DNA of 64,000 bases, from contig CAWFCQ010000006.1 of the NCBI GenBank assembly GCA_963814375.1, positions 32,001 to 96,000 of the forward strand, written 5' to 3'. Source of the stretch: an uncultured Chloroflexia bacterium (GTDB taxonomy: Bacteria; Chloroflexota; Limnocylindria; QHBO01). A model generated the notes under the pieces. That model was given only the letters and a program-made list of their open reading frames with translations. It was not told the origin of the DNA and did no database searches. Shown here piece after piece: positions 1 through 64,000 of this stretch; the stretch's first letter is position 1; each line of letters starts with the position of its first letter. The position numbers and the translations under genes are program-made.

Positions 1-1168
1 CAAGTTCGGCGACGGCCGGATGAAGGCGAACCTCGATATCGAGCTCGTCGTCGACCTGTTCCGCCTGGCCGACCGAATGGACATCGCCGTCATCGTGTCG
101 GGCGACGGCGACTTCGCGCCGGCCATCCGCGCCCTCCAGGACAAGGGGGTGCGCGCCGAGGTGATCAGCTTCAAGCCGAACACCTCGTCCGACCTCATCG
201 CGGTCGCCGACGACTTCATGGACATCATGAAGGTCGCCTCGATCAGCCGGAAGGAGGGACGCGCCGTGCGTGACAGCATGAGCGCGCCCGAGATGCCGGC
301 CAAGGAGGTCACTCCCGAGTTCGGGTTCCGTGAGGCGTCGCCCTCCGTGGCAGCGGCCGCACTGGCCGCGATCAAGGGTGGCGGACCCGCGGCACCCGCC
401 GCGCGTCGTGGACGCGGGACGGGTCGGGCGACCACGGGCCGCACCGCTGCACCGAAGTCGGAAGAGGCGCCGGCCGAGCCGGCCGCCGCCGTCGCTGTCA
501 CCGAGACGACCGTGGAGGGCGGCGAGGAAGCCCGGCGCCGCCGCCGTCGCCGCGGTGGCAGAGGGCGCGGGCGCTCGCGCCGCGAGGACGAGTCGACGAC
601 TGCACCCATCACCACCGGCGACGAGGAGATCGGCTGGGAGGAGTTCGACGACCTCAGCCAGCTCGATGGTGCCGAAAGCGCTCCCGAGGGGGAGCGCGAG
701 TACGGCTTCGAAGAGGCCGATGCCGCCACCCTCGCCGAGCTCGGCATCAGCCCTGACGACGCTGCCGCCGAACCAGCCGCAGCGGAAGAGAAGCCAAAGC
801 GATCTCGGTCGCCTCGCGCACGTAAGCCGGATGCCTCATCCGCGCCCGCCACCGAAGGCGAGGCCGATGCCGATGCGGACGCCAAGCCGGCCCGACGCTC
901 GCGCGCGAAGAAGGCGTCGTCGGCCGACACCTCGGACGAGAAGGCGAAGCCAGCTCGAACGCGGTCGACGCGCAGTGGATCGAAGGCAGCAGCCGGAGAC
1001 GGCGCGGCCGTCGAGCCGAAGTCGAAGAAGGCGACGACCCCCTCGGCCACCGAGAGCCCTGCTGGCGATGTTGCCGCGAACGAGACCGCAACGGTCCCGC
1101 CCGGCGAGCCGCAGGGTATCTGGGGCCGGTTCCGCTCCGCTCGCAAGCCACGAGGGACCACGGCCTGA
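1..1168 (+). CDS. NYN (LabA/DUF88) domain protein with long disordered C-terminal tail, 5'-truncated by window edge
   Basis: K-x-N-L-D...IVSGDGDF..L...G..V.V motif typical of NYN; Arg-rich and acidic low-complexity tail. Confidence 0.85.
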   Translation, partial: KFGDGRMKANLDIELVVDLFRLADRMDIAVIVSGDGDFAPAIRALQDKGVRAEVISFKPNTSSDLIAVADDFMDIMKVASISRKEGRAVRDSMSAPEMPAKEVTPEFGFREASPSVAAAALAAIKGGGPAAPAARRGRGTGRATTGRTAAPKSEEAPAEPAAAVAVTETTVEGGEEARRRRRRRGGRGRGRSRREDESTTAPITTGDEEIGWEEFDDLSQLDGAESAPEGEREYGFEEADAATLAELGISPDDAAAEPAAAEEKPKRSRSPRARKPDASSAPATEGEADADADAKPARRSRAKKASSADTSDEKAKPARTRSTRSGSKAAAGDGAAVEPKSKKATTPSATESPAGDVAANETATVPPGEPQGIWGRFRSARKPRGTTA

Positions 1169-1203
1169 GCCGCGCCGTCTGACGGCGCCCCCGCCCGCAA
1201 ACG

Positions 1204-1237
1204 GAAACGCCCCGGTCCGCGAGGATCGGGGCGTTTC
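1204..1237. terminator. Probable bidirectional intrinsic terminator between convergent genes
   Basis: gaaacgccccggtcc-gcga-ggatcggggcgtttc hairpin. Confidence 0.75.
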
Positions 1238-1251
1238 GCTGTCCGGTCAGA

Positions 1252-2016
1252 TCAGGCGGGAGACTCGCGATCGACCGTGTCGTAGGTATCGTTGATGGCG
1301 TCGGCGGCCTGGTCGGCCGCATTGTCGGCGACCTCCCCCGTGGCTGAGCCGATCTCCGTTGCCGAGTCGGCGGCGGCGTCGGTCAGCGAGGCGGACGCGT
1401 CCTCGGCACCCTCGACCACGCCGGTCACATCCTGGGCGTCGGGCAGTCCGTTGGTCTCCTCCTCGCGCTGGAAGATCGGGACCCACTCCTCCTTGGCCTT
1501 CGTGGCGATCTCCTCCGCCCGCTCGCCGAGCTCGCGGCGCATCTCCTCCCCGCGTCGCGGGGCGGTCAGCAGGGCCACGATCGCCCCGGCCGCGACTCCC
1601 ACCAGGAGGCCGAGGAAGAAGGCGCCCCAGTGACGCTCCTCGCGCTCCTTCAGGCCGAGCCGGACCGCAGCGTCATCGACGAGCTCTGGCACCGCGGCGC
1701 TGGCGGCGCCCACGGCGATGACCCGGCGCTTCCACAGGTCCCGGACCGTCGGCAGGAGTGAGCGACGCCACCACTTCCCGGCGTCGTCGGCTGCGTGAGC
1801 CAGGCTCTTGGCGACGTCGCGCCGCATCGGGCGCGAGTCGCGCCACGCTTCCTCGGCGAATTTTTCGACCTCGGCGCCGCGCTCGGCGACCGCGGCAGCC
1901 ACGTCATGGCCGCGGTCGGCCAGCTCCTTGGTGAATCGTGCGTCGATCAATCGGTCGATGAGGGCCTGGAAGTTCTCGCTGATGTCATCGGCCGTTCGCG
2001 CCGGGCCTGTCGGCAT
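1252..2016 (-). CDS. YtxH-domain protein
   Basis: FFLGLLVGVAAGAIVALLTAPRRGEEMRREL motif; start MPTGP preceded by GAGGAG. Confidence 0.75.
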   Translation of the reverse strand: MPTGPARTADDISENFQALIDRLIDARFTKELADRGHDVAAAVAERGAEVEKFAEEAWRDSRPMRRDVAKSLAHAADDAGKWWRRSLLPTVRDLWKRRVIAVGAASAAVPELVDDAAVRLGLKEREERHWGAFFLGLLVGVAAGAIVALLTAPRRGEEMRRELGERAEEIATKAKEEWVPIFQREEETNGLPDAQDVTGVVEGAEDASASLTDAAADSATEIGSATGEVADNAADQAADAINDTYDTVDRESPA

Positions 2017-2130
2017 CGTGGGTCTCCTCTGGTTGCGGCCGCTGCGGGGTGCAGGAAGTATGCCACCGACACCGGCGGTCCCCAAGCCCTTCCATCGGCT
2101 CCGGAGGTTGGGCGACCCTATACTCGGCCG

Positions 2131-3222
2131 ATGATCGCGACCGAGGTGGACGGCTTCCTCAGCCTCGGCCAGCCAACGGCGCGCAGGATCGCGCGCCGCC
2201 GCGGATTGACCGCGACGCTCCTCGTCCACGGCCCATCCGGCTCGGGCAAGAAGGCCTTCGTGGATGACCTGCTGGCCATGGCCTTCTGCACCGACGCCGA
2301 TGCGGGCCGACGGCCCTGCAACGCATGCCGGGGCTGCCGCGACGCGCGCTCCCGCTCCCATCCCGACCTGGTCGTGGGGTCACCGGAGCTCTGGCGCGAG
2401 CGTCGCTCGACGGGGGAGACCATCGTCTCCGTCGCCCGCCGCTGGCTCCTGGAGGCAGCGGGCGCGCCGGTGGTGGCTTCGCGCCGGATCGTCCTGATCG
2501 AGCACGCCGACGGGTCGAACGAGCAGGTGCAGAACGCCATGCTGAAGGCGCTCGAGGAGCCGACCGATCGGCACACGTTCATCCTCGTCGCCGACGAGCC
2601 AACCCGGCTGCTGCCGACCATTCGCTCTCGGTGCCAGCCCCTGCGGATTGGTCCTGTGCCGCGCGCGGAGCTGGTGGCATTCCTGATGGACCGGCACAGC
2701 CTGCCGGCGGACCAGGCCGAGACGCTGGCGCGCCTCGCGAATGGCCATGCCGGCACGGCGATCAGGTACGTCGATCGCACCGACCTGCTGGACTGGCGGC
2801 GCCGTGTCCAGTCGCAGCTCCTGGCGCTTCTCGACAGCGGCAGGGCCGAGCGGTTCGGCGAGGTGGCGGACCTTCTGGACGATGCGGCCCGTCTCCATGC
2901 CCTCGCCCCGCCTCCCGAGGATGACGAGGCTGAGGGCTCGCGCACGCCTGGCTCGGTCCAGCGCGCCGCGGCGACCCTCGTCGTCGGGGCGTGGCTCGAC
3001 CTGACCCGTGATCTGATCGTCGCGAGCGCGGCCCGGCCCGAGCTGGCGCCGGGGACCGAGCTCGGGCCAGAGCTGGTGCGGGCCGGCGAGCGCATCGGAC
3101 CGGCTGCCCTGGCGGACATGGCACGCCTGCTCGAGCGGATCCACGACGGGCTCGGCGAGAACGCCGCGCCACGCTTGGCGCTCGAGCGAGCGATGCTCGC
3201 CTGGCCACAGCCGCAACGGTGA
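2131..3222 (+). CDS. holB: DNA polymerase III delta' subunit
   Basis: GPSGSGK, zinc C..C..C, HPDL, QNAMLKALEEP, LLPTIRSRC motifs. Confidence 0.9.
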   Translation: MIATEVDGFLSLGQPTARRIARRRGLTATLLVHGPSGSGKKAFVDDLLAMAFCTDADAGRRPCNACRGCRDARSRSHPDLVVGSPELWRERRSTGETIVSVARRWLLEAAGAPVVASRRIVLIEHADGSNEQVQNAMLKALEEPTDRHTFILVADEPTRLLPTIRSRCQPLRIGPVPRAELVAFLMDRHSLPADQAETLARLANGHAGTAIRYVDRTDLLDWRRRVQSQLLALLDSGRAERFGEVADLLDDAARLHALAPPPEDDEAEGSRTPGSVQRAAATLVVGAWLDLTRDLIVASAARPELAPGTELGPELVRAGERIGPAALADMARLLERIHDGLGENAAPRLALERAMLAWPQPQR

Positions 3223-3503
3223 CGGAGGAGAGGCTCTCGGCGCGGATCACCGGCCGCGTCCAGGGGGTGGGCTTTCGCTGGTGGGTGCGGCGCCACGCGG
3301 GTGAGCTCGGATTGACGGGCTGGGTCATGAACGCCGACGAGGAGGGCGCTGTCGAGCTCGTGGCCGAGGGGGCACCCGCTGCACTGTCCGAGCTCGAGCG
3401 AATGCTGCGGTCCGGGCCGGACGGGGCGCGAGTCGCGTCGGTCGAGGCCAGGCGCAGCGCGGCCAGCGGCGAGTTCGACGGCTTCGGGATCGTTCGGCCG
3501 TGA
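3219..3503 (+). CDS. acyP: Acylphosphatase
   Basis: ITGRVQGVGFR...GWVMN...VE...G motif. Confidence 0.93.
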   Translation: MTEERLSARITGRVQGVGFRWWVRRHAGELGLTGWVMNADEEGAVELVAEGAPAALSELERMLRSGPDGARVASVEARRSAASGEFDGFGIVRP

Positions 3504-3844
3504 GCGGAAGGGCCATCGGCTGTGGCGCCCTGGGGGCCGCGGCATTCGTGGCCATCGCCCTCTTCGCCGTCTTCCGTGCCGGCGCGCCGGACGAATGCCC
3601 CGACCTCCTTCCATATGAACCGGCGTCGTATGAGCCGGTCGGCGCCCCGACCGACACGCCCGTGCTCGAGGGCATCGATGAGCCGCTCGTGGAAGCCGGT
3701 CGCGCCGCCTTCGGCCTGGCGAGCTGGCCGGTCTGGGTCGAATCGGAACGGCTCCCCACGGCAAGCGGCGAGCCGCTGCCCCAGCGCATCGTGCTCGACT
3801 GCGGGGATGGCACATTCCAGGCATATCAGCGAGGGACCGGATGA
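3500..3844 (+). CDS. Hypothetical protein with N-terminal membrane anchor
   Basis: 4-nt overlaps with both neighbours; hydrophobic N-terminus. Confidence 0.65.
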   Translation: MSGRAIGCGALGAAAFVAIALFAVFRAGAPDECPDLLPYEPASYEPVGAPTDTPVLEGIDEPLVEAGRAAFGLASWPVWVESERLPTASGEPLPQRIVLDCGDGTFQAYQRGTG

Positions 3845-4755
3845 CGCGGCGGCCGATCCACGTACTAGTCAATCCCACGGCCGGCGGCAAGCCCGGGTCG
3901 GGCTCGGAGCTCGACGCCGATTCCGACCGCCTCGAGCCGGAGGCGCTCGCCGATGTGCTGCGCGGCCTTGGCCTCGATGTCTCCGTCGACGAGCTGGGGC
4001 CGGACGACGATGCCGCGGCGATCGCGCGACGCCAAGCTGACGACGGGAGCGACATCGTCGTGGCGGGTGGCGACGGGACCGTATCGGTGGTGGCGGCTGC
4101 GCTCGTCGGGCACGCCGATGCGACCCTCGGCATCCTGGCGACCGGCAGCTACAACAACATGGCGCGCGGGTACGGCATCCCGCTGGAGCTCGACGCCGCG
4201 ATGGAGGTGATCGGGACGGGCCGGGCCCGCCAGGTCGACTGCGGATGGGTGGTCCAGGAAGACGGAGGACGGCCGTTCTTCGAGGCAGCCGGGGTCGGCA
4301 TCGACGCGATCGGCTTCATCGCGGTCGAGCTCGCCGAGCGACACGGCTGGTTGCGCGCGGCGCGCGGCCTGTGGCGGGGCCTGAAGATCCGTCGCACGCC
4401 GATGCGGATCACCATCGACGACCGTGTGTATCGGACCGGCTCGCCGGCCGTCACGGTGAGCAACGGCCCGTTCCACGGTCCCGGCTTCGCGGTCCCGGCG
4501 GACGCGGATCCGACCGATGGCCGCCTCGACGTCGCGGTCTTCCACGGAATGAGCCGCCTCGAGGTCATCCGCCATTTCGCCGCGGTCGCACGCCGCCGCG
4601 AGCGGCCCGAGCCGCGAATCGTTCAGTATCGAGCGGCTCGTGTCACGATCGAGGGCACGCGCCGGTCGCTGCTTGCCCACGCGGACGGTGAGAGCATCGG
4701 GATGACGCCGGTCACCTTCGAAATTCGTCCGGGAGCCCTTCGAATCTTCCGCTGA
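3841..4755 (+). CDS. Diacylglycerol/lipid kinase family protein
   Basis: VNPTAG, AGGDGT, GSYNNMAR, DGRLDV, ADGE motifs. Confidence 0.9.
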   Translation: MTRRPIHVLVNPTAGGKPGSGSELDADSDRLEPEALADVLRGLGLDVSVDELGPDDDAAAIARRQADDGSDIVVAGGDGTVSVVAAALVGHADATLGILATGSYNNMARGYGIPLELDAAMEVIGTGRARQVDCGWVVQEDGGRPFFEAAGVGIDAIGFIAVELAERHGWLRAARGLWRGLKIRRTPMRITIDDRVYRTGSPAVTVSNGPFHGPGFAVPADADPTDGRLDVAVFHGMSRLEVIRHFAAVARRRERPEPRIVQYRAARVTIEGTRRSLLAHADGESIGMTPVTFEIRPGALRIFR

Positions 4756-4773
4756 TCGCGACCGCGCCGCCGC

Positions 4774-5793
4774 CTACAGGTTCAGGGCCGGTCGGAAGAG
4801 GCGGTCGTAGGTGGCGAGCGCGAAGCGATCGGTCATTCCGGCGATGTAATCCGCCGCCTGCGTCTGCGGCGTGGCCTCGTCCTGGCGGTACGAGTCCGGG
4901 ATCTCGTCGGGATGCTCGAGGTGCCAGTCCATCAGGTCGCGGATGACGGCGATGGCGCGGCGTTGCTGTCGAAGCTGGTCGGGCGCCTCGTAGACGCGCG
5001 CGAACATGAAGTCGCGCAGCTCGTTCATGACCGCGAGCGTCGGCTCGTCCATGCGGACCGATCCGGTCCGCAGCGACTCGTCGATGACGGCGTTGATCAT
5101 GGCGCTGATCCACTCTCGGCCGGGCTCACCGAACCGCTCGATCACCTCCGGCGGGAACGAGTCGGGCGCGAGCACCCCGGCGCGCAGCGCATCGAGCGCG
5201 TCGTGCGCAAGGTAGGCGATGCGATCCGCGAACCGAACACAGAAGGATTCGGGCGTGGTCGGCGGTGGCTCGATCTTCCAGCTGTGAGCCCGGATGCCAT
5301 CGCGCACTTCCCACGTCAGGTTCGCGTCCTCCAGCACCTCCCATATCCGGACGCTCTGGGCCGCGTGGTGCCAGCCGTCGGGGTCGAAGTACGGCGAGAG
5401 TGCTTCCTCTCCCGTGTGCCCGAACGGCGAGTGCCCGACGTCGTGGCCGAGCGCAATCGCCTCCGCCAAGGGCTCGTTCAGGCTGAGGGCCGCGGCGAGC
5501 GACCGCGCCACCTGGGTCACCTGCATCGTGTGTGTCAGGCGAGTGACGTAGTGGTCGCCCTCCGGGTTGAGGAAGACCTGGGTCTTGTGCTTCAGCCGCC
5601 GGAAGGCCTTGGAGTGGATGATCCGATCCCGGTCGCGCTCGAACGCCGTCCGGTACGGATCCGGCTCCTCGGCGCGCTCACGCCCGCGCGACCGCGTCGA
5701 CCGAGTGGCGGCAGGGCTGAGGCGCTCCTCATCGTGCTCGCGTGCGACCCGATCCCGCCGTCGGAGCTCAGACCCGGTCGCGATTTCCTGCAT
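4774..5793 (-). CDS. dgt: Deoxyguanosinetriphosphate triphosphohydrolase-like HD protein
   Basis: RTAFERDRDRIIHSKAFRRLKHKTQV, TRLTH, GHDVGHSPFGH, DYIAGMTD. Confidence 0.92.
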   Translation of the reverse strand: MQEIATGSELRRRDRVAREHDEERLSPAATRSTRSRGRERAEEPDPYRTAFERDRDRIIHSKAFRRLKHKTQVFLNPEGDHYVTRLTHTMQVTQVARSLAAALSLNEPLAEAIALGHDVGHSPFGHTGEEALSPYFDPDGWHHAAQSVRIWEVLEDANLTWEVRDGIRAHSWKIEPPPTTPESFCVRFADRIAYLAHDALDALRAGVLAPDSFPPEVIERFGEPGREWISAMINAVIDESLRTGSVRMDEPTLAVMNELRDFMFARVYEAPDQLRQQRRAIAVIRDLMDWHLEHPDEIPDSYRQDEATPQTQAADYIAGMTDRFALATYDRLFRPALNL

Positions 5794-5872
5794 CGGTCGA
5801 TGATGGCATCTGGCGCGGGTTGCGCGATGACGGACAATCCGTCCACTGGGGGCACCTCGGAGGATGCGTCGC

Positions 5873-6565
5873 GTGGCTGACCTCGAAGACCAGCTCATCT
5901 CGGGCGAGAAGGTCGTGCTCTCGACCGGGAAGCATTGGTGGGCTCCGGTGGCCGATTCGAAGTGGGCCATCCTCCTCGTCCTGGCGGCCCTCCTGGCCGC
6001 CTGGCTCCAGTGGGACGCGACCGACGGGATCGCCGGGTTCCTCAACCGGATCCTGCAATCGCTCCAGCTGGGATTCTTCCTCGTCGCCCTGGGGTGGATC
6101 GCGTACAACGTCGTCGCCTGGCGGACCGCCGAATATCACGTGACGAACCGTCGAGTGCTCGGGCATGACGGGCTCATCCGCAGCCGCTCGACCGACACGC
6201 TGCTGAGCTCCGTGTCGGACGTGAAGACCCTTCTTCCCGCCATGGGTCGCATGCTCGGCTACGGGACGATCCGGATCGTCACCGCCTCCGGTGACGCGGG
6301 CACCGATACCTTCACCACGGTGAAGGGCGTAGAGGCTTTCAAGAAGGAGATCCTCGAGCAGAAGTCCGGCACAGCAGCCAATGCACCGGCCGAGCCGATC
6401 GCGGCAGCCGCCCCGCCGCCTGCCCGGCCGCCAGCTGCGCCCGCCCAACCTTCTGCTGACCAGCTCACAGCGACGCTTGGTGAGCTTGCCAAGCTCCGCG
6501 ATGCCGGAGCGATCAGCGAGGCCGAGTTCGACGCCAAGAAGGCGGAGCTCCTCAGCCGCATCTGA
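5873..6565 (+). CDS. Bacterial PH-domain membrane protein with C-terminal SHOCT domain
   Basis: 2 TM, YHVTNRRV..GL, GRMLGYGTI; C-terminal LAKLRDAGAISEAEFDAKKAELL; GGAGG RBS. Confidence 0.85.
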   Translation: MADLEDQLISGEKVVLSTGKHWWAPVADSKWAILLVLAALLAAWLQWDATDGIAGFLNRILQSLQLGFFLVALGWIAYNVVAWRTAEYHVTNRRVLGHDGLIRSRSTDTLLSSVSDVKTLLPAMGRMLGYGTIRIVTASGDAGTDTFTTVKGVEAFKKEILEQKSGTAANAPAEPIAAAAPPPARPPAAPAQPSADQLTATLGELAKLRDAGAISEAEFDAKKAELLSRI

Positions 6566-6569
6566 GGCG

Positions 6570-8162
6570 GTGCCGCGACCGCCGATCCCGACCGTCCTGA
6601 GCGACCTCTGGCTCGATCCCCGTGCGTTTCGCGTCCTGCTCGTCGCGGTGCTGTCGATGGGCGCAGCCGGGCTCAATCCGATCGTCACGTCGCCGAACCT
6701 CGCCAGCGTCCAGTCGCTGATCCGGGCGCAGCCTGAGATCAACGCCCTCGTCATCCTCATCACGCTGATCAGCGGCGGCCTTCTCTTCGTGGGCGGAGTC
6801 CTCGGAGACACCGATGGACGCAGAGGGATCCTCCTCGGCGCCTTGGCACTCCTCGCGTCCATGAGCGTCGTCGGGCTGGTGACGGGCGACGGGCCGCTCT
6901 TCACCGCTTCCCGTCTCGCTGGCGGAGCCGCCGCCTACGCCGTCGTGCCGTTCGCGCTGGCCCTCGTCGCGACCACGTACGACGGGGCGGTGCGGGCGAC
7001 GGCGATCGGCATCGTGTACGCGGCGTACGCCGGCGCCACCGCGGTCACGCCCGTCCTGCTCACGATCCTGGGTCCTGGCGGCCCGACCTGGCCGGCGTTC
7101 CTGGCGTCGGCGGTCGTGGCCACCGCCGCGCTGTGGTTCGCGCGATCGCGCACCCCGAACCTCCCGGCGGCGATGCGCACCGACCGACCCTACGTGATCG
7201 CCACGGCCGTCTGGGCATTCGCCTTCGTCGTCATCGCTGCCGGTCTCGTCGATGTCGGAAACCGCCTCGCGGGAGGGCTGCGCCTGGGCCTCGTCGCGGC
7301 CGGGCTGGCGATGATCGGCGCGTACGCGATCTGGGACCGGCGGATGAAGGCACGGTCCGGGCCGCAACCGCACCGGGTGGAGCGCCGTCCGGTCGCGATC
7401 GCGGTCGCGGTCGGGGTGATCGTCGCCTTCGCCCAGGCCGCCCCGCTCTTCCAGCTCACGATCTTCTTCAACCTGATCCTCGGCTACGGCGCGGTGTGGG
7501 CGGCGATCGCCACGGCCCCATTCATCCTCGCCCTGGTCGCGGCCGGACCGGTCGCCGGGCTGCTGCTGGCCCGATTCAAGCCGCGGACGCTCGTGGCCGG
7601 CGGCCTCGCCGCGGTCGGGCTCGGCAACATCGTCGCCGCGGCGCTCATCGGCCAGGACGTCTGGTATCTCGCGATGATCCTGCCGCTCGTTCTCATCGGC
7701 GCGGGGTTCGTCCTGGCCACCACCATCCGGACGGCGATCATCTTCGCCAGCGTCTCGGGCAGCCTGCCGGCAACGGCTGCCGCCCTCAACGAGGCGTCGC
7801 TCCTCGTCGGCACCAGGATCGGCCTGGCGGCGCTCACCGCCCTCATCACGCAGCGGGCCCTCGATATCTACGCAGCGTCCCTGGGCACGTCGGATCCCGC
7901 CGCGGTGGCCGCCTTCCGCGACGTCCTCATCGCCATCGGCACGCCGGGGATCTACCAGATCGCCGAGCTGCTCGATCCGTCCGACCTCGCGGCATACATC
8001 AGCGCCTTCCTCGAGGCCTACCGGCAGAGCCTCTTTGGAGTCGGGCTCGTGGCGGTCGTCGCGGCCGTGATCGCCTGGCTCGGGCTTGGCGCACGGGATC
8101 CGCTGACGACGGTCTGGGACCATCGCGACGAGCGGACGCCCGTCGAGGCGTCGCCGAGCTGA
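6570..8162 (+). CDS. MFS transporter (DHA2-like)
   Basis: GGVLGDTDGRR motif A, about 14 hydrophobic segments. Confidence 0.85.
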   Translation: MPRPPIPTVLSDLWLDPRAFRVLLVAVLSMGAAGLNPIVTSPNLASVQSLIRAQPEINALVILITLISGGLLFVGGVLGDTDGRRGILLGALALLASMSVVGLVTGDGPLFTASRLAGGAAAYAVVPFALALVATTYDGAVRATAIGIVYAAYAGATAVTPVLLTILGPGGPTWPAFLASAVVATAALWFARSRTPNLPAAMRTDRPYVIATAVWAFAFVVIAAGLVDVGNRLAGGLRLGLVAAGLAMIGAYAIWDRRMKARSGPQPHRVERRPVAIAVAVGVIVAFAQAAPLFQLTIFFNLILGYGAVWAAIATAPFILALVAAGPVAGLLLARFKPRTLVAGGLAAVGLGNIVAAALIGQDVWYLAMILPLVLIGAGFVLATTIRTAIIFASVSGSLPATAAALNEASLLVGTRIGLAALTALITQRALDIYAASLGTSDPAAVAAFRDVLIAIGTPGIYQIAELLDPSDLAAYISAFLEAYRQSLFGVGLVAVVAAVIAWLGLGARDPLTTVWDHRDERTPVEASPS

Positions 8163-8283
8163 ACGCGGCCGCCGGGCATCGCGCGGTGGGAGGGCGCTGG
8201 GTGCGGCCCAGTTCGACTAGATTCTGGGCGATGAGCGAATTCATGGATTTCGACGCGGGCGCTCGGCACGCATCAGCGTGCTG

Positions 8284-8790
8284 ATGGATCCGCTCGACTC
8301 GGCCGAGCCGCCGGCTGAACCCGCGAAGGGCCAAGGGCCCCTGGCCCGCGTCATCAGCCGATTCATGAGCGACCCTTCCTCGGGCCGGAACGCCATCCTC
8401 CTGATCGTCGTCGCGACGATCGTGACGGTGCTCATCGGTGGCGTTCTCGTCTGGGTGCTGGACCGGCCCGAGTTCGCGGACCTGGGCGAGGCATTCTGGT
8501 TCGCCCTTCAGACGGTCACGACGGTGGGGTACGGCGACGTCACGCCGGAAGATCCACGCGGACGCTTCGTCGGCGCGGGACTCATGCTCCTCGGGATCGC
8601 GTTTCTCAGCGTCCTCACTGCGTCGATCACGTCGTCGTTCATCGAGGCGCGCCAGGCCGAACGGCGTGGTCGCCAGGCCGCCGAGGAAGCGGCCAACCAG
8701 CGACGCCTCGAGGTACGTCTCGACGCCCTGATCGAGCGGCTCGATCGCCTGGAGGAGTTGGAGCGCAGAGAGCCCGATCGCGGATCGTGA
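8284..8790 (+). CDS. KcsA-like potassium channel
   Basis: TVTTVGYGD selectivity filter, 2 TM. Confidence 0.9.
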   Translation: MDPLDSAEPPAEPAKGQGPLARVISRFMSDPSSGRNAILLIVVATIVTVLIGGVLVWVLDRPEFADLGEAFWFALQTVTTVGYGDVTPEDPRGRFVGAGLMLLGIAFLSVLTASITSSFIEARQAERRGRQAAEEAANQRRLEVRLDALIERLDRLEELERREPDRGS

Positions 8791-8971
8791 CAATGGGCTC
8801 GGCCGAGCCTCTGCGGTCCATTGTCGAGGCCGATTCGTGCGCAGGATTTCGCGGTGCGGTAGCCGATGCCGTGAGAGGATGGCCCCGGAGCACAACAGCA
8901 GCACGGCGGCAGCGTCGACGACGCCGCTGACCGGCCGCCTCCAACAACCGAGCGTGGGAGAAAACTCTGAC

Positions 8972-9385
8972 ATGAAAAATCCACCGATTCTCATCTCTGT
9001 CATCGGCTTCTTCGGGTTGCTGGCCGGGCTCGCCTGGCTCTTCCTGGGCCTCAGAATCCTCGGGTTCGATTGGTTCACGATGCTTGGCGATGTCAGCGAG
9101 TTCGAGCAGTCCGGTCTCTGGGGCTGGCTCGCGATCTTCGCCGGGATTGCATGGATCGCCGCCGCGGCCGGTCTCTGGGCGCTGCAGCCCTGGGCCTGGA
9201 CGTTCGCGATGATCGTCGCGGGGATCGCCCTCTTCGAGGCGTTCCTCTACTTCCTCGAGTATCCCGGCTCCGGGCTGGGCCTCGGGATGTCGCTCCTGCC
9301 TCTCGTGATCCTGTTCTACCTCAACAGCGCAGAGGTCAAGGCAGCGTTCAGCCTCAACGAGCCTGAAGCTCCCGAGCTGAGCTGA
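8972..9385 (+). CDS. Hypothetical 4-TM membrane protein
   Basis: Hydrophobic ORF, GLW.LQPWAW and YL...VK.AF motifs, GGGAG upstream. Confidence 0.7.
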   Translation: MKNPPILISVIGFFGLLAGLAWLFLGLRILGFDWFTMLGDVSEFEQSGLWGWLAIFAGIAWIAAAAGLWALQPWAWTFAMIVAGIALFEAFLYFLEYPGSGLGLGMSLLPLVILFYLNSAEVKAAFSLNEPEAPELS

Positions 9386-9476
9386 TCGGGGCGGTCCTGC
9401 TCGCGTCGGAACTGCTGACGCCAGCGGGACCGCACTCAAACCCCGGCGGGCACGAAGCCCGGTTGATAACGCGCCG

Positions 9477-10088
9477 TCAGCCGGCGGTCCCGAACGTCGC
9501 GCGGCCGGCCGGTCGATAGGTCTGGATCGTCACGCCTGACGGCGTGAATCGCGACTCGACGAGCGTCAGGTTGTGCGTCTGTCCCTGCTCCGGGAACAGC
9601 CGCAGCCCGCCGCCCACCACGACGGGGTAGAGCTGCAGGTAGAGCTCGTCGACAAGGTCGCGCTCGAGCAGCCACCGGAGCAGGTCGCCGCTGCCATGGA
9701 CCTGGAGCTCGCGCCCGGGCTTCGCCTTGAGCTCGCGGACCGCCGCATCGACGTCACCCTCGATGACGTGGGTGTTCTGCCACGTCGGGTCGGTGAGCGT
9801 GGTCGAGGGCACGTACTTGGGCAGGATGTTGATCCCGTGGGAGACCGGGTCGCCCTCGTCGTGCTGCGGCCAGTACGCCTCCCAGATCTCCCAGGTCTTG
9901 CGTCCGAGCAGCAACGCGTCCGCACGCTCGAACACCGAGGTTATGAACTCCCCGGTCTCCTTGTCGAAGAGCGGAGCGACCCAGCCGCCGCGATCGAACC
10001 CGCCGCGGCGGTCCTCGTCGGGGCCTCCGGGGCCCTGGTACACGCCGTCCACGCTCAGCATCATCGTGGCGGTCAGCTTCATGGTCAT
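9477..10088 (-). CDS. Dihydrofolate reductase/RibD C-terminal family protein
   Basis: SVDGV.Q.PG, LLGRKTW, VHGSG.L, DLVDE...P...G.G. Confidence 0.9.
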   Translation of the reverse strand: MTMKLTATMMLSVDGVYQGPGGPDEDRRGGFDRGGWVAPLFDKETGEFITSVFERADALLLGRKTWEIWEAYWPQHDEGDPVSHGINILPKYVPSTTLTDPTWQNTHVIEGDVDAAVRELKAKPGRELQVHGSGDLLRWLLERDLVDELYLQLYPVVVGGGLRLFPEQGQTHNLTLVESRFTPSGVTIQTYRPAGRATFGTAG

Positions 10089-10168
10089 CCTCCCAGCGAG
10101 CGATCGTCGACGGTGAGACTACCGTTCAGACGGAGACTCATCGGCGAGCGGCCGAGAGATGGAGGAAC

Positions 10169-10244
10169 TGGCGCGCCCGACAGGATTCGAACCTGCGACC
10201 TTCGGCTCCGGAGGCCGACGCTCTATCCACTGAGCTACAGGCGC
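10169..10244 (-). tRNA. tRNA-Arg (CCG)
   Basis: GCGCCTGTAGCTCAGTGGATAGAGC-GTCGGC-CTCCGGA-GCCGA...GGTTCGAATCC...GCGCGCCA cloverleaf with encoded CCA. Confidence 0.97.
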
Positions 10245-10547
10245 CCTGATTTCGCGGAAGCCGACGCTGAATCTGAGCACGATTCCGGCGTTTCGGCTTG
10301 TCTGGTAGACCACTTTGGAGCGGTGGCGCTAGGGTCTTAGAACGTAAGCCCCGACCCGCTTTCAAGGGAAGCCGGGACCCACTTCGTGGAGGCCATAGAT
10401 GGCTATCCGCTCCAACCCGTAGCGTACCCGACGCTGCCCGCAAGGGCCAGCGACACGCCGCCCTGTGTGTGTGGGGTCGCCATTGCCAAGGCCAGATGAC
10501 CAACAGCGGGCGGACCCGCAGGTCCTGCGCCAAAGGAGAACCTCTCA

Positions 10548-10949
10548 ATGGCGAAATCGCGCAAGCCAAGCGCGTCACGAAAACCGCCCGAGCCGTCGGA
10601 TAGCCACTCGAAGATCGAGGACTGGATCCGGAGCGTGATGCCGGATCTCCATCCTGTCGTCCAGCGGCTCGACGAACTCATCCGCGAGACGATCCCCGGG
10701 CTTCAGTACGCCATCAAGTGGAAGCAGGCGTACTACGGGTTGCCAGAACTCGGGTGGATGATTGAAATCGTCGCCTATGACGTCTCCGTGAACGTCGTTT
10801 TCCTTGGCGGCGCGGACTTCGACTCTCCGCCCCCGCTTGGAGACACCGACAGGAGCCGATACGTCAAGGTGAAGACGCTGGAGGATGTGCAGCGACGAGA
10901 GATGCACGAGTGGATCGATCAAGCCGGGCGTGTGGCGGGGTGGAAGTGA
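10548..10949 (+). CDS. DUF1801 (YdhG-like) protein
   Basis: LDELIRETIPGLQYAIKW..AYY; AAAGGAG RBS. Confidence 0.8.
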   Translation: MAKSRKPSASRKPPEPSDSHSKIEDWIRSVMPDLHPVVQRLDELIRETIPGLQYAIKWKQAYYGLPELGWMIEIVAYDVSVNVVFLGGADFDSPPPLGDTDRSRYVKVKTLEDVQRREMHEWIDQAGRVAGWK

Positions 10950-10992
10950 CGGTCGGCAGACCTGTGGCGTTAATGACAGGTGCAGGCATGGC

Positions 10993-11664
10993 TCAGCCAT
11001 CCTCGTTGTTTTCGAAATCTGGCCAAGCCGCGATGTCGACGCCATGGTTCTCGGGCGACGCGACTGTCCACCAGTGAGGCGCATGCGTGTCGTCGGCGAG
11101 CCGTCCGCCCGCTTCCATCGCCGCCGCGACCCTCGCTTCAGCGTGATCCGCCGGCACGCTGACGTCGATGTGCGTCCGGCCGCGCCCCGGTTTGGGTGGG
11201 TGGAGGCGTTGGAACGACACGTGCGGATTGCGGCGGTGCCGATCGACGACGTCCTCATTCGCTCCGAGGCTCCTGTAGCCGAGGGCGGCCGCCCAGAACG
11301 GCCCTACGTCGCTGCCGGCATCCTGTGCCACGGCGATGCCCACGACCTGAACCTGGGACGGGTCCGGCTCAGCGTGTAGCGTCCGAGCCTCGACCGAGAT
11401 CCGGCGGGCCAGCTCAACGTCACGCTCGCTCAGGGCGCCGTACTCGCCGGACGCGGTCCGGACCGTCACCCCCTCCGGCCGCAGGTCCACATCGGGGAAG
11501 TGGCCCACGGCCTCGGCCACCTCTGCGATCGCGGCAACAAATCTGGCTCCGTCCGCGAACGACTGAACGCCGAAAAAGGCATGCGCGCCCGAAAACAGGA
11601 CCCGCCAGTCCTCCACTCCGACGGCGTCGTGGAAGGCCCGGGCAGTTGTTCGCTTCTCGCTCAT
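10993..11664 (-). CDS. Pterin-4a-carbinolamine dehydratase fused to glyoxalase-like (VOC) domain
   Basis: AEAVGHFPDVDL, LSERDVELARRIS; RTHIDV, WWTVASPENH. Confidence 0.85.
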   Translation of the reverse strand: MSEKRTTARAFHDAVGVEDWRVLFSGAHAFFGVQSFADGARFVAAIAEVAEAVGHFPDVDLRPEGVTVRTASGEYGALSERDVELARRISVEARTLHAEPDPSQVQVVGIAVAQDAGSDVGPFWAAALGYRSLGANEDVVDRHRRNPHVSFQRLHPPKPGRGRTHIDVSVPADHAEARVAAAMEAGGRLADDTHAPHWWTVASPENHGVDIAAWPDFENNEDG

Positions 11665-11700
11665 GGGCCGATTCTAGGCAGGCATGGAAAACGGGACTCC

Positions 11701-12007
11701 TCGCGATCCATCGCGGCCGATGCACCCGAGGCCCGATCGAGGTGCTGATCCCGCGATCCATCGCGGCCTCGCACGCACGAGCAGCACCTCCAGGTGCGCT
11801 TCAGGCGTGCCGGTTCGCGATCCATCGCGGGAACGCAACCCCAGGCGGGCTTCTGGTGAATCTGTCGCGATCGGTCGGGCCGGAATCCGCCGATCTATCG
11901 GTCAATCCTTCACACGAACGCTCGATCGCGTGCCGTCATGACCGATGTATCGGTTGGAATCGCGCGGGAAGGCACGGTCGCGTGAGCTTCTGACCGATCT
12001 ATCGGTC
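11701..12007. repeat. Palindrome-array intergenic element, copy 1 (3x CGCGATCCATCGCG + 3x CCGATNTATCGG)
   Basis: Palindromes at 11702, 11752, 11816, 11890, 11941, 11993; colinear with 17428-17723. Confidence 0.9.
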
Positions 12008-12050
12008 TATTCGGGCGACCCGCCTCGGGCCAGCCGGTTGGCCGCGCGCT

Positions 12051-12494
12051 CTAGCTGGCCGCCCCCGCGGCGACCAGGTAGCCCTCGGTGACCTCGTCCT
12101 TGTGGGCGGCGAAGGCAGCGAGGACCTCGCCCTTCTCCGTCTCGGGCACGCCGACGGTGTCCAGCGTTCGGCCGAGCTCGGCCGCGACCTCGTCGAACTC
12201 GTCGGGTGAGATCTTCAGCTGCCGATGCGCCTCCTCGAGGCCAAGGGCCGTGCTGCCCGGGCGCACCGCGGTGTACTGGAAGGGGCCGCCGGCGACGTTG
12301 CACACCCACAGCGTGCGCATGAACTTCAGGCCCGGCAGGCGGTCGAGGCTGTTCGTATGCCACTCGCGCAGCGCGGGATTCTCCGACTGCTGCCCCACGA
12401 TCGGGTTCTTGATCAGCGCATCGCTGAAGTGATCGACGACGGCGGCGATCGAGAAGGCTCCGCCGAGTCGGTCATAGAGGGTTGGGTCGCCCAT
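12051..12494 (-). CDS. Group I truncated hemoglobin
   Basis: TLYDRLGG..IAAVVD.F, GGP..Y, EAH..L.I...FD; GAGGAG RBS. Confidence 0.88.
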   Translation of the reverse strand: MGDPTLYDRLGGAFSIAAVVDHFSDALIKNPIVGQQSENPALREWHTNSLDRLPGLKFMRTLWVCNVAGGPFQYTAVRPGSTALGLEEAHRQLKISPDEFDEVAAELGRTLDTVGVPETEKGEVLAAFAAHKDEVTEGYLVAAGAAS

Positions 12495-12533
12495 GGTCGT
12501 GCACTCCTCGCGCTCTATCGCTAGTCAGCGCTA

Positions 12534-12563
12534 GTGCTACACCCGCCGGGAGGCGCGTGTCAA
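12534..12563 (-). promoter_or_regulatory. Putative sigma70 promoter of the globin gene
   Basis: TTGACA-18nt-TAGCAC on minus strand. Confidence 0.5.
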
Positions 12564-12589
12564 GAGGGCGAGCGCCCGACGGCTCCGGG

Positions 12590-12738
12590 AAAGACGAAGG
12601 CCCCCGCCGAAGCGGGGGCCTTCATTGCTGCCGGATTCGCTAATTGCAAGGGCATCTTTCACGCACGGTTACCCGTACTACCCTAACCCTAACCTACCCA
12701 TGGCCTTGCAACCAGTAGTGAATCGCTGTGCGAACAGC
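12590..12738 (-). ncRNA. Candidate structured small RNA with telomere-like G-rich loop
   Basis: Own promoter, 5' hairpin, long closing stem, GUAA-tetraloop hairpin, UUCG terminator; no credible ORF. Confidence 0.7.
12596..12623 (-). terminator. Intrinsic terminator
   Basis: GAAGGCCCCCGC-TTCG-GCGGGGGCCTTC followed by GTCTTT. Confidence 0.85.
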
Positions 12739-12744
12739 ACCGTC

Positions 12745-12773
12745 AGAATAGACCACCTGTTCCCTTTGGACAA
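12745..12773 (-). promoter_or_regulatory. sigma70-type promoter of the candidate ncRNA
   Basis: TTGTCC-17nt-TATTCT in an AT-rich patch. Confidence 0.7.
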
Positions 12774-12852
12774 GGGTTTCGGAGGTTTAGATTCCTTTAC
12801 ATTGCAAAGCGGTATGGCCGGCCGACCGGTGGGAACGGCCGATGCGCCACGC

Positions 12853-13518
12853 TCAGCCCGACGGTGTCGGAGCGCTGTCCGCGCTGATCACGATTGACAG
12901 AATCGTCACCGTCTCGAGCGGGACACCGATGCGCGGGTCGTTCACCGGCACCTCGGCGATCGCGTCGACGACATCCGTCCCGGCGACGACCCTGCCGAAG
13001 ATCGTGTAGCTGCCGACCGCGCGCAGCTGGTCGTCGAGATCGGCGAGGGTGATGAAGAACTGGCTGCCGTTGGCAACGGTGTCGTTGGCCATCGCGACCG
13101 TGTACTTGTCGAATGCCAGGTCGTCCGACGGTGGCTCGATCTCGAAGTCGTAGCCAGGCCCACCCGTGCCGAGGCCCTCGAAGTCACCGGTTTGCGTCCT
13201 CGTCTGCGGGTCGCCTGCCTGGATCACGAATTCGGCGAGCACGCGGTGGAACCAGATCCCGTCATAGAAGCCGCAGCGTGCCAGCGAGACGAAGTTCGCG
13301 GTAGCGATGGGGGCCGCCTCCCCGTACAGCTCGATGTCGAACGAGCCGCCGACTCCGCCCTCGACCGTGACCGTGGCGAGCGTGGCGTCCTCCAGGGTGG
13401 CTTGGGCGCCATTGCGCGTGGGCGCTTCGGATGGGCACGGGATCGGCGACGCCGCCGGCGTTGCCTGGCAGGCGGACAGCGCGATGAGGCAGACCAGAAA
13501 GCCGACGAGCGCCCTCAT
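12853..13518 (-). CDS. Cyclophilin-type peptidylprolyl isomerase (lipoprotein)
   Basis: LSAC lipobox; NFV.LAR.GFYDG..FHRV...FVIQ.GDP, NGSQFFI, YTIFG. Confidence 0.92.
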   Translation of the reverse strand: MRALVGFLVCLIALSACQATPAASPIPCPSEAPTRNGAQATLEDATLATVTVEGGVGGSFDIELYGEAAPIATANFVSLARCGFYDGIWFHRVLAEFVIQAGDPQTRTQTGDFEGLGTGGPGYDFEIEPPSDDLAFDKYTVAMANDTVANGSQFFITLADLDDQLRAVGSYTIFGRVVAGTDVVDAIAEVPVNDPRIGVPLETVTILSIVISADSAPTPSG

Positions 13519-15149
13519 CGGCCGTTCAGGTCGAACTGGCGGCGGGCGTAGCTGATCGGCATGGTGCCGCCGTACAGCAGCGTGTCGTGGAACCGCCGGA
13601 GGTCGAAGGCCGGGCCCTCGTGCTTCTCAACATCGGCTTTGAGCTGCTCGATCATGTGGCGCCCGTATAGGTACGAGAGCGGCTGCGTGGGCGAGTAGGT
13701 GTAGCGCTTGATCTCGGCCATGGCGGCGGAGCGCTCGAATCCGGTCTCGGCCACGAGCCGGTCGACCGCCGCCTCGAAGCCGATCTGGCCTCGATGCAGC
13801 TGGATGTCGAGGATGATCCGCGTCGCGCGCCAGATCGCATCGGTGTGGACGACGAACCGTCCGGCGGGCGTGTCGTCGAAGCCGGCCTCCTTCATCATTC
13901 GCTCGCAGTAGAACGCCCAGCCTTCCGCGAACTCCGGGGCGTCGGAGAAGAGGCGCACGAGGCTCGGGTTGGTGATCGCCGCCGCCAGCTGGTGGTGGTG
14001 GCCCGGATACGCCTCGTGCACGCTGGTGTTGCTGATCGCGGCCCGGTTGTGCTCGCGCATCATCTCCGGCGAACCCGGAGGGGTGACGATGTACGTGCCG
14101 ACCGGGACCGCGTCGAACTTCGCCGGCTCGTAGTACGCGGCGAACGGGATCACGTGGCGCACGTACGTCGGCGTCTCGATCACGTTGAGGTGATCCTCGT
14201 CGGGGAGCGTCGCGAGGCCGTGCTCGGCCACGAAGCTGCGGGCGCGGTCCATCGACGAGCGGTACTCGGCGAGCGACTCGACGAAGGTCGCGGCGTGGTC
14301 GCTCTTGACGGCCTCGAGCGCGTCGGCGGCCGATCCGCCGGGCTCGATCTCGGCGCTCACGGCGTCGCGTGCGGCATGCTCGCTGACGAGGAGCTCCTCG
14401 CCGACGGCCAGGATGTCGTCACCGCCTGCCTCGAGCTCGCGCAGCCGGACCATCTCCTCGAAGTGCTCGGGTCCCGTCACCCACTCGCCTTCGGCGCGCG
14501 GAAGGACCTCGTCGCGCAGCCACGCGCCGTGGTCGGCGAGCGCGGCCTTGGCCTTCTCCGCCGCCGCGTCGAGGCGGTCCATGAGCGGCCCCTCGCCTGC
14601 CTCGGCCCGGCCCGCCGCCAGGATCGTGTCGAGGAACCCCGGCATCTCGCGGGTGGAGACGAGCTCGATCTCGATCCAGAGGCGTACCGGATGCGTCACC
14701 CGGTCGCGCGACTCGATCAGAAACCGTGGCGACTGCTCCAGGCGCGAGGCGATGCTCTCGAGTCGTTCGGTCAGCGGAGCGAAGTCGCGCGTGAAGAGCG
14801 GAAAGAGCGCCTCGCCGATGCGATCGGCGCCTTCCGTCCCGCCTGCCCAGGCCCGATGCTCCGTCAGCCAGAAGTGGCCGAGCCGCGCCTGGTGGATGGC
14901 GAGGTCTCGGTCGAGGGCACGTTCCGGCGTCAGCTCCGAAGGGTCGAAGCCGGAGAGCTCATCGATCGTGCGTCGATAGAACGCGATCTCCTCGTCGATT
15001 GCATCGCGTCCTCCGCGCGAGAGATCGCCATCTCGATCGTGGATGCCGAAGTAGGTCGCCGTCTCCGGGCGCATCGCCAGCTGGTCGCGGAACCAGCGGT
15101 CGATCGTGCGATCGAACCTCGCGTCCGCATCGGACGGTGCCATCGTCAT
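13515..15149 (-). CDS. DUF885 family protein (metallopeptidase-like)
   Basis: HEAYPGHHHQ, EGWAFYCE, PTQPLSY..G, FH...L..G. Confidence 0.9.
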   Translation of the reverse strand: MTMAPSDADARFDRTIDRWFRDQLAMRPETATYFGIHDRDGDLSRGGRDAIDEEIAFYRRTIDELSGFDPSELTPERALDRDLAIHQARLGHFWLTEHRAWAGGTEGADRIGEALFPLFTRDFAPLTERLESIASRLEQSPRFLIESRDRVTHPVRLWIEIELVSTREMPGFLDTILAAGRAEAGEGPLMDRLDAAAEKAKAALADHGAWLRDEVLPRAEGEWVTGPEHFEEMVRLRELEAGGDDILAVGEELLVSEHAARDAVSAEIEPGGSAADALEAVKSDHAATFVESLAEYRSSMDRARSFVAEHGLATLPDEDHLNVIETPTYVRHVIPFAAYYEPAKFDAVPVGTYIVTPPGSPEMMREHNRAAISNTSVHEAYPGHHHQLAAAITNPSLVRLFSDAPEFAEGWAFYCERMMKEAGFDDTPAGRFVVHTDAIWRATRIILDIQLHRGQIGFEAAVDRLVAETGFERSAAMAEIKRYTYSPTQPLSYLYGRHMIEQLKADVEKHEGPAFDLRRFHDTLLYGGTMPISYARRQFDLNGR

Positions 15150-15215
15150 GTTGGGCTCACCTCGGGGCTGCGCCGCGCGGTCGCGTCGGCGCCGTGGGCT
15201 TGGCGGTGGGAGGCG

Positions 15216-16259
15216 TCAGCCGGCGGGAGCCAGGACGCGCTCGAGGAAGCCTAGCACCCAGGCGCCGTAGGCCTCGTTGCAGACCTCCGGCGACTCGGTA
15301 TGCCCGGCTCCCGCGCACATCTCGAGCGTCGCCGGCGAGCCTGCCTCGGTCGCCGCCGCCAGCAGGTCCTGCGGATCGTCAGCGCCGATCGAGGTGTCCT
15401 GGTCGCCCGAGATGATGAGCACCGGCCGCTCGTCGAGCCGGGCGATTGCCTGCACCGGATCGGCAGAGCTGACATCCTCGCCGGTGCGCATCAGCGTCCC
15501 GAGCAGAGTGGCCCAGCTGCCGGGCACCGCCAGCGGGTAACCGCCACTCTCCAGCCGGGCCACGATGGCGTTGGCCAGCGTCGCGTGGGTCGACTCGATG
15601 ACCACGGCGTCGATCCGCTCGTCGCCGTCGGCTGCGCCGAGCACGCTCGCCCCACCCATCGACACCCCGAGCAGGGCGACCCGGTCCGGGCCCTTGGTCG
15701 CCTCGAGCCAGTCGACGATGGCCCGCACGTCGCCGGCCTCCCGGACGCCCTGCGTCGTCAGGGATGCCTCGCTCTGGCCATGGTTCCGGAAGTCGATGAG
15801 GACGAGGTTGTAGGCGTCGTGCAGCAGCGCCGCGCGGTCGAGGAGGTTGCTCTTGTTGCTGCTCCAGCCGTGTGCCAGCACGACCGTCGGCCCGGTCGGC
15901 CCGACGCCGCTTGCGGCGGGCACGTACCAGCCCGCCAGCCGTACGCCATCAGCGCTCGTCAGCGCCTCGCCGGCCGGAGCGCCCTGGGACGCGCAGTCTT
16001 CCGGATCGGGCACGTGCTCGACCGCGGCATCGGTGGCGATGTCGTAGTTGATGGCCTCGTACTCCCAGCCCAGCAGCGCCGGGGTGCGGCAATCGGTGGT
16101 GTCGTTGGGCGCATCGGTCAGCCGGGCGGACGCGTCGTAGCCGATGTAGGCGAAGTACACGACGAGGGCCACGAGGAGAGCGGCGAAACCGAAGCTGACC
16201 CACCGCGCGATACGGGTGCGGCGCTCGGTCGCCGGATCCAGGGGCAGCTCAAAGGGCAT
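15216..16259 (-). CDS. Membrane-anchored alpha/beta hydrolase
   Basis: N-terminal TM, HGW, DFRNHGQS, GVSMG nucleophile elbow, C-terminal GH. Confidence 0.88.
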   Translation of the reverse strand: MPFELPLDPATERRTRIARWVSFGFAALLVALVVYFAYIGYDASARLTDAPNDTTDCRTPALLGWEYEAINYDIATDAAVEHVPDPEDCASQGAPAGEALTSADGVRLAGWYVPAASGVGPTGPTVVLAHGWSSNKSNLLDRAALLHDAYNLVLIDFRNHGQSEASLTTQGVREAGDVRAIVDWLEATKGPDRVALLGVSMGGASVLGAADGDERIDAVVIESTHATLANAIVARLESGGYPLAVPGSWATLLGTLMRTGEDVSSADPVQAIARLDERPVLIISGDQDTSIGADDPQDLLAAATEAGSPATLEMCAGAGHTESPEVCNEAYGAWVLGFLERVLAPAG

Positions 16260-16320
16260 CCGGGCGGGAGTATACGGCCCGCTCGCCGGGCAGCCGCGTT
16301 CCGCGTACAATCCCTCGCCG

Positions 16321-16812
16321 ATGACCAGCCGCCCGACGATCCGAGCCGCGTCTGCCGCCGTCGCCCGCCGCCGGGGCGCCCACGCGCTCACCCCCGAGCA
16401 CCTGGGCGACGCAACCGCGGCCGCGACCCTGGCGGTCATCGTCGGGGGCATCGCCCTGATCATCACGGGCATCGGGATGATCGCGATGGCGCTCACCATC
16501 GGAGCCCGATTCGGCAGCGAGCCGCCCCCGAACGTCGGCTCGCTCGCGATCCTTCCGATCGAGATCGGCATCGGCGTCCTCCTCCTCGGCGGAGCGCTGG
16601 CGGTCGGCGGCGTCGCGGTGCTCGCGGACGCCACCCGCGCGCGTCCGATCACCGGCGCCCTCGCCGCGGTTGCCGCCGGCCTGGCGGCCCTGGGTACGGT
16701 CGCGGTGATGACCCTTCCCCCTCCGGCGCCGGTCATCGCGATCGCCCTCACCGTCGCGGCCCTCGTCTTCGGCATCGCCGCGCTGCTGCTGCTCCTGCGC
16801 CCTCGCCGCTGA
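16321..16812 (+). CDS. Hypothetical membrane protein
   Basis: 4 hydrophobic segments; TACAAT upstream. Confidence 0.65.
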   Translation: MTSRPTIRAASAAVARRRGAHALTPEHLGDATAAATLAVIVGGIALIITGIGMIAMALTIGARFGSEPPPNVGSLAILPIEIGIGVLLLGGALAVGGVAVLADATRARPITGALAAVAAGLAALGTVAVMTLPPPAPVIAIALTVAALVFGIAALLLLLRPRR

Positions 16813-16822
16813 ATCGGCCCTC

Positions 16823-17257
16823 ATGGCCCGCTCGATCCTGATCGTCGCCGCGATCGCGTGGCTCGTGGCGGGCGTGGCGGCGCTGGCGGTGGCGCTCTTC
16901 GGCAGCGCGTGGGTCACCAGCCTCCTTCCCCCTCTGACGATCGACGCCGATGCGGTTCGTGGCGCCACCACGGCGCTCGCGTTCGGCCTCCTGGCGATCG
17001 GGGCGGCGCACCTGGCTGTGCTCGCATCGATGCGCGCCGGCCATCGGCTCGCGCACAGCGCCGGCATCCTCCTGGCTGCCTTCCTGGCGGCCGCCCTCTT
17101 TGCGTTGGCGGTGGCGTCGGCGACGAGCGCGATGGTGACCCCGGCGAGTGCTCCGATCTTCGTTGCGGTCGCGGTCGGATGCGCCGTCGCGTCGGCCGGC
17201 TACGGGCTCGTCGCCGTGCGACTCATCGGCGAGCGGAGGTCCGAATCGGCCTTCTGA
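16823..17257 (+). CDS. Hypothetical membrane protein
   Basis: 4 hydrophobic segments, closely follows previous gene. Confidence 0.6.
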   Translation: MARSILIVAAIAWLVAGVAALAVALFGSAWVTSLLPPLTIDADAVRGATTALAFGLLAIGAAHLAVLASMRAGHRLAHSAGILLAAFLAAALFALAVASATSAMVTPASAPIFVAVAVGCAVASAGYGLVAVRLIGERRSESAF

Positions 17258-17313
17258 GGGCCCTCTGAAGGGCGTTCTGATGTCTGCTATGCTCGGCCAC
17301 CGTCACTCCCCGC

Positions 17314-17390
17314 GGGCCCGTGGTGTAGTGGCCCAACATGCCAGCCTGTCACGCTGGAGATCGCCGGTTCGAATCCGGTCGGGCCCGCCA
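17314..17390 (+). tRNA. tRNA-Asp (GTC)
   Basis: GGGCCCG...CCAGC-CTGTCAC-GCTGG...GGTTCGAATCC...CGGGCCCGCCA; TGCTATGCT extended -10 at 17285-17293. Confidence 0.97.
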
Positions 17391-17427
17391 GTCTAGCAGT
17401 CGAGCTCGGCCTCGCGCTGCCCACCGG

Positions 17428-17723
17428 TCGCGATCCTTCGCGGCCGATGCACCGGGGGCCGATCGAGGTGCTCTCGCGATCCATCGCGGCCCACACGCAC
17501 GAGCAGCACCTCCAGGCGTTCTTCAGGCGTGCCGGATCGCGATCCATCGAGGAAACGCAGCCTCAGGTGCGCTCTGGTGAATCCGTCGCGATCGGTCGAG
17601 CCGAATCGCCGATCTATCGGGTGAATCTTCACGGGGTAGTCCTGGGTGTCGTGTCGACCGATGTATCGGTCCTAATCACACCGGGAAGGCTCCGCCGTGT
17701 GAGCTTCTGACCGATCTATCGGC
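17428..17723. repeat. Palindrome-array intergenic element, copy 2
   Basis: Palindromes at 17429, 17475, 17538, 17609, 17657, 17710; spacers homologous to copy 1. Confidence 0.9.
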
Positions 17724-17733
17724 GGTTGCGCGG

Positions 17734-18564
17734 TCAGCGCTTGCCGCGGCCTCCGGCGGCGTCCTGGACGGCCTCCTTCGTCGCCTTGCGGCTGGCCGCC
17801 TCCTTCTGGGTCTGCTCGCGCGACTGGTAGTGCCTGGTGATAGCCTCGCAGGCCTCGTCGATGTCGTCGGTGATCGTCACGAGATCGAGGTCCTCGACGC
17901 TGACCTTCTCCTCGTACAGCGGCTTGTCCCGGATCCACTGCATCATCCCCTCCCAGTAGTCCTTGCCGTAAAGGACGACCGGGAAGTGCTCCACCTTTCC
18001 GGTCTGGATGAGGGTCAGCGCCTCGAACAGCTCGTCGAGCGTCCCGAAGCCGCCGGGAAAGATGACGAACCCCTCCGCGTACTTCACGAACATCACCTTG
18101 CGCACGAAGAAGTAGCGGAACTCCATGCCGAGATCGACGTATTCGTTGAGCCCCTGCTCGAACGGCAGCTCGATGTTGCAGCCGATCGAGATGCCGTCGG
18201 CCTCCTTCGCGCCGCGGTTGGCGGCCTCCATGATCCCCGGGCCGCCGCCGGTGATGATGGCGAAGCCCTCCTTGACGAGCGCGGCGGCGAGGCGGCGTGC
18301 GGCACCGTAGTAGCGGTTGCGGCGGCCGACGCGCGCGGAGCCGAAGATGCTGACGGCTGGGCCCACCTCGGCGAGGGCGTCGAAGCCCTCCACGAACTCG
18401 CCGAGGATGCGCAGCGTGCGCCACGTGTCGGTCTCCTGGAAGGCCGATGTCGGCTCGCGCGATCGAAGGAGCTTCTGGTCCTCCGTGCCGTGATCGTCGG
18501 GCGTATGTCTGCGCACGACGACGGCTCCGCGTCGGCGTTCGGGCTCTTTCTTCCTACGCGGCAT
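17734..18564 (-). CDS. LOG family (TIGR00730) nucleotide phosphoribohydrolase
   Basis: FGSAR, TGGGPGIMEA, FFVRK, PGGFGTLDE. Confidence 0.92.
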   Translation of the reverse strand: MPRRKKEPERRRGAVVVRRHTPDDHGTEDQKLLRSREPTSAFQETDTWRTLRILGEFVEGFDALAEVGPAVSIFGSARVGRRNRYYGAARRLAAALVKEGFAIITGGGPGIMEAANRGAKEADGISIGCNIELPFEQGLNEYVDLGMEFRYFFVRKVMFVKYAEGFVIFPGGFGTLDELFEALTLIQTGKVEHFPVVLYGKDYWEGMMQWIRDKPLYEEKVSVEDLDLVTITDDIDEACEAITRHYQSREQTQKEAASRKATKEAVQDAAGGRGKR

Positions 18565-18678
18565 GGTTCCTCTCGCGCTCGACAGCCATTGGGACCGATG
18601 TTAGGGTGGGCCCTCGCCGGCATGGCACCTGCATCGCGTGGGCCCTGCCGGCTGGACTACGTAATGGGATGAATTCTA

Positions 18679-19925
<1,247 letters not shown>

Positions 19926-19960
19926 GTCGTTCGGCACCCGGGGGCGTGTAGCATCGGGGG

Positions 19961-20404
19961 ATGCTCCAGCCGATCAGGGTGGGACACGTGGTGCTCAAGG
20001 TCCGCGATCTTGATCGATCCCTCGCGTTTTACCGTGACACGCTGGGCTTTCGCGTTGCGAGCGAGATGAGCAACGTGATGATCTTCCTCACCGCCACCGG
20101 CGAGAACCACCACGACCTCGCGCTGCTGCGCGTCGGCGACTCGGCGCCGTCGCCGGTGCCGACCGCGGTCGGCCTGTACCACGTCGCCGTCCAGCTGGCC
20201 GACTGGGAGGCTGTCAAGCGCGCGCATGGCGTGCTCTCCGAGCGTGGACTTCTGAAGGGCAGCGCCGACCATGGCGTGACGCGCAGCCTCTACACCGCCG
20301 ACCCGGACGGCAACGAGATCGAGCTCTACTGCGACGCCCCCCGCGAGGAGTGGGAGGGACGGGTCGACGCGGTCATGACCGTGCGGCCGCTCGCCCTCGA
20401 CTGA
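19961..20404 (+). CDS. VOC/glyoxalase family protein
   Basis: GHVVLKV.D...S..FY, HHDLAL, GLYHVA, DHG..SLY..DPDGNEIE. Confidence 0.9.
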   Translation: MLQPIRVGHVVLKVRDLDRSLAFYRDTLGFRVASEMSNVMIFLTATGENHHDLALLRVGDSAPSPVPTAVGLYHVAVQLADWEAVKRAHGVLSERGLLKGSADHGVTRSLYTADPDGNEIELYCDAPREEWEGRVDAVMTVRPLALD

Positions 20405-20461
20405 TCGGCACGCAGCCGGCGGCCCGGTCCCGGCGGCACGAGGCTTGCGTCCCAGACGGGC

Positions 20462-21473
20462 ATGCCGTTCCTCCCGGTCGTTCTGATCGTCGTCTGGCAG
20501 GCGCTGAGCCGCTCCGCCTCCTTCGCCCTGGGCTGGGCCACCGCGCTGTACTTCGGCCAGGTCCCCGGCCGCCCCGGCCGCATCCTGTCGGTGATCAGCC
20601 TGCTGGCCGCGGGCTGGGTCATCCTGCTCATCGGCTTCGCGATCCCGATTTTCGGCGGCGCTGCTCCTCGAGGCCCTCGGCCTCATCGACGAGAACTTCG
20701 ACCTCGAGCCGATCCACTACCTCGGCCTCATGGCGGCGGTGGTCGCCATCCCGCTCTTCGTCGCCGGATCGGTCGTGTACGGCGAGTTCGAGGAGGAGAA
20801 GTCGACCGGCGCCTGGGTCCGCCTCCTGCCGGTCAGCTACCCGGCAACCTTCATGCTCGGCGTCTCGGTCCTCCTCATGGTCGTCATCACCCCGTTCCTG
20901 CTCTTCCAGCGCTGGCGGCAGAAGCGAGCCTTCGTCCAGGTGCCGGTCATCCAGCGCGAGGGGTCCGACGACGATCTGCTCGACGCGGTCGGCGCCGCGC
21001 TGAAGCAGGTCGGGATCGAGAAGGTCGCGGCTCGCGAGGCTGAAGGTCCCAAGTCGTGGCCGATGCGCACGGTGGCGTTTGCCACCAAGCACTTCCTCGG
21101 CGCCGTCGTTCGTGGCAAGCCGATCGAGCTGGCGGCCGACGGCCTGGAGATCTATGTCTACGCCACCAACGTCTCGATCCTGGGGCCGAAGGAGGACGTC
21201 TTCCGCGCGCGCGCTGCGATCGAGCGCGAGCTCGCCTTCGCCGATGCGTACATCACCTGGAACGAGGAGGCGCAGGGCTTCGAGCGCGAGCTGATGGAGG
21301 CGCACGCCGCCGCCAACGGCGACCACGCCGGCCTCGAGCGCCGCCTCGACGAGATCCAGGGACGAATCGACGCGGCCAGCCTCAACAGCGAGGAGTGGAA
21401 CGTCCTCTATCGGCTGAGGCTCCAGGTCGCCGATCGCGCCGGCCGTCACGAGGTGGCGAAGACGCGCCACTAG
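20462..21473 (+). CDS. Hypothetical membrane protein, frameshift near 20660 (probable sequencing indel)
   Basis: Hydrophobic protein continues in another frame (LLLEALGLIDENF...). Confidence 0.6.
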
Positions 21474-21482
21474 GATGGCGCG

Positions 21483-22649
21483 ATGCGAGCCCTCCGCCGC
21501 ATCGGCCTCGCGCTGCTGGTGCTGGTCGTCATCCTCGTCGCGTGGGAGCCGTCGCGAGTCGCGATCCAGACCGCGGTGCTGCTCCCGAACATGCTCGACG
21601 CCGGGCCGAAGCCGCTCAACCTGCTGACTGCGGCGCCCAGCCGGTCGAGCGTGGAGTACCGACCAGCGGCGGATGGGAATCCTCCGGACCAGGCTGAGCT
21701 GTGGCTGCCGGCGGGAGCATCCGCGGAGCGCCCGGCAGGAGCCATCCTCCTCGTCTTCGGCGTCAACAACCTCGGTCGCAACCACCCGGCCATCGTCCGC
21801 GTCGCCGATGGCCTGGCGCGAACGGGAGTCGCGGTGCTCGTCCCCGACTCACAGACGCTCCTCGAAGGGAGCCTGACGGTCGGTGAGATCGACGGCGTCG
21901 TACGTGCCTTCGAGCTGCTTGCCGCCCGGCCTGAGGTCGACCCGGAGCGCATCGGCATCGTCGGCTTCAGCGTCGGCGGATCGCTCGCGCTGCTGGCGGC
22001 CGGCGACCCGCGCATCGCGTCCGACGTGCGATGGGTGAACGCGTTCGGCGCATTCGCCGATGCCTCGACTTACCTCGCCTCGGTGGCCGCCCACGCCTAC
22101 CGCGATGCCGATGGCGCTTCGGTCGCCTGGGAGCCAACACCGCTCGCGCGCGAGGTCTTCCTCCGCTTCGTGCTCGCCCAGGTGCCCGACGATGACGATC
22201 GACTGCTGCTGGAGGGCGCCTTCTCTGTGCCGATCCTCGCCGGGGAGCGACCGGTGGCCGACGCAGCGCTGCGCGAGTCGCTCACCACCGACGCCTCCCG
22301 GGCGGTCCACGACCTGGTGACCGCCGCGGACCTCGAAGCCGCCGCCCAGGCGATCGACGCGTTGCCTGCGGCGAGCCTTGCGTTCATCGACGCGATCTCG
22401 CCGATCCGCCACCTCGACGGTTTCTCCGCGGGGGTTCACCTGATGCACGAGACCGAGGATCACCACGTCCCATACGTCGAGACGCGAGCGCTCGCATCGG
22501 CGTATGAGCAGGCCGGGCTGCTGCGGGAGCACACCGAGTTCCGGCTCTTCGACCACGTCCAGCCGGACGATCTCGACCTGCTCGCGGCTGCACCGGAGCT
22601 CTGGAAGCTGCTGCTCCACGTGCGCACCCTGCTGGAGGAGTCGCTCTAG
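21483..22649 (+). CDS. Exported alpha/beta hydrolase-fold protein
   Basis: RPEVDPERIGIVGFSVGG, DHHVP; N-terminal TM. Confidence 0.75.
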   Translation: MRALRRIGLALLVLVVILVAWEPSRVAIQTAVLLPNMLDAGPKPLNLLTAAPSRSSVEYRPAADGNPPDQAELWLPAGASAERPAGAILLVFGVNNLGRNHPAIVRVADGLARTGVAVLVPDSQTLLEGSLTVGEIDGVVRAFELLAARPEVDPERIGIVGFSVGGSLALLAAGDPRIASDVRWVNAFGAFADASTYLASVAAHAYRDADGASVAWEPTPLAREVFLRFVLAQVPDDDDRLLLEGAFSVPILAGERPVADAALRESLTTDASRAVHDLVTAADLEAAAQAIDALPAASLAFIDAISPIRHLDGFSAGVHLMHETEDHHVPYVETRALASAYEQAGLLREHTEFRLFDHVQPDDLDLLAAAPELWKLLLHVRTLLEESL

Positions 22650-23494
22650 CCCGCGACGACGAGGGCCACCGCCACCAGGGCCAAACCGAGGCCGGCTGCC
22701 TGCGGGCGGTGAATCGGCTCTCGCAGGACGGTGGCGGCCAGGAGGACCGTGAAGGCGGGATACAGCGACGAGAGGACTGACGCCACCGCCAGGAGCCCGG
22801 ACTGCGTGGCCAGGAGGAACAGCACCGATGCCGCAGCGGCCAGTGCGCCGACGATCACGCCGCTCGCGCTCGAGACGTCGCGCGGCACCCAGCTCTGCCG
22901 CATGACCACGGCCAGACCGATGACGGCGGGGATCGAGCTGGCCTCGGCCATCGCCAGCGGTGCGATCCCCGCGGAGCCCGGCACCTGTCCCAGCGCCGAG
23001 AACATGAGCCCGAATCCGAGTCCGGCCAGGAGCCCGTCGACGACGCCGCTCCCGAGCCGCGATGGGCTGCGTCCTTCGGCGCCTTGATCATCGCCGGTCG
23101 AGACGAGCCAGATGGCCGGCAGCGCGAGCCCGATGCCGACCCAGGTGAGCAGCGGCGGCCGCTCGCCGGTGACGATGCCCACGAGCACCGGCAGCAGCGC
23201 GGCCCCAACCGCGGAGAGCGGCGCGACGACGCCCATGCGTCCGGTCGCGAGGCCGCGGTAGAGGAACGCCGTGCCCGTGCCGGTGCCGATGCCCGCGAGC
23301 GCTCCCCAAGCCAGGTCGGCTGTCGTCGGACGGCCGCCGCCGACCATGGCCGCCACACCCATGAGCACCAATGCGGCGACCTGGGTCACGAGCGCCAGCG
23401 GCCATACCGATGTCCGCCGCGCCAGGAGGCCCCCCAGGAAGTCCGATAGCCCGTAGAGCGCGGCGGACCCGAGGGCCAGGACGACGGTCAGCAC
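22646..23494 (-). CDS. EamA/DMT family transporter
   Basis: 10 TM; YG.SDF.GG, GERP, SLYP..TVLLA..VLRE. Confidence 0.88.
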   Translation of the reverse strand: MLTVVLALGSAALYGLSDFLGGLLARRTSVWPLALVTQVAALVLMGVAAMVGGGRPTTADLAWGALAGIGTGTGTAFLYRGLATGRMGVVAPLSAVGAALLPVLVGIVTGERPPLLTWVGIGLALPAIWLVSTGDDQGAEGRSPSRLGSGVVDGLLAGLGFGLMFSALGQVPGSAGIAPLAMAEASSIPAVIGLAVVMRQSWVPRDVSSASGVIVGALAAAASVLFLLATQSGLLAVASVLSSLYPAFTVLLAATVLREPIHRPQAAGLGLALVAVALVVAG

Positions 23495-23507
23495 CTCGGC
23501 GCGCGGG

Positions 23508-23654
23508 CTAGCGAGGCCCGCCGAACAGCGCCAGCGACCCGAAGATGAGCAGGACGCCGACCAACACGACGAGCACTCGCCCCAGCCACGGATTGCGACG
23601 AGCTGGCAGCGGCTGATACGGACGACCGCGCCGCCGCCGCTGCGAGCGGCTCAC
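23508..23654 (-). CDS. Small basic single-TM protein
   Basis: GTGA overlap with upstream stop; SRSQRRRRGRPY...hydrophobic C-terminus. Confidence 0.55.
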   Translation of the reverse strand: MSRSQRRRRGRPYQPLPARRNPWLGRVLVVLVGVLLIFGSLALFGGPR

Positions 23655-24115
23655 GTGACACCCCAGGTGCGACGGAAGAGAAATGGCACCGTCAGCGCCT
23701 CCCGGCTCGAGACCGATCGCAGCTGCTTCCGCGTCCGCTTGAGGAGCTTCCCGTGGTACGTGCCGTCCCCGTACGGCTCGAGGAGGCGTGCAACGTCCCA
23801 CTCGCGCACGCCGGCCACCGTGGCCTCCGGCAGCCAGCGGTCGAGGATCGCCTTCGCCTCGTCGATCGCCACGAATCGGCGCGAACGCGTGGCGTTGTCG
23901 AGGGTGATGAGCGCGTTCTCGAAGCTCACATCGACGTCCTCCACCAGGGTCGTCAGCCGCTCCATGGTCCCCGGCATCCGTTCCGGCTTGAAGAGCCCGG
24001 TCAGCAGGGTCCGCCGGTCGGGCGTGGGGAGCGTCTCGAGCACGGGTCGGAGACTCGGGACGCCGGCCGCGTCATCGGCGGCGGGCACGTCGTAATCGTA
24101 GAGGCGGACCATCAT
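23651..24115 (-). CDS. Hypothetical protein
   Basis: Coding-like composition; TAGGAT upstream. Confidence 0.6.
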   Translation of the reverse strand: MMVRLYDYDVPAADDAAGVPSLRPVLETLPTPDRRTLLTGLFKPERMPGTMERLTTLVEDVDVSFENALITLDNATRSRRFVAIDEAKAILDRWLPEATVAGVREWDVARLLEPYGDGTYHGKLLKRTRKQLRSVSSREALTVPFLFRRTWGVT

Positions 24116-24207
24116 CGGTCCGGTGATCCTAGCCCGGGCATCGGCGGGACTACAATTCGGCACGCCCCGATGGGCGCCCACACCCCGCTCCGGAGGCTCT
24201 TCCTCGT

Positions 24208-25008
24208 ATGCTCCTCGAAGGCAAGAAGCTGCTCATCACCGGCGTCCTGACCGACGACAGCATCGCGTTCTCCGTGGCGAGGGTGGCCCAGGAGCAGGGG
24301 GCCGAGATCCTCCTCACGAACGTCGGGAAGGGCGTGCGGCTGACCGAGCGCGTCGCGAGGAAGCTGCCGACCACACCCGACGTGATGCAGATGGACGTCA
24401 ACGCGCCCGACGACGTGAGCGCCATCGCCGAGGAGCTGACGCGCCGATGGGGCCGCGTCGACGGCGTGCTCCACGGGATCGCGTTCGCGCCGCAGGACGC
24501 ACTCGGCGGCAACTTCCTGACCGCGCCGTGGGAAAGCGTGGCGATCGCGTTCCAGACATCGGCCTATTCGCTCAAGGCGCTGGCGACGGGCCTGCTCGAG
24601 CCGCTCAAGGTGGCCGGCGCGGACGGTGGAGCATCGGTCGTGAGCCTCACCTTCGACGGGCGCGTGGCCTGGCCGATCTACGACTGGATGGGCGTGGCCA
24701 AGGCCGGCCTCGAGGCGACCACCCGCTACCTGGCGCGTGACCTCGGCGAGCACAGCATCCGCGTCAACACCGTCTCGGCCGGGCCGATCCGCACGATGGC
24801 GGGCAAGAGCATTCCGGGCTTCGACGCCATCGCCGGCTCGTGGGCAACCCGCGCTCCGCTGGCGTGGTCACTGACCGACGCCACCCCGGTCGGCGAGATG
24901 TGCTGCTTCCTGCTCAGCGACATGGCGTCGATGACGACCGGCGAGATGATCCACGTCGACGGCGGTTATCACGCGCTGGGCGCCGACTTCAAGACCTCGG
25001 CAGAGTAA
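24208..25008 (+). CDS. fabI: Enoyl-ACP reductase (InhA-like)
   Basis: LLEGKKLLITGV...SIAF, YDWMGVAKA, AGPIRT.A, IHVDGG. Confidence 0.95.
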   Translation: MLLEGKKLLITGVLTDDSIAFSVARVAQEQGAEILLTNVGKGVRLTERVARKLPTTPDVMQMDVNAPDDVSAIAEELTRRWGRVDGVLHGIAFAPQDALGGNFLTAPWESVAIAFQTSAYSLKALATGLLEPLKVAGADGGASVVSLTFDGRVAWPIYDWMGVAKAGLEATTRYLARDLGEHSIRVNTVSAGPIRTMAGKSIPGFDAIAGSWATRAPLAWSLTDATPVGEMCCFLLSDMASMTTGEMIHVDGGYHALGADFKTSAE

Positions 25009-25754
25009 GCGCGCCTCGCCTGCGGTTGCACCCCGCGCGATGCATCCGACGCCGACTCCAGGTCCAGCAGGAACCGCTTCGCGGGCAGCCCGCCGCCGTA
25101 GCCGCCGAGGCCGCCGCCACTTGCGACCACGCGATGGCAGGGAATGATGATCGCCAGCCGGTTCGACCCGTTGGCGCGGCCCACCGCGCGCCAGGCGTTC
25201 CCCGCCTCGACGCGCGCGGCCAGCTCGCGGTACGCGATCGTCTCCCCGTAGGGAATCCGCCTCAGCTCGCCCCAGACTCGCTCCTGGAAGCCGCTTCCCG
25301 GCGTGCGCAGCGGCAGGTCGAACTCCTCCCGCCTCGCCGTGAAGTACTCGCCCAGCTGGCGCTCCGCGCGTTGCAGCAGCGGCGAGTCGCCCTCTGTCGT
25401 CGGACCGATGCGACGGCGGACCGACGCGAGCTGCGCGGGCATCATCCGTCGATCCGAGAAGTCGGCGAGGACGAGTGCATCGTCGGTGGCGCCGATCGTC
25501 ATCGGCCCGATCGGCGTGTCGATGTGGCGGAGCGTGACGGGCATCGCGTCGTCGGGATGGCATCGCAGGCAGGCGCGATACCCGTCCGCGCGTGCCGCGG
25601 CCGCATCGGCCATGAAGGTCACGTTCCTCGGCAGGGGCTTGCGGACGCGGCAGGATGGCCGGCAATAGATGCCGGTCGTTCGGACGGCGGCGACGAAGCG
25701 GCCGTCGTAGGTGGGGTCGGAGGCGGCGAAGGCTCGCTCGAACTCGATGGTCAT
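24969..25754 (-). CDS. Ada zinc domain fused to O6-methylguanine-DNA methyltransferase
   Basis: TTGIYCRPSC...ACLRC; IPCHRV; GYGGG. Confidence 0.92.
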   Translation of the reverse strand: MTIEFERAFAASDPTYDGRFVAAVRTTGIYCRPSCRVRKPLPRNVTFMADAAAARADGYRACLRCHPDDAMPVTLRHIDTPIGPMTIGATDDALVLADFSDRRMMPAQLASVRRRIGPTTEGDSPLLQRAERQLGEYFTARREEFDLPLRTPGSGFQERVWGELRRIPYGETIAYRELAARVEAGNAWRAVGRANGSNRLAIIIPCHRVVASGGGLGGYGGGLPAKRFLLDLESASDASRGVQPQARRAYSAEVLKSAPSA

Positions 25755-25789
25755 GCTGCTGAAACGCGCCGCCCGTGGACGACGTGAGA

Positions 25790-26197
25790 TCAGGCGTTGC
25801 CAGGGCGCTGGCGCAGGATCAGGTTGACGGTGAACGGGCTGCTGCCGAGCACGTCGTCGCCGGCGCGCATCTCCACCCGATGCCGGCCGATCTCCTCGAT
25901 CTTCATCCCCTTGAGGTCGGCCACGATGTTCGCGGTCGACGCGTTGGGCGGCACCTCGATCCGCAGCCGGGGAGACTGCTGGAGCGATGCCTTCCCGCTC
26001 GGGCCCACGACCTGGATGCTGAGCTCGTGGCTGCCAGGCGTCGCCTCCAGGATGGCGACGATGAAGCATCGGCCATGCGTGGTCGGCAGCCGCGCGATGT
26101 TGATCTGGCTGAAGACGCCGATGGCGCTGATCTTTCCGTCCTGCGCCGTCATGGCGTAGTCGCACATCAGGAGGGTGTGGAGCTGGAGGTCCGCCAT
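25790..26197 (-). CDS. Hypothetical protein (DUF6941-like)
   Basis: LMCDYA...GK.S.IGVF. Confidence 0.65.
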   Translation of the reverse strand: MADLQLHTLLMCDYAMTAQDGKISAIGVFSQINIARLPTTHGRCFIVAILEATPGSHELSIQVVGPSGKASLQQSPRLRIEVPPNASTANIVADLKGMKIEEIGRHRVEMRAGDDVLGSSPFTVNLILRQRPGNA

Positions 26198-26273
26198 TCG
26201 CCTCAGTCTACGGGCTCACCGAAGGCGAGCCGCAGGTACGCGGCCACCCGAGTCATCCGCCGCGGGGAAGCGG

Positions 26274-26636
26274 TCACTTCGTGGCGTAGTGGTCCGCTCC
26301 AAGAAGGTGGATGCTGACGTAGGGCTCGTCGCCGATGACGACCGAGTCGTGCCCCGGCCCGATCTCGAACAGGTCGCCGGGACCGACCTCGACCACGCGG
26401 CCGTCGGTCATCTCGATCCGGTTGCGCCCCGAAACGACGAGCCCGACATGTGCGACCTCGCAGACCGCCTGGCCGAGCCCCTTGCCCACATGCTCGGACC
26501 AGCGCCAACCCGGCTGGTAGGTGGCGCGGCCGAGCGTCATCCCGCCGATCTCGACGAGGTCGAAGCCGCCCAACGGGAAGTCGCGATGCTCGTCGGGATC
26601 GTCGAAGCGGCGGACGCTGGCGACGGACTCGGGCAT
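26274..26636 (-). CDS. Cupin domain protein
   Basis: PGWRWSEH, H.G.V.SG, PGHD..V.GDEP. Confidence 0.85.
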   Translation of the reverse strand: MPESVASVRRFDDPDEHRDFPLGGFDLVEIGGMTLGRATYQPGWRWSEHVGKGLGQAVCEVAHVGLVVSGRNRIEMTDGRVVEVGPGDLFEIGPGHDSVVIGDEPYVSIHLLGADHYATK

Positions 26637-26639
26637 CGG

Positions 26640-27125
26640 TCAGCTTCCCTCGGCATCTTCGGTGTAGAGATCCGGGTCGAGGAGCCAGGCAATCTCGCCG
26701 CCGCCGGGCTCGGGGATCCCGTAGAACTCGAGGCAGGCGAGGCCGCCCTTGCGCATCCGCACCGATGCGGCTCCGCTCAGCTCCACGACCGCGGCCGACA
26801 GGTCCGGCTCGTGGCCGACGAACATCACGCGTCTCGCATCCGGGTGCTCGGCCATCGCGCGAGCCAGGTCACCCCACGAGGCGCCGGGCCGCAGCCGGTC
26901 GTCGGTGATCGGCTGTCCGCCGACCGACTCGCATAGGAGCTCCGCGGTCTGGAGCGCGCGCGGCAGCGGCGAGCTGAGCACCACGTCCGGCCGCAGGTTC
27001 AGCCGACGCCACAGCGGCGAGGCAGCGCGGAGCGCCTCCCGCCCCTTCTCGGTCAGCTCCCGCGCGTCGTCATTCGTCGCTCGCGGCTGGCCGGCCTTCC
27101 CATGCCGCAGGAAGTAGAGGATCAC
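26640..27125 (-). CDS. sixA: Phosphohistidine phosphatase SixA family
   Basis: LRHGKA, D..RELT..G, SSP..RA.QTA, VGHEP. Confidence 0.88.
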   Translation of the reverse strand: MILYFLRHGKAGQPRATNDDARELTEKGREALRAASPLWRRLNLRPDVVLSSPLPRALQTAELLCESVGGQPITDDRLRPGASWGDLARAMAEHPDARRVMFVGHEPDLSAAVVELSGAASVRMRKGGLACLEFYGIPEPGGGEIAWLLDPDLYTEDAEGS

Positions 27126-27535
27126 GCGGTCCCGGCTCGATCGTCATCGTCGCCGCCCCGCGTGCCGCGATGCCCGGCCGCCACTCCGCGGGCGTGGCCG
27201 GTGCGCTGCACGAGCATTCGCCCGCCGTTCGTGGCGCCCGTCTTCGGGAACGTGATCGAGAGGACGCCGTTGCCGTACGTGACGTTGGCGCGCATCGCAT
27301 CAACGGGACAGGGCAGATCGATCGACCGCTCGTACGGACCGTACGACCACTCGCGCACGAGGTACTCGATCCGCTCCTGGCCCTCGCCGTGCTTGCTCGA
27401 GCGGACAGTGAGCTGGCCATCGTCGGTGACGTCGATGCTGATGTTCTCGGGTGAGACGCCCGGCATCGGCGCCACGACCATGAGCTCGCGGTCGTTCTCG
27501 AAGACGTTGATCGGGACGGCGGTCGCATCGGTCAT
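27122..27535 (-). CDS. Hsp20/alpha-crystallin family protein
   Basis: P.NVFE, PMPGV, E..YG..ERSI.LP, YGNGVL.I..PK; AGGAGG RBS. Confidence 0.9.
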   Translation of the reverse strand: MTDATAVPINVFENDRELMVVAPMPGVSPENISIDVTDDGQLTVRSSKHGEGQERIEYLVREWSYGPYERSIDLPCPVDAMRANVTYGNGVLSITFPKTGATNGGRMLVQRTGHARGVAAGHRGTRGGDDDDRAGTA

Positions 27536-27597
27536 GAGTGCTCCTCCTGCAAATCCGATGCTACCCCCCATGATCGGCGCGGCTCTAGAGTTGACGC

Positions 27598-28023
27598 ATG
27601 CAGCGATCGACGACGAACCCCGACGATCACATCGCATCCCTGCCCGATGGCGTCCGCGACGACATCGCCACCCTCGACGCGGCGATCTCCGAAGTGATGG
27701 CGGGGCAGGAGCGCGTCCTGTGGGAGGGGGTCTTCTGGGGAGGCACCGAGCAGCGGATCATCGGCTACGGCTCCTACCACTACAAGGGTCGCAGCGGCGC
27801 CGAGGGCGAGTGGTTCATCGTGGGGCTCGCCGCGCAGAAGAACTACCTCAGCGTCTACGTCAACGCCACCGACGACGGTCAGTCCGTGGCGAAGACCTAC
27901 GCACCGCGCCTCGGAAAGGTGAAGGCCAGCAGCGCGAACCTCCAGTTCAAGCGCGTGGCCGACATCGACCTCGACGTGCTGCGCGAGATCGTGACCCGCG
28001 CCCGGGAGCTCAACGCGGCATGA
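27598..28023 (+). CDS. DUF1801 protein
   Basis: IIGYG.YHY, WFIVGLAAQKNY.S.Y. Confidence 0.8.
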   Translation: MQRSTTNPDDHIASLPDGVRDDIATLDAAISEVMAGQERVLWEGVFWGGTEQRIIGYGSYHYKGRSGAEGEWFIVGLAAQKNYLSVYVNATDDGQSVAKTYAPRLGKVKASSANLQFKRVADIDLDVLREIVTRARELNAA

Positions 28024-28073
28024 GCGCATCTCGATTGGTCGTCGTGGGTCATCCAGAGGGCGTTATGTACGGT

Positions 28074-28206
28074 CAGATTCACATGAGGCGTGCGTTACGC
28101 GGCCACGCGAGCGACGAACGGTCATCGCGAGCCTCTGCTGCACACGCGGTGTGAATCTGGACTCTTCGGCGCGCCGAACCGCGCGTAACGCACGCCTGGC
28201 GTGAAT
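28074..28206. repeat. Inverted-repeat (REP/MITE-like) intergenic structure
   Basis: Perfect 16-bp IR aggcgtgcgttacgcg (28086-28101)/cgcgtaacgcacgcct (28182-28197) plus cagattcaca/tgtgaatctg. Confidence 0.7.
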
Positions 28207-28226
28207 TCGGGCGCTTCGCGGGGGCG

Positions 28227-29450
28227 TCAGTCCGGGAAGGCCTCCGGGCCGCGTTCGGAGAGCTCGCGAGCGTGCTCGTGCGAGTCGTCCGGCGGGATCC
28301 ACGAGTACGGGTATCGGTCGTCCTCGAGCTCCGACGCCTGCTTCGTGAGATGGAGCGGGTGGAACGTGTCGATCATGACCGCCAGCTCCTCGGTCGCCTC
28401 CTTGCCGATCGACGCCTCGACCGATCCCGGGTGCGGGCCATGGGGAATGCCGGCCGGATGGATCGTGAAGGACGAGATGTCGACCCCGCGGCGCGACATG
28501 AAGTTGCCGGCTACGTAGTAGATGACCTCGTCGGAGTTGATGTTCGAGTGGTTATAGGGGGCGGGAATCGCGAGCGGGTGGTAGTCGAACTTGCGGGGGA
28601 CGAACGAGCAGATCACGTAGTTGCGGGGCTGGAAGGTGAGGTGCACCGGCGGCGGCTGGTGGACGCGCCCGGTGATCGGCTCGAAGTCGCCGATGTTGAA
28701 GGCGAACGGCCACAGGTGCCCGTCCCAGCCAACCAGATCGAACGGGTGATGGTGGTAGTGGTAGGCCGTGACGCGGCCGCGGGTCTTGACCTCGATGACG
28801 TAGTCGCCCTCGTCGAGGATGGGCGCCATCTCGGCCGGCGGGCGGATGTCGCGCTCGCAGTACGGCGAGTGCTCGAGCAGCTGGCCGAAGTCGTTGCGGT
28901 AGCGCTTCGGCGGCACGATGGCCGACGGAGACTCCGCCCACAGCATGCGCTGATCGCCGGATGACGGCCGCAGACGGAACGTCGTGCCGATCGGGATGAC
29001 GAGGTAGTCGCCCGGCCCGTAGTCGATCGGCCCGAAGTTCGTCTCCAGGGTGCCCGTCCCGGTGTGGACGAAGTACATCTCATCGGCCTCGCCGTTGCGG
29101 TAATACCGCTCCATCGGCTCAGCCGGCAGGACCACGCCGAAGGTGACGTCCCCGTTGTAGAAGAGCGGTACGCGCCCGCTGACCCCGTCACCCTTCGGCT
29201 CGAGATCCTTGGTGTTGACGAGCCGATGCCGATGCGCTCCCGACGCCTCGTCGTCGCTCTGCTCGAGCCGGACGTCGCGGACCTTCTCGACCTGGTGCGT
29301 CTGCGTCGGCGGCGTGTGGTGGTAGAGCAGGCTGGCGCGCCCGCTGAAGCCCTCGATGCCGAAGAGCTCCTCCGCGTAGAGGCCGCCGTCGGGCTTGCGG
29401 AACTGGGTGTGGCGCTTGTGCGGGATCTCGCCACGCTGGAGGTAGAACAT
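28227..29450 (-). CDS. hmgA: Homogentisate 1,2-dioxygenase
   Basis: P.KRHTQF, HPFDLVGWDG, HQPPPVH, PYNHSN..SDE, HGPHP. Confidence 0.92.
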   Translation of the reverse strand: MFYLQRGEIPHKRHTQFRKPDGGLYAEELFGIEGFSGRASLLYHHTPPTQTHQVEKVRDVRLEQSDDEASGAHRHRLVNTKDLEPKGDGVSGRVPLFYNGDVTFGVVLPAEPMERYYRNGEADEMYFVHTGTGTLETNFGPIDYGPGDYLVIPIGTTFRLRPSSGDQRMLWAESPSAIVPPKRYRNDFGQLLEHSPYCERDIRPPAEMAPILDEGDYVIEVKTRGRVTAYHYHHHPFDLVGWDGHLWPFAFNIGDFEPITGRVHQPPPVHLTFQPRNYVICSFVPRKFDYHPLAIPAPYNHSNINSDEVIYYVAGNFMSRRGVDISSFTIHPAGIPHGPHPGSVEASIGKEATEELAVMIDTFHPLHLTKQASELEDDRYPYSWIPPDDSHEHARELSERGPEAFPD

Positions 29451-29503
29451 CGGCCCCATTATGGCCGCGCATCCGTGGCCGATGCCTTGCACTCCCGGCC
29501 GGC

Positions 29504-30802
29504 GTGAAGCTCAAGAGAACGGTCATGCACGCCACCTCCGGCCTCTGGTTCCTGCCGGTGATGTGCGTGCTTGCGGGAGCGCTGCTCTCGTTCGGAACGA
29601 TCTGGCTGGACCGATCGTTCGACTACCAGGCGATCTCGAGCGACTACGTCGGCGGACCAGAGGCGGCCACCGCCACCCTCCAGACGATCGCGGTGGCCAT
29701 GGTGAGCCTGACGGCGCTGGTCCTCACGATCACGATGGTCGTGGTCCAGCTGGCGATGGGCCAGTTCTCGCCACGCATCGTCCAGCGCATCCTCCAGGAC
29801 AAGCCAAGCCAGCTGGCGATCGGCCTCTTCGTCGCGACCTTCGTGCACGCGATCCTGACCCTGCGCGAGGTCCGGATCGACGGGGACGGTACCGGGCAGG
29901 TGCCGGGAATCGCGGTCGTCACCGCGTATGTGCTCGTCCTCGCCAGCATTGCCGTGCTCGTCCTCTACGTCCACCACATCGGGCAGTCGCTCCGGGTCTC
30001 GGCTCTCATCGAGCTCGTCGGAGCGGACACGCGCAAGCTCCTCGATCGTCTCTATCCGTCCACGTCGGGCGCAGGGCAGTCGCGGTCTTCGACGGATCCG
30101 GTGATTCGGGCGCGCAAGTCCGGGGTCATCGTGAAGATCGGGCATGGCGAGCTCGTCGAGGAGGCTCGGCGCGCCGACTGCACGCTCGAGCTGGTTCCCG
30201 CCCTGGGGATCTTCGTTCCGGCCGATGCGGAGCTGTTCCGGATCCACGGCGAGGCCCGCGGCCTCGACCATGAGCGGCTGCACGACGCTCTGATCCTGAA
30301 GCTGGAGCCGACCCTCGACGAAGACGTCGCGTACGGCATCCGGCTGCTCGTCGACATCGCGGAGCGGTCTCTGGCCGAGTCTCCGTTCCAGGATCCGACC
30401 ACCGCTGTTCAGGCGATCGATCGCATCCATGACGTTCTTCGCCAGCTGGTCAACCGGCCGTTTCCCGATGGCCGGCACCGTGACGACGAGGGCGTCGTCC
30501 GGCTGACCGTGCCGGTGATGAGCTGGCGCGCATACGTGCACCTGGCATTCGACGAGATCCGCATCGCCGGCGCCGGCTCACCGCCTGTCGTCCGGCGGCT
30601 GGTTGCGGCGCTGAACGACCTGCGGGCCATCGCGCCCGACGAGCGTGCCGGCATCCTGGACGAGCAGCTGGAGCTTCTCCAGACCGCAACCCTGGCGTCG
30701 ATGCGCGACGAGCGTGACGCCAGGGCCGCTCTCGGCCTCGCGCTGACTGCGATGATGGGCGTGGCCACGGACCCGGAGAGCAGGAGGACGCACCGATGGT
30801 GA
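29504..30802 (+). CDS. DUF2254 family membrane protein
   Basis: QLA..QFSPR, DIAERSL...DPTTAVQ. Confidence 0.85.
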   Translation: MKLKRTVMHATSGLWFLPVMCVLAGALLSFGTIWLDRSFDYQAISSDYVGGPEAATATLQTIAVAMVSLTALVLTITMVVVQLAMGQFSPRIVQRILQDKPSQLAIGLFVATFVHAILTLREVRIDGDGTGQVPGIAVVTAYVLVLASIAVLVLYVHHIGQSLRVSALIELVGADTRKLLDRLYPSTSGAGQSRSSTDPVIRARKSGVIVKIGHGELVEEARRADCTLELVPALGIFVPADAELFRIHGEARGLDHERLHDALILKLEPTLDEDVAYGIRLLVDIAERSLAESPFQDPTTAVQAIDRIHDVLRQLVNRPFPDGRHRDDEGVVRLTVPVMSWRAYVHLAFDEIRIAGAGSPPVVRRLVAALNDLRAIAPDERAGILDEQLELLQTATLASMRDERDARAALGLALTAMMGVATDPESRRTHRW

Positions 30803-31225
30803 TCGACCCGGCGACGGAGAAGGGCGCACGCGCCGACGCGCGACTGCGTGGCGAGGCCGTCGCGTGGCTCGTCACCGTCGCGAGCGACGGGCACGCCGGT
30901 GCCGACGCCGGTCTGGTTCTGGTGGGACGGCGAGACGATCCTCGTCTACTCGCAGCGCGACAAGCCGAAGCTGCGCCACATCGCGGCCAACCCGATGGTG
31001 TCCTTCGCCATGCGCACGGACGAGCTCGGTGACGAGATCACGGTGGTGACCGGCGAGGCGGCGGTCGATCCATCGGCGCCGCAGGCGGACGAGCTGCCGG
31101 GCTATGTCGAGAAGTACGGTGAGCTGATCGCGCGGCTGGGATCCGAGCCGGGCCCTTTCGCCCGCGAGTACACGGTTCCTGTCCGCATCACGCCGACGAA
31201 GTTGCGCCAGTGGAGGGCCGGCTAG
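30796..31225 (+). CDS. PPOX-class F420-dependent oxidoreductase (TIGR03667-like), frameshift near 30890
   Basis: VAWLVTV..DG.P / PTPVWFWWDG...K...I..NP.V, Y.EKY. Confidence 0.8.
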
Positions 31226-31803
31226 GCTCCCGGCGGGTCAGCTCCGAGTGCCCGCCTCGCGGGTAGACGATGATCAGGCGCGCCGGCTCATCGCCGATCG
31301 CCTCAGCGTCGTGCGGCAGCGTGCCGTCGAGCAGGACGTAGTCGCCCGCTCCGGCCTCCACCACCGACTCTCCCTGCGTGATCCGAACCCGGCCCGACGA
31401 GGATGATGTGGTGCTCGTCGCCGGGATGGGCGTGGAAGCCGGTGCGGTAGCCCGCCGGCATCGAGCCCTCGAAGATCGCGACGTCGCGGGCGATCCCGCC
31501 GTCGACCTGCGACATCGCGCCAGCGCCGCGCGGTAGACGCCTCCGCGGGCGCTCGGAGGCGCGAACGACGCGCGGCCCGACGCTCTGATCGAGCAGGAAC
31601 CAGGCGATCGGCACGTCCAGGGCATCGGCGAGGGCGGAGAGCGTCTCGAGGGATGGCGACGCCTTGTCGTTCTCGACCTGGCTGAGGTAGCCGACGTTCA
31701 GGCCGGTCCGCTCGGCGACGCCGGAGAGGGTCAGGCCCCGATCCTGCCGCCTCCGCTTGATCTGGGCGCCGACCAGGGGCCGCCGCCGGGGCGCATCGGT
31801 CAT
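31188..31803 (-). CDS. XRE-HTH + cupin transcriptional regulator, frameshift near 31390 (3' end uncertain)
   Basis: LTLS.VA..TGL..GYLSQVE....PSL; H.HPG.E; cupin continues in shifted frame. Confidence 0.8.
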
Positions 31804-31833
31804 GGGCGGCAGTATGCCGTAGGACAAACCCTA

Positions 31834-31900
31834 TTGACAAGAGCCAAACTATGCGCGCATGATATGCGCAACAACAAAAGGGTATGGGCAATAGCCATAC
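31834..31900 (+). promoter_or_regulatory. Promoter and candidate XRE operator
   Basis: TTGACA at 31834; GCGCAT-gat-ATGCGC palindrome at 31855-31869 over the -10 region. Confidence 0.55.
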
Positions 31901-31940
31901 ACCGACGCGATATCCCGCGAGAAAGGAAGGAAGGACAATC

Positions 31941-32552
31941 ATGAAGGTCGCCATCATCGGAGCCGGCAACGTCGGCAAGGCGCTGGCAACCGCGATCACG
32001 CGCGCCGGTCACGACGTGACCATCGCCGCGAAGCACCCGGAACACGCCCGAGCGGTCGCCGAGGCGACCGGCGCCCAGCCGGCCGATAACAACGCCACGG
32101 CCGCTGCCGGCGCCGAGATCGTCATCCTCGCCGTCCCGCATGACGCGGCCGAGAACGAGGTGGCGCCCGAGATCGAGGCCGGGGTCGCCGGCAAGCCGGT
32201 GATCGATGTCTCGAACCCGCTGAGGCCGGATCTCTCCGGGCTGGCAACGGACACCTCGGCCGCGGAGGAGATCCAGCAGCGTCTCCCCGAGGCAAAGGTC
32301 GTCAAGGCGTTCAACACGATCTTCGCCTCACGCCAGGCTGATCCGAGTCGAGAGATCGATGCCTTCGTCGCTGCCGACGACGAGAAGGCGAAGCGGCAGG
32401 TGATCTCGCTGGTCGAGTCGATGGGCTTCAGCCCGCTCGACGTCGGACCGCTCAGCACGGCCCGCTTCCTCGAGGGGATGGCCCTCATCAACATCGGCCT
32501 CAACGCGCACAATGGCTGGGGCTGGACCTCGGCCTGGCACCTGGAGCGATAG
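31941..32552 (+). CDS. NADPH-dependent F420 reductase-like oxidoreductase
   Basis: IIGAGNVG, VIDVSNP, VVKAFNT; AAGGAAGGAAGG RBS. Confidence 0.88.
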   Translation: MKVAIIGAGNVGKALATAITRAGHDVTIAAKHPEHARAVAEATGAQPADNNATAAAGAEIVILAVPHDAAENEVAPEIEAGVAGKPVIDVSNPLRPDLSGLATDTSAAEEIQQRLPEAKVVKAFNTIFASRQADPSREIDAFVAADDEKAKRQVISLVESMGFSPLDVGPLSTARFLEGMALINIGLNAHNGWGWTSAWHLER

Positions 32553-32559
32553 GAAACCG

Positions 32560-33039
32560 ATGCCGATCACGAACCTCAACCACGCCGTCCTGTTTGTCCG
32601 CGACGCCGATGCGGCGGCAGCCTTCTATGCGGAGGCGTTCGGGTTCGTCGAGCTGAGCCGGCCGCCGGGGATGCGCGCCGCCTTCATGCGGTCGCCGGCT
32701 GGCGGCAACCATCACGACCTCGGGCTGTTCGAGGTCGGGCCGCAGGCGGGCCGCCCGCCACGGGGCTCGGTCGGCCTCTACCACCTGGCGTGGGAGATCG
32801 ACACGATCGAGGGCCTCGCCGAGATGGCGGCCTCGCTGCGCGAGCTCGGTGCCCTCAGCGGCATGTCCGACCACGGCGTCAGCAAGTCGCTCTATGGACG
32901 CGACCCCGACGGCAACGAGTTCGAGGTGATGTGGCGGGTGCCGCAGGAGGCATGGGGCCAATTCGAGGACGAGGCCACCGTCATGCCGCTCGACCTCGAG
33001 GCCGAAGTGAAGCGGTGGGGCGCGGGCACGCCGGCGTGA
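32560..33039 (+). CDS. VOC/glyoxalase family protein
   Basis: LNHAVL.V, NHHDLGL, GLYHLAW, DHG.SKSLY..DPDGNEFE. Confidence 0.9.
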   Translation: MPITNLNHAVLFVRDADAAAAFYAEAFGFVELSRPPGMRAAFMRSPAGGNHHDLGLFEVGPQAGRPPRGSVGLYHLAWEIDTIEGLAEMAASLRELGALSGMSDHGVSKSLYGRDPDGNEFEVMWRVPQEAWGQFEDEATVMPLDLEAEVKRWGAGTPA

Positions 33040-33064
33040 TCACGGTTCCGTCTCGACGACGAGC

Positions 33065-33412
33065 TCAGTTGAGCTGGCTCTCCCAGTCCTGCGGGACACG
33101 CCCGGCCGGACCGGGGACGGGCTGATCGGCAGGGTGATGGTGCGGAGCGGCCAGCTCGGGGCCCTCACCGACCTGGTCTGACGGGAAGTCGTAGAACCAG
33201 TCCTCGCCCGGCTCGAAGGTCTGGATGATCGGATGCCCCTCGTCACTCGCGTGCTTGCGGGCATGCTGCGACGGAGACGTGTCGCAACAACCGATGTGGC
33301 CGCAGCGCGCGCACCGACGCAGGTGATACCACCATCCGTCGGTCGCCAGGCACTCCGCGCATCCTGTCCCGCTCGGCGGCACGGTCAGGTCGATCGCGTC
33401 GGCGTCCGGCAT
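33065..33412 (-). CDS. UBP-type zinc finger protein
   Basis: C..C...W.HLR.C..CGH.GCCD.SP..HA..H. Confidence 0.9.
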   Translation of the reverse strand: MPDADAIDLTVPPSGTGCAECLATDGWWYHLRRCARCGHIGCCDTSPSQHARKHASDEGHPIIQTFEPGEDWFYDFPSDQVGEGPELAAPHHHPADQPVPGPAGRVPQDWESQLN

Positions 33413-33416
33413 CGCC

Positions 33417-33905
33417 TCAGCCCTGGACGAGGCCGTCGAGCTGGTCGGCGTGCTCCTCGAGATGGTTGGCGATGAACGTCTCGAATATCTGCTGCACCGT
33501 CATCTCGCCGCGCACGGGGTGGATGCCGCGCGTCCGCCAGTCATCGGCGGACAGGCTTCGCGCCGTGTCGGTGACCTCCCCCAGCGAGGCACGCACCCGC
33601 TGAAGCAGCGCCGCCGGATCGGTGTGCCGCTCCCGCTCGATGCCGGCAAGCCGACCCGCATCGGTCTTGACCCGGCCGAAGGGGATCGGCTCGTTCGTGG
33701 GGCGAGCGACCACCCGTCGCGCCTGGCCCAGCCAGTAGTCGGGGAACTCGGCAAGGTGGGACCACACCTGGCCCGCTTCCCAGCGTTCCTCGCCACCCGG
33801 GTCGGGCTCGGTCAACCCCGACGGCACGGGTGCATCGGCATGCTCGGACAGGCGTCGCTCGGCGGCGGCGAGCCGGGCGATGAGGTCGTCGACGGCGGCG
33901 CTCAT
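33417..33905 (-). CDS. DinB superfamily protein
   Basis: W...QV..HL, G.HP..G, H.EEH..Q. Confidence 0.8.
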   Translation of the reverse strand: MSAAVDDLIARLAAAERRLSEHADAPVPSGLTEPDPGGEERWEAGQVWSHLAEFPDYWLGQARRVVARPTNEPIPFGRVKTDAGRLAGIERERHTDPAALLQRVRASLGEVTDTARSLSADDWRTRGIHPVRGEMTVQQIFETFIANHLEEHADQLDGLVQG

Positions 33906-34891
33906 GCGGGCCGCTCCACGACGCTCGCCGTCAGCTCGCCGAGACGCTCGATCGCCAGGCTGACGCTGTCGCCCGGCTCCAGGTATCGCTTCAGCACCTC
34001 GTCCTTGATCTCCAGGAGGCACCCGGTACCCACGGTGCCCGAGCCGATGAGATCGCCGGGCCGCAGCCGAACGTCGGCGCTGGCGCGCTCGATCATCTGG
34101 CCGAAGCTGAAGTGGGCGCTCGACCACGTTCCACGCGAGAGCTCGACGCCGTTGACCGATGCCGTCATGGCCAGATCGTAGCCGGTGCCGCGCTTGACGT
34201 CGGCAAGCTCGTCGGGTGTGACCAGCCACGGGCCGATGGAGGAGGCGAAGTCCTTGCCCTTCGCCGGGCCGAGCCGAACGGTCGTCTCCTCGCGCTGGAG
34301 ATCGCGCGCGCTCCAGTCGTTGAGGATCGTGTAGCCACCGATCGCCTCCTCGCCACGCCCCTCCTCGAGGTCGCGGACCGGCGTGTCCACCACCGCGGCC
34401 ACCTCGAGCTCGTAGTCGAGCTCGGTGCTGCCCCGGGGTGCCCACACCGGCTCGCCGGGTCCACGGATCTCGGAGACATTGCTGAAGTAGAAGATCGGGA
34501 GCCGATACCAGGCCTCGGGAATCTCCATCTCGCGCCGCTTCCACATCGTGCCGACGTGGCGCTCGAAGGCGTAGAAGTCCCTGAACGTGGGCGGCGCCAG
34601 GATGGGCGGGCCGAAGTCGAGCGTTGACGCGTCGAGCGGGGCCCCCGGCTCGGCCTCGAGCAGGTCCGCCAGCGCGTCGACCCGCAGGCCGGCGGCGAGA
34701 TGTGCATCGAGGGTGGTGATCGGCTGGCGAAAGAGGGCACTGTTGTGGGCCCGTGCGGGCTCGGCGGCGACGAGGTGCCGGCGCGCACCCTCGAGATCGA
34801 GCCAGCCGGCGCCGGCGGGATCGAGCGATGCGGCGAGGCGCCATGGGGTCCCGGCGGGCGCCCGGCGCTCGCGGACGTGGGCGATCTTCAT
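33902..34891 (-). CDS. Fumarylacetoacetate hydrolase family protein
   Basis: RDFYAFE.H, LDYELE, NDWSARDLQ, KGKDF, GSGT. Confidence 0.92.
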   Translation of the reverse strand: MKIAHVRERRAPAGTPWRLAASLDPAGAGWLDLEGARRHLVAAEPARAHNSALFRQPITTLDAHLAAGLRVDALADLLEAEPGAPLDASTLDFGPPILAPPTFRDFYAFERHVGTMWKRREMEIPEAWYRLPIFYFSNVSEIRGPGEPVWAPRGSTELDYELEVAAVVDTPVRDLEEGRGEEAIGGYTILNDWSARDLQREETTVRLGPAKGKDFASSIGPWLVTPDELADVKRGTGYDLAMTASVNGVELSRGTWSSAHFSFGQMIERASADVRLRPGDLIGSGTVGTGCLLEIKDEVLKRYLEPGDSVSLAIERLGELTASVVERPA

Positions 34892-34902
34892 CGGCGCCCA
34901 GT

Positions 34903-36240
34903 CTAGGGTGGCGCCTGGCGCCGGAGCCGCTGCCATCGGCTCAGGGCGCGATGGTTCTCCGCATCGGTGAGCACACGGTCGCCGTACTGAGCGAGCGCGT
35001 AGTCCGCCTGGAGCCCGGCCAGCTCGGGTCCGGCCACCACACGGCGTGCATGGGATCGGGGTGTCTCGTGCTCGGCGCGGGCGGCCGGCGGCCGACGGAC
35101 GGCAAGGTCGTCGAGCGCGGCGAGATAGGCGGTGACCGCGTCGTGCGGGGCCGCCCGCCGCGGGCCGGACACAGAGGGCCCACGCGCTGGTCGGACGCGC
35201 GACGAACGTTGCGGGATGCGGAATGAGCGCTCGTCAGTGCCGGCGCGCCCGAGCCGGCCGACCCTTCGCCGGAGCCAGACGCGCGCGAGCACGAGCACCA
35301 CCACGACGAGCACGATCCACAGCACGAGGAGCCCGGTGAGCGGCCCGCGGACCTGCTCGAACTCGTAGGCCTCCGGGAACGCCATGCGCCCGAGCTGCTC
35401 CGGCGTCATCGGCTGCGGCAGCTGGATCCCGAGCGAGCGAAGGGCCGATGCGAGCACGACTGCCACCAGCGCAGCCACGGTCAGTCCGCCGATCAGGAGG
35501 TAGCCGAAGCCGGTGACGATGGGGCCAAGGATGCCGCGGGCGACCGCGTCACCCGGCAGGCCGAGCAGCATGCTGGTCGGGATTCCGATCGCCAGCACCA
35601 CGACGATCACGCCGAAGACCGTGCCGAGCCACGACCTGTCGTGGCGCCAGTCCACGCCGGTCTCGCGGCCGATCTCGCGGAGGCGAGCCAGCCCGGCGGC
35701 GATGAAGCCGGCGGTCACGAACGTGAGGCTGGCGACGAACGCCTCCTCGGTGAAGACGGGCCGCAGCACGCCCGATCCGAGCTGGCCGATCACCCACGGG
35801 ATGGCAAGCAGCGGGATGCCAAACAGCACGAAGCGCGTGATCTCCCGGTCGTCGACCTCGATTCCGCGTCCGACTCCGCGCATGCCCGCGACGACCATCA
35901 GCCAACCGCCGGGATGCAGGGTGATCGCCGTCAGCGGGTCGCCGGCCAGGAGCGTCTCGCGGACTCGGTCATCCCACAGCCAGCCGACGAGGCCGAGGGC
36001 CGCAAGCAGGACGAGGAACCTTCCGAAATCGACGTCCGGGTCGAGCCAGCGCCGATGCACGAGCAACGCCGCGATCCCGGCGGCCAGGGCGAGCTCGAGC
36101 GTACCGAGCAGCGGCTGGCGATGGTCGACCGCGGTCTCGATGGCGACGTAGAAGACGGCGAGGAAGGCACCCTCGGCCACGATGGCCAGCGTCGGAAGCA
36201 GCCAGCCGAGGACGCGGTCAGCGGGCCAGGGCGAGCGCAT
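34903..36240 (-). CDS. DUF4129-containing membrane protein
   Basis: Multi-TM; C-terminal AY...R..HETP...Y..A.YG. Confidence 0.75.
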   Translation of the reverse strand: MRSPWPADRVLGWLLPTLAIVAEGAFLAVFYVAIETAVDHRQPLLGTLELALAAGIAALLVHRRWLDPDVDFGRFLVLLAALGLVGWLWDDRVRETLLAGDPLTAITLHPGGWLMVVAGMRGVGRGIEVDDREITRFVLFGIPLLAIPWVIGQLGSGVLRPVFTEEAFVASLTFVTAGFIAAGLARLREIGRETGVDWRHDRSWLGTVFGVIVVVLAIGIPTSMLLGLPGDAVARGILGPIVTGFGYLLIGGLTVAALVAVVLASALRSLGIQLPQPMTPEQLGRMAFPEAYEFEQVRGPLTGLLVLWIVLVVVVLVLARVWLRRRVGRLGRAGTDERSFRIPQRSSRVRPARGPSVSGPRRAAPHDAVTAYLAALDDLAVRRPPAARAEHETPRSHARRVVAGPELAGLQADYALAQYGDRVLTDAENHRALSRWQRLRRQAPP

Positions 36241-37459
36241 CGGCCTCTCTCCAGGATGGGTCGAGCGAACCGGTCTCGGCATCGATCCCCGCCGCGGCCG
36301 CCGTCAACCGATGCTCGCCGCGCGCCGCGCCGGTCGCGACGAAGCGGACCGCGTAGCCGGAGCGCGCCAGCCTCCGCATCGGCTCGAGGTAGGGGCTCGG
36401 ATCTCGCGCGCTGATGACGAGGACGGTGCCGCCCGGGGCGAGACGGCGTGGCACGACCGCGAGGAGCTGCTCGAAGGGCAGGGAGAGGATCGGCTGAATG
36501 CGGGCGAGGAGGTCCTCGATCCGCCCGAGCTGTCCCGGCGCGCTCGACGGCGGCAGGTACGCCCAACGCCGGCCGCCGGCCAGCTGCGCGCCGATGAGGA
36601 GGCCGGCCGCCGCACCATCGCGCAGGAAGCGCCGCGAGAGCGAGGCAGCAGAGACACACAGTCCCTCGAGCTCGTCGTCATCGAACAGCATCAGCCAGTG
36701 CGGCCCGGGCACGGTCTGGAGATCGAGGGCGATCAGCACCTGTCGCTCGTTGACGGGCTCGAACCGACGGCTGACCGGCCGGCCGATGCGGGCGGTGGCG
36801 CGCCAGTGGATGCGGCGAGGCGGGTCGCCCGGCTGGTAGGCGCGCACCCCGGCGAAGCGCGATGGATCGCTGAACAGGCTGGTGGCGGTCCGCGTCGCGC
36901 CCAGCGGCGAGCGAGCAGGTTCGGTCGGGCGCACGGGCACGGTCCGCGGTCGGACGAGCAGCTCGCCGGGCAGCTCCCTCTCTTCGGCGTTCGTTCCTCG
37001 CTCGAAAAGGTCGCTGACGGTGAGACGCACCGGTCCGAACGTGAAGACCCCTCGGCGTCGGGCGTCGATCGCCAGGTGACGGACGACGCGCTCGTACCAG
37101 AGCAGGGACCACGCGTTCTGGAGCGTCGCGCGGCCAGGCCGGTCGCTCGGGCCGAGCTTTCGGCCGACGATGCGCAGTGAATCGGTGACGTGATCGTCCG
37201 CGACGAGCAGCGGGACCGGGAGCAGCTTCTGGTTCCAGACCTCGAGCTCGAGCGGGACCTCGTCGCCCCACACCGCGCGATCAGTGCCGATGCGACGCTC
37301 GAACACCACGCGCTCGAGCCCGTAGCGTGACCACAGCGTGGTGAGCCATCGGCTGAGGACGGTCAGCCCTCCGACCAGCAGCAGGCCCGGCGCGCCAACC
37401 GCCGCACCGACGAGGATCATCGCCAGGCCGATCAGCGTCCAGCCGCCCATGCTGGGCAT
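36218..37459 (-). CDS. DUF58 protein
   Basis: RRG.F..GP, GVRAYQPGD..RRIHW.ATAR. Confidence 0.9.
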   Translation of the reverse strand: MPSMGGWTLIGLAMILVGAAVGAPGLLLVGGLTVLSRWLTTLWSRYGLERVVFERRIGTDRAVWGDEVPLELEVWNQKLLPVPLLVADDHVTDSLRIVGRKLGPSDRPGRATLQNAWSLLWYERVVRHLAIDARRRGVFTFGPVRLTVSDLFERGTNAEERELPGELLVRPRTVPVRPTEPARSPLGATRTATSLFSDPSRFAGVRAYQPGDPPRRIHWRATARIGRPVSRRFEPVNERQVLIALDLQTVPGPHWLMLFDDDELEGLCVSAASLSRRFLRDGAAAGLLIGAQLAGGRRWAYLPPSSAPGQLGRIEDLLARIQPILSLPFEQLLAVVPRRLAPGGTVLVISARDPSPYLEPMRRLARSGYAVRFVATGAARGEHRLTAAAAGIDAETGSLDPSWREADALALAR

Positions 37460-38448
37460 CAGGCCACCGACGCGCCGACGCCCACCGAGACCTCCCCGAC
37501 GATCGTGGCCAGGGCGCCGGCCGCGGTCGCGCCGCGGAGCTCCCGATCGACATCCACCACGAGCCGATGGGTCAGCACCGGCGCGACGAGCTCGACCACA
37601 TCATCGGGCAGGACGAAGTCGCGTCCGGTCAGGTACGCGGACGCCTGTGCCGCGCGATAGAGCGCAACGCTGGCGCGCGGGCTCGCGCCGAGCTGGAGGT
37701 CCTCGTGCTCCCGGGTCGCGCGGACGAGCCTCACGAGGTAGCGCTCGACCTCGTCGCTCACGGTGACCGATCGGACCGCCTGACGGAGGGCCGGGAGCTC
37801 GTGCGTGTCGAGCACCGCCCCCACGGCGTCGAGCGGCTCGGCCGTCTCGCGATACCGGCGGGAGATTGCGCGCTCATCGGCCTCGTCCGGGTAGCCGATG
37901 GCGATCCGCACCAGGAACCGATCGAGCTGTGCCTCCGGCAGCGCGAAGGTGCCCTCGAGCTCGACGGGGTTCTGGGTCGCCATCACCAGGAACGGCGCCG
38001 GCAGCGGGCGGGTCTCACCGTCCACGCTCACCTGGCGCTCCTGCATCGCCTCGAGCAGGGCGGACTGCGTTCGCGGCGTGGCGCGGTTGATCTCGTCCAC
38101 CAACAGCACGTTGGTGAAGATCGGCCCGGGGATGAATCGGAAGGCGCCATCGGCCAGGACGCTGCTGCCGGTGACGTCGCTGGGCAGCAGGTCAGGCGTG
38201 CCCTGGATGCGTCCGAACGTCAGGCCGAGGGAGCGGGCGAACGCGTGCGCCAGCAGGGTCTTGCCCACGCCTGGCACGTCCTCGATCAACGCGTGACCCT
38301 CCGCCAGCAGAGCGACCGTCATGAGGCGAAGGGGCGCATCGGCGCCGATGACCGCACGGGCCACGGCGTCGCGCAGGCCGCCCCAGAGGCGTTCGCCGGC
38401 GTGCGGATCGGTCAAGGAGCTCTCCCGTCGTTCGTTCACACCGAGCAT
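37459..38448 (-). CDS. MoxR family AAA+ ATPase
   Basis: EDVPGVGKT, DEINRA.P.TQSALLEAM, ATQNP.E.EGT, LPEAQLDRF. Confidence 0.95.
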   Translation of the reverse strand: MLGVNERRESSLTDPHAGERLWGGLRDAVARAVIGADAPLRLMTVALLAEGHALIEDVPGVGKTLLAHAFARSLGLTFGRIQGTPDLLPSDVTGSSVLADGAFRFIPGPIFTNVLLVDEINRATPRTQSALLEAMQERQVSVDGETRPLPAPFLVMATQNPVELEGTFALPEAQLDRFLVRIAIGYPDEADERAISRRYRETAEPLDAVGAVLDTHELPALRQAVRSVTVSDEVERYLVRLVRATREHEDLQLGASPRASVALYRAAQASAYLTGRDFVLPDDVVELVAPVLTHRLVVDVDRELRGATAAGALATIVGEVSVGVGASVA

Positions 38449-38483
38449 AGGGGTCCGATGGGGTCCCGGTTCATGCGGGTATC

Positions 38484-39554
38484 GTGACGGCGACCGTGCC
38501 GATCCCTCTCATCGCCTCAGATCACCACCTCGAGCACGACGGCCTCGTCGAGCTCGTCGCCGGGCGCGAGGTTCCGTGCTACGAGTCGCCCGAGCGCGCG
38601 ACGGCCATCCGGGAGGCGCTGCTCGCCACCGGCGCCTACGCGCTGGAAGCGCCCGAGCAGCACGGTCCCGATCCGATCGCCGCCGTCCACGAGCTCGAGC
38701 TGATCGACCTCGTCGAGCATGTGTGGACCGATGCCGTGGCCGCCGGCCACGACCCAGGCCGGCCGATCCTGCCGGACACGTTCCTGCTGGGTGCATATGC
38801 CGGCGCCATGAGCCTTGAGCAGCTTCCCGTTTCGCGGCGTGACCGCCTCGGCGCGTACTGCTTCGACACAGCCACGCCGATCGTGGCCGGTACCGCCGAT
38901 GCCGCGCTGGCATCGGTCGACATCGCGCTCACGGCGCTCGACCGCGTGCTCACCGGAGCGCCGCTCGCCTACGGACTGTGCCGTCCGCCGGGCCATCACG
39001 CCGGGCGCAATCTCATCGGCGGCTACTGCTTCTTCAACAACGCCGCCATCGTGGCAGAGGCGGTCGTGGCGCGCGGGGCCGAGCGCGCGGCGATCCTCGA
39101 CATCGACTTCCACCACGGCAACGGCACGCAGCAGATCTTCTGGGATCGCGGAGACATCCTCTACGTCAGCCTGCATGGCGACCCGCGCGGGATCTACCCG
39201 TACTACTCGGGCTTCGCGACCGAGCGTGGCGCCGATGCCGGCGAGGGCGCCACCCTCAACCTGCCACTGCCGCCCGGGACCGATGGCGACGCCTACCTCG
39301 CCGCCCTCGAGGAGGCGCTCGCCGCCATCCGCAGCTTCGATGCCGATGCTCCGCTCATCGTGTCGCTCGGCTTCGACACCTACCACGCCGACCCGATCTG
39401 CAACCTCGCGCTCCAGACCGATGATTACGCACGGATCGGCGCGGCGATCGCGGGCCTGCGGATGCCGGTCGTCACGCTCCAGGAGGGCGGCTACGCGGTC
39501 GAGGCCCTCGGCGCCAACGCGGTTTCCTTCCTCGGCGGCCTCGGCTCGGTCTGA
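38484..39554 (+). CDS. Histone deacetylase family protein (acetylpolyamine amidohydrolase-like)
   Basis: E.P.R, RPPGHHA, GYCFFNN, DIDFHHGNGTQ, QEGGY. Confidence 0.92.
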   Translation: MTATVPIPLIASDHHLEHDGLVELVAGREVPCYESPERATAIREALLATGAYALEAPEQHGPDPIAAVHELELIDLVEHVWTDAVAAGHDPGRPILPDTFLLGAYAGAMSLEQLPVSRRDRLGAYCFDTATPIVAGTADAALASVDIALTALDRVLTGAPLAYGLCRPPGHHAGRNLIGGYCFFNNAAIVAEAVVARGAERAAILDIDFHHGNGTQQIFWDRGDILYVSLHGDPRGIYPYYSGFATERGADAGEGATLNLPLPPGTDGDAYLAALEEALAAIRSFDADAPLIVSLGFDTYHADPICNLALQTDDYARIGAAIAGLRMPVVTLQEGGYAVEALGANAVSFLGGLGSV

Positions 39555-39708
39555 TCGACGGCAACCAGGACGGCTCGCCACCGCGGTCGGAGCCTCCCAC
39601 CATTCTCTTCCTGACTATCGAGAGCAGCGCAGTCGAGTGAGGCGCGGCGGCGCTTGAGTCGTATCTCAGTCAGTGGCACCACGATTGCGAATGCGAGCAA
39701 CCCTTGGC

Positions 39709-39767
39709 TTGACACACCCTAGACAAACGCTGTAATCTCGCGACCGAATCTGTACAAACAATGGACA
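39709..39767 (+). promoter_or_regulatory. sigma70 promoter overlapped by 11-bp-spaced TnnACA repeats (CarH/LitR-like operator)
   Basis: TTGACA 39709, TAGACA 39720, TGTAAT 39731, TGTACA 39751, TGGACA 39762. Confidence 0.65.
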
Positions 39768-39799
39768 CTATGCTTCTCAGCGACGCACAGCCGAAGCGC

Positions 39800-40768
39800 T
39801 CAGGCTCCCGGATCCTCGATGCCGGCCAGACGCACGACCGCCTGCCACAGGAACCGCCGATCGCGCTCGCTCACGCGGGTCATCGGCACGCGGTCGTACG
39901 GACGCGCGGCTCGATCGTGGACGAAAGCGCCGGCCAGATGGGCGATGTCCGGTTCGGTCGCGAGCCAAACGAGCGTGTCGACGCCTTCCAGAGGCGTGCG
40001 CAGGATCGGCTTCATCGTCCCGGCAAAGCCTGGCAGGGAGGCCGACAGTCCGGGCGTTGCCGCCCAGCCCGGATGCATCGACGCGAACGTGATCCCGCTT
40101 CCCCGCAGCCGGCGAGCCCATTCGCGGATCAGCATCACCTGCGCCCGCTTGGCGTGGGCGTAGACGCGCGGGCCGGAGAACGGCCTCTCTTCCCACAGGA
40201 GGTCGTCGAGGAGGAGCGCCTGTGTGTACATCCCGCCGGAGCTGACGGAGAGGACCCGCGACCCGGGCGTCGCGCGGAGGATGGGCAAGAGGCCCGCGAT
40301 CAGCGCGAATGGGCCGACGACCATCACCCCGAGCGTCGACTCGATCCCGTCGGCCGTGACCGTGCGCTCGGGGAACATCGCCCCGGCGTTGTCGATCACG
40401 ACGTCGATCCGCGCCTCGGTCCGAGAGATCTCGCCCGCAGCGCCGCGCACCGACGACAGCGACGACATGTCGGCCACCACCGTGGCGAACCGATCCTCTC
40501 CGTGACGGGCCAGCAGCGCCTCGTGGACGGCACCCAGCCGCTCGGGGCTGCGGCCAACGAGGATGACGCGGGCGCCAAGGCCCGCGAGCACATCGGTCGC
40601 CGCTCGTCCGAGGCCCGAGGTCGGGCCCGTTATCACCACGGTCTTTCCGCGCAATGCTCCCGGCTCCGCGGCGTGCCATCCGAACAAGTGCTGGCGCGCC
40701 CGGATCCCGATGTTCGAGAAGCTCCCGATGACCGTGATCTCGAGCGCCACATCGATCAGCTTTCGCAC
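39800..40768 (-). CDS. SDR family oxidoreductase (DHRS12-like)
   Basis: ITGPTSGLG, DNAG, SSGGMY, YAHAKR, MHPGW..TPG. Confidence 0.9.
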   Translation of the reverse strand: MRKLIDVALEITVIGSFSNIGIRARQHLFGWHAAEPGALRGKTVVITGPTSGLGRAATDVLAGLGARVILVGRSPERLGAVHEALLARHGEDRFATVVADMSSLSSVRGAAGEISRTEARIDVVIDNAGAMFPERTVTADGIESTLGVMVVGPFALIAGLLPILRATPGSRVLSVSSGGMYTQALLLDDLLWEERPFSGPRVYAHAKRAQVMLIREWARRLRGSGITFASMHPGWAATPGLSASLPGFAGTMKPILRTPLEGVDTLVWLATEPDIAHLAGAFVHDRAARPYDRVPMTRVSERDRRFLWQAVVRLAGIEDPGA

Positions 40769-40803
40769 CCGCCCATCTTGCCCGCAATTGCCCGGAGGCA
40801 CAT

Positions 40804-41262
40804 GTGACCCGCCTGAACGAACGCATTCGCACGCGCCTTCCGATCGAGGAGGCATTCAGCTACCTGGCGGACTTCGCCAACTCGGAGGAGTGGGATCCGG
40901 GTACCGCGACCGCGGCGCGCATCGGGTCGGGCCCGGTCGGCGTCGGTTCTCGCTACGAGCTCGGTGTCCGGCAGGGCGATCGCGTCGTGCCGATGGAATA
41001 CCGGATCACCGTGCACGAGCCGCCAAGGCGCGTCGTGCTGGTCGGCTCCGGTTCGGGCATCGAGGCGACCGACGAGATCCGGTTCGAACGCGATGGCGAC
41101 GAGACCATCGTCGACTACACCGCCGATATTCGGCTCACGGGGCTCCTGAGGCTCGTTCAGCCCTTCCTGGGAGGCACGTTCCGAAAGATCGCCCAGGATG
41201 CGTCTGACGGGATCGAGCGCACGCTGGCGTCGCGGGCGGCAGGGCTCGAGGGCGGATCATGA
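40804..41262 (+). CDS. SRPBCC family protein
   Basis: F.YLADF.N..EWDPG; GGAGG RBS. Confidence 0.85.
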
Positions 41263-42543
41263 GGGTGGGGATCATCGGCTCGGGAGTCGGCGGACTGACC
41301 GCCGCCTACGCGCTGCACCGCGACGGCCACGACATCCGGCTGTTCGAGGGCGAGCCCGCGCCGGGCGGCCACGTCAAGACGGTCGAGGTGGACACGCCCG
41401 CGGGGCGCCTGGGGATCGACACCGGCTTCATCGTATACAACGAACGGACGTATCCCCGCTTCGTCGCCCTCCTCGCCGAGCTGGGGGTGGCGACGCAGCC
41501 CAGCGACATGTCGCTCGGCGCTTCGTGCAGCGCGTGCGACCTCGAGTGGAGCACTCGCGGCCTGCGCGGCTACTTCGCCCCACCCGCTTCGCTGGCGAGC
41601 CCGGGTCACTGGGGCATGCTCAATGACCTGCTGCGGTTCTATCGGGAGGCGCGTCGGCGACTCGACGCGATGCCGGCGCTGGAATCGACGACCACCCTCG
41701 GAGCATTTCTCGACGCGCATGGCTATCGGACCGCGTTCCGCAGCCACTTCATCCTGCCGCTCACGTCGGCCGTCTGGTCGACCGCCGCGAATCGGATCCT
41801 CGACTTCCCGGTCGACTACCTGCTCCGGTTCCTCGATCATCACGGCCTGATCGGCCACGGCAATGACCTCCAGTGGCGGACCGTCTCGGGCGGGTCGATG
41901 CGCTACGTCGACCGCATCCTCGCGGCCCTGCCCGTCCGCGGAGTGCGCAGCGGCGACCCGGTGGTGGACGTCGCCAGGAGATCGTCCGGATGCATGGTGC
42001 GCACCGCCTCAGGGCATGCGGAGGCGTTCGATGCGGTCGTCCTCGCGACCCACGCCGACGACGCCCTCTCCCTCCTCCACGACGGCGACGCCCGCGAGCG
42101 AGCTGCCCTGGGCGGGTTCGAGTACACGACGAATGATGTCGTCCTCCACACCGATGCGAGCCTGCTTCCGCGACGCCGAAGGGCGCGCGCATCGTGGAAC
42201 GTCGACCAGACCGACTGCCGCGTGCCGGGCGAGCGGCTCACGATGACGTATCACATGAACCGCCTACAGTCGTTACCGGGCGACACTCGAGTACTGCACC
42301 TCGGTCAACCCCGACCGGGACCGCCTGGACCCCGCCACGATCCTCGCGGAGCGCGCGATGCGCCACCCGCTCTACACCTTCCGAACGCTCCGGGCGCAGG
42401 CCGACGTCGAGGCGATCCAGGGTTGGCGGAACACCTTCTATGCCGGAGCCCACCTCGGGTACGGATTCCACGAGGACGGCTGCCGATCCGGCTTCGCCGC
42501 CGCCGAGATGATCGCGGCCGATGCAGCGGCGGCGGCCGCATGA
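41259..42543 (+). CDS. FAD-dependent oxidoreductase (cfa-associated desaturase-like), frameshift near 42290
   Basis: [27 protein letters not shown]; C-terminus HP.Y...GYGFHEDG in shifted frame. Confidence 0.85.
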
Positions 42544-43281
42544 GATCCCATCTCCTCGAGGGCAAGGTTCGGCACCGCCGCGCGAAGCCGTTCACCTACG
42601 CGCTCGAGCACGACGTCTTCTATCTCGGCCTCGATCTCGATGAGCTCGACGAGGTCCCGCGGCGGGTGCGGATCGTCGGCCGAAATCGCCCGAACCTGCT
42701 CACGTTCCGGGACGCGGACCATCTCGATCCGCCGGCGGAGGATCTCGCGGCATCGGTTCGCGACCATCTTCGCGACGCCGGAGAGCGGCCCGAAGGATGG
42801 CGCATCACGCTCGTCACCAATCTGCGTGTCCTCGGCTATGTCTTCAATCCCGCAAGCTTCTACCTGTGCCGCGACCTGGACGGCGTCCTGCGCGTGGTGA
42901 TCGTGGAGGTCCACAACACGCATGGCGAGCGGCACCTCTACACGCTGCGTCCGCAGCACTCAGGAGCGCACTTCACCTCGTCCATGGAGAAGAGGCTTCT
43001 ACGTCTCTCCGTTCATCGACGCAGCCGGCAGCTACACCGTGCGGGTCCGGGACGAGGCGCAGCGTCTCCGGATCACGATCAACGAGGAGAGCGAGGGATC
43101 GCTCCAGCTCCACACCAGCGTCGATTTGGCCAGACGCCGCTTGAGCTCGCGCGCCGTGGCAGGCATGTTGCTTCGGCACCCGTTCGTGACGCACAAGACG
43201 ATAGGCCTGATCCATCTCCACGCCCTGCGCCTGTGGCGCCGCGGTGCGCGATTCCAACGCCACGGGCAGGCAGCATCGTGA
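42540..43281 (+). CDS. DUF1365 protein, frameshift near 42990
   Basis: G.V.H.R..P, GYVFNP.SFY.C, EV.NT.GERH; FYVSPF...IH..AL.LW in shifted frame. Confidence 0.85.
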
Positions 43282-44522
43282 CCTCGGCTGCGTCCACCAA
43301 CCGGGTCGGCCGCGTTGCGGTGCCGGTCCTGGCGCATTCGGCGGAGCGCGCGCTCCTCGCAGCCGCCTCGAAGATTCGAATCGGCCGCCTCGAGGTCACG
43401 CTTCCGGACGGCTCGCGGCAGGCGTTCGGGGACGCCGAGGCGATCCAGCGGGGCGAGATCCATCTCCACGACCGCGCCGCCTATCTGCGGATGCTCATCG
43501 GCGGCGAGACCGGGGCCGGAGAGGCGTATGTCGACGGTCTCTGGTCGAGCCCGGACCTGCCCGCGCTCCTCCGCGTCGCGGCCCGCAACCGGGATGCGCT
43601 CGCGCTCTCGACGGGGCTGCTTCGAGCGCCGGACCAGCTGCGTCGAACGATCGCCCATCGGCTCCGGCGCAACACGAGATCGAACGCCCGACGCAACATC
43701 AGCGCCCATTACGACCTGGGCAACGACTTCTATCGCCTCTGGCTGGACGAGACGATGACCTACTCGAGCGCCGTCTTCGATTCACCGGACCAGTCCCTGG
43801 CCGATGCCCAGCGCAACAAGTACCGGCTGATCGCCGAGGGTGCCGGCCTGCGGCCGGGCTCGCATGTCCTGGAGATCGGGTCGGGGTGGGGCGGCTTCGC
43901 CCTCTACGCCGCCGGTGAGCTCGGTTGCCGGGTCACATCGATCACGATCTCGCGCGAGCAGGCGGACCTCGCACGTGCTCGGGTCCGCGCGGCCGGGTTG
44001 GCCGACCGGGTCGAGATCCAGCTGCGCGACTACCGCGACATCGAGGGCACCTACGACGCCGTGGTCTCGATCGAGATGCTCGAGGCAGTCGGCGCCGAGT
44101 ACTTCGCGGCATTCTTCCTCGCCTGCAGCCGCGCCCTGACCCCGGGGGGTCGCCTCAGCATCCAGACGATCACGGTCCCGGACGTCGGCTATCGCAGGCA
44201 GGTGAGCGGGGCGAACTGGATCCAGAGGTACATCTTCCCGGGCGGGGCCCTGCCTTCGCTGGCCGCCATCGAACGCTCGCTCCACGGCACCGGCTTCGTC
44301 GTCACCGGCGTGCGGGACATCGCGGCGGACTATGTGCGAACGCTCCGCGCCTGGCGATCGGCCTTCATGGCCCGGCGCGACGACGTCGTTGCGATGGGCT
44401 TCGACGACCGATTCATCAGGACCTGGGACTACTACCTCGCCCTCAGCGAGGCCGGCTTTGCGACGGGCGTGACGCAGGACCTTCAGATCGTGCTGGAGAA
44501 GCGCCTGGCCGCCAACGGCTGA
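43278..44522 (+). CDS. cfa: Cyclopropane-fatty-acyl-phospholipid synthase family methyltransferase
   Basis: [40 protein letters not shown]. Confidence 0.92.
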
Positions 44523-44578
44523 CGCTCGGACCGTAGGCGCAGCGGCGTCTACAGATAACCCATCGGTAGAATCGGCCG

Positions 44579-45605
44579 GTGACCAAGCGCATCGGGTTCC
44601 TGTCGTTCGGGCACTGGTCGGACTCGGCCTATTCGCAGGTCCGTTCGGCGTCGGATGCACTGACCCAGTCGATCGAGCTGGCGGTCGCGGCAGAGGAGCT
44701 CGGCGCCGACGGCGCCTACTTCCGCGTCCACCACTTTGCCCGCCAGCTTGCGTCCCCTTTCCCGCTGCTGGCGGCAGTGGGCGCGCGCACCAGCCGGATC
44801 GAGATGGGCACCGCGGTCGTCGACATGCGCTACGAGAACCCCTTCTACATGGCCGAGGACGCCGGCGCGGCCGACGTCATTGCCGGCGGGCGGCTCCAGC
44901 TCGGCATCAGCCGCGGGTCGCCCGAGCAGGTGATCGACGGCTTCCGCCACTTCGGCTACGTCCCGGGTGAGGGCGAGACCGATGCCGACATGGCCCGCCG
45001 CCACGCCGAGGTCTTCCTCGAGCTCCTCAAGGGCGAGGGTTTCGCCGAGCCGAACCCGCAGACCGATGTTCCCCAACCCGCCGGGCCTCCTCCGCCTCGA
45101 GCCCCACGCGCCCGGGCTCCGAGAGCGAATCTGGTGGGGAGCCGCCTCGATCGCCACGGCCGAATGGGCGGCCAGGCTCGGCATGAACATCCAGAGCTCG
45201 ACGCTGGTGTTCGACGAGAGTGGCGAGCCGTTGCACGTCCAGCAGCGCCGCCAGATCGATGCGTATCGCGCGGCCTGGAAGGAGGCCGGCCACGCGCGCG
45301 AGCCGCGCGTGTCGGTCAGCCGCAGCATCTTCGCCATCGTGGACGACCGTGATCGCGCCTACTTCGGCCGCGGACAGCAGGAGCACGACCAGATCGGCTA
45401 CCTCGACGAGCAGACCCGGGCGATCTTCGGCCGCTCCTACGCAGCCGAGCCCGACGTCCTCGTCCGCGAGCTTGCCAAGGACACCGCGATCGCGGCCGCC
45501 GACACGCTGCTCCTCACCGTCCCGAACCAGCTCGGCGTCGACTACAACGCCCACGCCATCGAGAGCATCCTGAAGCACGTGGCTCCCGAGCTCAGCTGGC
45601 GCTGA
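44579..45605 (+). CDS. LLM-class flavin-dependent oxidoreductase, frameshift near 45060
   Basis: IGFLSFGHW, AYFRVHHF, GRLQLGISRG; continues IWWG...PNQLG. Confidence 0.85.
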
Positions 45606-46396
45606 TGGGTCCCCGGCGACCACGCTCCGCAGCGGCCGGCGAGACGAGCTGGGAGCGGGTGGCGACCTGGTACGACGGCTGGGTCGGCGACCGCGGCTCG
45701 GCGTACCACCGGCAGCTCGCGATCCCGGCGGTGCTCGATCTGCTCCAGCCGGAGCACGACGAGGAGGTCCTCGACATCGGCGGCGGCCAAGGGGTTCTGG
45801 CGACGTACCTGGCCGATGCGGGCGCGTCGGTCACGGTCTTGGACGCATCGGCGAAGCTCATCTCCGCCGCGAAGCGGCGGCATCGGTCCGTGCGCGGCGC
45901 GCGCTTCCTCGTCGGTGATGCTCGTCGCCTTCAGGCGGTCGCTGACCTACAGGCGGGCAGCTTCGACGCGGCCGTCTTCCTCCTCTCGATCCAGGACATG
46001 GACCCGCTCGATGATGTGGTCGCCGGGGTCGACTGGGCGCTGAAGCCCGTGTCCCGGGTCGTGATGCTGATGACGCATCCGGCGTTCCGTCAGCCTCGGC
46101 ACTCGGGCTGGGGCATCGATGAGGGCCGCAAGCTCACCTTTCGGCGCATCGACGGCTATCTCGGCGAGATGGCGGTCCCGATGAAGTCGCTCGGCGGAGG
46201 GCCGCCCACGCGGTCTTTCCATCGGCCGATCAGCACCTACGTCAACGCCCTCGCCGAGGCTGGCTTCGCGACCGATGCGATGCTCGAGGTCCCCGACCTG
46301 CCGCCCGACCGCCGGCCGGGGCGTGCAGCGCGAGGCGATGCGCGCGCAAACGCCGAGATCCCGATCTTCCTCGGGCTGCGCGCCGTCCGGGCCTGA
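45605..46396 (+). CDS. Class I SAM-dependent methyltransferase
   Basis: VLDIGGGQG, HP.FR.PR.SGW, FHRP...Y. Confidence 0.85.
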   Translation: MGPRRPRSAAAGETSWERVATWYDGWVGDRGSAYHRQLAIPAVLDLLQPEHDEEVLDIGGGQGVLATYLADAGASVTVLDASAKLISAAKRRHRSVRGARFLVGDARRLQAVADLQAGSFDAAVFLLSIQDMDPLDDVVAGVDWALKPVSRVVMLMTHPAFRQPRHSGWGIDEGRKLTFRRIDGYLGEMAVPMKSLGGGPPTRSFHRPISTYVNALAEAGFATDAMLEVPDLPPDRRPGRAARGDARANAEIPIFLGLRAVRA

Positions 46397-46471
46397 CGCC
46401 GCGGGCGCATCAGGCGGATTCGGGGCAGAATGCGCCTCCGCGTGCCCTCCTCCGTATCACAGGACAGACCG

Positions 46472-47797
46472 ATGACTGCCACCCCGACCCCTCGACGCTC
46501 GCCCGTCGCCAGCGCCCTCCTGCTGCTTGCGGTGCTGCTGCTGTTCGGCGCTGCCACTTTCGTGGCCGGGCTGGCCGTCGCTGGTAGCGATGCCGGTGTC
46601 GGTGGCGCGCCGTCGGTTTCGGCGGATCCGACGGTGGCGGTGCCGTCGCAGGCGGAGACCCCGGGCGCGACGCCGGTGCTCGAGACCATCTCATGCGCGG
46701 AGCCGTCGGAGGCCTTCGCCGTCCTGTGCGAGACCTACGCGCGCATCAAGAGCGACTTCGTCGACGAGGTGACGGACGAGGATCTCGTCGACGGGGCGGT
46801 GCGGGGGATGATCGAGTTCGGGCTCGAGGACCCGTACTCGGGCTACCTGCCTCCTGAGCAGTACGGATCCGCCCTCGACGATCTCTCGGGCGAGTTCAGC
46901 GGCATCGGCGCAGAGGTGGGGATGGAGAATCTGACCGATCCGGAGGATCTCGCCTCGTGCACGGTGGTGACGGCGAACTGCGCGATGGTCATCGTCGCGC
47001 CGCTGGACGGGTCTCCGGCCGAGGCGGCCGGGCTGCGCCCGGGCGACCAGATCCTTGCGATCGACGGCACGTCCACCACCGGTGAGTCGGTGAGCTCCCT
47101 CGTGTACGTCGTGCGAGGGGAGGCCGGCACGGACGTCACGCTGACGATCCGCCGCGGCGACGAGGAAAGCGACATCACCGTCACCCGGGCGGTCATCAAC
47201 CTGGAGGAGGTCAGCTCAGAGCTGCTCGATGACGGCGTCGGCTACCTTCGACTGAGCTCGTTCACTGATCGGGCGAGCGGCCTCTTCTCCGACGCCCTCG
47301 CGTCGCTGCTCGACCAGGGGGCGACCTCCATCGCCTTCGACCTGCGCGGCAATCCGGGCGGCTACATCGTTGCGGCGCAGGGCATCGGCTCGCAGTTCGT
47401 GCCAGAGGGCGAGCTGCTCTTCACGGTCGAGTCCGGCGACGATGTCCAGGAGTGGCGGTCTGAGAGCGGCATCCTCCAGAACGACGTGCCGGTGGCGGTC
47501 CTCGTCGACGGCGGGTCGGCATCGGCCTCCGAGATCGTGGCGGCCGCGCTCCAGGAGCACGATCGCGCGACGATCGTCGGTGAGCCGACCTTCGGCAAGA
47601 ACACGGTCCAGATCTGGAGCGAGCTGCCGAATGGCGGCGGGCTTCGCCTCACCACCGACCGATGGTTCACCCCCGAGCACAACTCGGTGGCGCCCGACGG
47701 GGTTCAGCCCGACGTCGATGTCGCCTCACCCGCCGATCCAACCGGCGACGAGGACCCCCAGCTCGACCGGGCGATCGAGATCTTGCTCGAGGGCTGA
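46472..47797 (+). CDS. S41 carboxyl-terminal processing protease (PDZ)
   Basis: DPYS.Y, GIG, DLRGNPGG, SASASEI, TFGK. Confidence 0.92.
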   Translation: MTATPTPRRSPVASALLLLAVLLLFGAATFVAGLAVAGSDAGVGGAPSVSADPTVAVPSQAETPGATPVLETISCAEPSEAFAVLCETYARIKSDFVDEVTDEDLVDGAVRGMIEFGLEDPYSGYLPPEQYGSALDDLSGEFSGIGAEVGMENLTDPEDLASCTVVTANCAMVIVAPLDGSPAEAAGLRPGDQILAIDGTSTTGESVSSLVYVVRGEAGTDVTLTIRRGDEESDITVTRAVINLEEVSSELLDDGVGYLRLSSFTDRASGLFSDALASLLDQGATSIAFDLRGNPGGYIVAAQGIGSQFVPEGELLFTVESGDDVQEWRSESGILQNDVPVAVLVDGGSASASEIVAAALQEHDRATIVGEPTFGKNTVQIWSELPNGGGLRLTTDRWFTPEHNSVAPDGVQPDVDVASPADPTGDEDPQLDRAIEILLEG

Positions 47798-47810
47798 TTC
47801 ACGCGCGCCG

Positions 47811-47927
47811 ACCGATAGATCGGTCAGGATTTCACTCAAGCGCCGGTTCCCGCGTCTCCCGATCCGATATATCGGCCGATTCTTCTCAGGAACGGCCCTT
47901 GGCGTGAAGAATTGCCCGATCTATCGG
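47811..47927 (-). repeat. Palindrome-array element, copy 3 (B module only, inverted)
   Basis: accgatagatcggt 47811, ccgatatatcgg 47864, ccgatctatcgg 47916; spacers match reverse complement of copies 1 and 2. Confidence 0.85.
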
Positions 47928-47939
47928 ACCCGCGGCGGA

Positions 47940-48911
47940 TCAGCCGCTCAGGATTCGGACGTACAGCTCGGGGTCCACGTTTCCGCCGCTGATCACGACC
48001 ACCCGCGCGTCGTCGCCGGCGGTCCGCGGGACCGAGCCCGCGAGGTGGGCGCCCATGGCGGCGGCGCCGGACGGCTCGACGACGAGGCGCGCTCGGCGGG
48101 CGAGCTGGCGCATGGCCTCGGCCATCTCCTGCTCGGCGACGGTGACGATCCCGTCCATGAAGCGACGCAGATGCTCGAACGGGAGTGGGCCGAGCGAGTT
48201 CGTGCGCAGACCATCGGCCATCGTTCGGCCGGTCTGCTCCGCGGTCCAGGTCACGAGCCGGCCCGACTCGAGCGACTCCTTCGCATCGGCCGCCAGCTCC
48301 GGCTCGACGCCGATGACCCGCGCGGCCGGCACGAGCGCCTTGATCGCCGTCGCGACGCCGGCCGACAGCCCTCCGCCGGAGGTCGGGATGACGACGCTGG
48401 TGACGCCGGGAAGGTCCTCGGCGATCTCGAGTCCGCAGGTGCCCTGGCCGGCGATGATGGCCGGGTCGTCGTACGGCTCGACCATGACCAGACCGCGCTC
48501 CTCGACCAGCCGCAGTGCCAGGACGTGGCGTTCTTCCGAGTCCATGCCGGTGAACTGGATCTCGGCACCATCGGCCTGGACGCCCTCGATCTTGATGCGC
48601 GGCGCGTCCCGAGGCATGCAGATGACGGCCTGGGCGCCGAGCAGGCGGGCGGCACGCGCCACAGCCTGGGCGTGGTTGCCGGACGAGTAGGTGACGACTC
48701 CGCGGGCACGCTCGGCATCGGTCAGCGAGGCGATCTTGTTGTAGGCGCCGCGCATCTTGAAGGCGCCGACGGGCTGGAGCGACTCCGGCTTCAGCCACGT
48801 CGTGTCGTCCCAGCGCAGGAGCGGGGTGCGGGTGGCGACGCCGCGGATGCGCTCGGCAGCCTCGCGGATCTCATCGATCGAGACGATGTGCGGCTCGATG
48901 GTGGTGCTCAC
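47940..48911 (-). CDS. Threonine/serine dehydratase (PLP, fold type II)
   Basis: K.E.LQ..GAFK.RGA, SSGNHAQ, GQGT, GGGL, EPSGA, SGGN. Confidence 0.92.
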   Translation of the reverse strand: MSTTIEPHIVSIDEIREAAERIRGVATRTPLLRWDDTTWLKPESLQPVGAFKMRGAYNKIASLTDAERARGVVTYSSGNHAQAVARAARLLGAQAVICMPRDAPRIKIEGVQADGAEIQFTGMDSEERHVLALRLVEERGLVMVEPYDDPAIIAGQGTCGLEIAEDLPGVTSVVIPTSGGGLSAGVATAIKALVPAARVIGVEPELAADAKESLESGRLVTWTAEQTGRTMADGLRTNSLGPLPFEHLRRFMDGIVTVAEQEMAEAMRQLARRARLVVEPSGAAAMGAHLAGSVPRTAGDDARVVVISGGNVDPELYVRILSG

Positions 48912-48969
48912 GGGCCGATGCTAGCGCCTGGCCTCACGAGACGGGGCAGGACGGAGTCAGGCGCCGGGC

Positions 48970-50096
48970 TTATCCGTCGGTGCGGGCGATCCGGTAGATG
49001 AAGCCGGACTTGTCGTCGCTCACGTAGAGCGCGCCGTCGGAGCCAACGGCCAGGCCGGCCGGGCGGCCGAGCGCCACGTCGGCATCGTCGGGCAGGAAGC
49101 CGGTCGCGAAAGGCTCCGGATCGCCGGCCGGCGCGCCGTCCCACGGCAGCCACCACACGGCATAGCCGACCTTGACCGACGAGTTCCACGAGCCGTGCAG
49201 GGCCACGACGAGGTGGTCCTCCCAGCCGACGAGTGCGAGCGGGGCGGTGTGTGGGGGAAACGTCGCGGCCGGAGCCGCGACGCCGGAGCATGCCTCGGCC
49301 CCGGTTCCGAACTCGGGGTCGGCAGCGAGCCCGCGTGGCAGCGCGGCCAGCCGGCATCGGCGCCCTCGATCAGCTCGTAGACCGTCTCGGGCGGCCGGTC
49401 GTCGCCGAGCATGTCGCGACCCATGTTCGTCGCCCACGCCCGCCCGGTGTCGTCGTCGACCCAGATGCCGACGGCGTTGCGCAGCCCGACCATGTACGGG
49501 CTGAGGCCCGAGGTCGTCAGCGCCTGGACGGTGGCGCGGCGGTCGTCCTCCTCCTCGCACACGTTGCAGGAGGAGCCGATGGACAGGAGGATCGTCCCGT
49601 CGCCCAGGACCTCGACGGTCTTCGTGCTGTGGCCGCCGACGGGGAGGTTCCCGTAGAGGACGGCGCGATCGGCCTCCACGAGTCCATCGAGCGCAACGGT
49701 GTAGAGCGCCGACTCAGCAGCGACGAGGAGATCACCTCCGAGGCCGAACTCGATGTCGTGAGCGCCGCCGTAGCCGGCTCCGACCTCGACCACCTCGTCG
49801 GCGCGACCGTCACCGTCCGCGTCCGGAAGTGCGACCACTCGGTCCGCTCCTCGCTCGGCCACGTACAGGACGCCCTCCGGCGAGACAGCCATGAACCGCG
49901 GGCCGGCCAGCCCGCTGGCGAAGACCGATGCCTCGAACCCGTCCGGGACGACAAGCGCCGCCTCACCGCCGCCGGGCAGGTCGAAGCTGACGCCAAGAAG
50001 CCGGCCGAAGATCTGGTTCCGAAAGAGCAGGGCGCCGCCACCCAGCACGAGTAGCGCGACGATGCCGAAGAGCGCGAGGTTACGAGTGCGGCGCAT
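48970..50096 (-). CDS. PQQ-dependent sugar/sorbosone dehydrogenase family, frameshift near 49320
   Basis: GSSCN.C.E, GLRNAVG; H.APL, HGSWN, GRP, LYVSDD in shifted frame. Confidence 0.85.
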
Positions 50097-50119
50097 GCAT
50101 CGAGTGGATCCCTGCGTTT

Positions 50120-50392
50120 CTACAACGGCTGCGGTTGCACGAAGAACGCGAAGACGATCACGAGCACGACAATGACCGTCAGCCAGATCCGACCGGGGAC
50201 GCGTCCGAGCAGGCCAGGGTCGACCGGCCGCTCAGCGTCGATCTGCCTCGCGGCGTGGATCTCGGGCATCTGATCCGCGCCGAAGGCCGCACCGCCGACC
50301 GCGACGTCGTCCGCCAGCCGTTGAACTTTCGAGCGTTTCCGCGTGTGGCTCTCAGGTGCGGCGGGTACCTCGAGCAAATTCGGATCAGTCAT
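50120..50392 (-). CDS. Small hypothetical protein with C-terminal TM
   Basis: 90-aa ORF between co-oriented genes. Confidence 0.5.
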   Translation of the reverse strand: MTDPNLLEVPAAPESHTRKRSKVQRLADDVAVGGAAFGADQMPEIHAARQIDAERPVDPGLLGRVPGRIWLTVIVVLVIVFAFFVQPQPL

Positions 50393-50410
50393 CGGTCCGA
50401 AGGCGGCGAG

Positions 50411-50797
50411 TCAGCGTGGCGGTTTCGTCGTTGAAAAGCCGAGATATCGTCCGGCCGGATCGGTGAACGCCGACCACCAGCCCATGTCTCCGCCAATCTC
50501 GGACCGCGGCGTCAGGACGGTGCCTCCCGCGGCGGTCACCCGGTCGAGCGCGGCCTCCATGTCATCGGTGCTGAAGGTGATCCGAACGCCATTCCCCAGC
50601 TCCGCGGCAGACGCCTTGAAGATGCCGCCGAGCATGTTGCCGTCCGGGCCGAGGGCCGCGAAGTAGTCGTCGCCGAACGGGCTGAACGTCCAACCGAACA
50701 CCTCACCGTAGAAGCGCTGCGCGTCGTCCAGATCGGGGACCGGGATTTCCCACCAGTCCATCCTGGTGATGACCGCTTCGGTGATTGCGCCTGTCAT
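50411..50797 (-). CDS. VOC family protein
   Basis: W.EI...D.....FY..VFGW, GG.V, F.DP.G; GGGGAGG RBS. Confidence 0.85.
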   Translation of the reverse strand: MTGAITEAVITRMDWWEIPVPDLDDAQRFYGEVFGWTFSPFGDDYFAALGPDGNMLGGIFKASAAELGNGVRITFSTDDMEAALDRVTAAGGTVLTPRSEIGGDMGWWSAFTDPAGRYLGFSTTKPPR

Positions 50798-50817
50798 GTG
50801 CCTCCCCGTATCTCGAA

Positions 50818-51984
50818 CTACAGGTTGCCGCGCCGGGCCTGCTCGATCTCGATGGCCTCGAACAGCGCCTTGAAGTTGCCGACTCCAAAACCGCGTGAGC
50901 CGTGGCGCTCGATGATCTCGAAGAAGAAGGTCGGCCGATCCTGCACCGGGCGCGTGAAGATCTGGAGCAGGTAGCCCTCCTCGTCGCGATCGGCCTCGAT
51001 GCCAAGCTCCTCCAGCGTGTCGATCGGCACGCCGACGTCGCCGACCCGGTCGGGCAGCGACTCGTAGTAGGCGTGCGGCATGCCCAGGAACTCGACGCCG
51101 CGCTCCCGGAGGAGACGCACCGTGCCGACGATGTCCTCCGTCCGCAGGGCGATGTGCTGCGTCCCGGCGTCGAGGTAGTAGTCGAGGAACTCCTGGATCT
51201 GGCTCTTCTTCTTGCCGGCCGCGGGCTCGTTGATGGGGAACTTGATCCGGCCGTTCCCGTTCTGCATCACCTTGCTCATCAGCGCCGAGTAGTCGGTGTG
51301 GATGACCTTGTCGTCGTAGTGGATGAGCTGGGCGAAACCCAGCGTCTCCTTGTAGAAGTCGACGAATCGGTTCATGTCACCGAGCCCGACGTTGCCGACG
51401 CAGTGATCGACCTCGAGCAGGCTCTGACCGGCAGCTGCCGCCGCGGGGGCGGTGATGCGGTGGTAGCCCGGCGCGAAGGTGCCGTCATAGTCCGACCGAT
51501 CGACGAAGGAGTGGATCACCTCGCCGTAGGTGTGGATCGCGCTTCGGCGCAGGGTTCCCTTCTTGCCCTCGTTCTCGGTCGGCTCGAGCGCGCTTCGCGC
51601 CCCGCGCTTCGTCGTCTCCTCCCACGCGGAGGCCACATCGTCGACCGCGAAGGCGATGTCGTGGACGCCGTCGCCGTGCTTCGCCACGTGCTCGGCGATC
51701 TCGCCATCGGGCGACAGCGGAGCCGTGAAGACGAAGCGGATGTCGTTCTGGACCATCACGAAGCTGGACCGATCCCGCACGCCCGTCTCGAGCCCCGCGT
51801 AGGCCACGGGCGTGAAACCCCACAGGGCGCGGTAGTAGTGCGCGGCCTGCCTGGCGTTGCCGACCCAGAACTCGACGTGGTCGATCCCCTTCAGCGGCAG
51901 GAAGTCCTGCGCCTCGGCGGCCGCATTCGGATTGATGATCGCGCCGGCCTGGTTGGCGGCGCCGCGCGGGAGCGTATCGGTCAT
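50818..51984 (-). CDS. hppD: 4-hydroxyphenylpyruvate dioxygenase
   Basis: DHVEFWVGNA.QAA, DHCVGN, QHIAL, LLQIFT, GFG.GNFKALF. Confidence 0.96.
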   Translation of the reverse strand: MTDTLPRGAANQAGAIINPNAAAEAQDFLPLKGIDHVEFWVGNARQAAHYYRALWGFTPVAYAGLETGVRDRSSFVMVQNDIRFVFTAPLSPDGEIAEHVAKHGDGVHDIAFAVDDVASAWEETTKRGARSALEPTENEGKKGTLRRSAIHTYGEVIHSFVDRSDYDGTFAPGYHRITAPAAAAAGQSLLEVDHCVGNVGLGDMNRFVDFYKETLGFAQLIHYDDKVIHTDYSALMSKVMQNGNGRIKFPINEPAAGKKKSQIQEFLDYYLDAGTQHIALRTEDIVGTVRLLRERGVEFLGMPHAYYESLPDRVGDVGVPIDTLEELGIEADRDEEGYLLQIFTRPVQDRPTFFFEIIERHGSRGFGVGNFKALFEAIEIEQARRGNL

Positions 51985-51995
51985 GGCTCGCGAGT

Positions 51996-52731
51996 CTACC
52001 GCAGGACCGATGCCGTCCCAGCCTCGAGTGCCACGCCGATCATGCGGTCGATCGCCCGATCCAGCTCGTCGAGCGGCAGGTAGCTTTCCTCGGTGGTGAC
52101 GTCGTCGCCGAGGACGTCACTGATCGTCAGCGCGCACGCCGCCTGGACGCCCGCGCGGGCCGCCAGGAAGAAGAGCGCTGACGCCTCCATCTCGAAGGCC
52201 AGCACGCCGCGATCGCGCCAGCGCTGGGCGTAGTCGGCATCGGTGTTGTAGAAGACATCGACCGATGCGACGAGCCCCGTGCGAGCCTCAACTCCCGCTG
52301 CGCCCGGCTGCATCCACCAGCGCCCGCGTCAGGCCGAAGTCGGCGGCGGGGGCATAGGCCTCGCCATGGAGGTAGGTCTGGGTGGCGCCGTCAACCGGGC
52401 ACGCCGCGGTGGCGATCACCAGCTCCCCGGTCTTCATGCCCTTGGCGATGCCGCCGCAGGTTCCCACGCGGATGAGGCGCTTCGCCCCGAGTCGCAACAG
52501 CTCCTCGACGACGATGCTCAGGCTCGGCGTGCCCATGCCGCTGGTCTGGACGCTCACCGGGACGCCGTTGAAGGTGCCGGTGAAGCCGAAGAGGCCGCGG
52601 TGATCGTTGACCTGCTTCACCGAGCCGGCGTCAAAGCGCTCGCTGATTCGGCGAGATCGGTTGGGGTCGCCGGGAAGGAGGACCAGGGGGGCATAGTCAC
52701 CCTCATCGGCGCGGAGGTGGATCTGTGGCAT
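51996..52731 (-). CDS. deoD: Purine nucleoside phosphorylase (DeoD-type), frameshift near 52290
   Basis: LLPGDP.R, GMG.PS, RVGTCG; D.FY, EMEA, ISD in shifted frame. Confidence 0.85.
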
Positions 52732-52776
52732 GTGGCTAGCGTACAGAATGGCGCATCACGTGCATGGTGAGCGTCT

Positions 52777-53673
52777 GTGAGCAAGTCGCGCCCGGCCCGG
52801 ACGGACTCAGCCAAGGCCACGCTTCGCGACCTTGTGCGCGCGGCTGGCGGCGGCCTCCTGATCGGGCTGCCGCTCCTCTTCACGATGGAGATGTGGTGGC
52901 ACTCCTTCCTCCTCCCGTCGTGGAAGATCATCGTCCTGATTGGCGTCGCCTTCGTGGTCGTGATCGGCTACTCCGCGCTGAGTGGATTCAGGCGCGATCG
53001 GACATGGCGCGAGCTGCTCATCGACTCGGTGGAAACGATGGGCATCGCCGCGGTAGTGTCGACCGCGGCTCTGCTGCTGCTGGGCAGGATCGGCATCGAG
53101 ACCGGGCTGCGCGACGCCATCGGCAAGGTAGCGCTCGAGATGATCCCGGTCGCATTCGGCGTGTCGCTGGCGGCGACGCAGCTCGCGTCGGCGGATGACG
53201 ATCCTGAGGAACAGGGCAGCGCCGTAGGCGACGGGGCCGGCGTCGGCGCCTTCGGGCGCCTCTTCATCGCGGCGGGCGCAGCCCTGTTGTTCGCGCTCAA
53301 CATCGCGCCCACCGAGGAGCCGATGATCCTGGGGATCGAGGCCGATTGGTGGGCGCTGCTGCTCGTGATCCCCGCCTCGATGGCCATGACGTTCGCGATC
53401 GTGTTCTATGCCGACTTCCGCGGCGGCCGTTCGCTCGACGTCGGCGACGGCCCGCTGGACCATCCGCTGACCGAGACGATCGTTGCCTACACGATCAGCC
53501 TGCTCGTCAGCCTCCTGCTCCTGTGGGCCTTCGGACGGACCGACGGTGTCTCGCCGCCGGCGATCGCCGGGCAGACGATCCTCCTCGCCGTGGTCGCGTC
53601 GTTCGGTGCGGCGGCGGGACGGTTGCTTTTGGGCGGCAGCAATAGCACGCAACGGCCATCGGAGGCGACGTAG
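52777..53673 (+). CDS. TIGR02587 (DUF2391) membrane protein
   Basis: GG.L.G.PLL.TME.W, NIAPTEE. Confidence 0.82.
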   Translation: MSKSRPARTDSAKATLRDLVRAAGGGLLIGLPLLFTMEMWWHSFLLPSWKIIVLIGVAFVVVIGYSALSGFRRDRTWRELLIDSVETMGIAAVVSTAALLLLGRIGIETGLRDAIGKVALEMIPVAFGVSLAATQLASADDDPEEQGSAVGDGAGVGAFGRLFIAAGAALLFALNIAPTEEPMILGIEADWWALLLVIPASMAMTFAIVFYADFRGGRSLDVGDGPLDHPLTETIVAYTISLLVSLLLLWAFGRTDGVSPPAIAGQTILLAVVASFGAAAGRLLLGGSNSTQRPSEAT

Positions 53674-53676
53674 CAG

Positions 53677-54051
53677 GTGCGACAGAATTGGCTCGAATGG
53701 GTCGTCCTCGGCGTCAGCGTCGCGGCGGTCATCGGCCTGGTCGGGTTTCTGCTCATCGACGGCATCACGGACCAGGGCCGCCCGCCGACTCCAGCCGTCG
53801 AGCTGATGACCGACGCCGCCTACGACACTCCCGAGGGCTGGGTCCTGCCCGCCGTGGCGACGAACGAAGGGGATGTGGCCGCCGAAGAACTCGCTTTCCG
53901 CGTGACCGCAACGGTCGAGGGTGTCGAAGAGGAGAGCGAGGTTGCGATCGACTTCCTCCCGGCGGGCAGTGACGTGGAGATCTCGTTCGGGTTCAGCGGC
54001 CCGCCGGACGGCGAAGTCACCGTGACGCTGGTGGGCTTCCGGCTACCCTGA
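53677..54051 (+). CDS. TIGR02588-like protein
   Basis: NWLEW.V.GVS, N.G..AA, IDFLP; usual partner of TIGR02587. Confidence 0.75.
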   Translation: MRQNWLEWVVLGVSVAAVIGLVGFLLIDGITDQGRPPTPAVELMTDAAYDTPEGWVLPAVATNEGDVAAEELAFRVTATVEGVEEESEVAIDFLPAGSDVEISFGFSGPPDGEVTVTLVGFRLP

Positions 54052-54056
54052 CACCT

Positions 54057-54887
54057 GTGACCAGCCGATGGGCCGATGAGCTCGCGTTCGCCACCGAGCT
54101 CGCCCGCCGAGCCGGATCCCTGCTCGTCGACAGCTACGAGCGGCTCGAGCAGATCGACTACAAGAGCAAGCGCGACGTCGTCACGAACGCCGACTACGCC
54201 TCCGAGAAGCTCGTCATCGACGCGATCCGCACGACCTTCGATGGCGATGCGATCCTGGCCGAGGAGTCGGGCGAGCATGCCGGCGTCCTGCGCGACGATG
54301 GCTCGCACAACGGCCGGACGTGGGTGATCGACCCGCTGGACGGCACCGTCAACTACGCGAACGGCATTCCGTTCTACTGCGTCAGCATCGGTCTTGTGGT
54401 GGACGACCGGCCGACGGTGGGCGTGATCTTTGACCCGGCTCGCGACGACATGTACACCGCCGCGGTCGACGGGCCGGCCTGCCTCGACGGTGAGGCGGTC
54501 CGCGCCTCGACCAAGGAAACCCTGTCCGACTACGTCGTCAGCCTCGCCGTCATTGGACGTGGCGGCCTCGCGCGAGAGCGACGGATCACCCCGCAGATCC
54601 GAATCCATCGGCGCATGGGGAGCGCGGCGCTGGCACTCGCCTACGTCGCCAACGGGCGCTTCGACGCCTTCGTCCAGAACGGCGGCCTATCGCCCTGGGA
54701 CGTCGCCGCCGCCGGTCTCATCGCGGAGCGGTCGGGCGCGGTCGTCACCGACCTCACCGGCGGGCCATGGTGGAACCCGGCGCTGCGTGGCCCGCGCACC
54801 AGCGTCGTGGCGGCGCCGGCGGCGCAGCATCAGCCGCTGCTGGCTGCGCTGGCGGCGGAGAAGACGACCGTCCAGACCCGACGCTAG
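54057..54887 (+). CDS. Inositol monophosphatase family protein
   Basis: D.VT.AD..SE, WVIDPLDGTVNY, GSAAL, WDVAAAGLI. Confidence 0.93.
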   Translation: MTSRWADELAFATELARRAGSLLVDSYERLEQIDYKSKRDVVTNADYASEKLVIDAIRTTFDGDAILAEESGEHAGVLRDDGSHNGRTWVIDPLDGTVNYANGIPFYCVSIGLVVDDRPTVGVIFDPARDDMYTAAVDGPACLDGEAVRASTKETLSDYVVSLAVIGRGGLARERRITPQIRIHRRMGSAALALAYVANGRFDAFVQNGGLSPWDVAAAGLIAERSGAVVTDLTGGPWWNPALRGPRTSVVAAPAAQHQPLLAALAAEKTTVQTRR

Positions 54888-55543
54888 GCGCCGTCGAGGA
54901 CCGTCGCGAGCATCCCGAGAGTCATCGCCGTGGCGCCCCACACGACGACCCCGCCATATCGGTACGCGCCGGCTCGCAGCCGGACGCCGCGCACGTCGAT
55001 CTCCTCGACACCGAGCACATCGGGGTCCCAGAGGGCGGCCAGCGGCAGCTCGACGATTGCGGTGACCTCGGCGTCGTGCGGAACGAGCGTCGGCCGCTCG
55101 GCGAGGGTCCCGACGAACGGCCGCAGCTCGAAGTTGCTGACGGGGATCCACACGTCGTCGAGCGCGCCGGCGATCGTGACGTCGGCCGGCGGGAGCCCGA
55201 CCTCCTCCCACGCCTCGCGCAGCGCTGCTGCCTGGTGCGAGACGTCGGTCTCGTCGACGGCGCCGCCGGGCAGCGAGACCTCGCCGGCGTGGGAGCGCAG
55301 GTCGCCATGGCGGACGGTCAGCGGCACGGTGAGCTCGCCGTCGTCGCCGGGGTAGATCGCCAACAGCGTCGAGGCCGGTCGCGCCGGGGGAAACGTGCTC
55401 CGGTCGTAGGTGTTCCTGCGGACCTCGCCGTCGAGGCTGCGCGGCAGGAGGCGCTCGTCGCGGGGGATCGGCCGCGGCGTGCTGGCCAGCACCTCGGCGA
55501 TGGCTTTCGCCCATCCGCTGCCGGCGGCTAAGATGCGATCCAT
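54884..55543 (-). CDS. Nudix CoA pyrophosphatase family protein (start uncertain)
   Basis: HAGEVSLPGG......AALREAWEEVGL, VWGATA. Confidence 0.88.
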   Translation of the reverse strand: MDRILAAGSGWAKAIAEVLASTPRPIPRDERLLPRSLDGEVRRNTYDRSTFPPARPASTLLAIYPGDDGELTVPLTVRHGDLRSHAGEVSLPGGAVDETDVSHQAAALREAWEEVGLPPADVTIAGALDDVWIPVSNFELRPFVGTLAERPTLVPHDAEVTAIVELPLAALWDPDVLGVEEIDVRGVRLRAGAYRYGGVVVWGATAMTLGMLATVLDGA

Positions 55544-56248
55544 ATGACCCAGGCCCACCTCGATCGTGACGGTCGTGTCCGCGACGCCATCTATCGCACC
55601 CGCCTCCTCGTCAACCGTACCCCCCATTTCAACAAGGCGACACGCAAGGAGGCAAACCGGGCTCTGGACATCCTCGACCGCCAGCTGGGCCTGAACCAGG
55701 TCAACGCAGTCGAGGCGTCCCGCGGCATCGAGATGCTCAACCGGGCGCACTCGTCGCTGACGTTCGGGCTCCTGCGCAGCCAGGACTTCGCCGATCGCTT
55801 CGCCGCCGCGCTTCGGCGGCTGGGCCTGCGCAGCATCAATGACCGGCTGGACGAGGTCCCGGCGTCGGTGATGGCGCTGCCGATCCACGGCCCGCTCGGC
55901 GCGCGAGAGCATCGCGACGACCTCGTGGCCGAAGAGCGCGTCGACGCGCAGGGCAACCCCCTGCCACCCCTACCCGGCTTCGGGACGCTGCGCACGGCGG
56001 AGCTCGCCGGCACGGCCCGGCCGGCCGGCCAATCCGCCGCGGAACGAGGAAGGAGTCAGCAGGTGCGGGGCTTTCACGCGTTTGCGCTGTGGGTGGCGAT
56101 CATCGGGCTGCTCGCCATCGCGGCGATCACCGTGGTCGAGGGCTTCCAGGACGGCTTCAGCCTCTGGGACTGGCTCGTCATCGGCGTGGCGGCGCTCGCC
56201 GTCCTCATCGGTGTCGTGGCGTCGATCGGAGCGCTGATCAGGCGCTGA
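55544..56248 (+). CDS. Hypothetical protein with 2 C-terminal TM
   Basis: Coding-like ORF; TAAGAT 9 nt upstream. Confidence 0.6.
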   Translation: MTQAHLDRDGRVRDAIYRTRLLVNRTPHFNKATRKEANRALDILDRQLGLNQVNAVEASRGIEMLNRAHSSLTFGLLRSQDFADRFAAALRRLGLRSINDRLDEVPASVMALPIHGPLGAREHRDDLVAEERVDAQGNPLPPLPGFGTLRTAELAGTARPAGQSAAERGRSQQVRGFHAFALWVAIIGLLAIAAITVVEGFQDGFSLWDWLVIGVAALAVLIGVVASIGALIRR

Positions 56249-57044
56249 GGGCGCGGATCAGGTCGGCGTCGGTTGGCGTGGACCCCAATCCGAGGCGCTG
56301 GCCCACCGTGGCTGCCAGCGGAGGCTCGAGATAGGTCGAGCGCAACGCTTCCCACGATTGCTCCGCGAACACCGATGCTGGCGGGCCATCGAGGATGACG
56401 CGACCCGCCCCCATCACCACCACCCGCTCGAACGTCTCGGCCACGAAGCGCATGTCGTGGCTGATGGCAATGACGGTTCGCCCGGACGCCGCGGCCGACT
56501 CGACGATGGTGCGCACGCGCGCGACGCCCCGTGCGTCCTGGCCGGTTGTGGGCTCGTCGAGGATGAGGACCGGCGTCTCCATCGCGAGGACGGAGGCGAG
56601 GGAGAGGAGCTTGCGGCGCGCAGCCCCGAGGTCGTAGGGATTCGTGCGCTCCTCGCCGGCCAACCCGGCCGCCTCAAGCGCCACCCGTACCACGTGGTGC
56701 AGCTCGTCTCCCGAGCGTCCCAGATTGCGCGGGCCGAACTCGACCTCGGCCCGGACCGAGCCGGCGAAGATCTGCCGATCTGGGTCCTGGAAGACCAGGC
56801 CCACGCGATGTGCGAGCTCTGCGACGGTCATGCCGGCCGCGTCCGCCCCGCCGATGGTGACGCGCCCCTGGGTGGGACGCAGCAGACCGTTCAGATGGCG
56901 CACGAGGGTCGTCTTCCCGCTGCCGTTCTGGCCCACGAGCGCGACACGCTCGCCGGAGTCGATCTCCAGGTCCACCCCGTCGAGCGCGCGGACGGCGCCG
57001 TCGCGATAGACGTGGACGAGTCCTTCGGCGCGAAGCTCAGCCAC
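56238..57044 (-). CDS. ECF transporter ATPase (A component)
   Basis: GQNGSGKT, VFQDPD.Q, LILDEPT.GQD, SHD. Confidence 0.9.
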   Translation of the reverse strand: MAELRAEGLVHVYRDGAVRALDGVDLEIDSGERVALVGQNGSGKTTLVRHLNGLLRPTQGRVTIGGADAAGMTVAELAHRVGLVFQDPDRQIFAGSVRAEVEFGPRNLGRSGDELHHVVRVALEAAGLAGEERTNPYDLGAARRKLLSLASVLAMETPVLILDEPTTGQDARGVARVRTIVESAAASGRTVIAISHDMRFVAETFERVVVMGAGRVILDGPPASVFAEQSWEALRSTYLEPPLAATVGQRLGLGSTPTDADLIRALSA

Positions 57045-57858
57045 GGAGCGCCTCCGCCAGGAGATCGGGGTCGACGCCCGCATCGGCAGCGATGCGTCGC
57101 AGGCCGACTGTTGCCGGCGGCTCGACGCCCAGGTCGACGAGGGTCGGGTCGGCCAGCACCTCCGCGGCCGGACCGCGCAACCCGATGCGACCGCCCTGGA
57201 GCACTACCACCTCCGCGGCAACCGAGGCCAGCAGATCCGCCTTCTGCTCGACCACCAGGATGCTGGCCCCATCTTCCGCCAGCCGTGCGATCGCCTCGGC
57301 GACGAGCCGGGTTCCGGCCGGGTCGAGCTGCGCGGTCGGCTCGTCGAGGATGAGATGCTTCGGGCGCATCGCCAGGAGGCCGGCGATGGCTACGAGCTGC
57401 TGCTGGCCGCCCGAGAGCCGGGCCGGGTCACGCTCGGCGAGTCCGTCGATGCGCATCGCCGCCAGCGCCTCCCACGTGCGCTCGATGACCTGGCCACGGT
57501 CGATGCCGTGGTTCATCGGTCCGAAGGCGACCTCCTCGAATACCGTCGACGCGACCTGGGAGAGCTGGGTCGCCGGGTTCTGGAAGGAGATCCCGATGTG
57601 CTGGCTGAGCCGATGCATCGGCCATGCGTCGACGTCCTCGCCGTCGAGCGCGACGCGACCGCGGATGCGGCCGCCGATTGCCCGCGGCGCCAGGCCGCTC
57701 GCAACCAGGCACAGCGTGGTCTTGCCCGACTCGGAGGCACCGGCAACGCCGATGATCGCGCCATCGGTCAGCTCCAGGTCGATATCGAGCAGCGCGGCAC
57801 TCGAGGCTCCGGCATAGCGGTAGCCGACGCCGGCAAGCGTGAGCGTCACGCCAGCCAC
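57037..57858 (-). CDS. ECF transporter ATPase (A' component)
   Basis: GASESGKT, LSGGQQQ, LDEPT.QLD. Confidence 0.9.
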   Translation of the reverse strand: MAGVTLTLAGVGYRYAGASSAALLDIDLELTDGAIIGVAGASESGKTTLCLVASGLAPRAIGGRIRGRVALDGEDVDAWPMHRLSQHIGISFQNPATQLSQVASTVFEEVAFGPMNHGIDRGQVIERTWEALAAMRIDGLAERDPARLSGGQQQLVAIAGLLAMRPKHLILDEPTAQLDPAGTRLVAEAIARLAEDGASILVVEQKADLLASVAAEVVVLQGGRIGLRGPAAEVLADPTLVDLGVEPPATVGLRRIAADAGVDPDLLAEALRG

Positions 57859-58673
57859 CCGGTGATCCGGAGGCCGATGAGCGCAGCCAGCCCGGCGACC
57901 ATTGCCCAGCGCGCCGCGGCCTGCAACCCGGAGTCGGCGGGTGCCCAGAGGAGCGTCCGGCGTCCGGGCCGTCCGAAGCCCCGCGCCTCGAGCGCAAGGG
58001 TGCGTTCCTCGACTTCCGAGATGGCGCCCAGGATCACCGGCCCGACGATCGGCACGATCCCACGCACGCGACGCCAGACGGACCCTTCCGTGTCGAGCCC
58101 GCGGGCACGCTGAGCCGCTGTGATCTGGGCCGCGCGCTCAACCATCGCGGGGACCGTCTGCACCGATGCATTAGCCACGAAGCCAATTCGTGAGCTCACC
58201 CCGCGACGCTCGAGGTCCAGGACCAGGTCCGCCGGCCGGGTCGTCAGGTAGAAGAGCGTGACCGCGCCGCTGATCGCGAGGATGCGGACGAGGATTTCGA
58301 CCGCGAAGGCCAGTCCTTCCGCGGTCGCCGTGATCGGCCCGATCGCGAACAGCACCGTCTCCCCGCCGGGAAAGAAGAAGAGGTTCACGAGCACGGCCGA
58401 GACCGCGATCGGCAGCGAGAGGAGGAGGGTCGTGCGGAGGAGCCCACGGAGCACGCCCGCCACGATCGCCGGGGCCAGGATGGCGGCCCCGACGAGAACG
58501 AGCGGGCCGACGAGGCCGCCCAGGACGACCGCCGCGATCGCGGTGGCGGTCGCCAGCGTCGCCTTCGTCAGCGGGTTGAGCCGATGGAATGAGCTCGGGC
58601 CGGGCCGTCCGACGACGTCAGGCATCCCCCGCGCGGTGGGGGCGGCAGCGCTCAGGCGGTCGCTCCCCTCCAC
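57846..58673 (-). CDS. ECF transporter T component (start uncertain)
   Basis: LNP.TK, AQRARG and ALEARGF motifs. Confidence 0.9.
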   Translation of the reverse strand: MEGSDRLSAAAPTARGMPDVVGRPGPSSFHRLNPLTKATLATATAIAAVVLGGLVGPLVLVGAAILAPAIVAGVLRGLLRTTLLLSLPIAVSAVLVNLFFFPGGETVLFAIGPITATAEGLAFAVEILVRILAISGAVTLFYLTTRPADLVLDLERRGVSSRIGFVANASVQTVPAMVERAAQITAAQRARGLDTEGSVWRRVRGIVPIVGPVILGAISEVEERTLALEARGFGRPGRRTLLWAPADSGLQAAARWAMVAGLAALIGLRITGWLA

Positions 58674-59758
58674 TCGCCCTCCTCGCCGGGGCCCTCGATC
58701 TCCCCGGGCTCGATGAGCTGCTCACCCTGCGGGAAACGAGCCTTCGTGCGATTGGCCATCGCCGACAGGATCAGGTAGACGACGAAGAACGTCGTGATCT
58801 TGTCGATCGGGTCGCTGATGAGCCCCTGCCCCAGCGTTGCCGCCCCGATGTCAGCCCCACCCTGGCGGAACGCGGCCACGAGAAAGTCGGTGCCGGAACC
58901 GGTCACCCCGCCGAACACGCCGGCGGCGATGGGGGCGCTGATCAGCGCCGCCACGATCCCGGTCACCATCCCGGCAACGACGACGTACGTCGCGGTCAGG
59001 TCGCGCCGGATGATGAGGAGGGCGAAGACGCCGACGACGGTGATGAGCACGAGCCCGAGGGCCACCCAGCCGAGGATGACGAAGATCGTGTTGTCCGAGG
59101 TCGGCGCGAGGCTCGCCGGGCCGATGGCCGCCGTGTACCCGAGGTACCCGACGTAGGCCAGCAGCCCCACGATGACGGCCGTGACGGCTCCACCGATGGC
59201 CAGCTCGCCGACCGGACGGTCCAGCCGCGGCCGCATGACGCCGCGCTGGCCGGCGACGCCGGCGAGGAGACCGATGACGGCGGCGACGATCGCGAATGCC
59301 GCAGCCGGCGGGTACTGGAATGGCGGCGGGATGACGTACGCCCACAGCAGGTTGGCGAGCAGGCCGGTGGCGGCGCCGGCGAGCGGCCCGGCGAGGACAC
59401 CTACCAGGATCGTACCGATCGAGTCGAGATAGATCGGGATCTTGAGAGCCGCGGCAACGGTCTGGCCCAGGATGATGTTGAGCGCGATGGCGATCGGCAT
59501 GAGGATCAGCGTGCGCGTCGTGAACTGGCGTGTCGCCGACGCGATGCTGCCGGTCTGGACACGCTCCACCACGAGGTACACCGCGATGGCGACGAGCAGC
59601 GCGACGCTCAGGACGAGCGCGAGCACATCCGCGACGGCCTGGTAGGCGAAGGTCACGGGATCGGCCTCGCCGGGGTCGGGGATCCCGCCCGCCAGGGCGA
59701 CTCCGGCCCCGACGACGATCGCGAACGCGACCAGCGCCGCGACCCAACGAATGATCAT
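58652..59758 (-). CDS. ECF transporter substrate-specific S component
   Basis: IAIALN, L..PIYLDSIGT....LAGP..G, GG.TG.G, D..DK. Confidence 0.82.
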   Translation of the reverse strand: MIIRWVAALVAFAIVVGAGVALAGGIPDPGEADPVTFAYQAVADVLALVLSVALLVAIAVYLVVERVQTGSIASATRQFTTRTLILMPIAIALNIILGQTVAAALKIPIYLDSIGTILVGVLAGPLAGAATGLLANLLWAYVIPPPFQYPPAAAFAIVAAVIGLLAGVAGQRGVMRPRLDRPVGELAIGGAVTAVIVGLLAYVGYLGYTAAIGPASLAPTSDNTIFVILGWVALGLVLITVVGVFALLIIRRDLTATYVVVAGMVTGIVAALISAPIAAGVFGGVTGSGTDFLVAAFRQGGADIGAATLGQGLISDPIDKITTFFVVYLILSAMANRTKARFPQGEQLIEPGEIEGPGEEGEWRGATA

Positions 59759-59789
59759 GAGATGACCCTCCTCCAGTTCCGGTGGCGTC

Positions 59790-60776
59790 TCAGCTATACG
59801 GGGCGCTGACCGCGCGGCTCAGGCGCGTGATGAGCTCGGCCTTCATCCCATCGGCGTCGATGGCGGTGGCAACCCGCACCGGACGCCGGTCGGCATCGTC
59901 GACGCGATACAGGCTGCCGGCGAGGTACGCATCGGTGCTCGTGTCGCAGGCCAGGGTTTCGGTCACGGTCTCGGTCACGAGGTCGGGCCGCAGGAGGGCC
60001 GCGATGACGACGACCGGGTCGTGCAGGTAGGCGCCGTCGATTCCGTCCGCCTTCTTGTGGAAGCCGACGTAGAAGCGGACCGCGTCCCGAACGACGCCGG
60101 CGAGGTGGGTGTCGGGCAACGCCTTCAGATCGTCCATCGTGAAGACGACGTCCTGGGTCGCATCCAGCGGAAAGATCCGATGCAGGGCACCGGCCCCCAG
60201 GCACACCTCCGCCGCTTCGGGGTCGACGCACGCGTTCCACTCGCCGGTCTCGGTCGTGTTGCCGCGCTCCTCGAGCGTGCCCCCCATCCAGATCACGTCG
60301 TGTGCCCCGCCCGCCAGGTCGACACCGTGCTGCGTCGCCGCCGCCAGGTTCGTCAGCGGGCCGAGCGCGACGATCGTCACCTCCCCAGGGTGGCGGGTGA
60401 CGTGCGCGCCGATGTAGCGGCTGGCGGGGATGGCCGTGTACTCGGTCGTCCCGAGCTGGCGGTCCTCGCCGCGCAGCTCGACGAAGCCGGTGCCCGTTGG
60501 GCCGTGCGTGTCCGGCGCAGTTCGCAGGCGGCGCTGAAGGGGCCGCGCCGCGCCGATGCTGACCGGGACGTCGCCGCGGCCGACCATGCGCAGGAGCTTG
60601 CCGGTGTTGCGTGCGACGTGGTGGATCTCGACGTTGCCGGCGACGCAGGTGACGCCGCGCAGGTTGAGCTCGGGGCTGGTGGCGGCGATGAGCAGGGCGA
60701 TCATGTCGTCGATCCCGGTGTCAACGTCCAGCACGAGCGGACGCTGCGCGGACTGCGGGGACTCGTCGGTCGCCAT
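59790..60776 (-). CDS. Inosine/uridine-preferring nucleoside hydrolase
   Basis: DVDTGIDD, GN, LGPLTNLA, MGG, EWN...DP, HDP. Confidence 0.92.
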   Translation of the reverse strand: MATDESPQSAQRPLVLDVDTGIDDMIALLIAATSPELNLRGVTCVAGNVEIHHVARNTGKLLRMVGRGDVPVSIGAARPLQRRLRTAPDTHGPTGTGFVELRGEDRQLGTTEYTAIPASRYIGAHVTRHPGEVTIVALGPLTNLAAATQHGVDLAGGAHDVIWMGGTLEERGNTTETGEWNACVDPEAAEVCLGAGALHRIFPLDATQDVVFTMDDLKALPDTHLAGVVRDAVRFYVGFHKKADGIDGAYLHDPVVVIAALLRPDLVTETVTETLACDTSTDAYLAGSLYRVDDADRRPVRVATAIDADGMKAELITRLSRAVSAPYS

Positions 60777-60783
60777 CGGCGGC

Positions 60784-61689
60784 CTATGGTAGCCGCCAGC
60801 CGCCCGCCTGGCCGACCTTTGTGCCCAGGCTTCGGCCGAGGACCGTGCTGACGTGCCGCGCCGCCTCGAGCAGCGCGTCGAGGTCGACGCCGTGGCTGAA
60901 CCCCTCGCGGTCGAGGAGGTACACGAGGTCCTCCGTGGCGAGGTTGCCCGCAGCGCCGGGCGCGTAGGGGCAGCCCCCGGTGCCGCCGGCGGACGCATCG
61001 AAGCAGCGGACCCCGAGATCGAGGGCCGTGGCCACGTTGGCGAGCGCGGTGCCGCGCGTGTCGTGGAAGTGCATCGCCAGCCGCTCCGCGCCGATGCCCG
61101 CTTCGAGCAGCGCGCCGACCACGCGGCGCACGTCCGACGGTGCGGCGACGCCGATCGTATCCCCGATGCTGAGCTCGTCCACGCCCAGGTCCAGCAGCCG
61201 ATGCGCGACGTCGACCACGGCGGCCGCGTCGACCTCTCCCTGGTACGGGCACCCGAACGCCGTGCTGACGTAGCCGCGGCTCCACCAGCCGCGCCGGCGA
61301 GCGCCGGAGACGACCGGCCGGAACGCGTCGATCGACTCGTCGATCGACATGTTGATGTTGTGGCGCGTGAACTCCTCCGAGGCCGCGGTGAAGACGCACA
61401 CGGCGTCGACGCCGGCCTGCTCGGCGCGCTGCAGGCCGCGCTCGTTCGGTACCAGCGCCGGGTAGCGGACACCGGGGCGTCGTTCGAGGCGAGCCATCAG
61501 GTCATCCGCGTCGGCGAGCTGCGGGATGGCTCGCGGCGAGACGAAGCTGGTCGTCTCGATCTCCCGCAGGCCGGCAATCGCGAGCAGCTCGATGAAGCGC
61601 AGCTTCGCATCGGTCGGGATGGGCGCAGCCTCGTTCTGGAGCCCGTCCCGTGGCCCGACCTCGTAGATCCGGACGTCGCGCTCAGCCAT
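60784..61689 (-). CDS. Hydroxymethylglutaryl-CoA lyase
   Basis: EVGPRDGLQNE, GDTIG, HFHDTRG, GGCPYAPGA.GN.ATED. Confidence 0.95.
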   Translation of the reverse strand: MAERDVRIYEVGPRDGLQNEAAPIPTDAKLRFIELLAIAGLREIETTSFVSPRAIPQLADADDLMARLERRPGVRYPALVPNERGLQRAEQAGVDAVCVFTAASEEFTRHNINMSIDESIDAFRPVVSGARRRGWWSRGYVSTAFGCPYQGEVDAAAVVDVAHRLLDLGVDELSIGDTIGVAAPSDVRRVVGALLEAGIGAERLAMHFHDTRGTALANVATALDLGVRCFDASAGGTGGCPYAPGAAGNLATEDLVYLLDREGFSHGVDLDALLEAARHVSTVLGRSLGTKVGQAGGWRLP

Positions 61690-63715
61690 CGGCGCCATCG
61701 TAGGCCGCGACCTCGCCGAGCGGGTCGCCACGCTGGACCTGCTGCCCGACTCCCACCGCCACCCGCCGCAGGATGCCGGCATGCGGGGCGACGACCGCGT
61801 GCTCCATCTTCATCGCCTCGATGACCACGAGCGGCTCGTGCGCGGCCACCAGCGCACCCTCGACGGCCCGGATGGCGATCACGCGCCCCGGCATTGGCGC
61901 CACCAGGAGCGCGGTTGCATCCGCGCCGGCGGCCGCCGCGTGGCGAACCGCCTCGTCGACCGTCGGAGCGCTCGCGAGGGCGAATTCGAGGGACTGGCCG
62001 TCGACGTCGACGTGCGCCACGCCGCCGGCGGCGATTGCGGCCGGCTCGCCGGCCGCATCGTCCGGTTCGGTGTCGACCCGCACCCGGCGCTCCTCGTCCC
62101 CGTGCCGCACGCGGATGATCGGCGCGGAGTTCAGGCGCCACCCGTCGCTCCACGGCCCGGCCGCGTCGGGCCTCAGGGCCCGGCCGGCAGCTTCCCAGTG
62201 CGCGTCTGACACGGTCGGCGGACCAGGCAGCGGGATGGACGCCAACGTATCGGTGCGCATCTGGCCGTCGCGCATAACGGGCTGGTCGAGCAGCCAGCGC
62301 AGGAAACGCAGGTTGGTACGGACTCCGAGCACCGTCGTCTCGGCCAGCGCGCGTAGGAGTCGCTCGACGGCCTCCGCGCGGCTCCCGCCGTGAGCGATGA
62401 GCTTGGCCAGCATCGGGTCATACCGATCGCTGACGGTGATCCCGGCGCGGGCCGCGGTGTCGATGCGGACGCCGTCGGGCCAGGCAACCAGCGCGAGCAC
62501 TCCGCTGGCGGGCAGGAAGCCGGATTCGGGGTCCTCGGCGTAGAGGCGAGCCTCGATCGCATGGCCGTGCATGGGTGGCGCCGCTCGCAGGCCGAGCTCC
62601 TCGAGCGTCGCGCCCCCGGCCACGAGGATCTGGTCTGCGACGAGGTCGCGGGCGGTGACCGCTTCCGTGACCGGGTGCTCCACCTGGAGCCGTGTGTTCA
62701 TCTCCAGGAAGTACGCCTCGCCGTCGTCGGAGAGCAGCATCTCGACCGTCCCGGCCCCGCGGTAGCCGACCGAGCCGGCGACAGTGAGCGCCATCTCGCC
62801 CATCCGCCCACGGAGCTCGGGCGTCATGCCAGGGGCGGGCGCCTCCTCGACGATCTTCTGGTTGCGACGCTGGCTGCTGCAGTCGCGCTCGCCGAGATGG
62901 ACCCCCTGGCCGTCGGCGTCGAACAGGACCTGGATCTCGACGTGCCGCGGCCCCGGGAGGAAGCGCTCGAGGATCAGGCGGTCATCGCCGAACGACCGTG
63001 CCGCCTCCCGGCGTGCCCCGGCCAGCGCATCGGTGAGGTCGTCGGCGTGATGGACGACGCGCATTCCCTTGCCGCCCCCGCCCGCCGACGGCTTGACCAG
63101 CAACGGAAAGCCGATCTCTCCTGCCGCCTCGGCCAGTGCCGCGTCGCCCTGGTCATCGCCGTCGTAGCCCGGCAGCACCGACACGCCGAGCTCGGCGGCG
63201 CGCCGTCGCGCGGCGGCCTTGTCGCCCATCGCCGCGATCGCCTCGGGCGGAGGACCGATCCAGGCCAGCCCGGCGGCAATGGCCGCGCGCGCGAACCCCG
63301 GGTTCTCGGCCAGGAACCCGTACCCCGGGTGAATCGCCTCGACCCCGGCGGCGCGGGCGACGGCCAGGATCTCGCCGCCGTCGAGATAGCTGGAGATCTC
63401 GTGGGCTTCATCGGCGCCATCCGGCGCCGCCTCGTCGGGGGCGTGAACGGCGACGACCCGAAGCCCCATGCGGCGCGCGGTCCGCACGATGCGAACGGCG
63501 ATCTCGCCGCGGTTGGCGACGAGAACGGATCGGATCGCCGCCTGTGGCGGGCGGGCGATGGTGGAGACGCCTCCGAGCGACGAACGCGACACGCGCACGC
63601 GGCTGCCGACCCGTTCCGCGGGCAGACGCCCGTCGGCGATCCAGCGCTGGACCGTCCTGACCGTCACGCCGAGCTCGCTCGCGATCTCTCGTGGCGTGAG
63701 TTGGTCGTCGGTCAT
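61682..63715 (-). CDS. Biotin carboxylase/BCCP (methylcrotonyl-CoA carboxylase alpha-like) with N-terminal excisionase-type HTH
   Basis: VANRGEIA, HPGYGFLAEN, GGGGKGM, EMNTRLQVEH, EAMKM; N-terminal LTPREIA..LGV..RTV.RWI..G.L. Confidence 0.92.
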   Translation of the reverse strand: MTDDQLTPREIASELGVTVRTVQRWIADGRLPAERVGSRVRVSRSSLGGVSTIARPPQAAIRSVLVANRGEIAVRIVRTARRMGLRVVAVHAPDEAAPDGADEAHEISSYLDGGEILAVARAAGVEAIHPGYGFLAENPGFARAAIAAGLAWIGPPPEAIAAMGDKAAARRRAAELGVSVLPGYDGDDQGDAALAEAAGEIGFPLLVKPSAGGGGKGMRVVHHADDLTDALAGARREAARSFGDDRLILERFLPGPRHVEIQVLFDADGQGVHLGERDCSSQRRNQKIVEEAPAPGMTPELRGRMGEMALTVAGSVGYRGAGTVEMLLSDDGEAYFLEMNTRLQVEHPVTEAVTARDLVADQILVAGGATLEELGLRAAPPMHGHAIEARLYAEDPESGFLPASGVLALVAWPDGVRIDTAARAGITVSDRYDPMLAKLIAHGGSRAEAVERLLRALAETTVLGVRTNLRFLRWLLDQPVMRDGQMRTDTLASIPLPGPPTVSDAHWEAAGRALRPDAAGPWSDGWRLNSAPIIRVRHGDEERRVRVDTEPDDAAGEPAAIAAGGVAHVDVDGQSLEFALASAPTVDEAVRHAAAAGADATALLVAPMPGRVIAIRAVEGALVAAHEPLVVIEAMKMEHAVVAPHAGILRRVAVGVGQQVQRGDPLGEVAAYDGADG

Positions 63716-63740
63716 GTCGCGATTGTCGCAGGGTGCGGCG

Positions 63741-64000
63741 TCAGTCGCCCTCCCACGAGGGATTGCGCTTCGCGAGGAAGGCGCTGAGGCCCTCTTGCCC
63801 CTCGGCCGACGTGCGTTGCTGAGCGATGTGCCGGACCGTGTGGCGGCGAGCCTCGTCCGCCGGCAGCGCGCGCAGCTCCCGCACGAGGGACTTCGCCGCG
63901 CGGGCGGCGGTGGGGCCGGCCAGCTGAAGCTCGGCCACGATCTCGGCGGCCCTGGCGTCGAGCGCCGCCTCGTCGGTCACGATCTCGTGCACCAGGCCGA
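63741..64000 (-). CDS. Enoyl-CoA hydratase family (methylglutaconyl-CoA hydratase-like), 5' part outside window
   Basis: GLVHE, P.A..AAK, R.S.EGQEG..AFL.KR.P.W. Confidence 0.85.
   Translation of the reverse strand, partial: GLVHEIVTDEAALDARAAEIVAELQLAGPTAARAAKSLVRELRALPADEARRHTVRHIAQQRTSAEGQEGLSAFLAKRNPSWEGD

Follow-up and report, generated by a model that had tools for sequence, protein, structure and literature searches.

A probable new family of standalone structured RNA in Limnocylindria, with invariant G tracts in an internal loop

The window analysed here is a stretch of 64,000 nucleotides from a contig of an uncultured bacterium of the class Limnocylindria (Chloroflexota), and the locus in question lies on its minus strand, directly downstream of a gene for a cyclophilin-type peptidyl-prolyl isomerase (Table 1). 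The region of interest is an A+T-richer island, with a GC content of 0.49-0.60 against about 0.65-0.74 in its surroundings. Such an island, and inside it a transcription unit of about 150 nt, had been proposed in the initial annotation, and all the features listed there are indeed present in the minus-strand sequence, including the hairpin at the 5' end, the GUAA-capped hairpin in the middle and a strong UUCG hairpin of terminator type. Read in the direction of transcription, the locus comprises a sigma-70-type promoter, the hairpin P1, the long helix P2, an asymmetric internal loop, the hairpin P3, an unpaired stretch and an intrinsic terminator.

Table 1. Features of the locus, in window coordinates
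Feature	Position	Strand	Basis or remark
Cyclophilin-type peptidyl-prolyl isomerase gene	12853..13518	-	Pfam PF00160, E = 4.5e-36; directly upstream
Upstream conserved stretch GCTTTGCAATGTAAAGGAATCTAAAC	12783..12810	-	flank alignment; holds an imperfect palindrome
-35-like hexamer TTGTCC	12768..12773	-	sequence and conserved site in members
-10-like hexamer TATTCT	12745..12750	-	17-nt spacer after the -35; conserved site
Predicted small RNA, about 150 nt	12590..12738	-	inferred start to end of terminator tail; both ends predicted
P1, 5' hairpin GCUGU-UCGC-ACAGC	12725..12738	-	compensatory changes
P2 outer, 5' strand GAUUC	12720..12724	-	pairs with 12634-12638
P2 inner, 5' strand CUGGUUGCAAGGCCAU	12700..12715	-	RNAalifold, covariation
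Internal loop, G-tract strand GGGUAGGUUAGGGUUAGGGUA	12679..12699	-	pattern in 95/96 model-positive genomes
P3, inner hairpin GUACGG-GUAA-CCGUGC	12663..12678	-	covariation on alignment A2
Internal loop, 3' strand GUGAAAG (GUGAUAG in most members)	12656..12662	-	member tally
P2 inner, 3' strand AUGCCCUUGCAAUUAG	12640..12655	-	RNAalifold, covariation
P2 outer, 3' strand GAAUC	12634..12638	-	pairs with 12720-12724 in this sequence
Unpaired conserved stretch CCGGCAGCAAUG	12622..12633	-	member tally; before the terminator
Intrinsic terminator GAAGGCCCCCGC-UUCG-GCGGGGGCCUUC, 12-bp stem	12596..12623	-	terminator scan

The promoter-like site TTGTCC-17-TATTCT, suggested already at the stage of the initial annotation, falls below the 9-of-12 rule of a simple promoter scan and was therefore missed by it. 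Of 155 distinct members of the family, 132 have a site of the form TTGNNN-16..18-TANNNT at the equivalent position, against 2/155 shuffled controls. Further upstream, the stretch bearing the palindrome, a putative operator in the initial annotation, is conserved within the genus, and a related GTTAAGGAATTTTAAC-like motif is found in other families. At the opposite end, the unpaired stretch is replaced in other families by ACCGGGACAGCA; CCGGCAGCA is present in 34/35 members of the type described here, and GGGACAG in 103/107 members of other types. The terminator hairpin is followed by GUCUUUCC at 12595-12588, with GUCUUU directly 3' of the hairpin. An open reading frame of 31 codons (12678-12773) was considered as a small protein and rejected: its start lies 5' of that inferred for the RNA, and the shifts of 1-2 nt in linker length among members would break any reading frame.

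Genome alignment revealed that the RNA gene is nearly invariant within the genus, with both flanks diverging. A query of 226 nt was matched over nearly its full length, at 89-95% identity, in 19 of 24 genomes of the same genus, two more of which carry pieces at contig ends, and BLAST found the RNA core also in 7 genomes of other families. A pattern scan returned at least 120 genome records, whose titles name Chloroflexota or Limnocylindria in nearly every case; the element also occurs in records titled Proteobacteria or Acidobacteriota, and thereby flags mis-binned contigs. The covariance model (R2), which matches the window at 12630-12744 with 89.3 bits, detected one copy each in 96 of 151 Limnocylindria genomes (84/110 in the high-quality subset). 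The distribution follows the families of the class: 47/50 genomes in f1, 42/44 in f3 and 6/6 in f4 are positive, and 0/49 in f2 and 0/1 in f5. In the latter two families the best E-value of a permissive search was 0.84, and the DNA following the cyclophilin gene, which they retain, continues into other sequence with no comparable element. As the RNA is missing there, its syntenic place included, the class as a whole does not depend on it. Beyond the class, about 135 other Chloroflexota gave no convincing match to the covariance model; one weak match (genome G292, 26.6 bits) was judged false, as it lies antisense inside an ORF of 516 aa and lacks the motif. No matches to the RNA were obtained in viral contigs, and a search for a second copy in its own genome gave just short chance or terminator-like matches. 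Three families of Limnocylindria thus have this RNA, in single copy where present and with a length of about 150 nt here and about 190 nt in other families.

Folding of the single sequence was considerably more stable than that of its shuffled versions (z = -4.09; 0/200 shuffles equally good). The minimum-energy structure given by ViennaRNA (-70.0 kcal/mol) differs from the conserved fold, the covariation-supported structure having -64.5 kcal/mol and its constrained form -66.0 kcal/mol. Conservation of the helices was assessed on two alignments, namely a structure-blind MAFFT alignment of 133 distinct sequences (A1) and a model-fitted alignment of 100 sequences (A2). On A1, 90.7% of cells pair, compared to 29.9-46.6% when the partners are slid, and compensatory changes are seen in 15 of the 28 pairs; the covariation score of 0.265 contrasts with at most 0.063 for the slid partners, and was reached in none of 500 shuffles. 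The corresponding values for A2 are 93.0% of cells paired, 18/28 compensatory pairs and a score of 0.350. For P1, compensatory changes occur in 4/5 pairs on A1 and 5/5 on A2. In the inner part of P2, RNAalifold gives 15 pairs, 9 of them with compensatory changes, and on A1 95.2% of cells are paired. The outer part is supported, on both alignments, solely by the contrast between the two types; other families have CUG paired with CAG at the equivalent place. P3 is paired in 100% of cells on A2, with compensatory changes in 4/5 pairs; the lower number on A1 (2/5) arises because MAFFT misaligns the two types. A mutual-information scan for long-range or tertiary covariation returned just the known pairs and lineage-linked columns. 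The stems proposed in the initial annotation are conserved in relatives, as judged from both alignments, and so is the G-rich loop, as judged from BLAST matches and the model search. Its long interrupted stem is present and covaries; the pairing of CUA with UAG within it finds no support in relatives, where the conserved register is C12715-G12640 and U12714-A12641.

The conserved element enclosed by these helices is the internal loop, whose longer strand conforms to GGG-(U/A)A-GG-U(N0-2)-GGG-UNA-GGG-UAG. It contains four invariant G tracts, of 3, 2, 3 and 3 Gs, separated by linkers which differ in length and sequence: one of them reads U, UA, UU, UC, UUA, UUU or UAA, and another UCA, UUA or UAA. 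Within A1, invariance of the tracts is a matter of construction, because its members had been gathered with the exact G-tract pattern. Independent checks were provided by the BLAST matches reaching the core, in which 28/28 loci bear the pattern, and by the model search, where it is exact in 95 of 96 positive genomes and the lone exception alters a linker base only. The shorter strand obeys G-N-G-A-W-A-G in 142/142 distinct full-length members (GTGATAG in 91, GTGAAAG in 34, GCGATAG in 11 and six others). Invariant tracts joined by variable linkers are compatible with a quadruplex-like core, and equally so with contacts to a protein or some other tertiary motif. The quadruplex option of ViennaRNA predicts no quadruplex, because one of the tracts consists of two Gs only. 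The telomere-like display, which had been the headline of the initial annotation, did not hold: the double repeat TTAGGGTTAGGG is present in only 18/142 distinct members, confined to part of one genus, whereas GGTTTGGGTAAGGG is the usual reading in the same family, and GGT(A/C/T)GGGT(C/T/A)AGGG that in other families. The likeness to telomeric DNA is therefore a coincidence, a caveat voiced from the beginning.

Genomic surroundings of the RNA, characterized by tblastn with the neighbours of six reference loci, differ between its two sides. In 130-133 of 148 loci, belonging to the three families, a homologue of the cyclophilin gene precedes the RNA in the same orientation. Downstream there is no conserved gene, any homologue being shared by at most 17/148 loci, and the sequence behind the terminator is unrelated even among genomes of the same genus. 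Where a downstream ORF was called, the first one shares the strand of the RNA in 68 loci and runs opposite to it in 41; a further 16 loci have none called. As the post-terminator DNA is unrelated and 41/109 called downstream ORFs are on the opposite strand, the RNA should be regarded as standalone and not as the leader of the globin gene, in agreement with the initial annotation; more generally, with nothing conserved downstream it is not a leader at all.

No known family accounts for this RNA. Rfam 15 identified two tRNAs elsewhere in the window and no family at gathering score, and relaxing the threshold to E up to 10 over 12450-12900 yielded terminator-level matches only: the 3' hairpin of RsmY at 21.8 bits (gathering score 57), istR at 20.7 (45) and 6C at 18.8 (47). 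The novelty assumed in the initial annotation is consistent with these results. Promoter, terminator, conservation independent of the flanks and covariation, by which standalone sRNA genes of bacteria are generally recognized, are all found here, with the ends of the transcript predicted. We consider it very probable that the segment 12738-12590 is the gene of an undescribed structured non-coding RNA, standalone and representing a new family.

What could be the function of such a molecule? In the mechanism that we favour, the helices would form a scaffold fixing the tertiary fold of the internal loop, i.e. of the 21-23-nt strand with its four G tracts and the opposite 7-nt strand. The loop so folded would do the actual work by specifically binding a protein or a small ligand, and the RNA would act in trans, binding or sequestering its partner, and not through long antisense pairing. 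It may arise also by read-through from the cyclophilin gene, with which it appears to share the terminator. To this explanation as a whole, a standalone RNA whose folded loop binds its partner in trans, we assign a probability of roughly 0.5, and the chances that the loop is a folded binding site appear to us about even. That the G tracts build a quadruplex-like core, in which a G of the short strand would complete the two-G column, is a considerably more tentative proposal. Similarly speculative is its strongest form, in which a natural K+-dependent quadruplex, clamped between P2 and P3 and binding a protein or a metabolite, would be the functional heart of the RNA.

One alternative would be an sRNA which base-pairs without Hfq, using either the CCGGCAGCAAUG/ACCGGGACAGCA stretch or the G-rich loop as a seed for pyrimidine-rich sites in mRNAs. 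Such a mode of action is found in sRNAs that span a whole lineage and carry an invariant unpaired motif, for example Yfr1 of cyanobacteria and 6C of actinobacteria. The present RNA has a promoter and a terminator of its own, and an invariant unpaired stretch just 5' of the latter. However, no complement stood out in a scan of the genome: with the complement of the loop, the best non-self score was 40, in coding repeats of the CTGGCC type, as compared to 64 for self; for the complement of the 3' stretch these values were 41 and 63 (both strands of its own genome), although such a scan is weak, because it was ungapped, covered one genome and made no use of gene annotation. Moreover, seeds seldom need 21 invariant nucleotides together with an invariant opposite strand, and continuous pairing is ill-suited to linkers of variable length between the G tracts. 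Hfq itself (PF17209) was detected in 0/81 genomes of the class, with 5 controls positive. We regard base-pairing as unlikely.

A separate problem is whether the element functions as the 3' untranslated region of the cyclophilin mRNA, where it would stabilize, process or terminate the transcript, the small RNA being a by-product. The conserved position behind the cyclophilin gene is just what this explanation demands, and the terminator scan found no terminator between the cyclophilin stop codon and the RNA. Traces of expression bear on this question in both directions. Metatranscriptome contigs from four runs, belonging to four studies, cover the RNA; being assembled contigs, they cannot give ends, strand or level, and gaps over parts of the RNA are not evidence of absence. 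In run X1 coverage is restricted to the RNA part (12615-12728 only, with a word depth of 55-85 in 5/30 bins), whereas contigs from runs X4 and X11 reach from 12592 to 12775 and 12813, respectively. As these extend upstream of the inferred start, read-through or carry-over of DNA is possible. No habitat or strain is claimed on this basis, since the 24 listed sequencing runs share few words with the sequence (maximum 0.18). Against a purely untranslated element stand the promoter-like site conserved downstream of the stop codon and ahead of the RNA, the occurrence of cyclophilin genes devoid of it in f2 and f5, and the invariant 21-nt loop, superfluous for a plain terminator. These features make the by-product explanation rather improbable in our opinion.

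An aptamer of riboswitch type, whose loop would bind a metabolite or an ion and switch pairing so as to control termination or the activity of the RNA, seems quite improbable. The anatomy would fit, with an invariant loop set between helices that covary and a terminator behind them, and inspection by eye suggests that GCUGCCC of P2 has a choice between GGCAG and the downstream GGGACAGC for pairing. Nevertheless, this alternative pairing shows no covariation, as both partners are invariant, the riboswitch models of Rfam gave no match at E up to 10, and the missing downstream gene, together with the convergent orientation of many neighbours, is difficult to reconcile with a cis-regulatory element.

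Size and likely abundance of the RNA would also be compatible with a 6S-like molecule that binds RNA polymerase and replaces 6S RNA, undetectable in the class. Indeed, the 6S model (RF00013) had no match in the region or in the whole genome (89% complete) at E up to 10, nor in any of 61 class genomes (0/60 among those of high quality), but its absence is weak evidence, because the same model missed 9/14 control genomes. The fold is not that of 6S, as the 5' and 3' ends form no closing stem and are occupied by a separate hairpin and a terminator, and the arm beyond the 'bubble' is a hairpin of 5-6 bp; besides, f2 lacks both the Limnocylindria RNA and a detectable 6S. This makes a 6S-like role very improbable. 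A telomerase-like template or another telomere-related function, brought to mind by two TTAGGG units in the window and CTAACCCTAAC on the opposite strand, may be dismissed, as the repeat is not conserved, and no reverse transcriptase gene lies beside the RNA, whose sole conserved neighbour is the cyclophilin gene.

If the preferred explanation, a loop-borne binding site acting in trans, is correct, the partner of the RNA is probably new, because 6S, Hfq and Ro were not detectable in the class and CsrA is sporadic. Ro/TROVE (PF05731) was found in 0/81 class genomes, with Deinococcus and Bacteroides controls positive, and CsrA (PF02599) in 3/61, all from f3 and unrelated to the distribution of the RNA; the G-rich loop contains no GGA motif. 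Hfq, Ro/TROVE and CsrA were thus ruled out as general partners.

Limnocylindria are widespread, uncultured Chloroflexota of soil and freshwater. The literature that we searched on this class contains no description of a regulatory RNA, and word searches in PMC13212565, which mentions Limnocylindria, returned nothing on non-coding RNAs. The family represents the first lineage-specific structured RNA for this class, and its pattern of conservation singles it out as a clearly defined candidate for an unusual RNA tertiary motif, be it one based on a natural quadruplex or of another kind. Should the quadruplex be real, this would be the first conserved bacterial non-coding RNA family defined by a structural quadruplex, and a core-genome RNA of an abundant lineage without detectable Hfq, Ro and 6S, and mostly without CsrA. 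Even if the function proved ordinary, the family and its model would be useful for annotation and for flagging mis-binned contigs.

Comparison with known systems places the RNA beside the orphan sRNA families. 6C RNA (RF01066), Yfr1 and the Chlorobi-1 and Chloroflexi-1 motifs are likewise standalone, with their own promoter and terminator, single-copy and vertically inherited in one lineage; in all of them, stems that covary surround unpaired nucleotides of biased composition that do not change. There is no match to them in sequence or structure, that to 6C being confined to the terminator, and the loop of the Limnocylindria RNA is G-rich instead of C-rich and a long asymmetric internal loop instead of a hairpin loop. 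With 6S RNA it shares the small size, the probable abundance and a large internal loop between helices, but neither the closing stem nor two long arms, and with riboswitch aptamers the invariant loop nucleotides set between covarying helices before an intrinsic terminator, but not a conserved gene behind it. CsrB, RsmY and RsmZ, as well as the Y RNAs bound by Ro, are similar as structured RNAs displaying short repeated motifs for a protein, from which the present RNA is set apart by its loop devoid of GGA and by the distribution of CsrA and Ro, the likeness to RsmY being that of the terminator. A different kind of resemblance leads to Spinach, Mango and Corn, artificial RNA aptamers selected in vitro and built on a G-quadruplex core. 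Although the quadruplex is hypothetical in our case, one of the tracts having two Gs and the folding model predicting none, the Limnocylindria RNA has in common with these aptamers an internal loop rich in G tracts and placed between two helices, invariant runs of G and linkers tolerant of change.

The stretch between the cyclophilin and globin-like genes is an island of lowered G+C content (0.49-0.60 vs about 0.65-0.74 around it), in which the initial annotation, made from the sequence alone, had placed a small RNA. Its element-by-element description proved accurate on the minus strand except for one small pairing register, and the features are collected in the table.

Features of the RNA gene and its neighbours in the window
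Feature	Position	Strand	Remark
Cyclophilin gene	12853-13518	minus	Pfam PF00160, E = 4.5e-36
-35-like TTGTCC	12773-12768	minus	followed by 17-nt spacer
-10-like TATTCT	12750-12745	minus	
Hairpin P1, GCUGU-UCGC-ACAGC	12738-12725	minus	
P2 outer stem, GAUUC / GAAUC	12724-12720 / 12638-12634	minus	
P2 inner stem	12715-12700 / 12655-12640	minus	
G-rich strand	12699-12679	minus	21 nt
Hairpin P3, GUACGG-GUAA-CCGUGC	12678-12663	minus	
Return strand GUGAAAG	12662-12656	minus	7 nt
Unpaired CCGGCAGCAAUG	12633-12622	minus	
Terminator	12623-12596	minus	12-bp stem, UUCG loop, short U-containing tail; terminator scan
Globin-like gene	12051-12494		PF01152

The RNA has its own single-copy gene, tied to the cyclophilin gene. 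In 131 of the 155 distinct members, a site of the form TTGNNN-16..18-TANNNT has its end 41-51 nt before the G-rich motif, and one further member has it at 57 nt (132/155, vs 2/155 shuffled controls). Cyclophilin homologues, often as a tandem pair, lie directly upstream on the same strand at 130-133 of 148 loci. No downstream protein is common to more than 17 of these 148 loci, and the first downstream ORF that a crude codon-position filter calls has the same orientation at 68 loci and the opposite one at 41, with none called at 16. The lack of a shared downstream gene and the mixed ORF orientation exclude a leader or riboswitch of the downstream gene, and the claim that the RNA stands alone rather than leading the globin gene was thus upheld. 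Since the terminator scan of the window detected no terminator from the cyclophilin stop codon to the RNA, transcription of the cyclophilin gene may continue through the RNA and end at its terminator. The cyclophilin itself begins with MRALVGFLVCLIALSAC, which resembles a lipoprotein signal with a lipobox cysteine; it is probably exported, and is therefore an unlikely direct partner of the RNA.

Several other features of the flanks deserve mention. About 45-70 nt before the inferred start lies a conserved A+T-rich motif (GTAAAGGAATCTAAAC at 12783-12810 on the minus strand; GTTGCGGGATTTTAAC, GTTAAGGAATTTACAT or GTTACGGAATATTAAC in another family, L028-L034), which might serve as an UP element or bind a regulator. 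Next comes AAACCCTTG, running into the -35 element; AANCCCTTG is present in 78 of 155 members. The -35 region is overlapped on the plus strand by a terminator-like hairpin and the TTTAGATT after it (12763-12785); as this is not the end of any convergent gene, the hairpin probably arises by chance from the promoter sequence. At nine loci, mainly belonging to the window's type (members with GAUUC/GAAUC in the outer P2), a downstream frame 100-250 nt after the RNA reads ...RSQVRILSGAP or ...RRFESC... (L020, L023, L025, L026, L040, L069, L108, L120, L182). We take such frames to be the signature of a tRNA gene T-arm, which makes a tRNA gene downstream of the RNA probable at these loci; in the window, the only tRNAs are at 10172-10244 and 17314-17387. 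Short tandem repeats lie about 100-170 nt after the RNA in L039 (unit GGTGGGACCTGGCGCC) and L111 (unit CGCTCGCTGGCCGCC).

The sequencing runs found by search contained only small shares of the query words. Contigs over the RNA were obtained from all four metatranscriptome runs, belonging to four studies. In run X1 coverage was confined to 12615-12728 (word depth 55-85, 5 of 30 bins), and the fragment ends are those of the library, not of the RNA, because library adapter sequence flanks them. Runs X4 and X11 gave single contigs, 12592-12775 and 12592-12813, extending upstream of the inferred start. Such contigs, which cannot give strand, ends or level and come from RNA libraries that may contain DNA, are a weak hint of transcription in this region, to which read-through may also contribute.

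The family is large and vertically inherited. With a near-full query of 226 nt, BLAST found 89-95% identity in 19 of 24 same-genus genomes, the remainder having pieces cut by contig ends (two) or terminator-like matches only (three). In the same-genus alignment, the promoter region and the RNA are near-invariant, and the DNA right after the terminator is unrelated between genomes. The central 65 nt matched seven genomes of two other families at 78-85% identity. Of 151 genomes of the class, 96 were positive with a covariance model of the RNA (R2), with exactly one match in each: 47/50 in family f1, 42/44 in f3, 6/6 in f4, 0/49 in f2 and 0/1 in f5 (84/110 among class genomes with a completeness of 90% or more). 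When four f2 genomes and one f5 genome were searched permissively, the best E was 0.84, and the DNA after the f2 and f5 cyclophilin genes holds no comparable element. In about 135 genomes outside the class, within a 151-genome phylum sample, the sole R2 match (26.6 bits) was rejected as a false positive because it lies antisense within a 516-aa ORF and lacks the motif. Viral contigs gave no match. Scanning one genome per species with the G-rich-strand pattern yielded at least 120 stretches; among the matches listed, nearly all were titled Chloroflexi, Chloroflexota, Limnocylindria or Limnocylindrales, the exceptions (L062, L064, L067, L087, L074) being titled Steroidobacteraceae, Polarisedimenticolia, Sulfomarinibacteraceae or Anaerolineaceae. 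Since these contigs carry typical family members (in L062 and L064, of the same type as in the window), they probably represent Limnocylindria DNA assigned to the wrong bin. The unpublished genomes G006, G145 and G119 are counted in the same-genus BLAST, R2 and loop-pattern tallies, and G006 also contributes a row (L016) to the alignment described below; the conclusions are independent of them.

The helices of the RNA are maintained by compensatory change. In a MAFFT alignment of 133 distinct sequences, built with no structural information, RNAalifold recovered P2, in which 9 of 15 pairs showed compensatory changes. The full model (P1, outer and inner P2, P3; 28 pairs) had standard pairs in 90.7% of cells, vs 29.9-46.6% when the 3' partners were slid by 1-3 columns. 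Changes on both sides occurred at 15 of the 28 pairs, and the covariation score was 0.265 (at most 0.063 when slid; 0/500 shuffles as high). The model-fitted alignment of 100 of the sequences, which leans towards the model, gave 93.0% paired cells and compensatory changes in 18/28 pairs, including 5/5 of P1 and 4/5 of P3. Apart from one pairing register, the stems first proposed from the sequence are conserved in both alignments. The outer three P2 pairs do not covary within a type, being GAUUC/GAAUC in the window's type vs CUG/CAG in the others. The proposed pairing of CUA with UAG found no support, as within the genus CUA changes to CCA, UUA, GAA and CAA, uncompensated; in the conserved register (C12715-G12640, U12714-A12641), CG is found in 90 and UA in 33 sequences, a switch that may be a single event. 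The conserved fold of the window sequence has an energy of -64.5 kcal/mol (-66.0 constrained) vs a minimum of -70.0, so the single-sequence minimum-energy fold (z = -4.09) differs from it. In that fold, as the window's type allows, the 3' CAGCA pairs with UGCUG of P1. In the other types (e.g. L028, L057), the P2 5' strand GCUGCCC is complementary both to GGCAG and, with a bulged A, to the downstream GGGACAGC; GCUGCCC and GGGACAGC are both invariant and hence give no covariation signal, and their complementarity suggests a possible alternative conformation.

Across three families, both strands of the internal loop are fixed at all but defined linker positions. The double telomere-like repeat TTAGGGTTAGGG, for which the RNA had first attracted attention, is not what is conserved: of the 142 distinct full-length members, 18 have it, each belonging to the window's type, the rest of the window's family having mostly GGTTTGGGTAAGGG and other families GGT(A/C/T)GGGT(C/T/A)AGGG or GGTGGGTTAGGG. 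The invariant part is four G tracts with their first flanking bases, GGG-UA-GG-U(N0-2)-GGG-U-N-A-GGG-UAG. Within the MAFFT alignment this holds by construction, because its sequences were gathered with the exact pattern; the independent checks are the BLAST-found loci reaching the core (28/28) and the R2-positive genomes (95/96, the one exception being a linker change of GGGUAGG to GGGAAGG). The expected conservation of a G-rich loop was thus confirmed across three families. In the 142 members, the second linker is UA (56), UU (32), UUA (20), UC (15), UUU (13), U (4) or UAA (2), and the third UCA (65), UUA (64) or UAA (13); the short opposite strand reads G-N-G-A-W-A-G in every one. A mutual-information scan gave the variable loop positions no further long-range partner. 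The f4 members (L035, L052, L104, L125, L153; genomes of 1.0-1.4 Mb) have the shortest linker, GGUGGG, a different P3 (UCGC-UAUAG-GCGA) and a 3' part without GGGACAG, and probably lack P1, because TTGGAA-17-TATTCT occupies its place.

Compensating helices together with two frozen loop strands and tolerant linkers lead us to expect a folded tertiary motif. The folded loop would itself be the working part and bind a protein or small ligand, with P1-P3 as the scaffold holding it. Constant G runs whose linkers can change in length and sequence are classically associated with a quadruplex. For a core of three layers, the short strand would have to supply one G to the two-G tract, and since the quadruplex option of ViennaRNA predicts no quadruplex, we consider such a core rather unlikely. 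The RNA could also act as an antisense through the CCGG(GA)CAGCA stretch, conserved in 34/35 members of the window's type and 103/107 of the others, but an ungapped complement scan of its own genome revealed nothing outstanding. A 6S-like role, for which the genome and the class (0/61) would leave a vacancy according to an Rfam 6S model that missed 9 of 14 control genomes, is unlikely: the architecture is unlike that of 6S, and f2 lacks both the RNA and a detectable 6S. Hfq and Ro/TROVE (0/81 class genomes each) and CsrA (3/61, all f3), for which positive controls were detected, were rejected as general partners. With respect to known RNA regulators and partners, the class is unusually bare.

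Against Rfam 15, the window gave nothing at the RNA at gathering thresholds, the two tRNAs being the only matches. Permissive scanning of 12450-12900 (E up to 10) gave matches confined to the terminator hairpin, such as RsmY (21.8 bits, gathering threshold 57), istR (20.7/45) and 6C (18.8/47), so this check, suggested by the initial annotation, matched no known family beyond hairpin similarity. Identity with SRP RNA was rejected because the SRP RNA of this genome sits on another contig; the genome holds no second copy of the RNA. The literature on structured RNAs and covariation in Chloroflexi consisted, as listed, of older motif surveys, whose motifs are presumably in Rfam already. No published description was found in the literature on Limnocylindria noncoding RNA, and the listings for 6S RNA in Chloroflexi and for bacterial quadruplex RNAs gave nothing relevant. 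In the main text of PMC13212565, which mentions Limnocylindria, noncoding-RNA terms lead only to remarks on intergenic GC content. The RNA represents a new family within a known kind, the orphan structured small RNAs specific to one lineage, and its unusual loop merits study in vitro.
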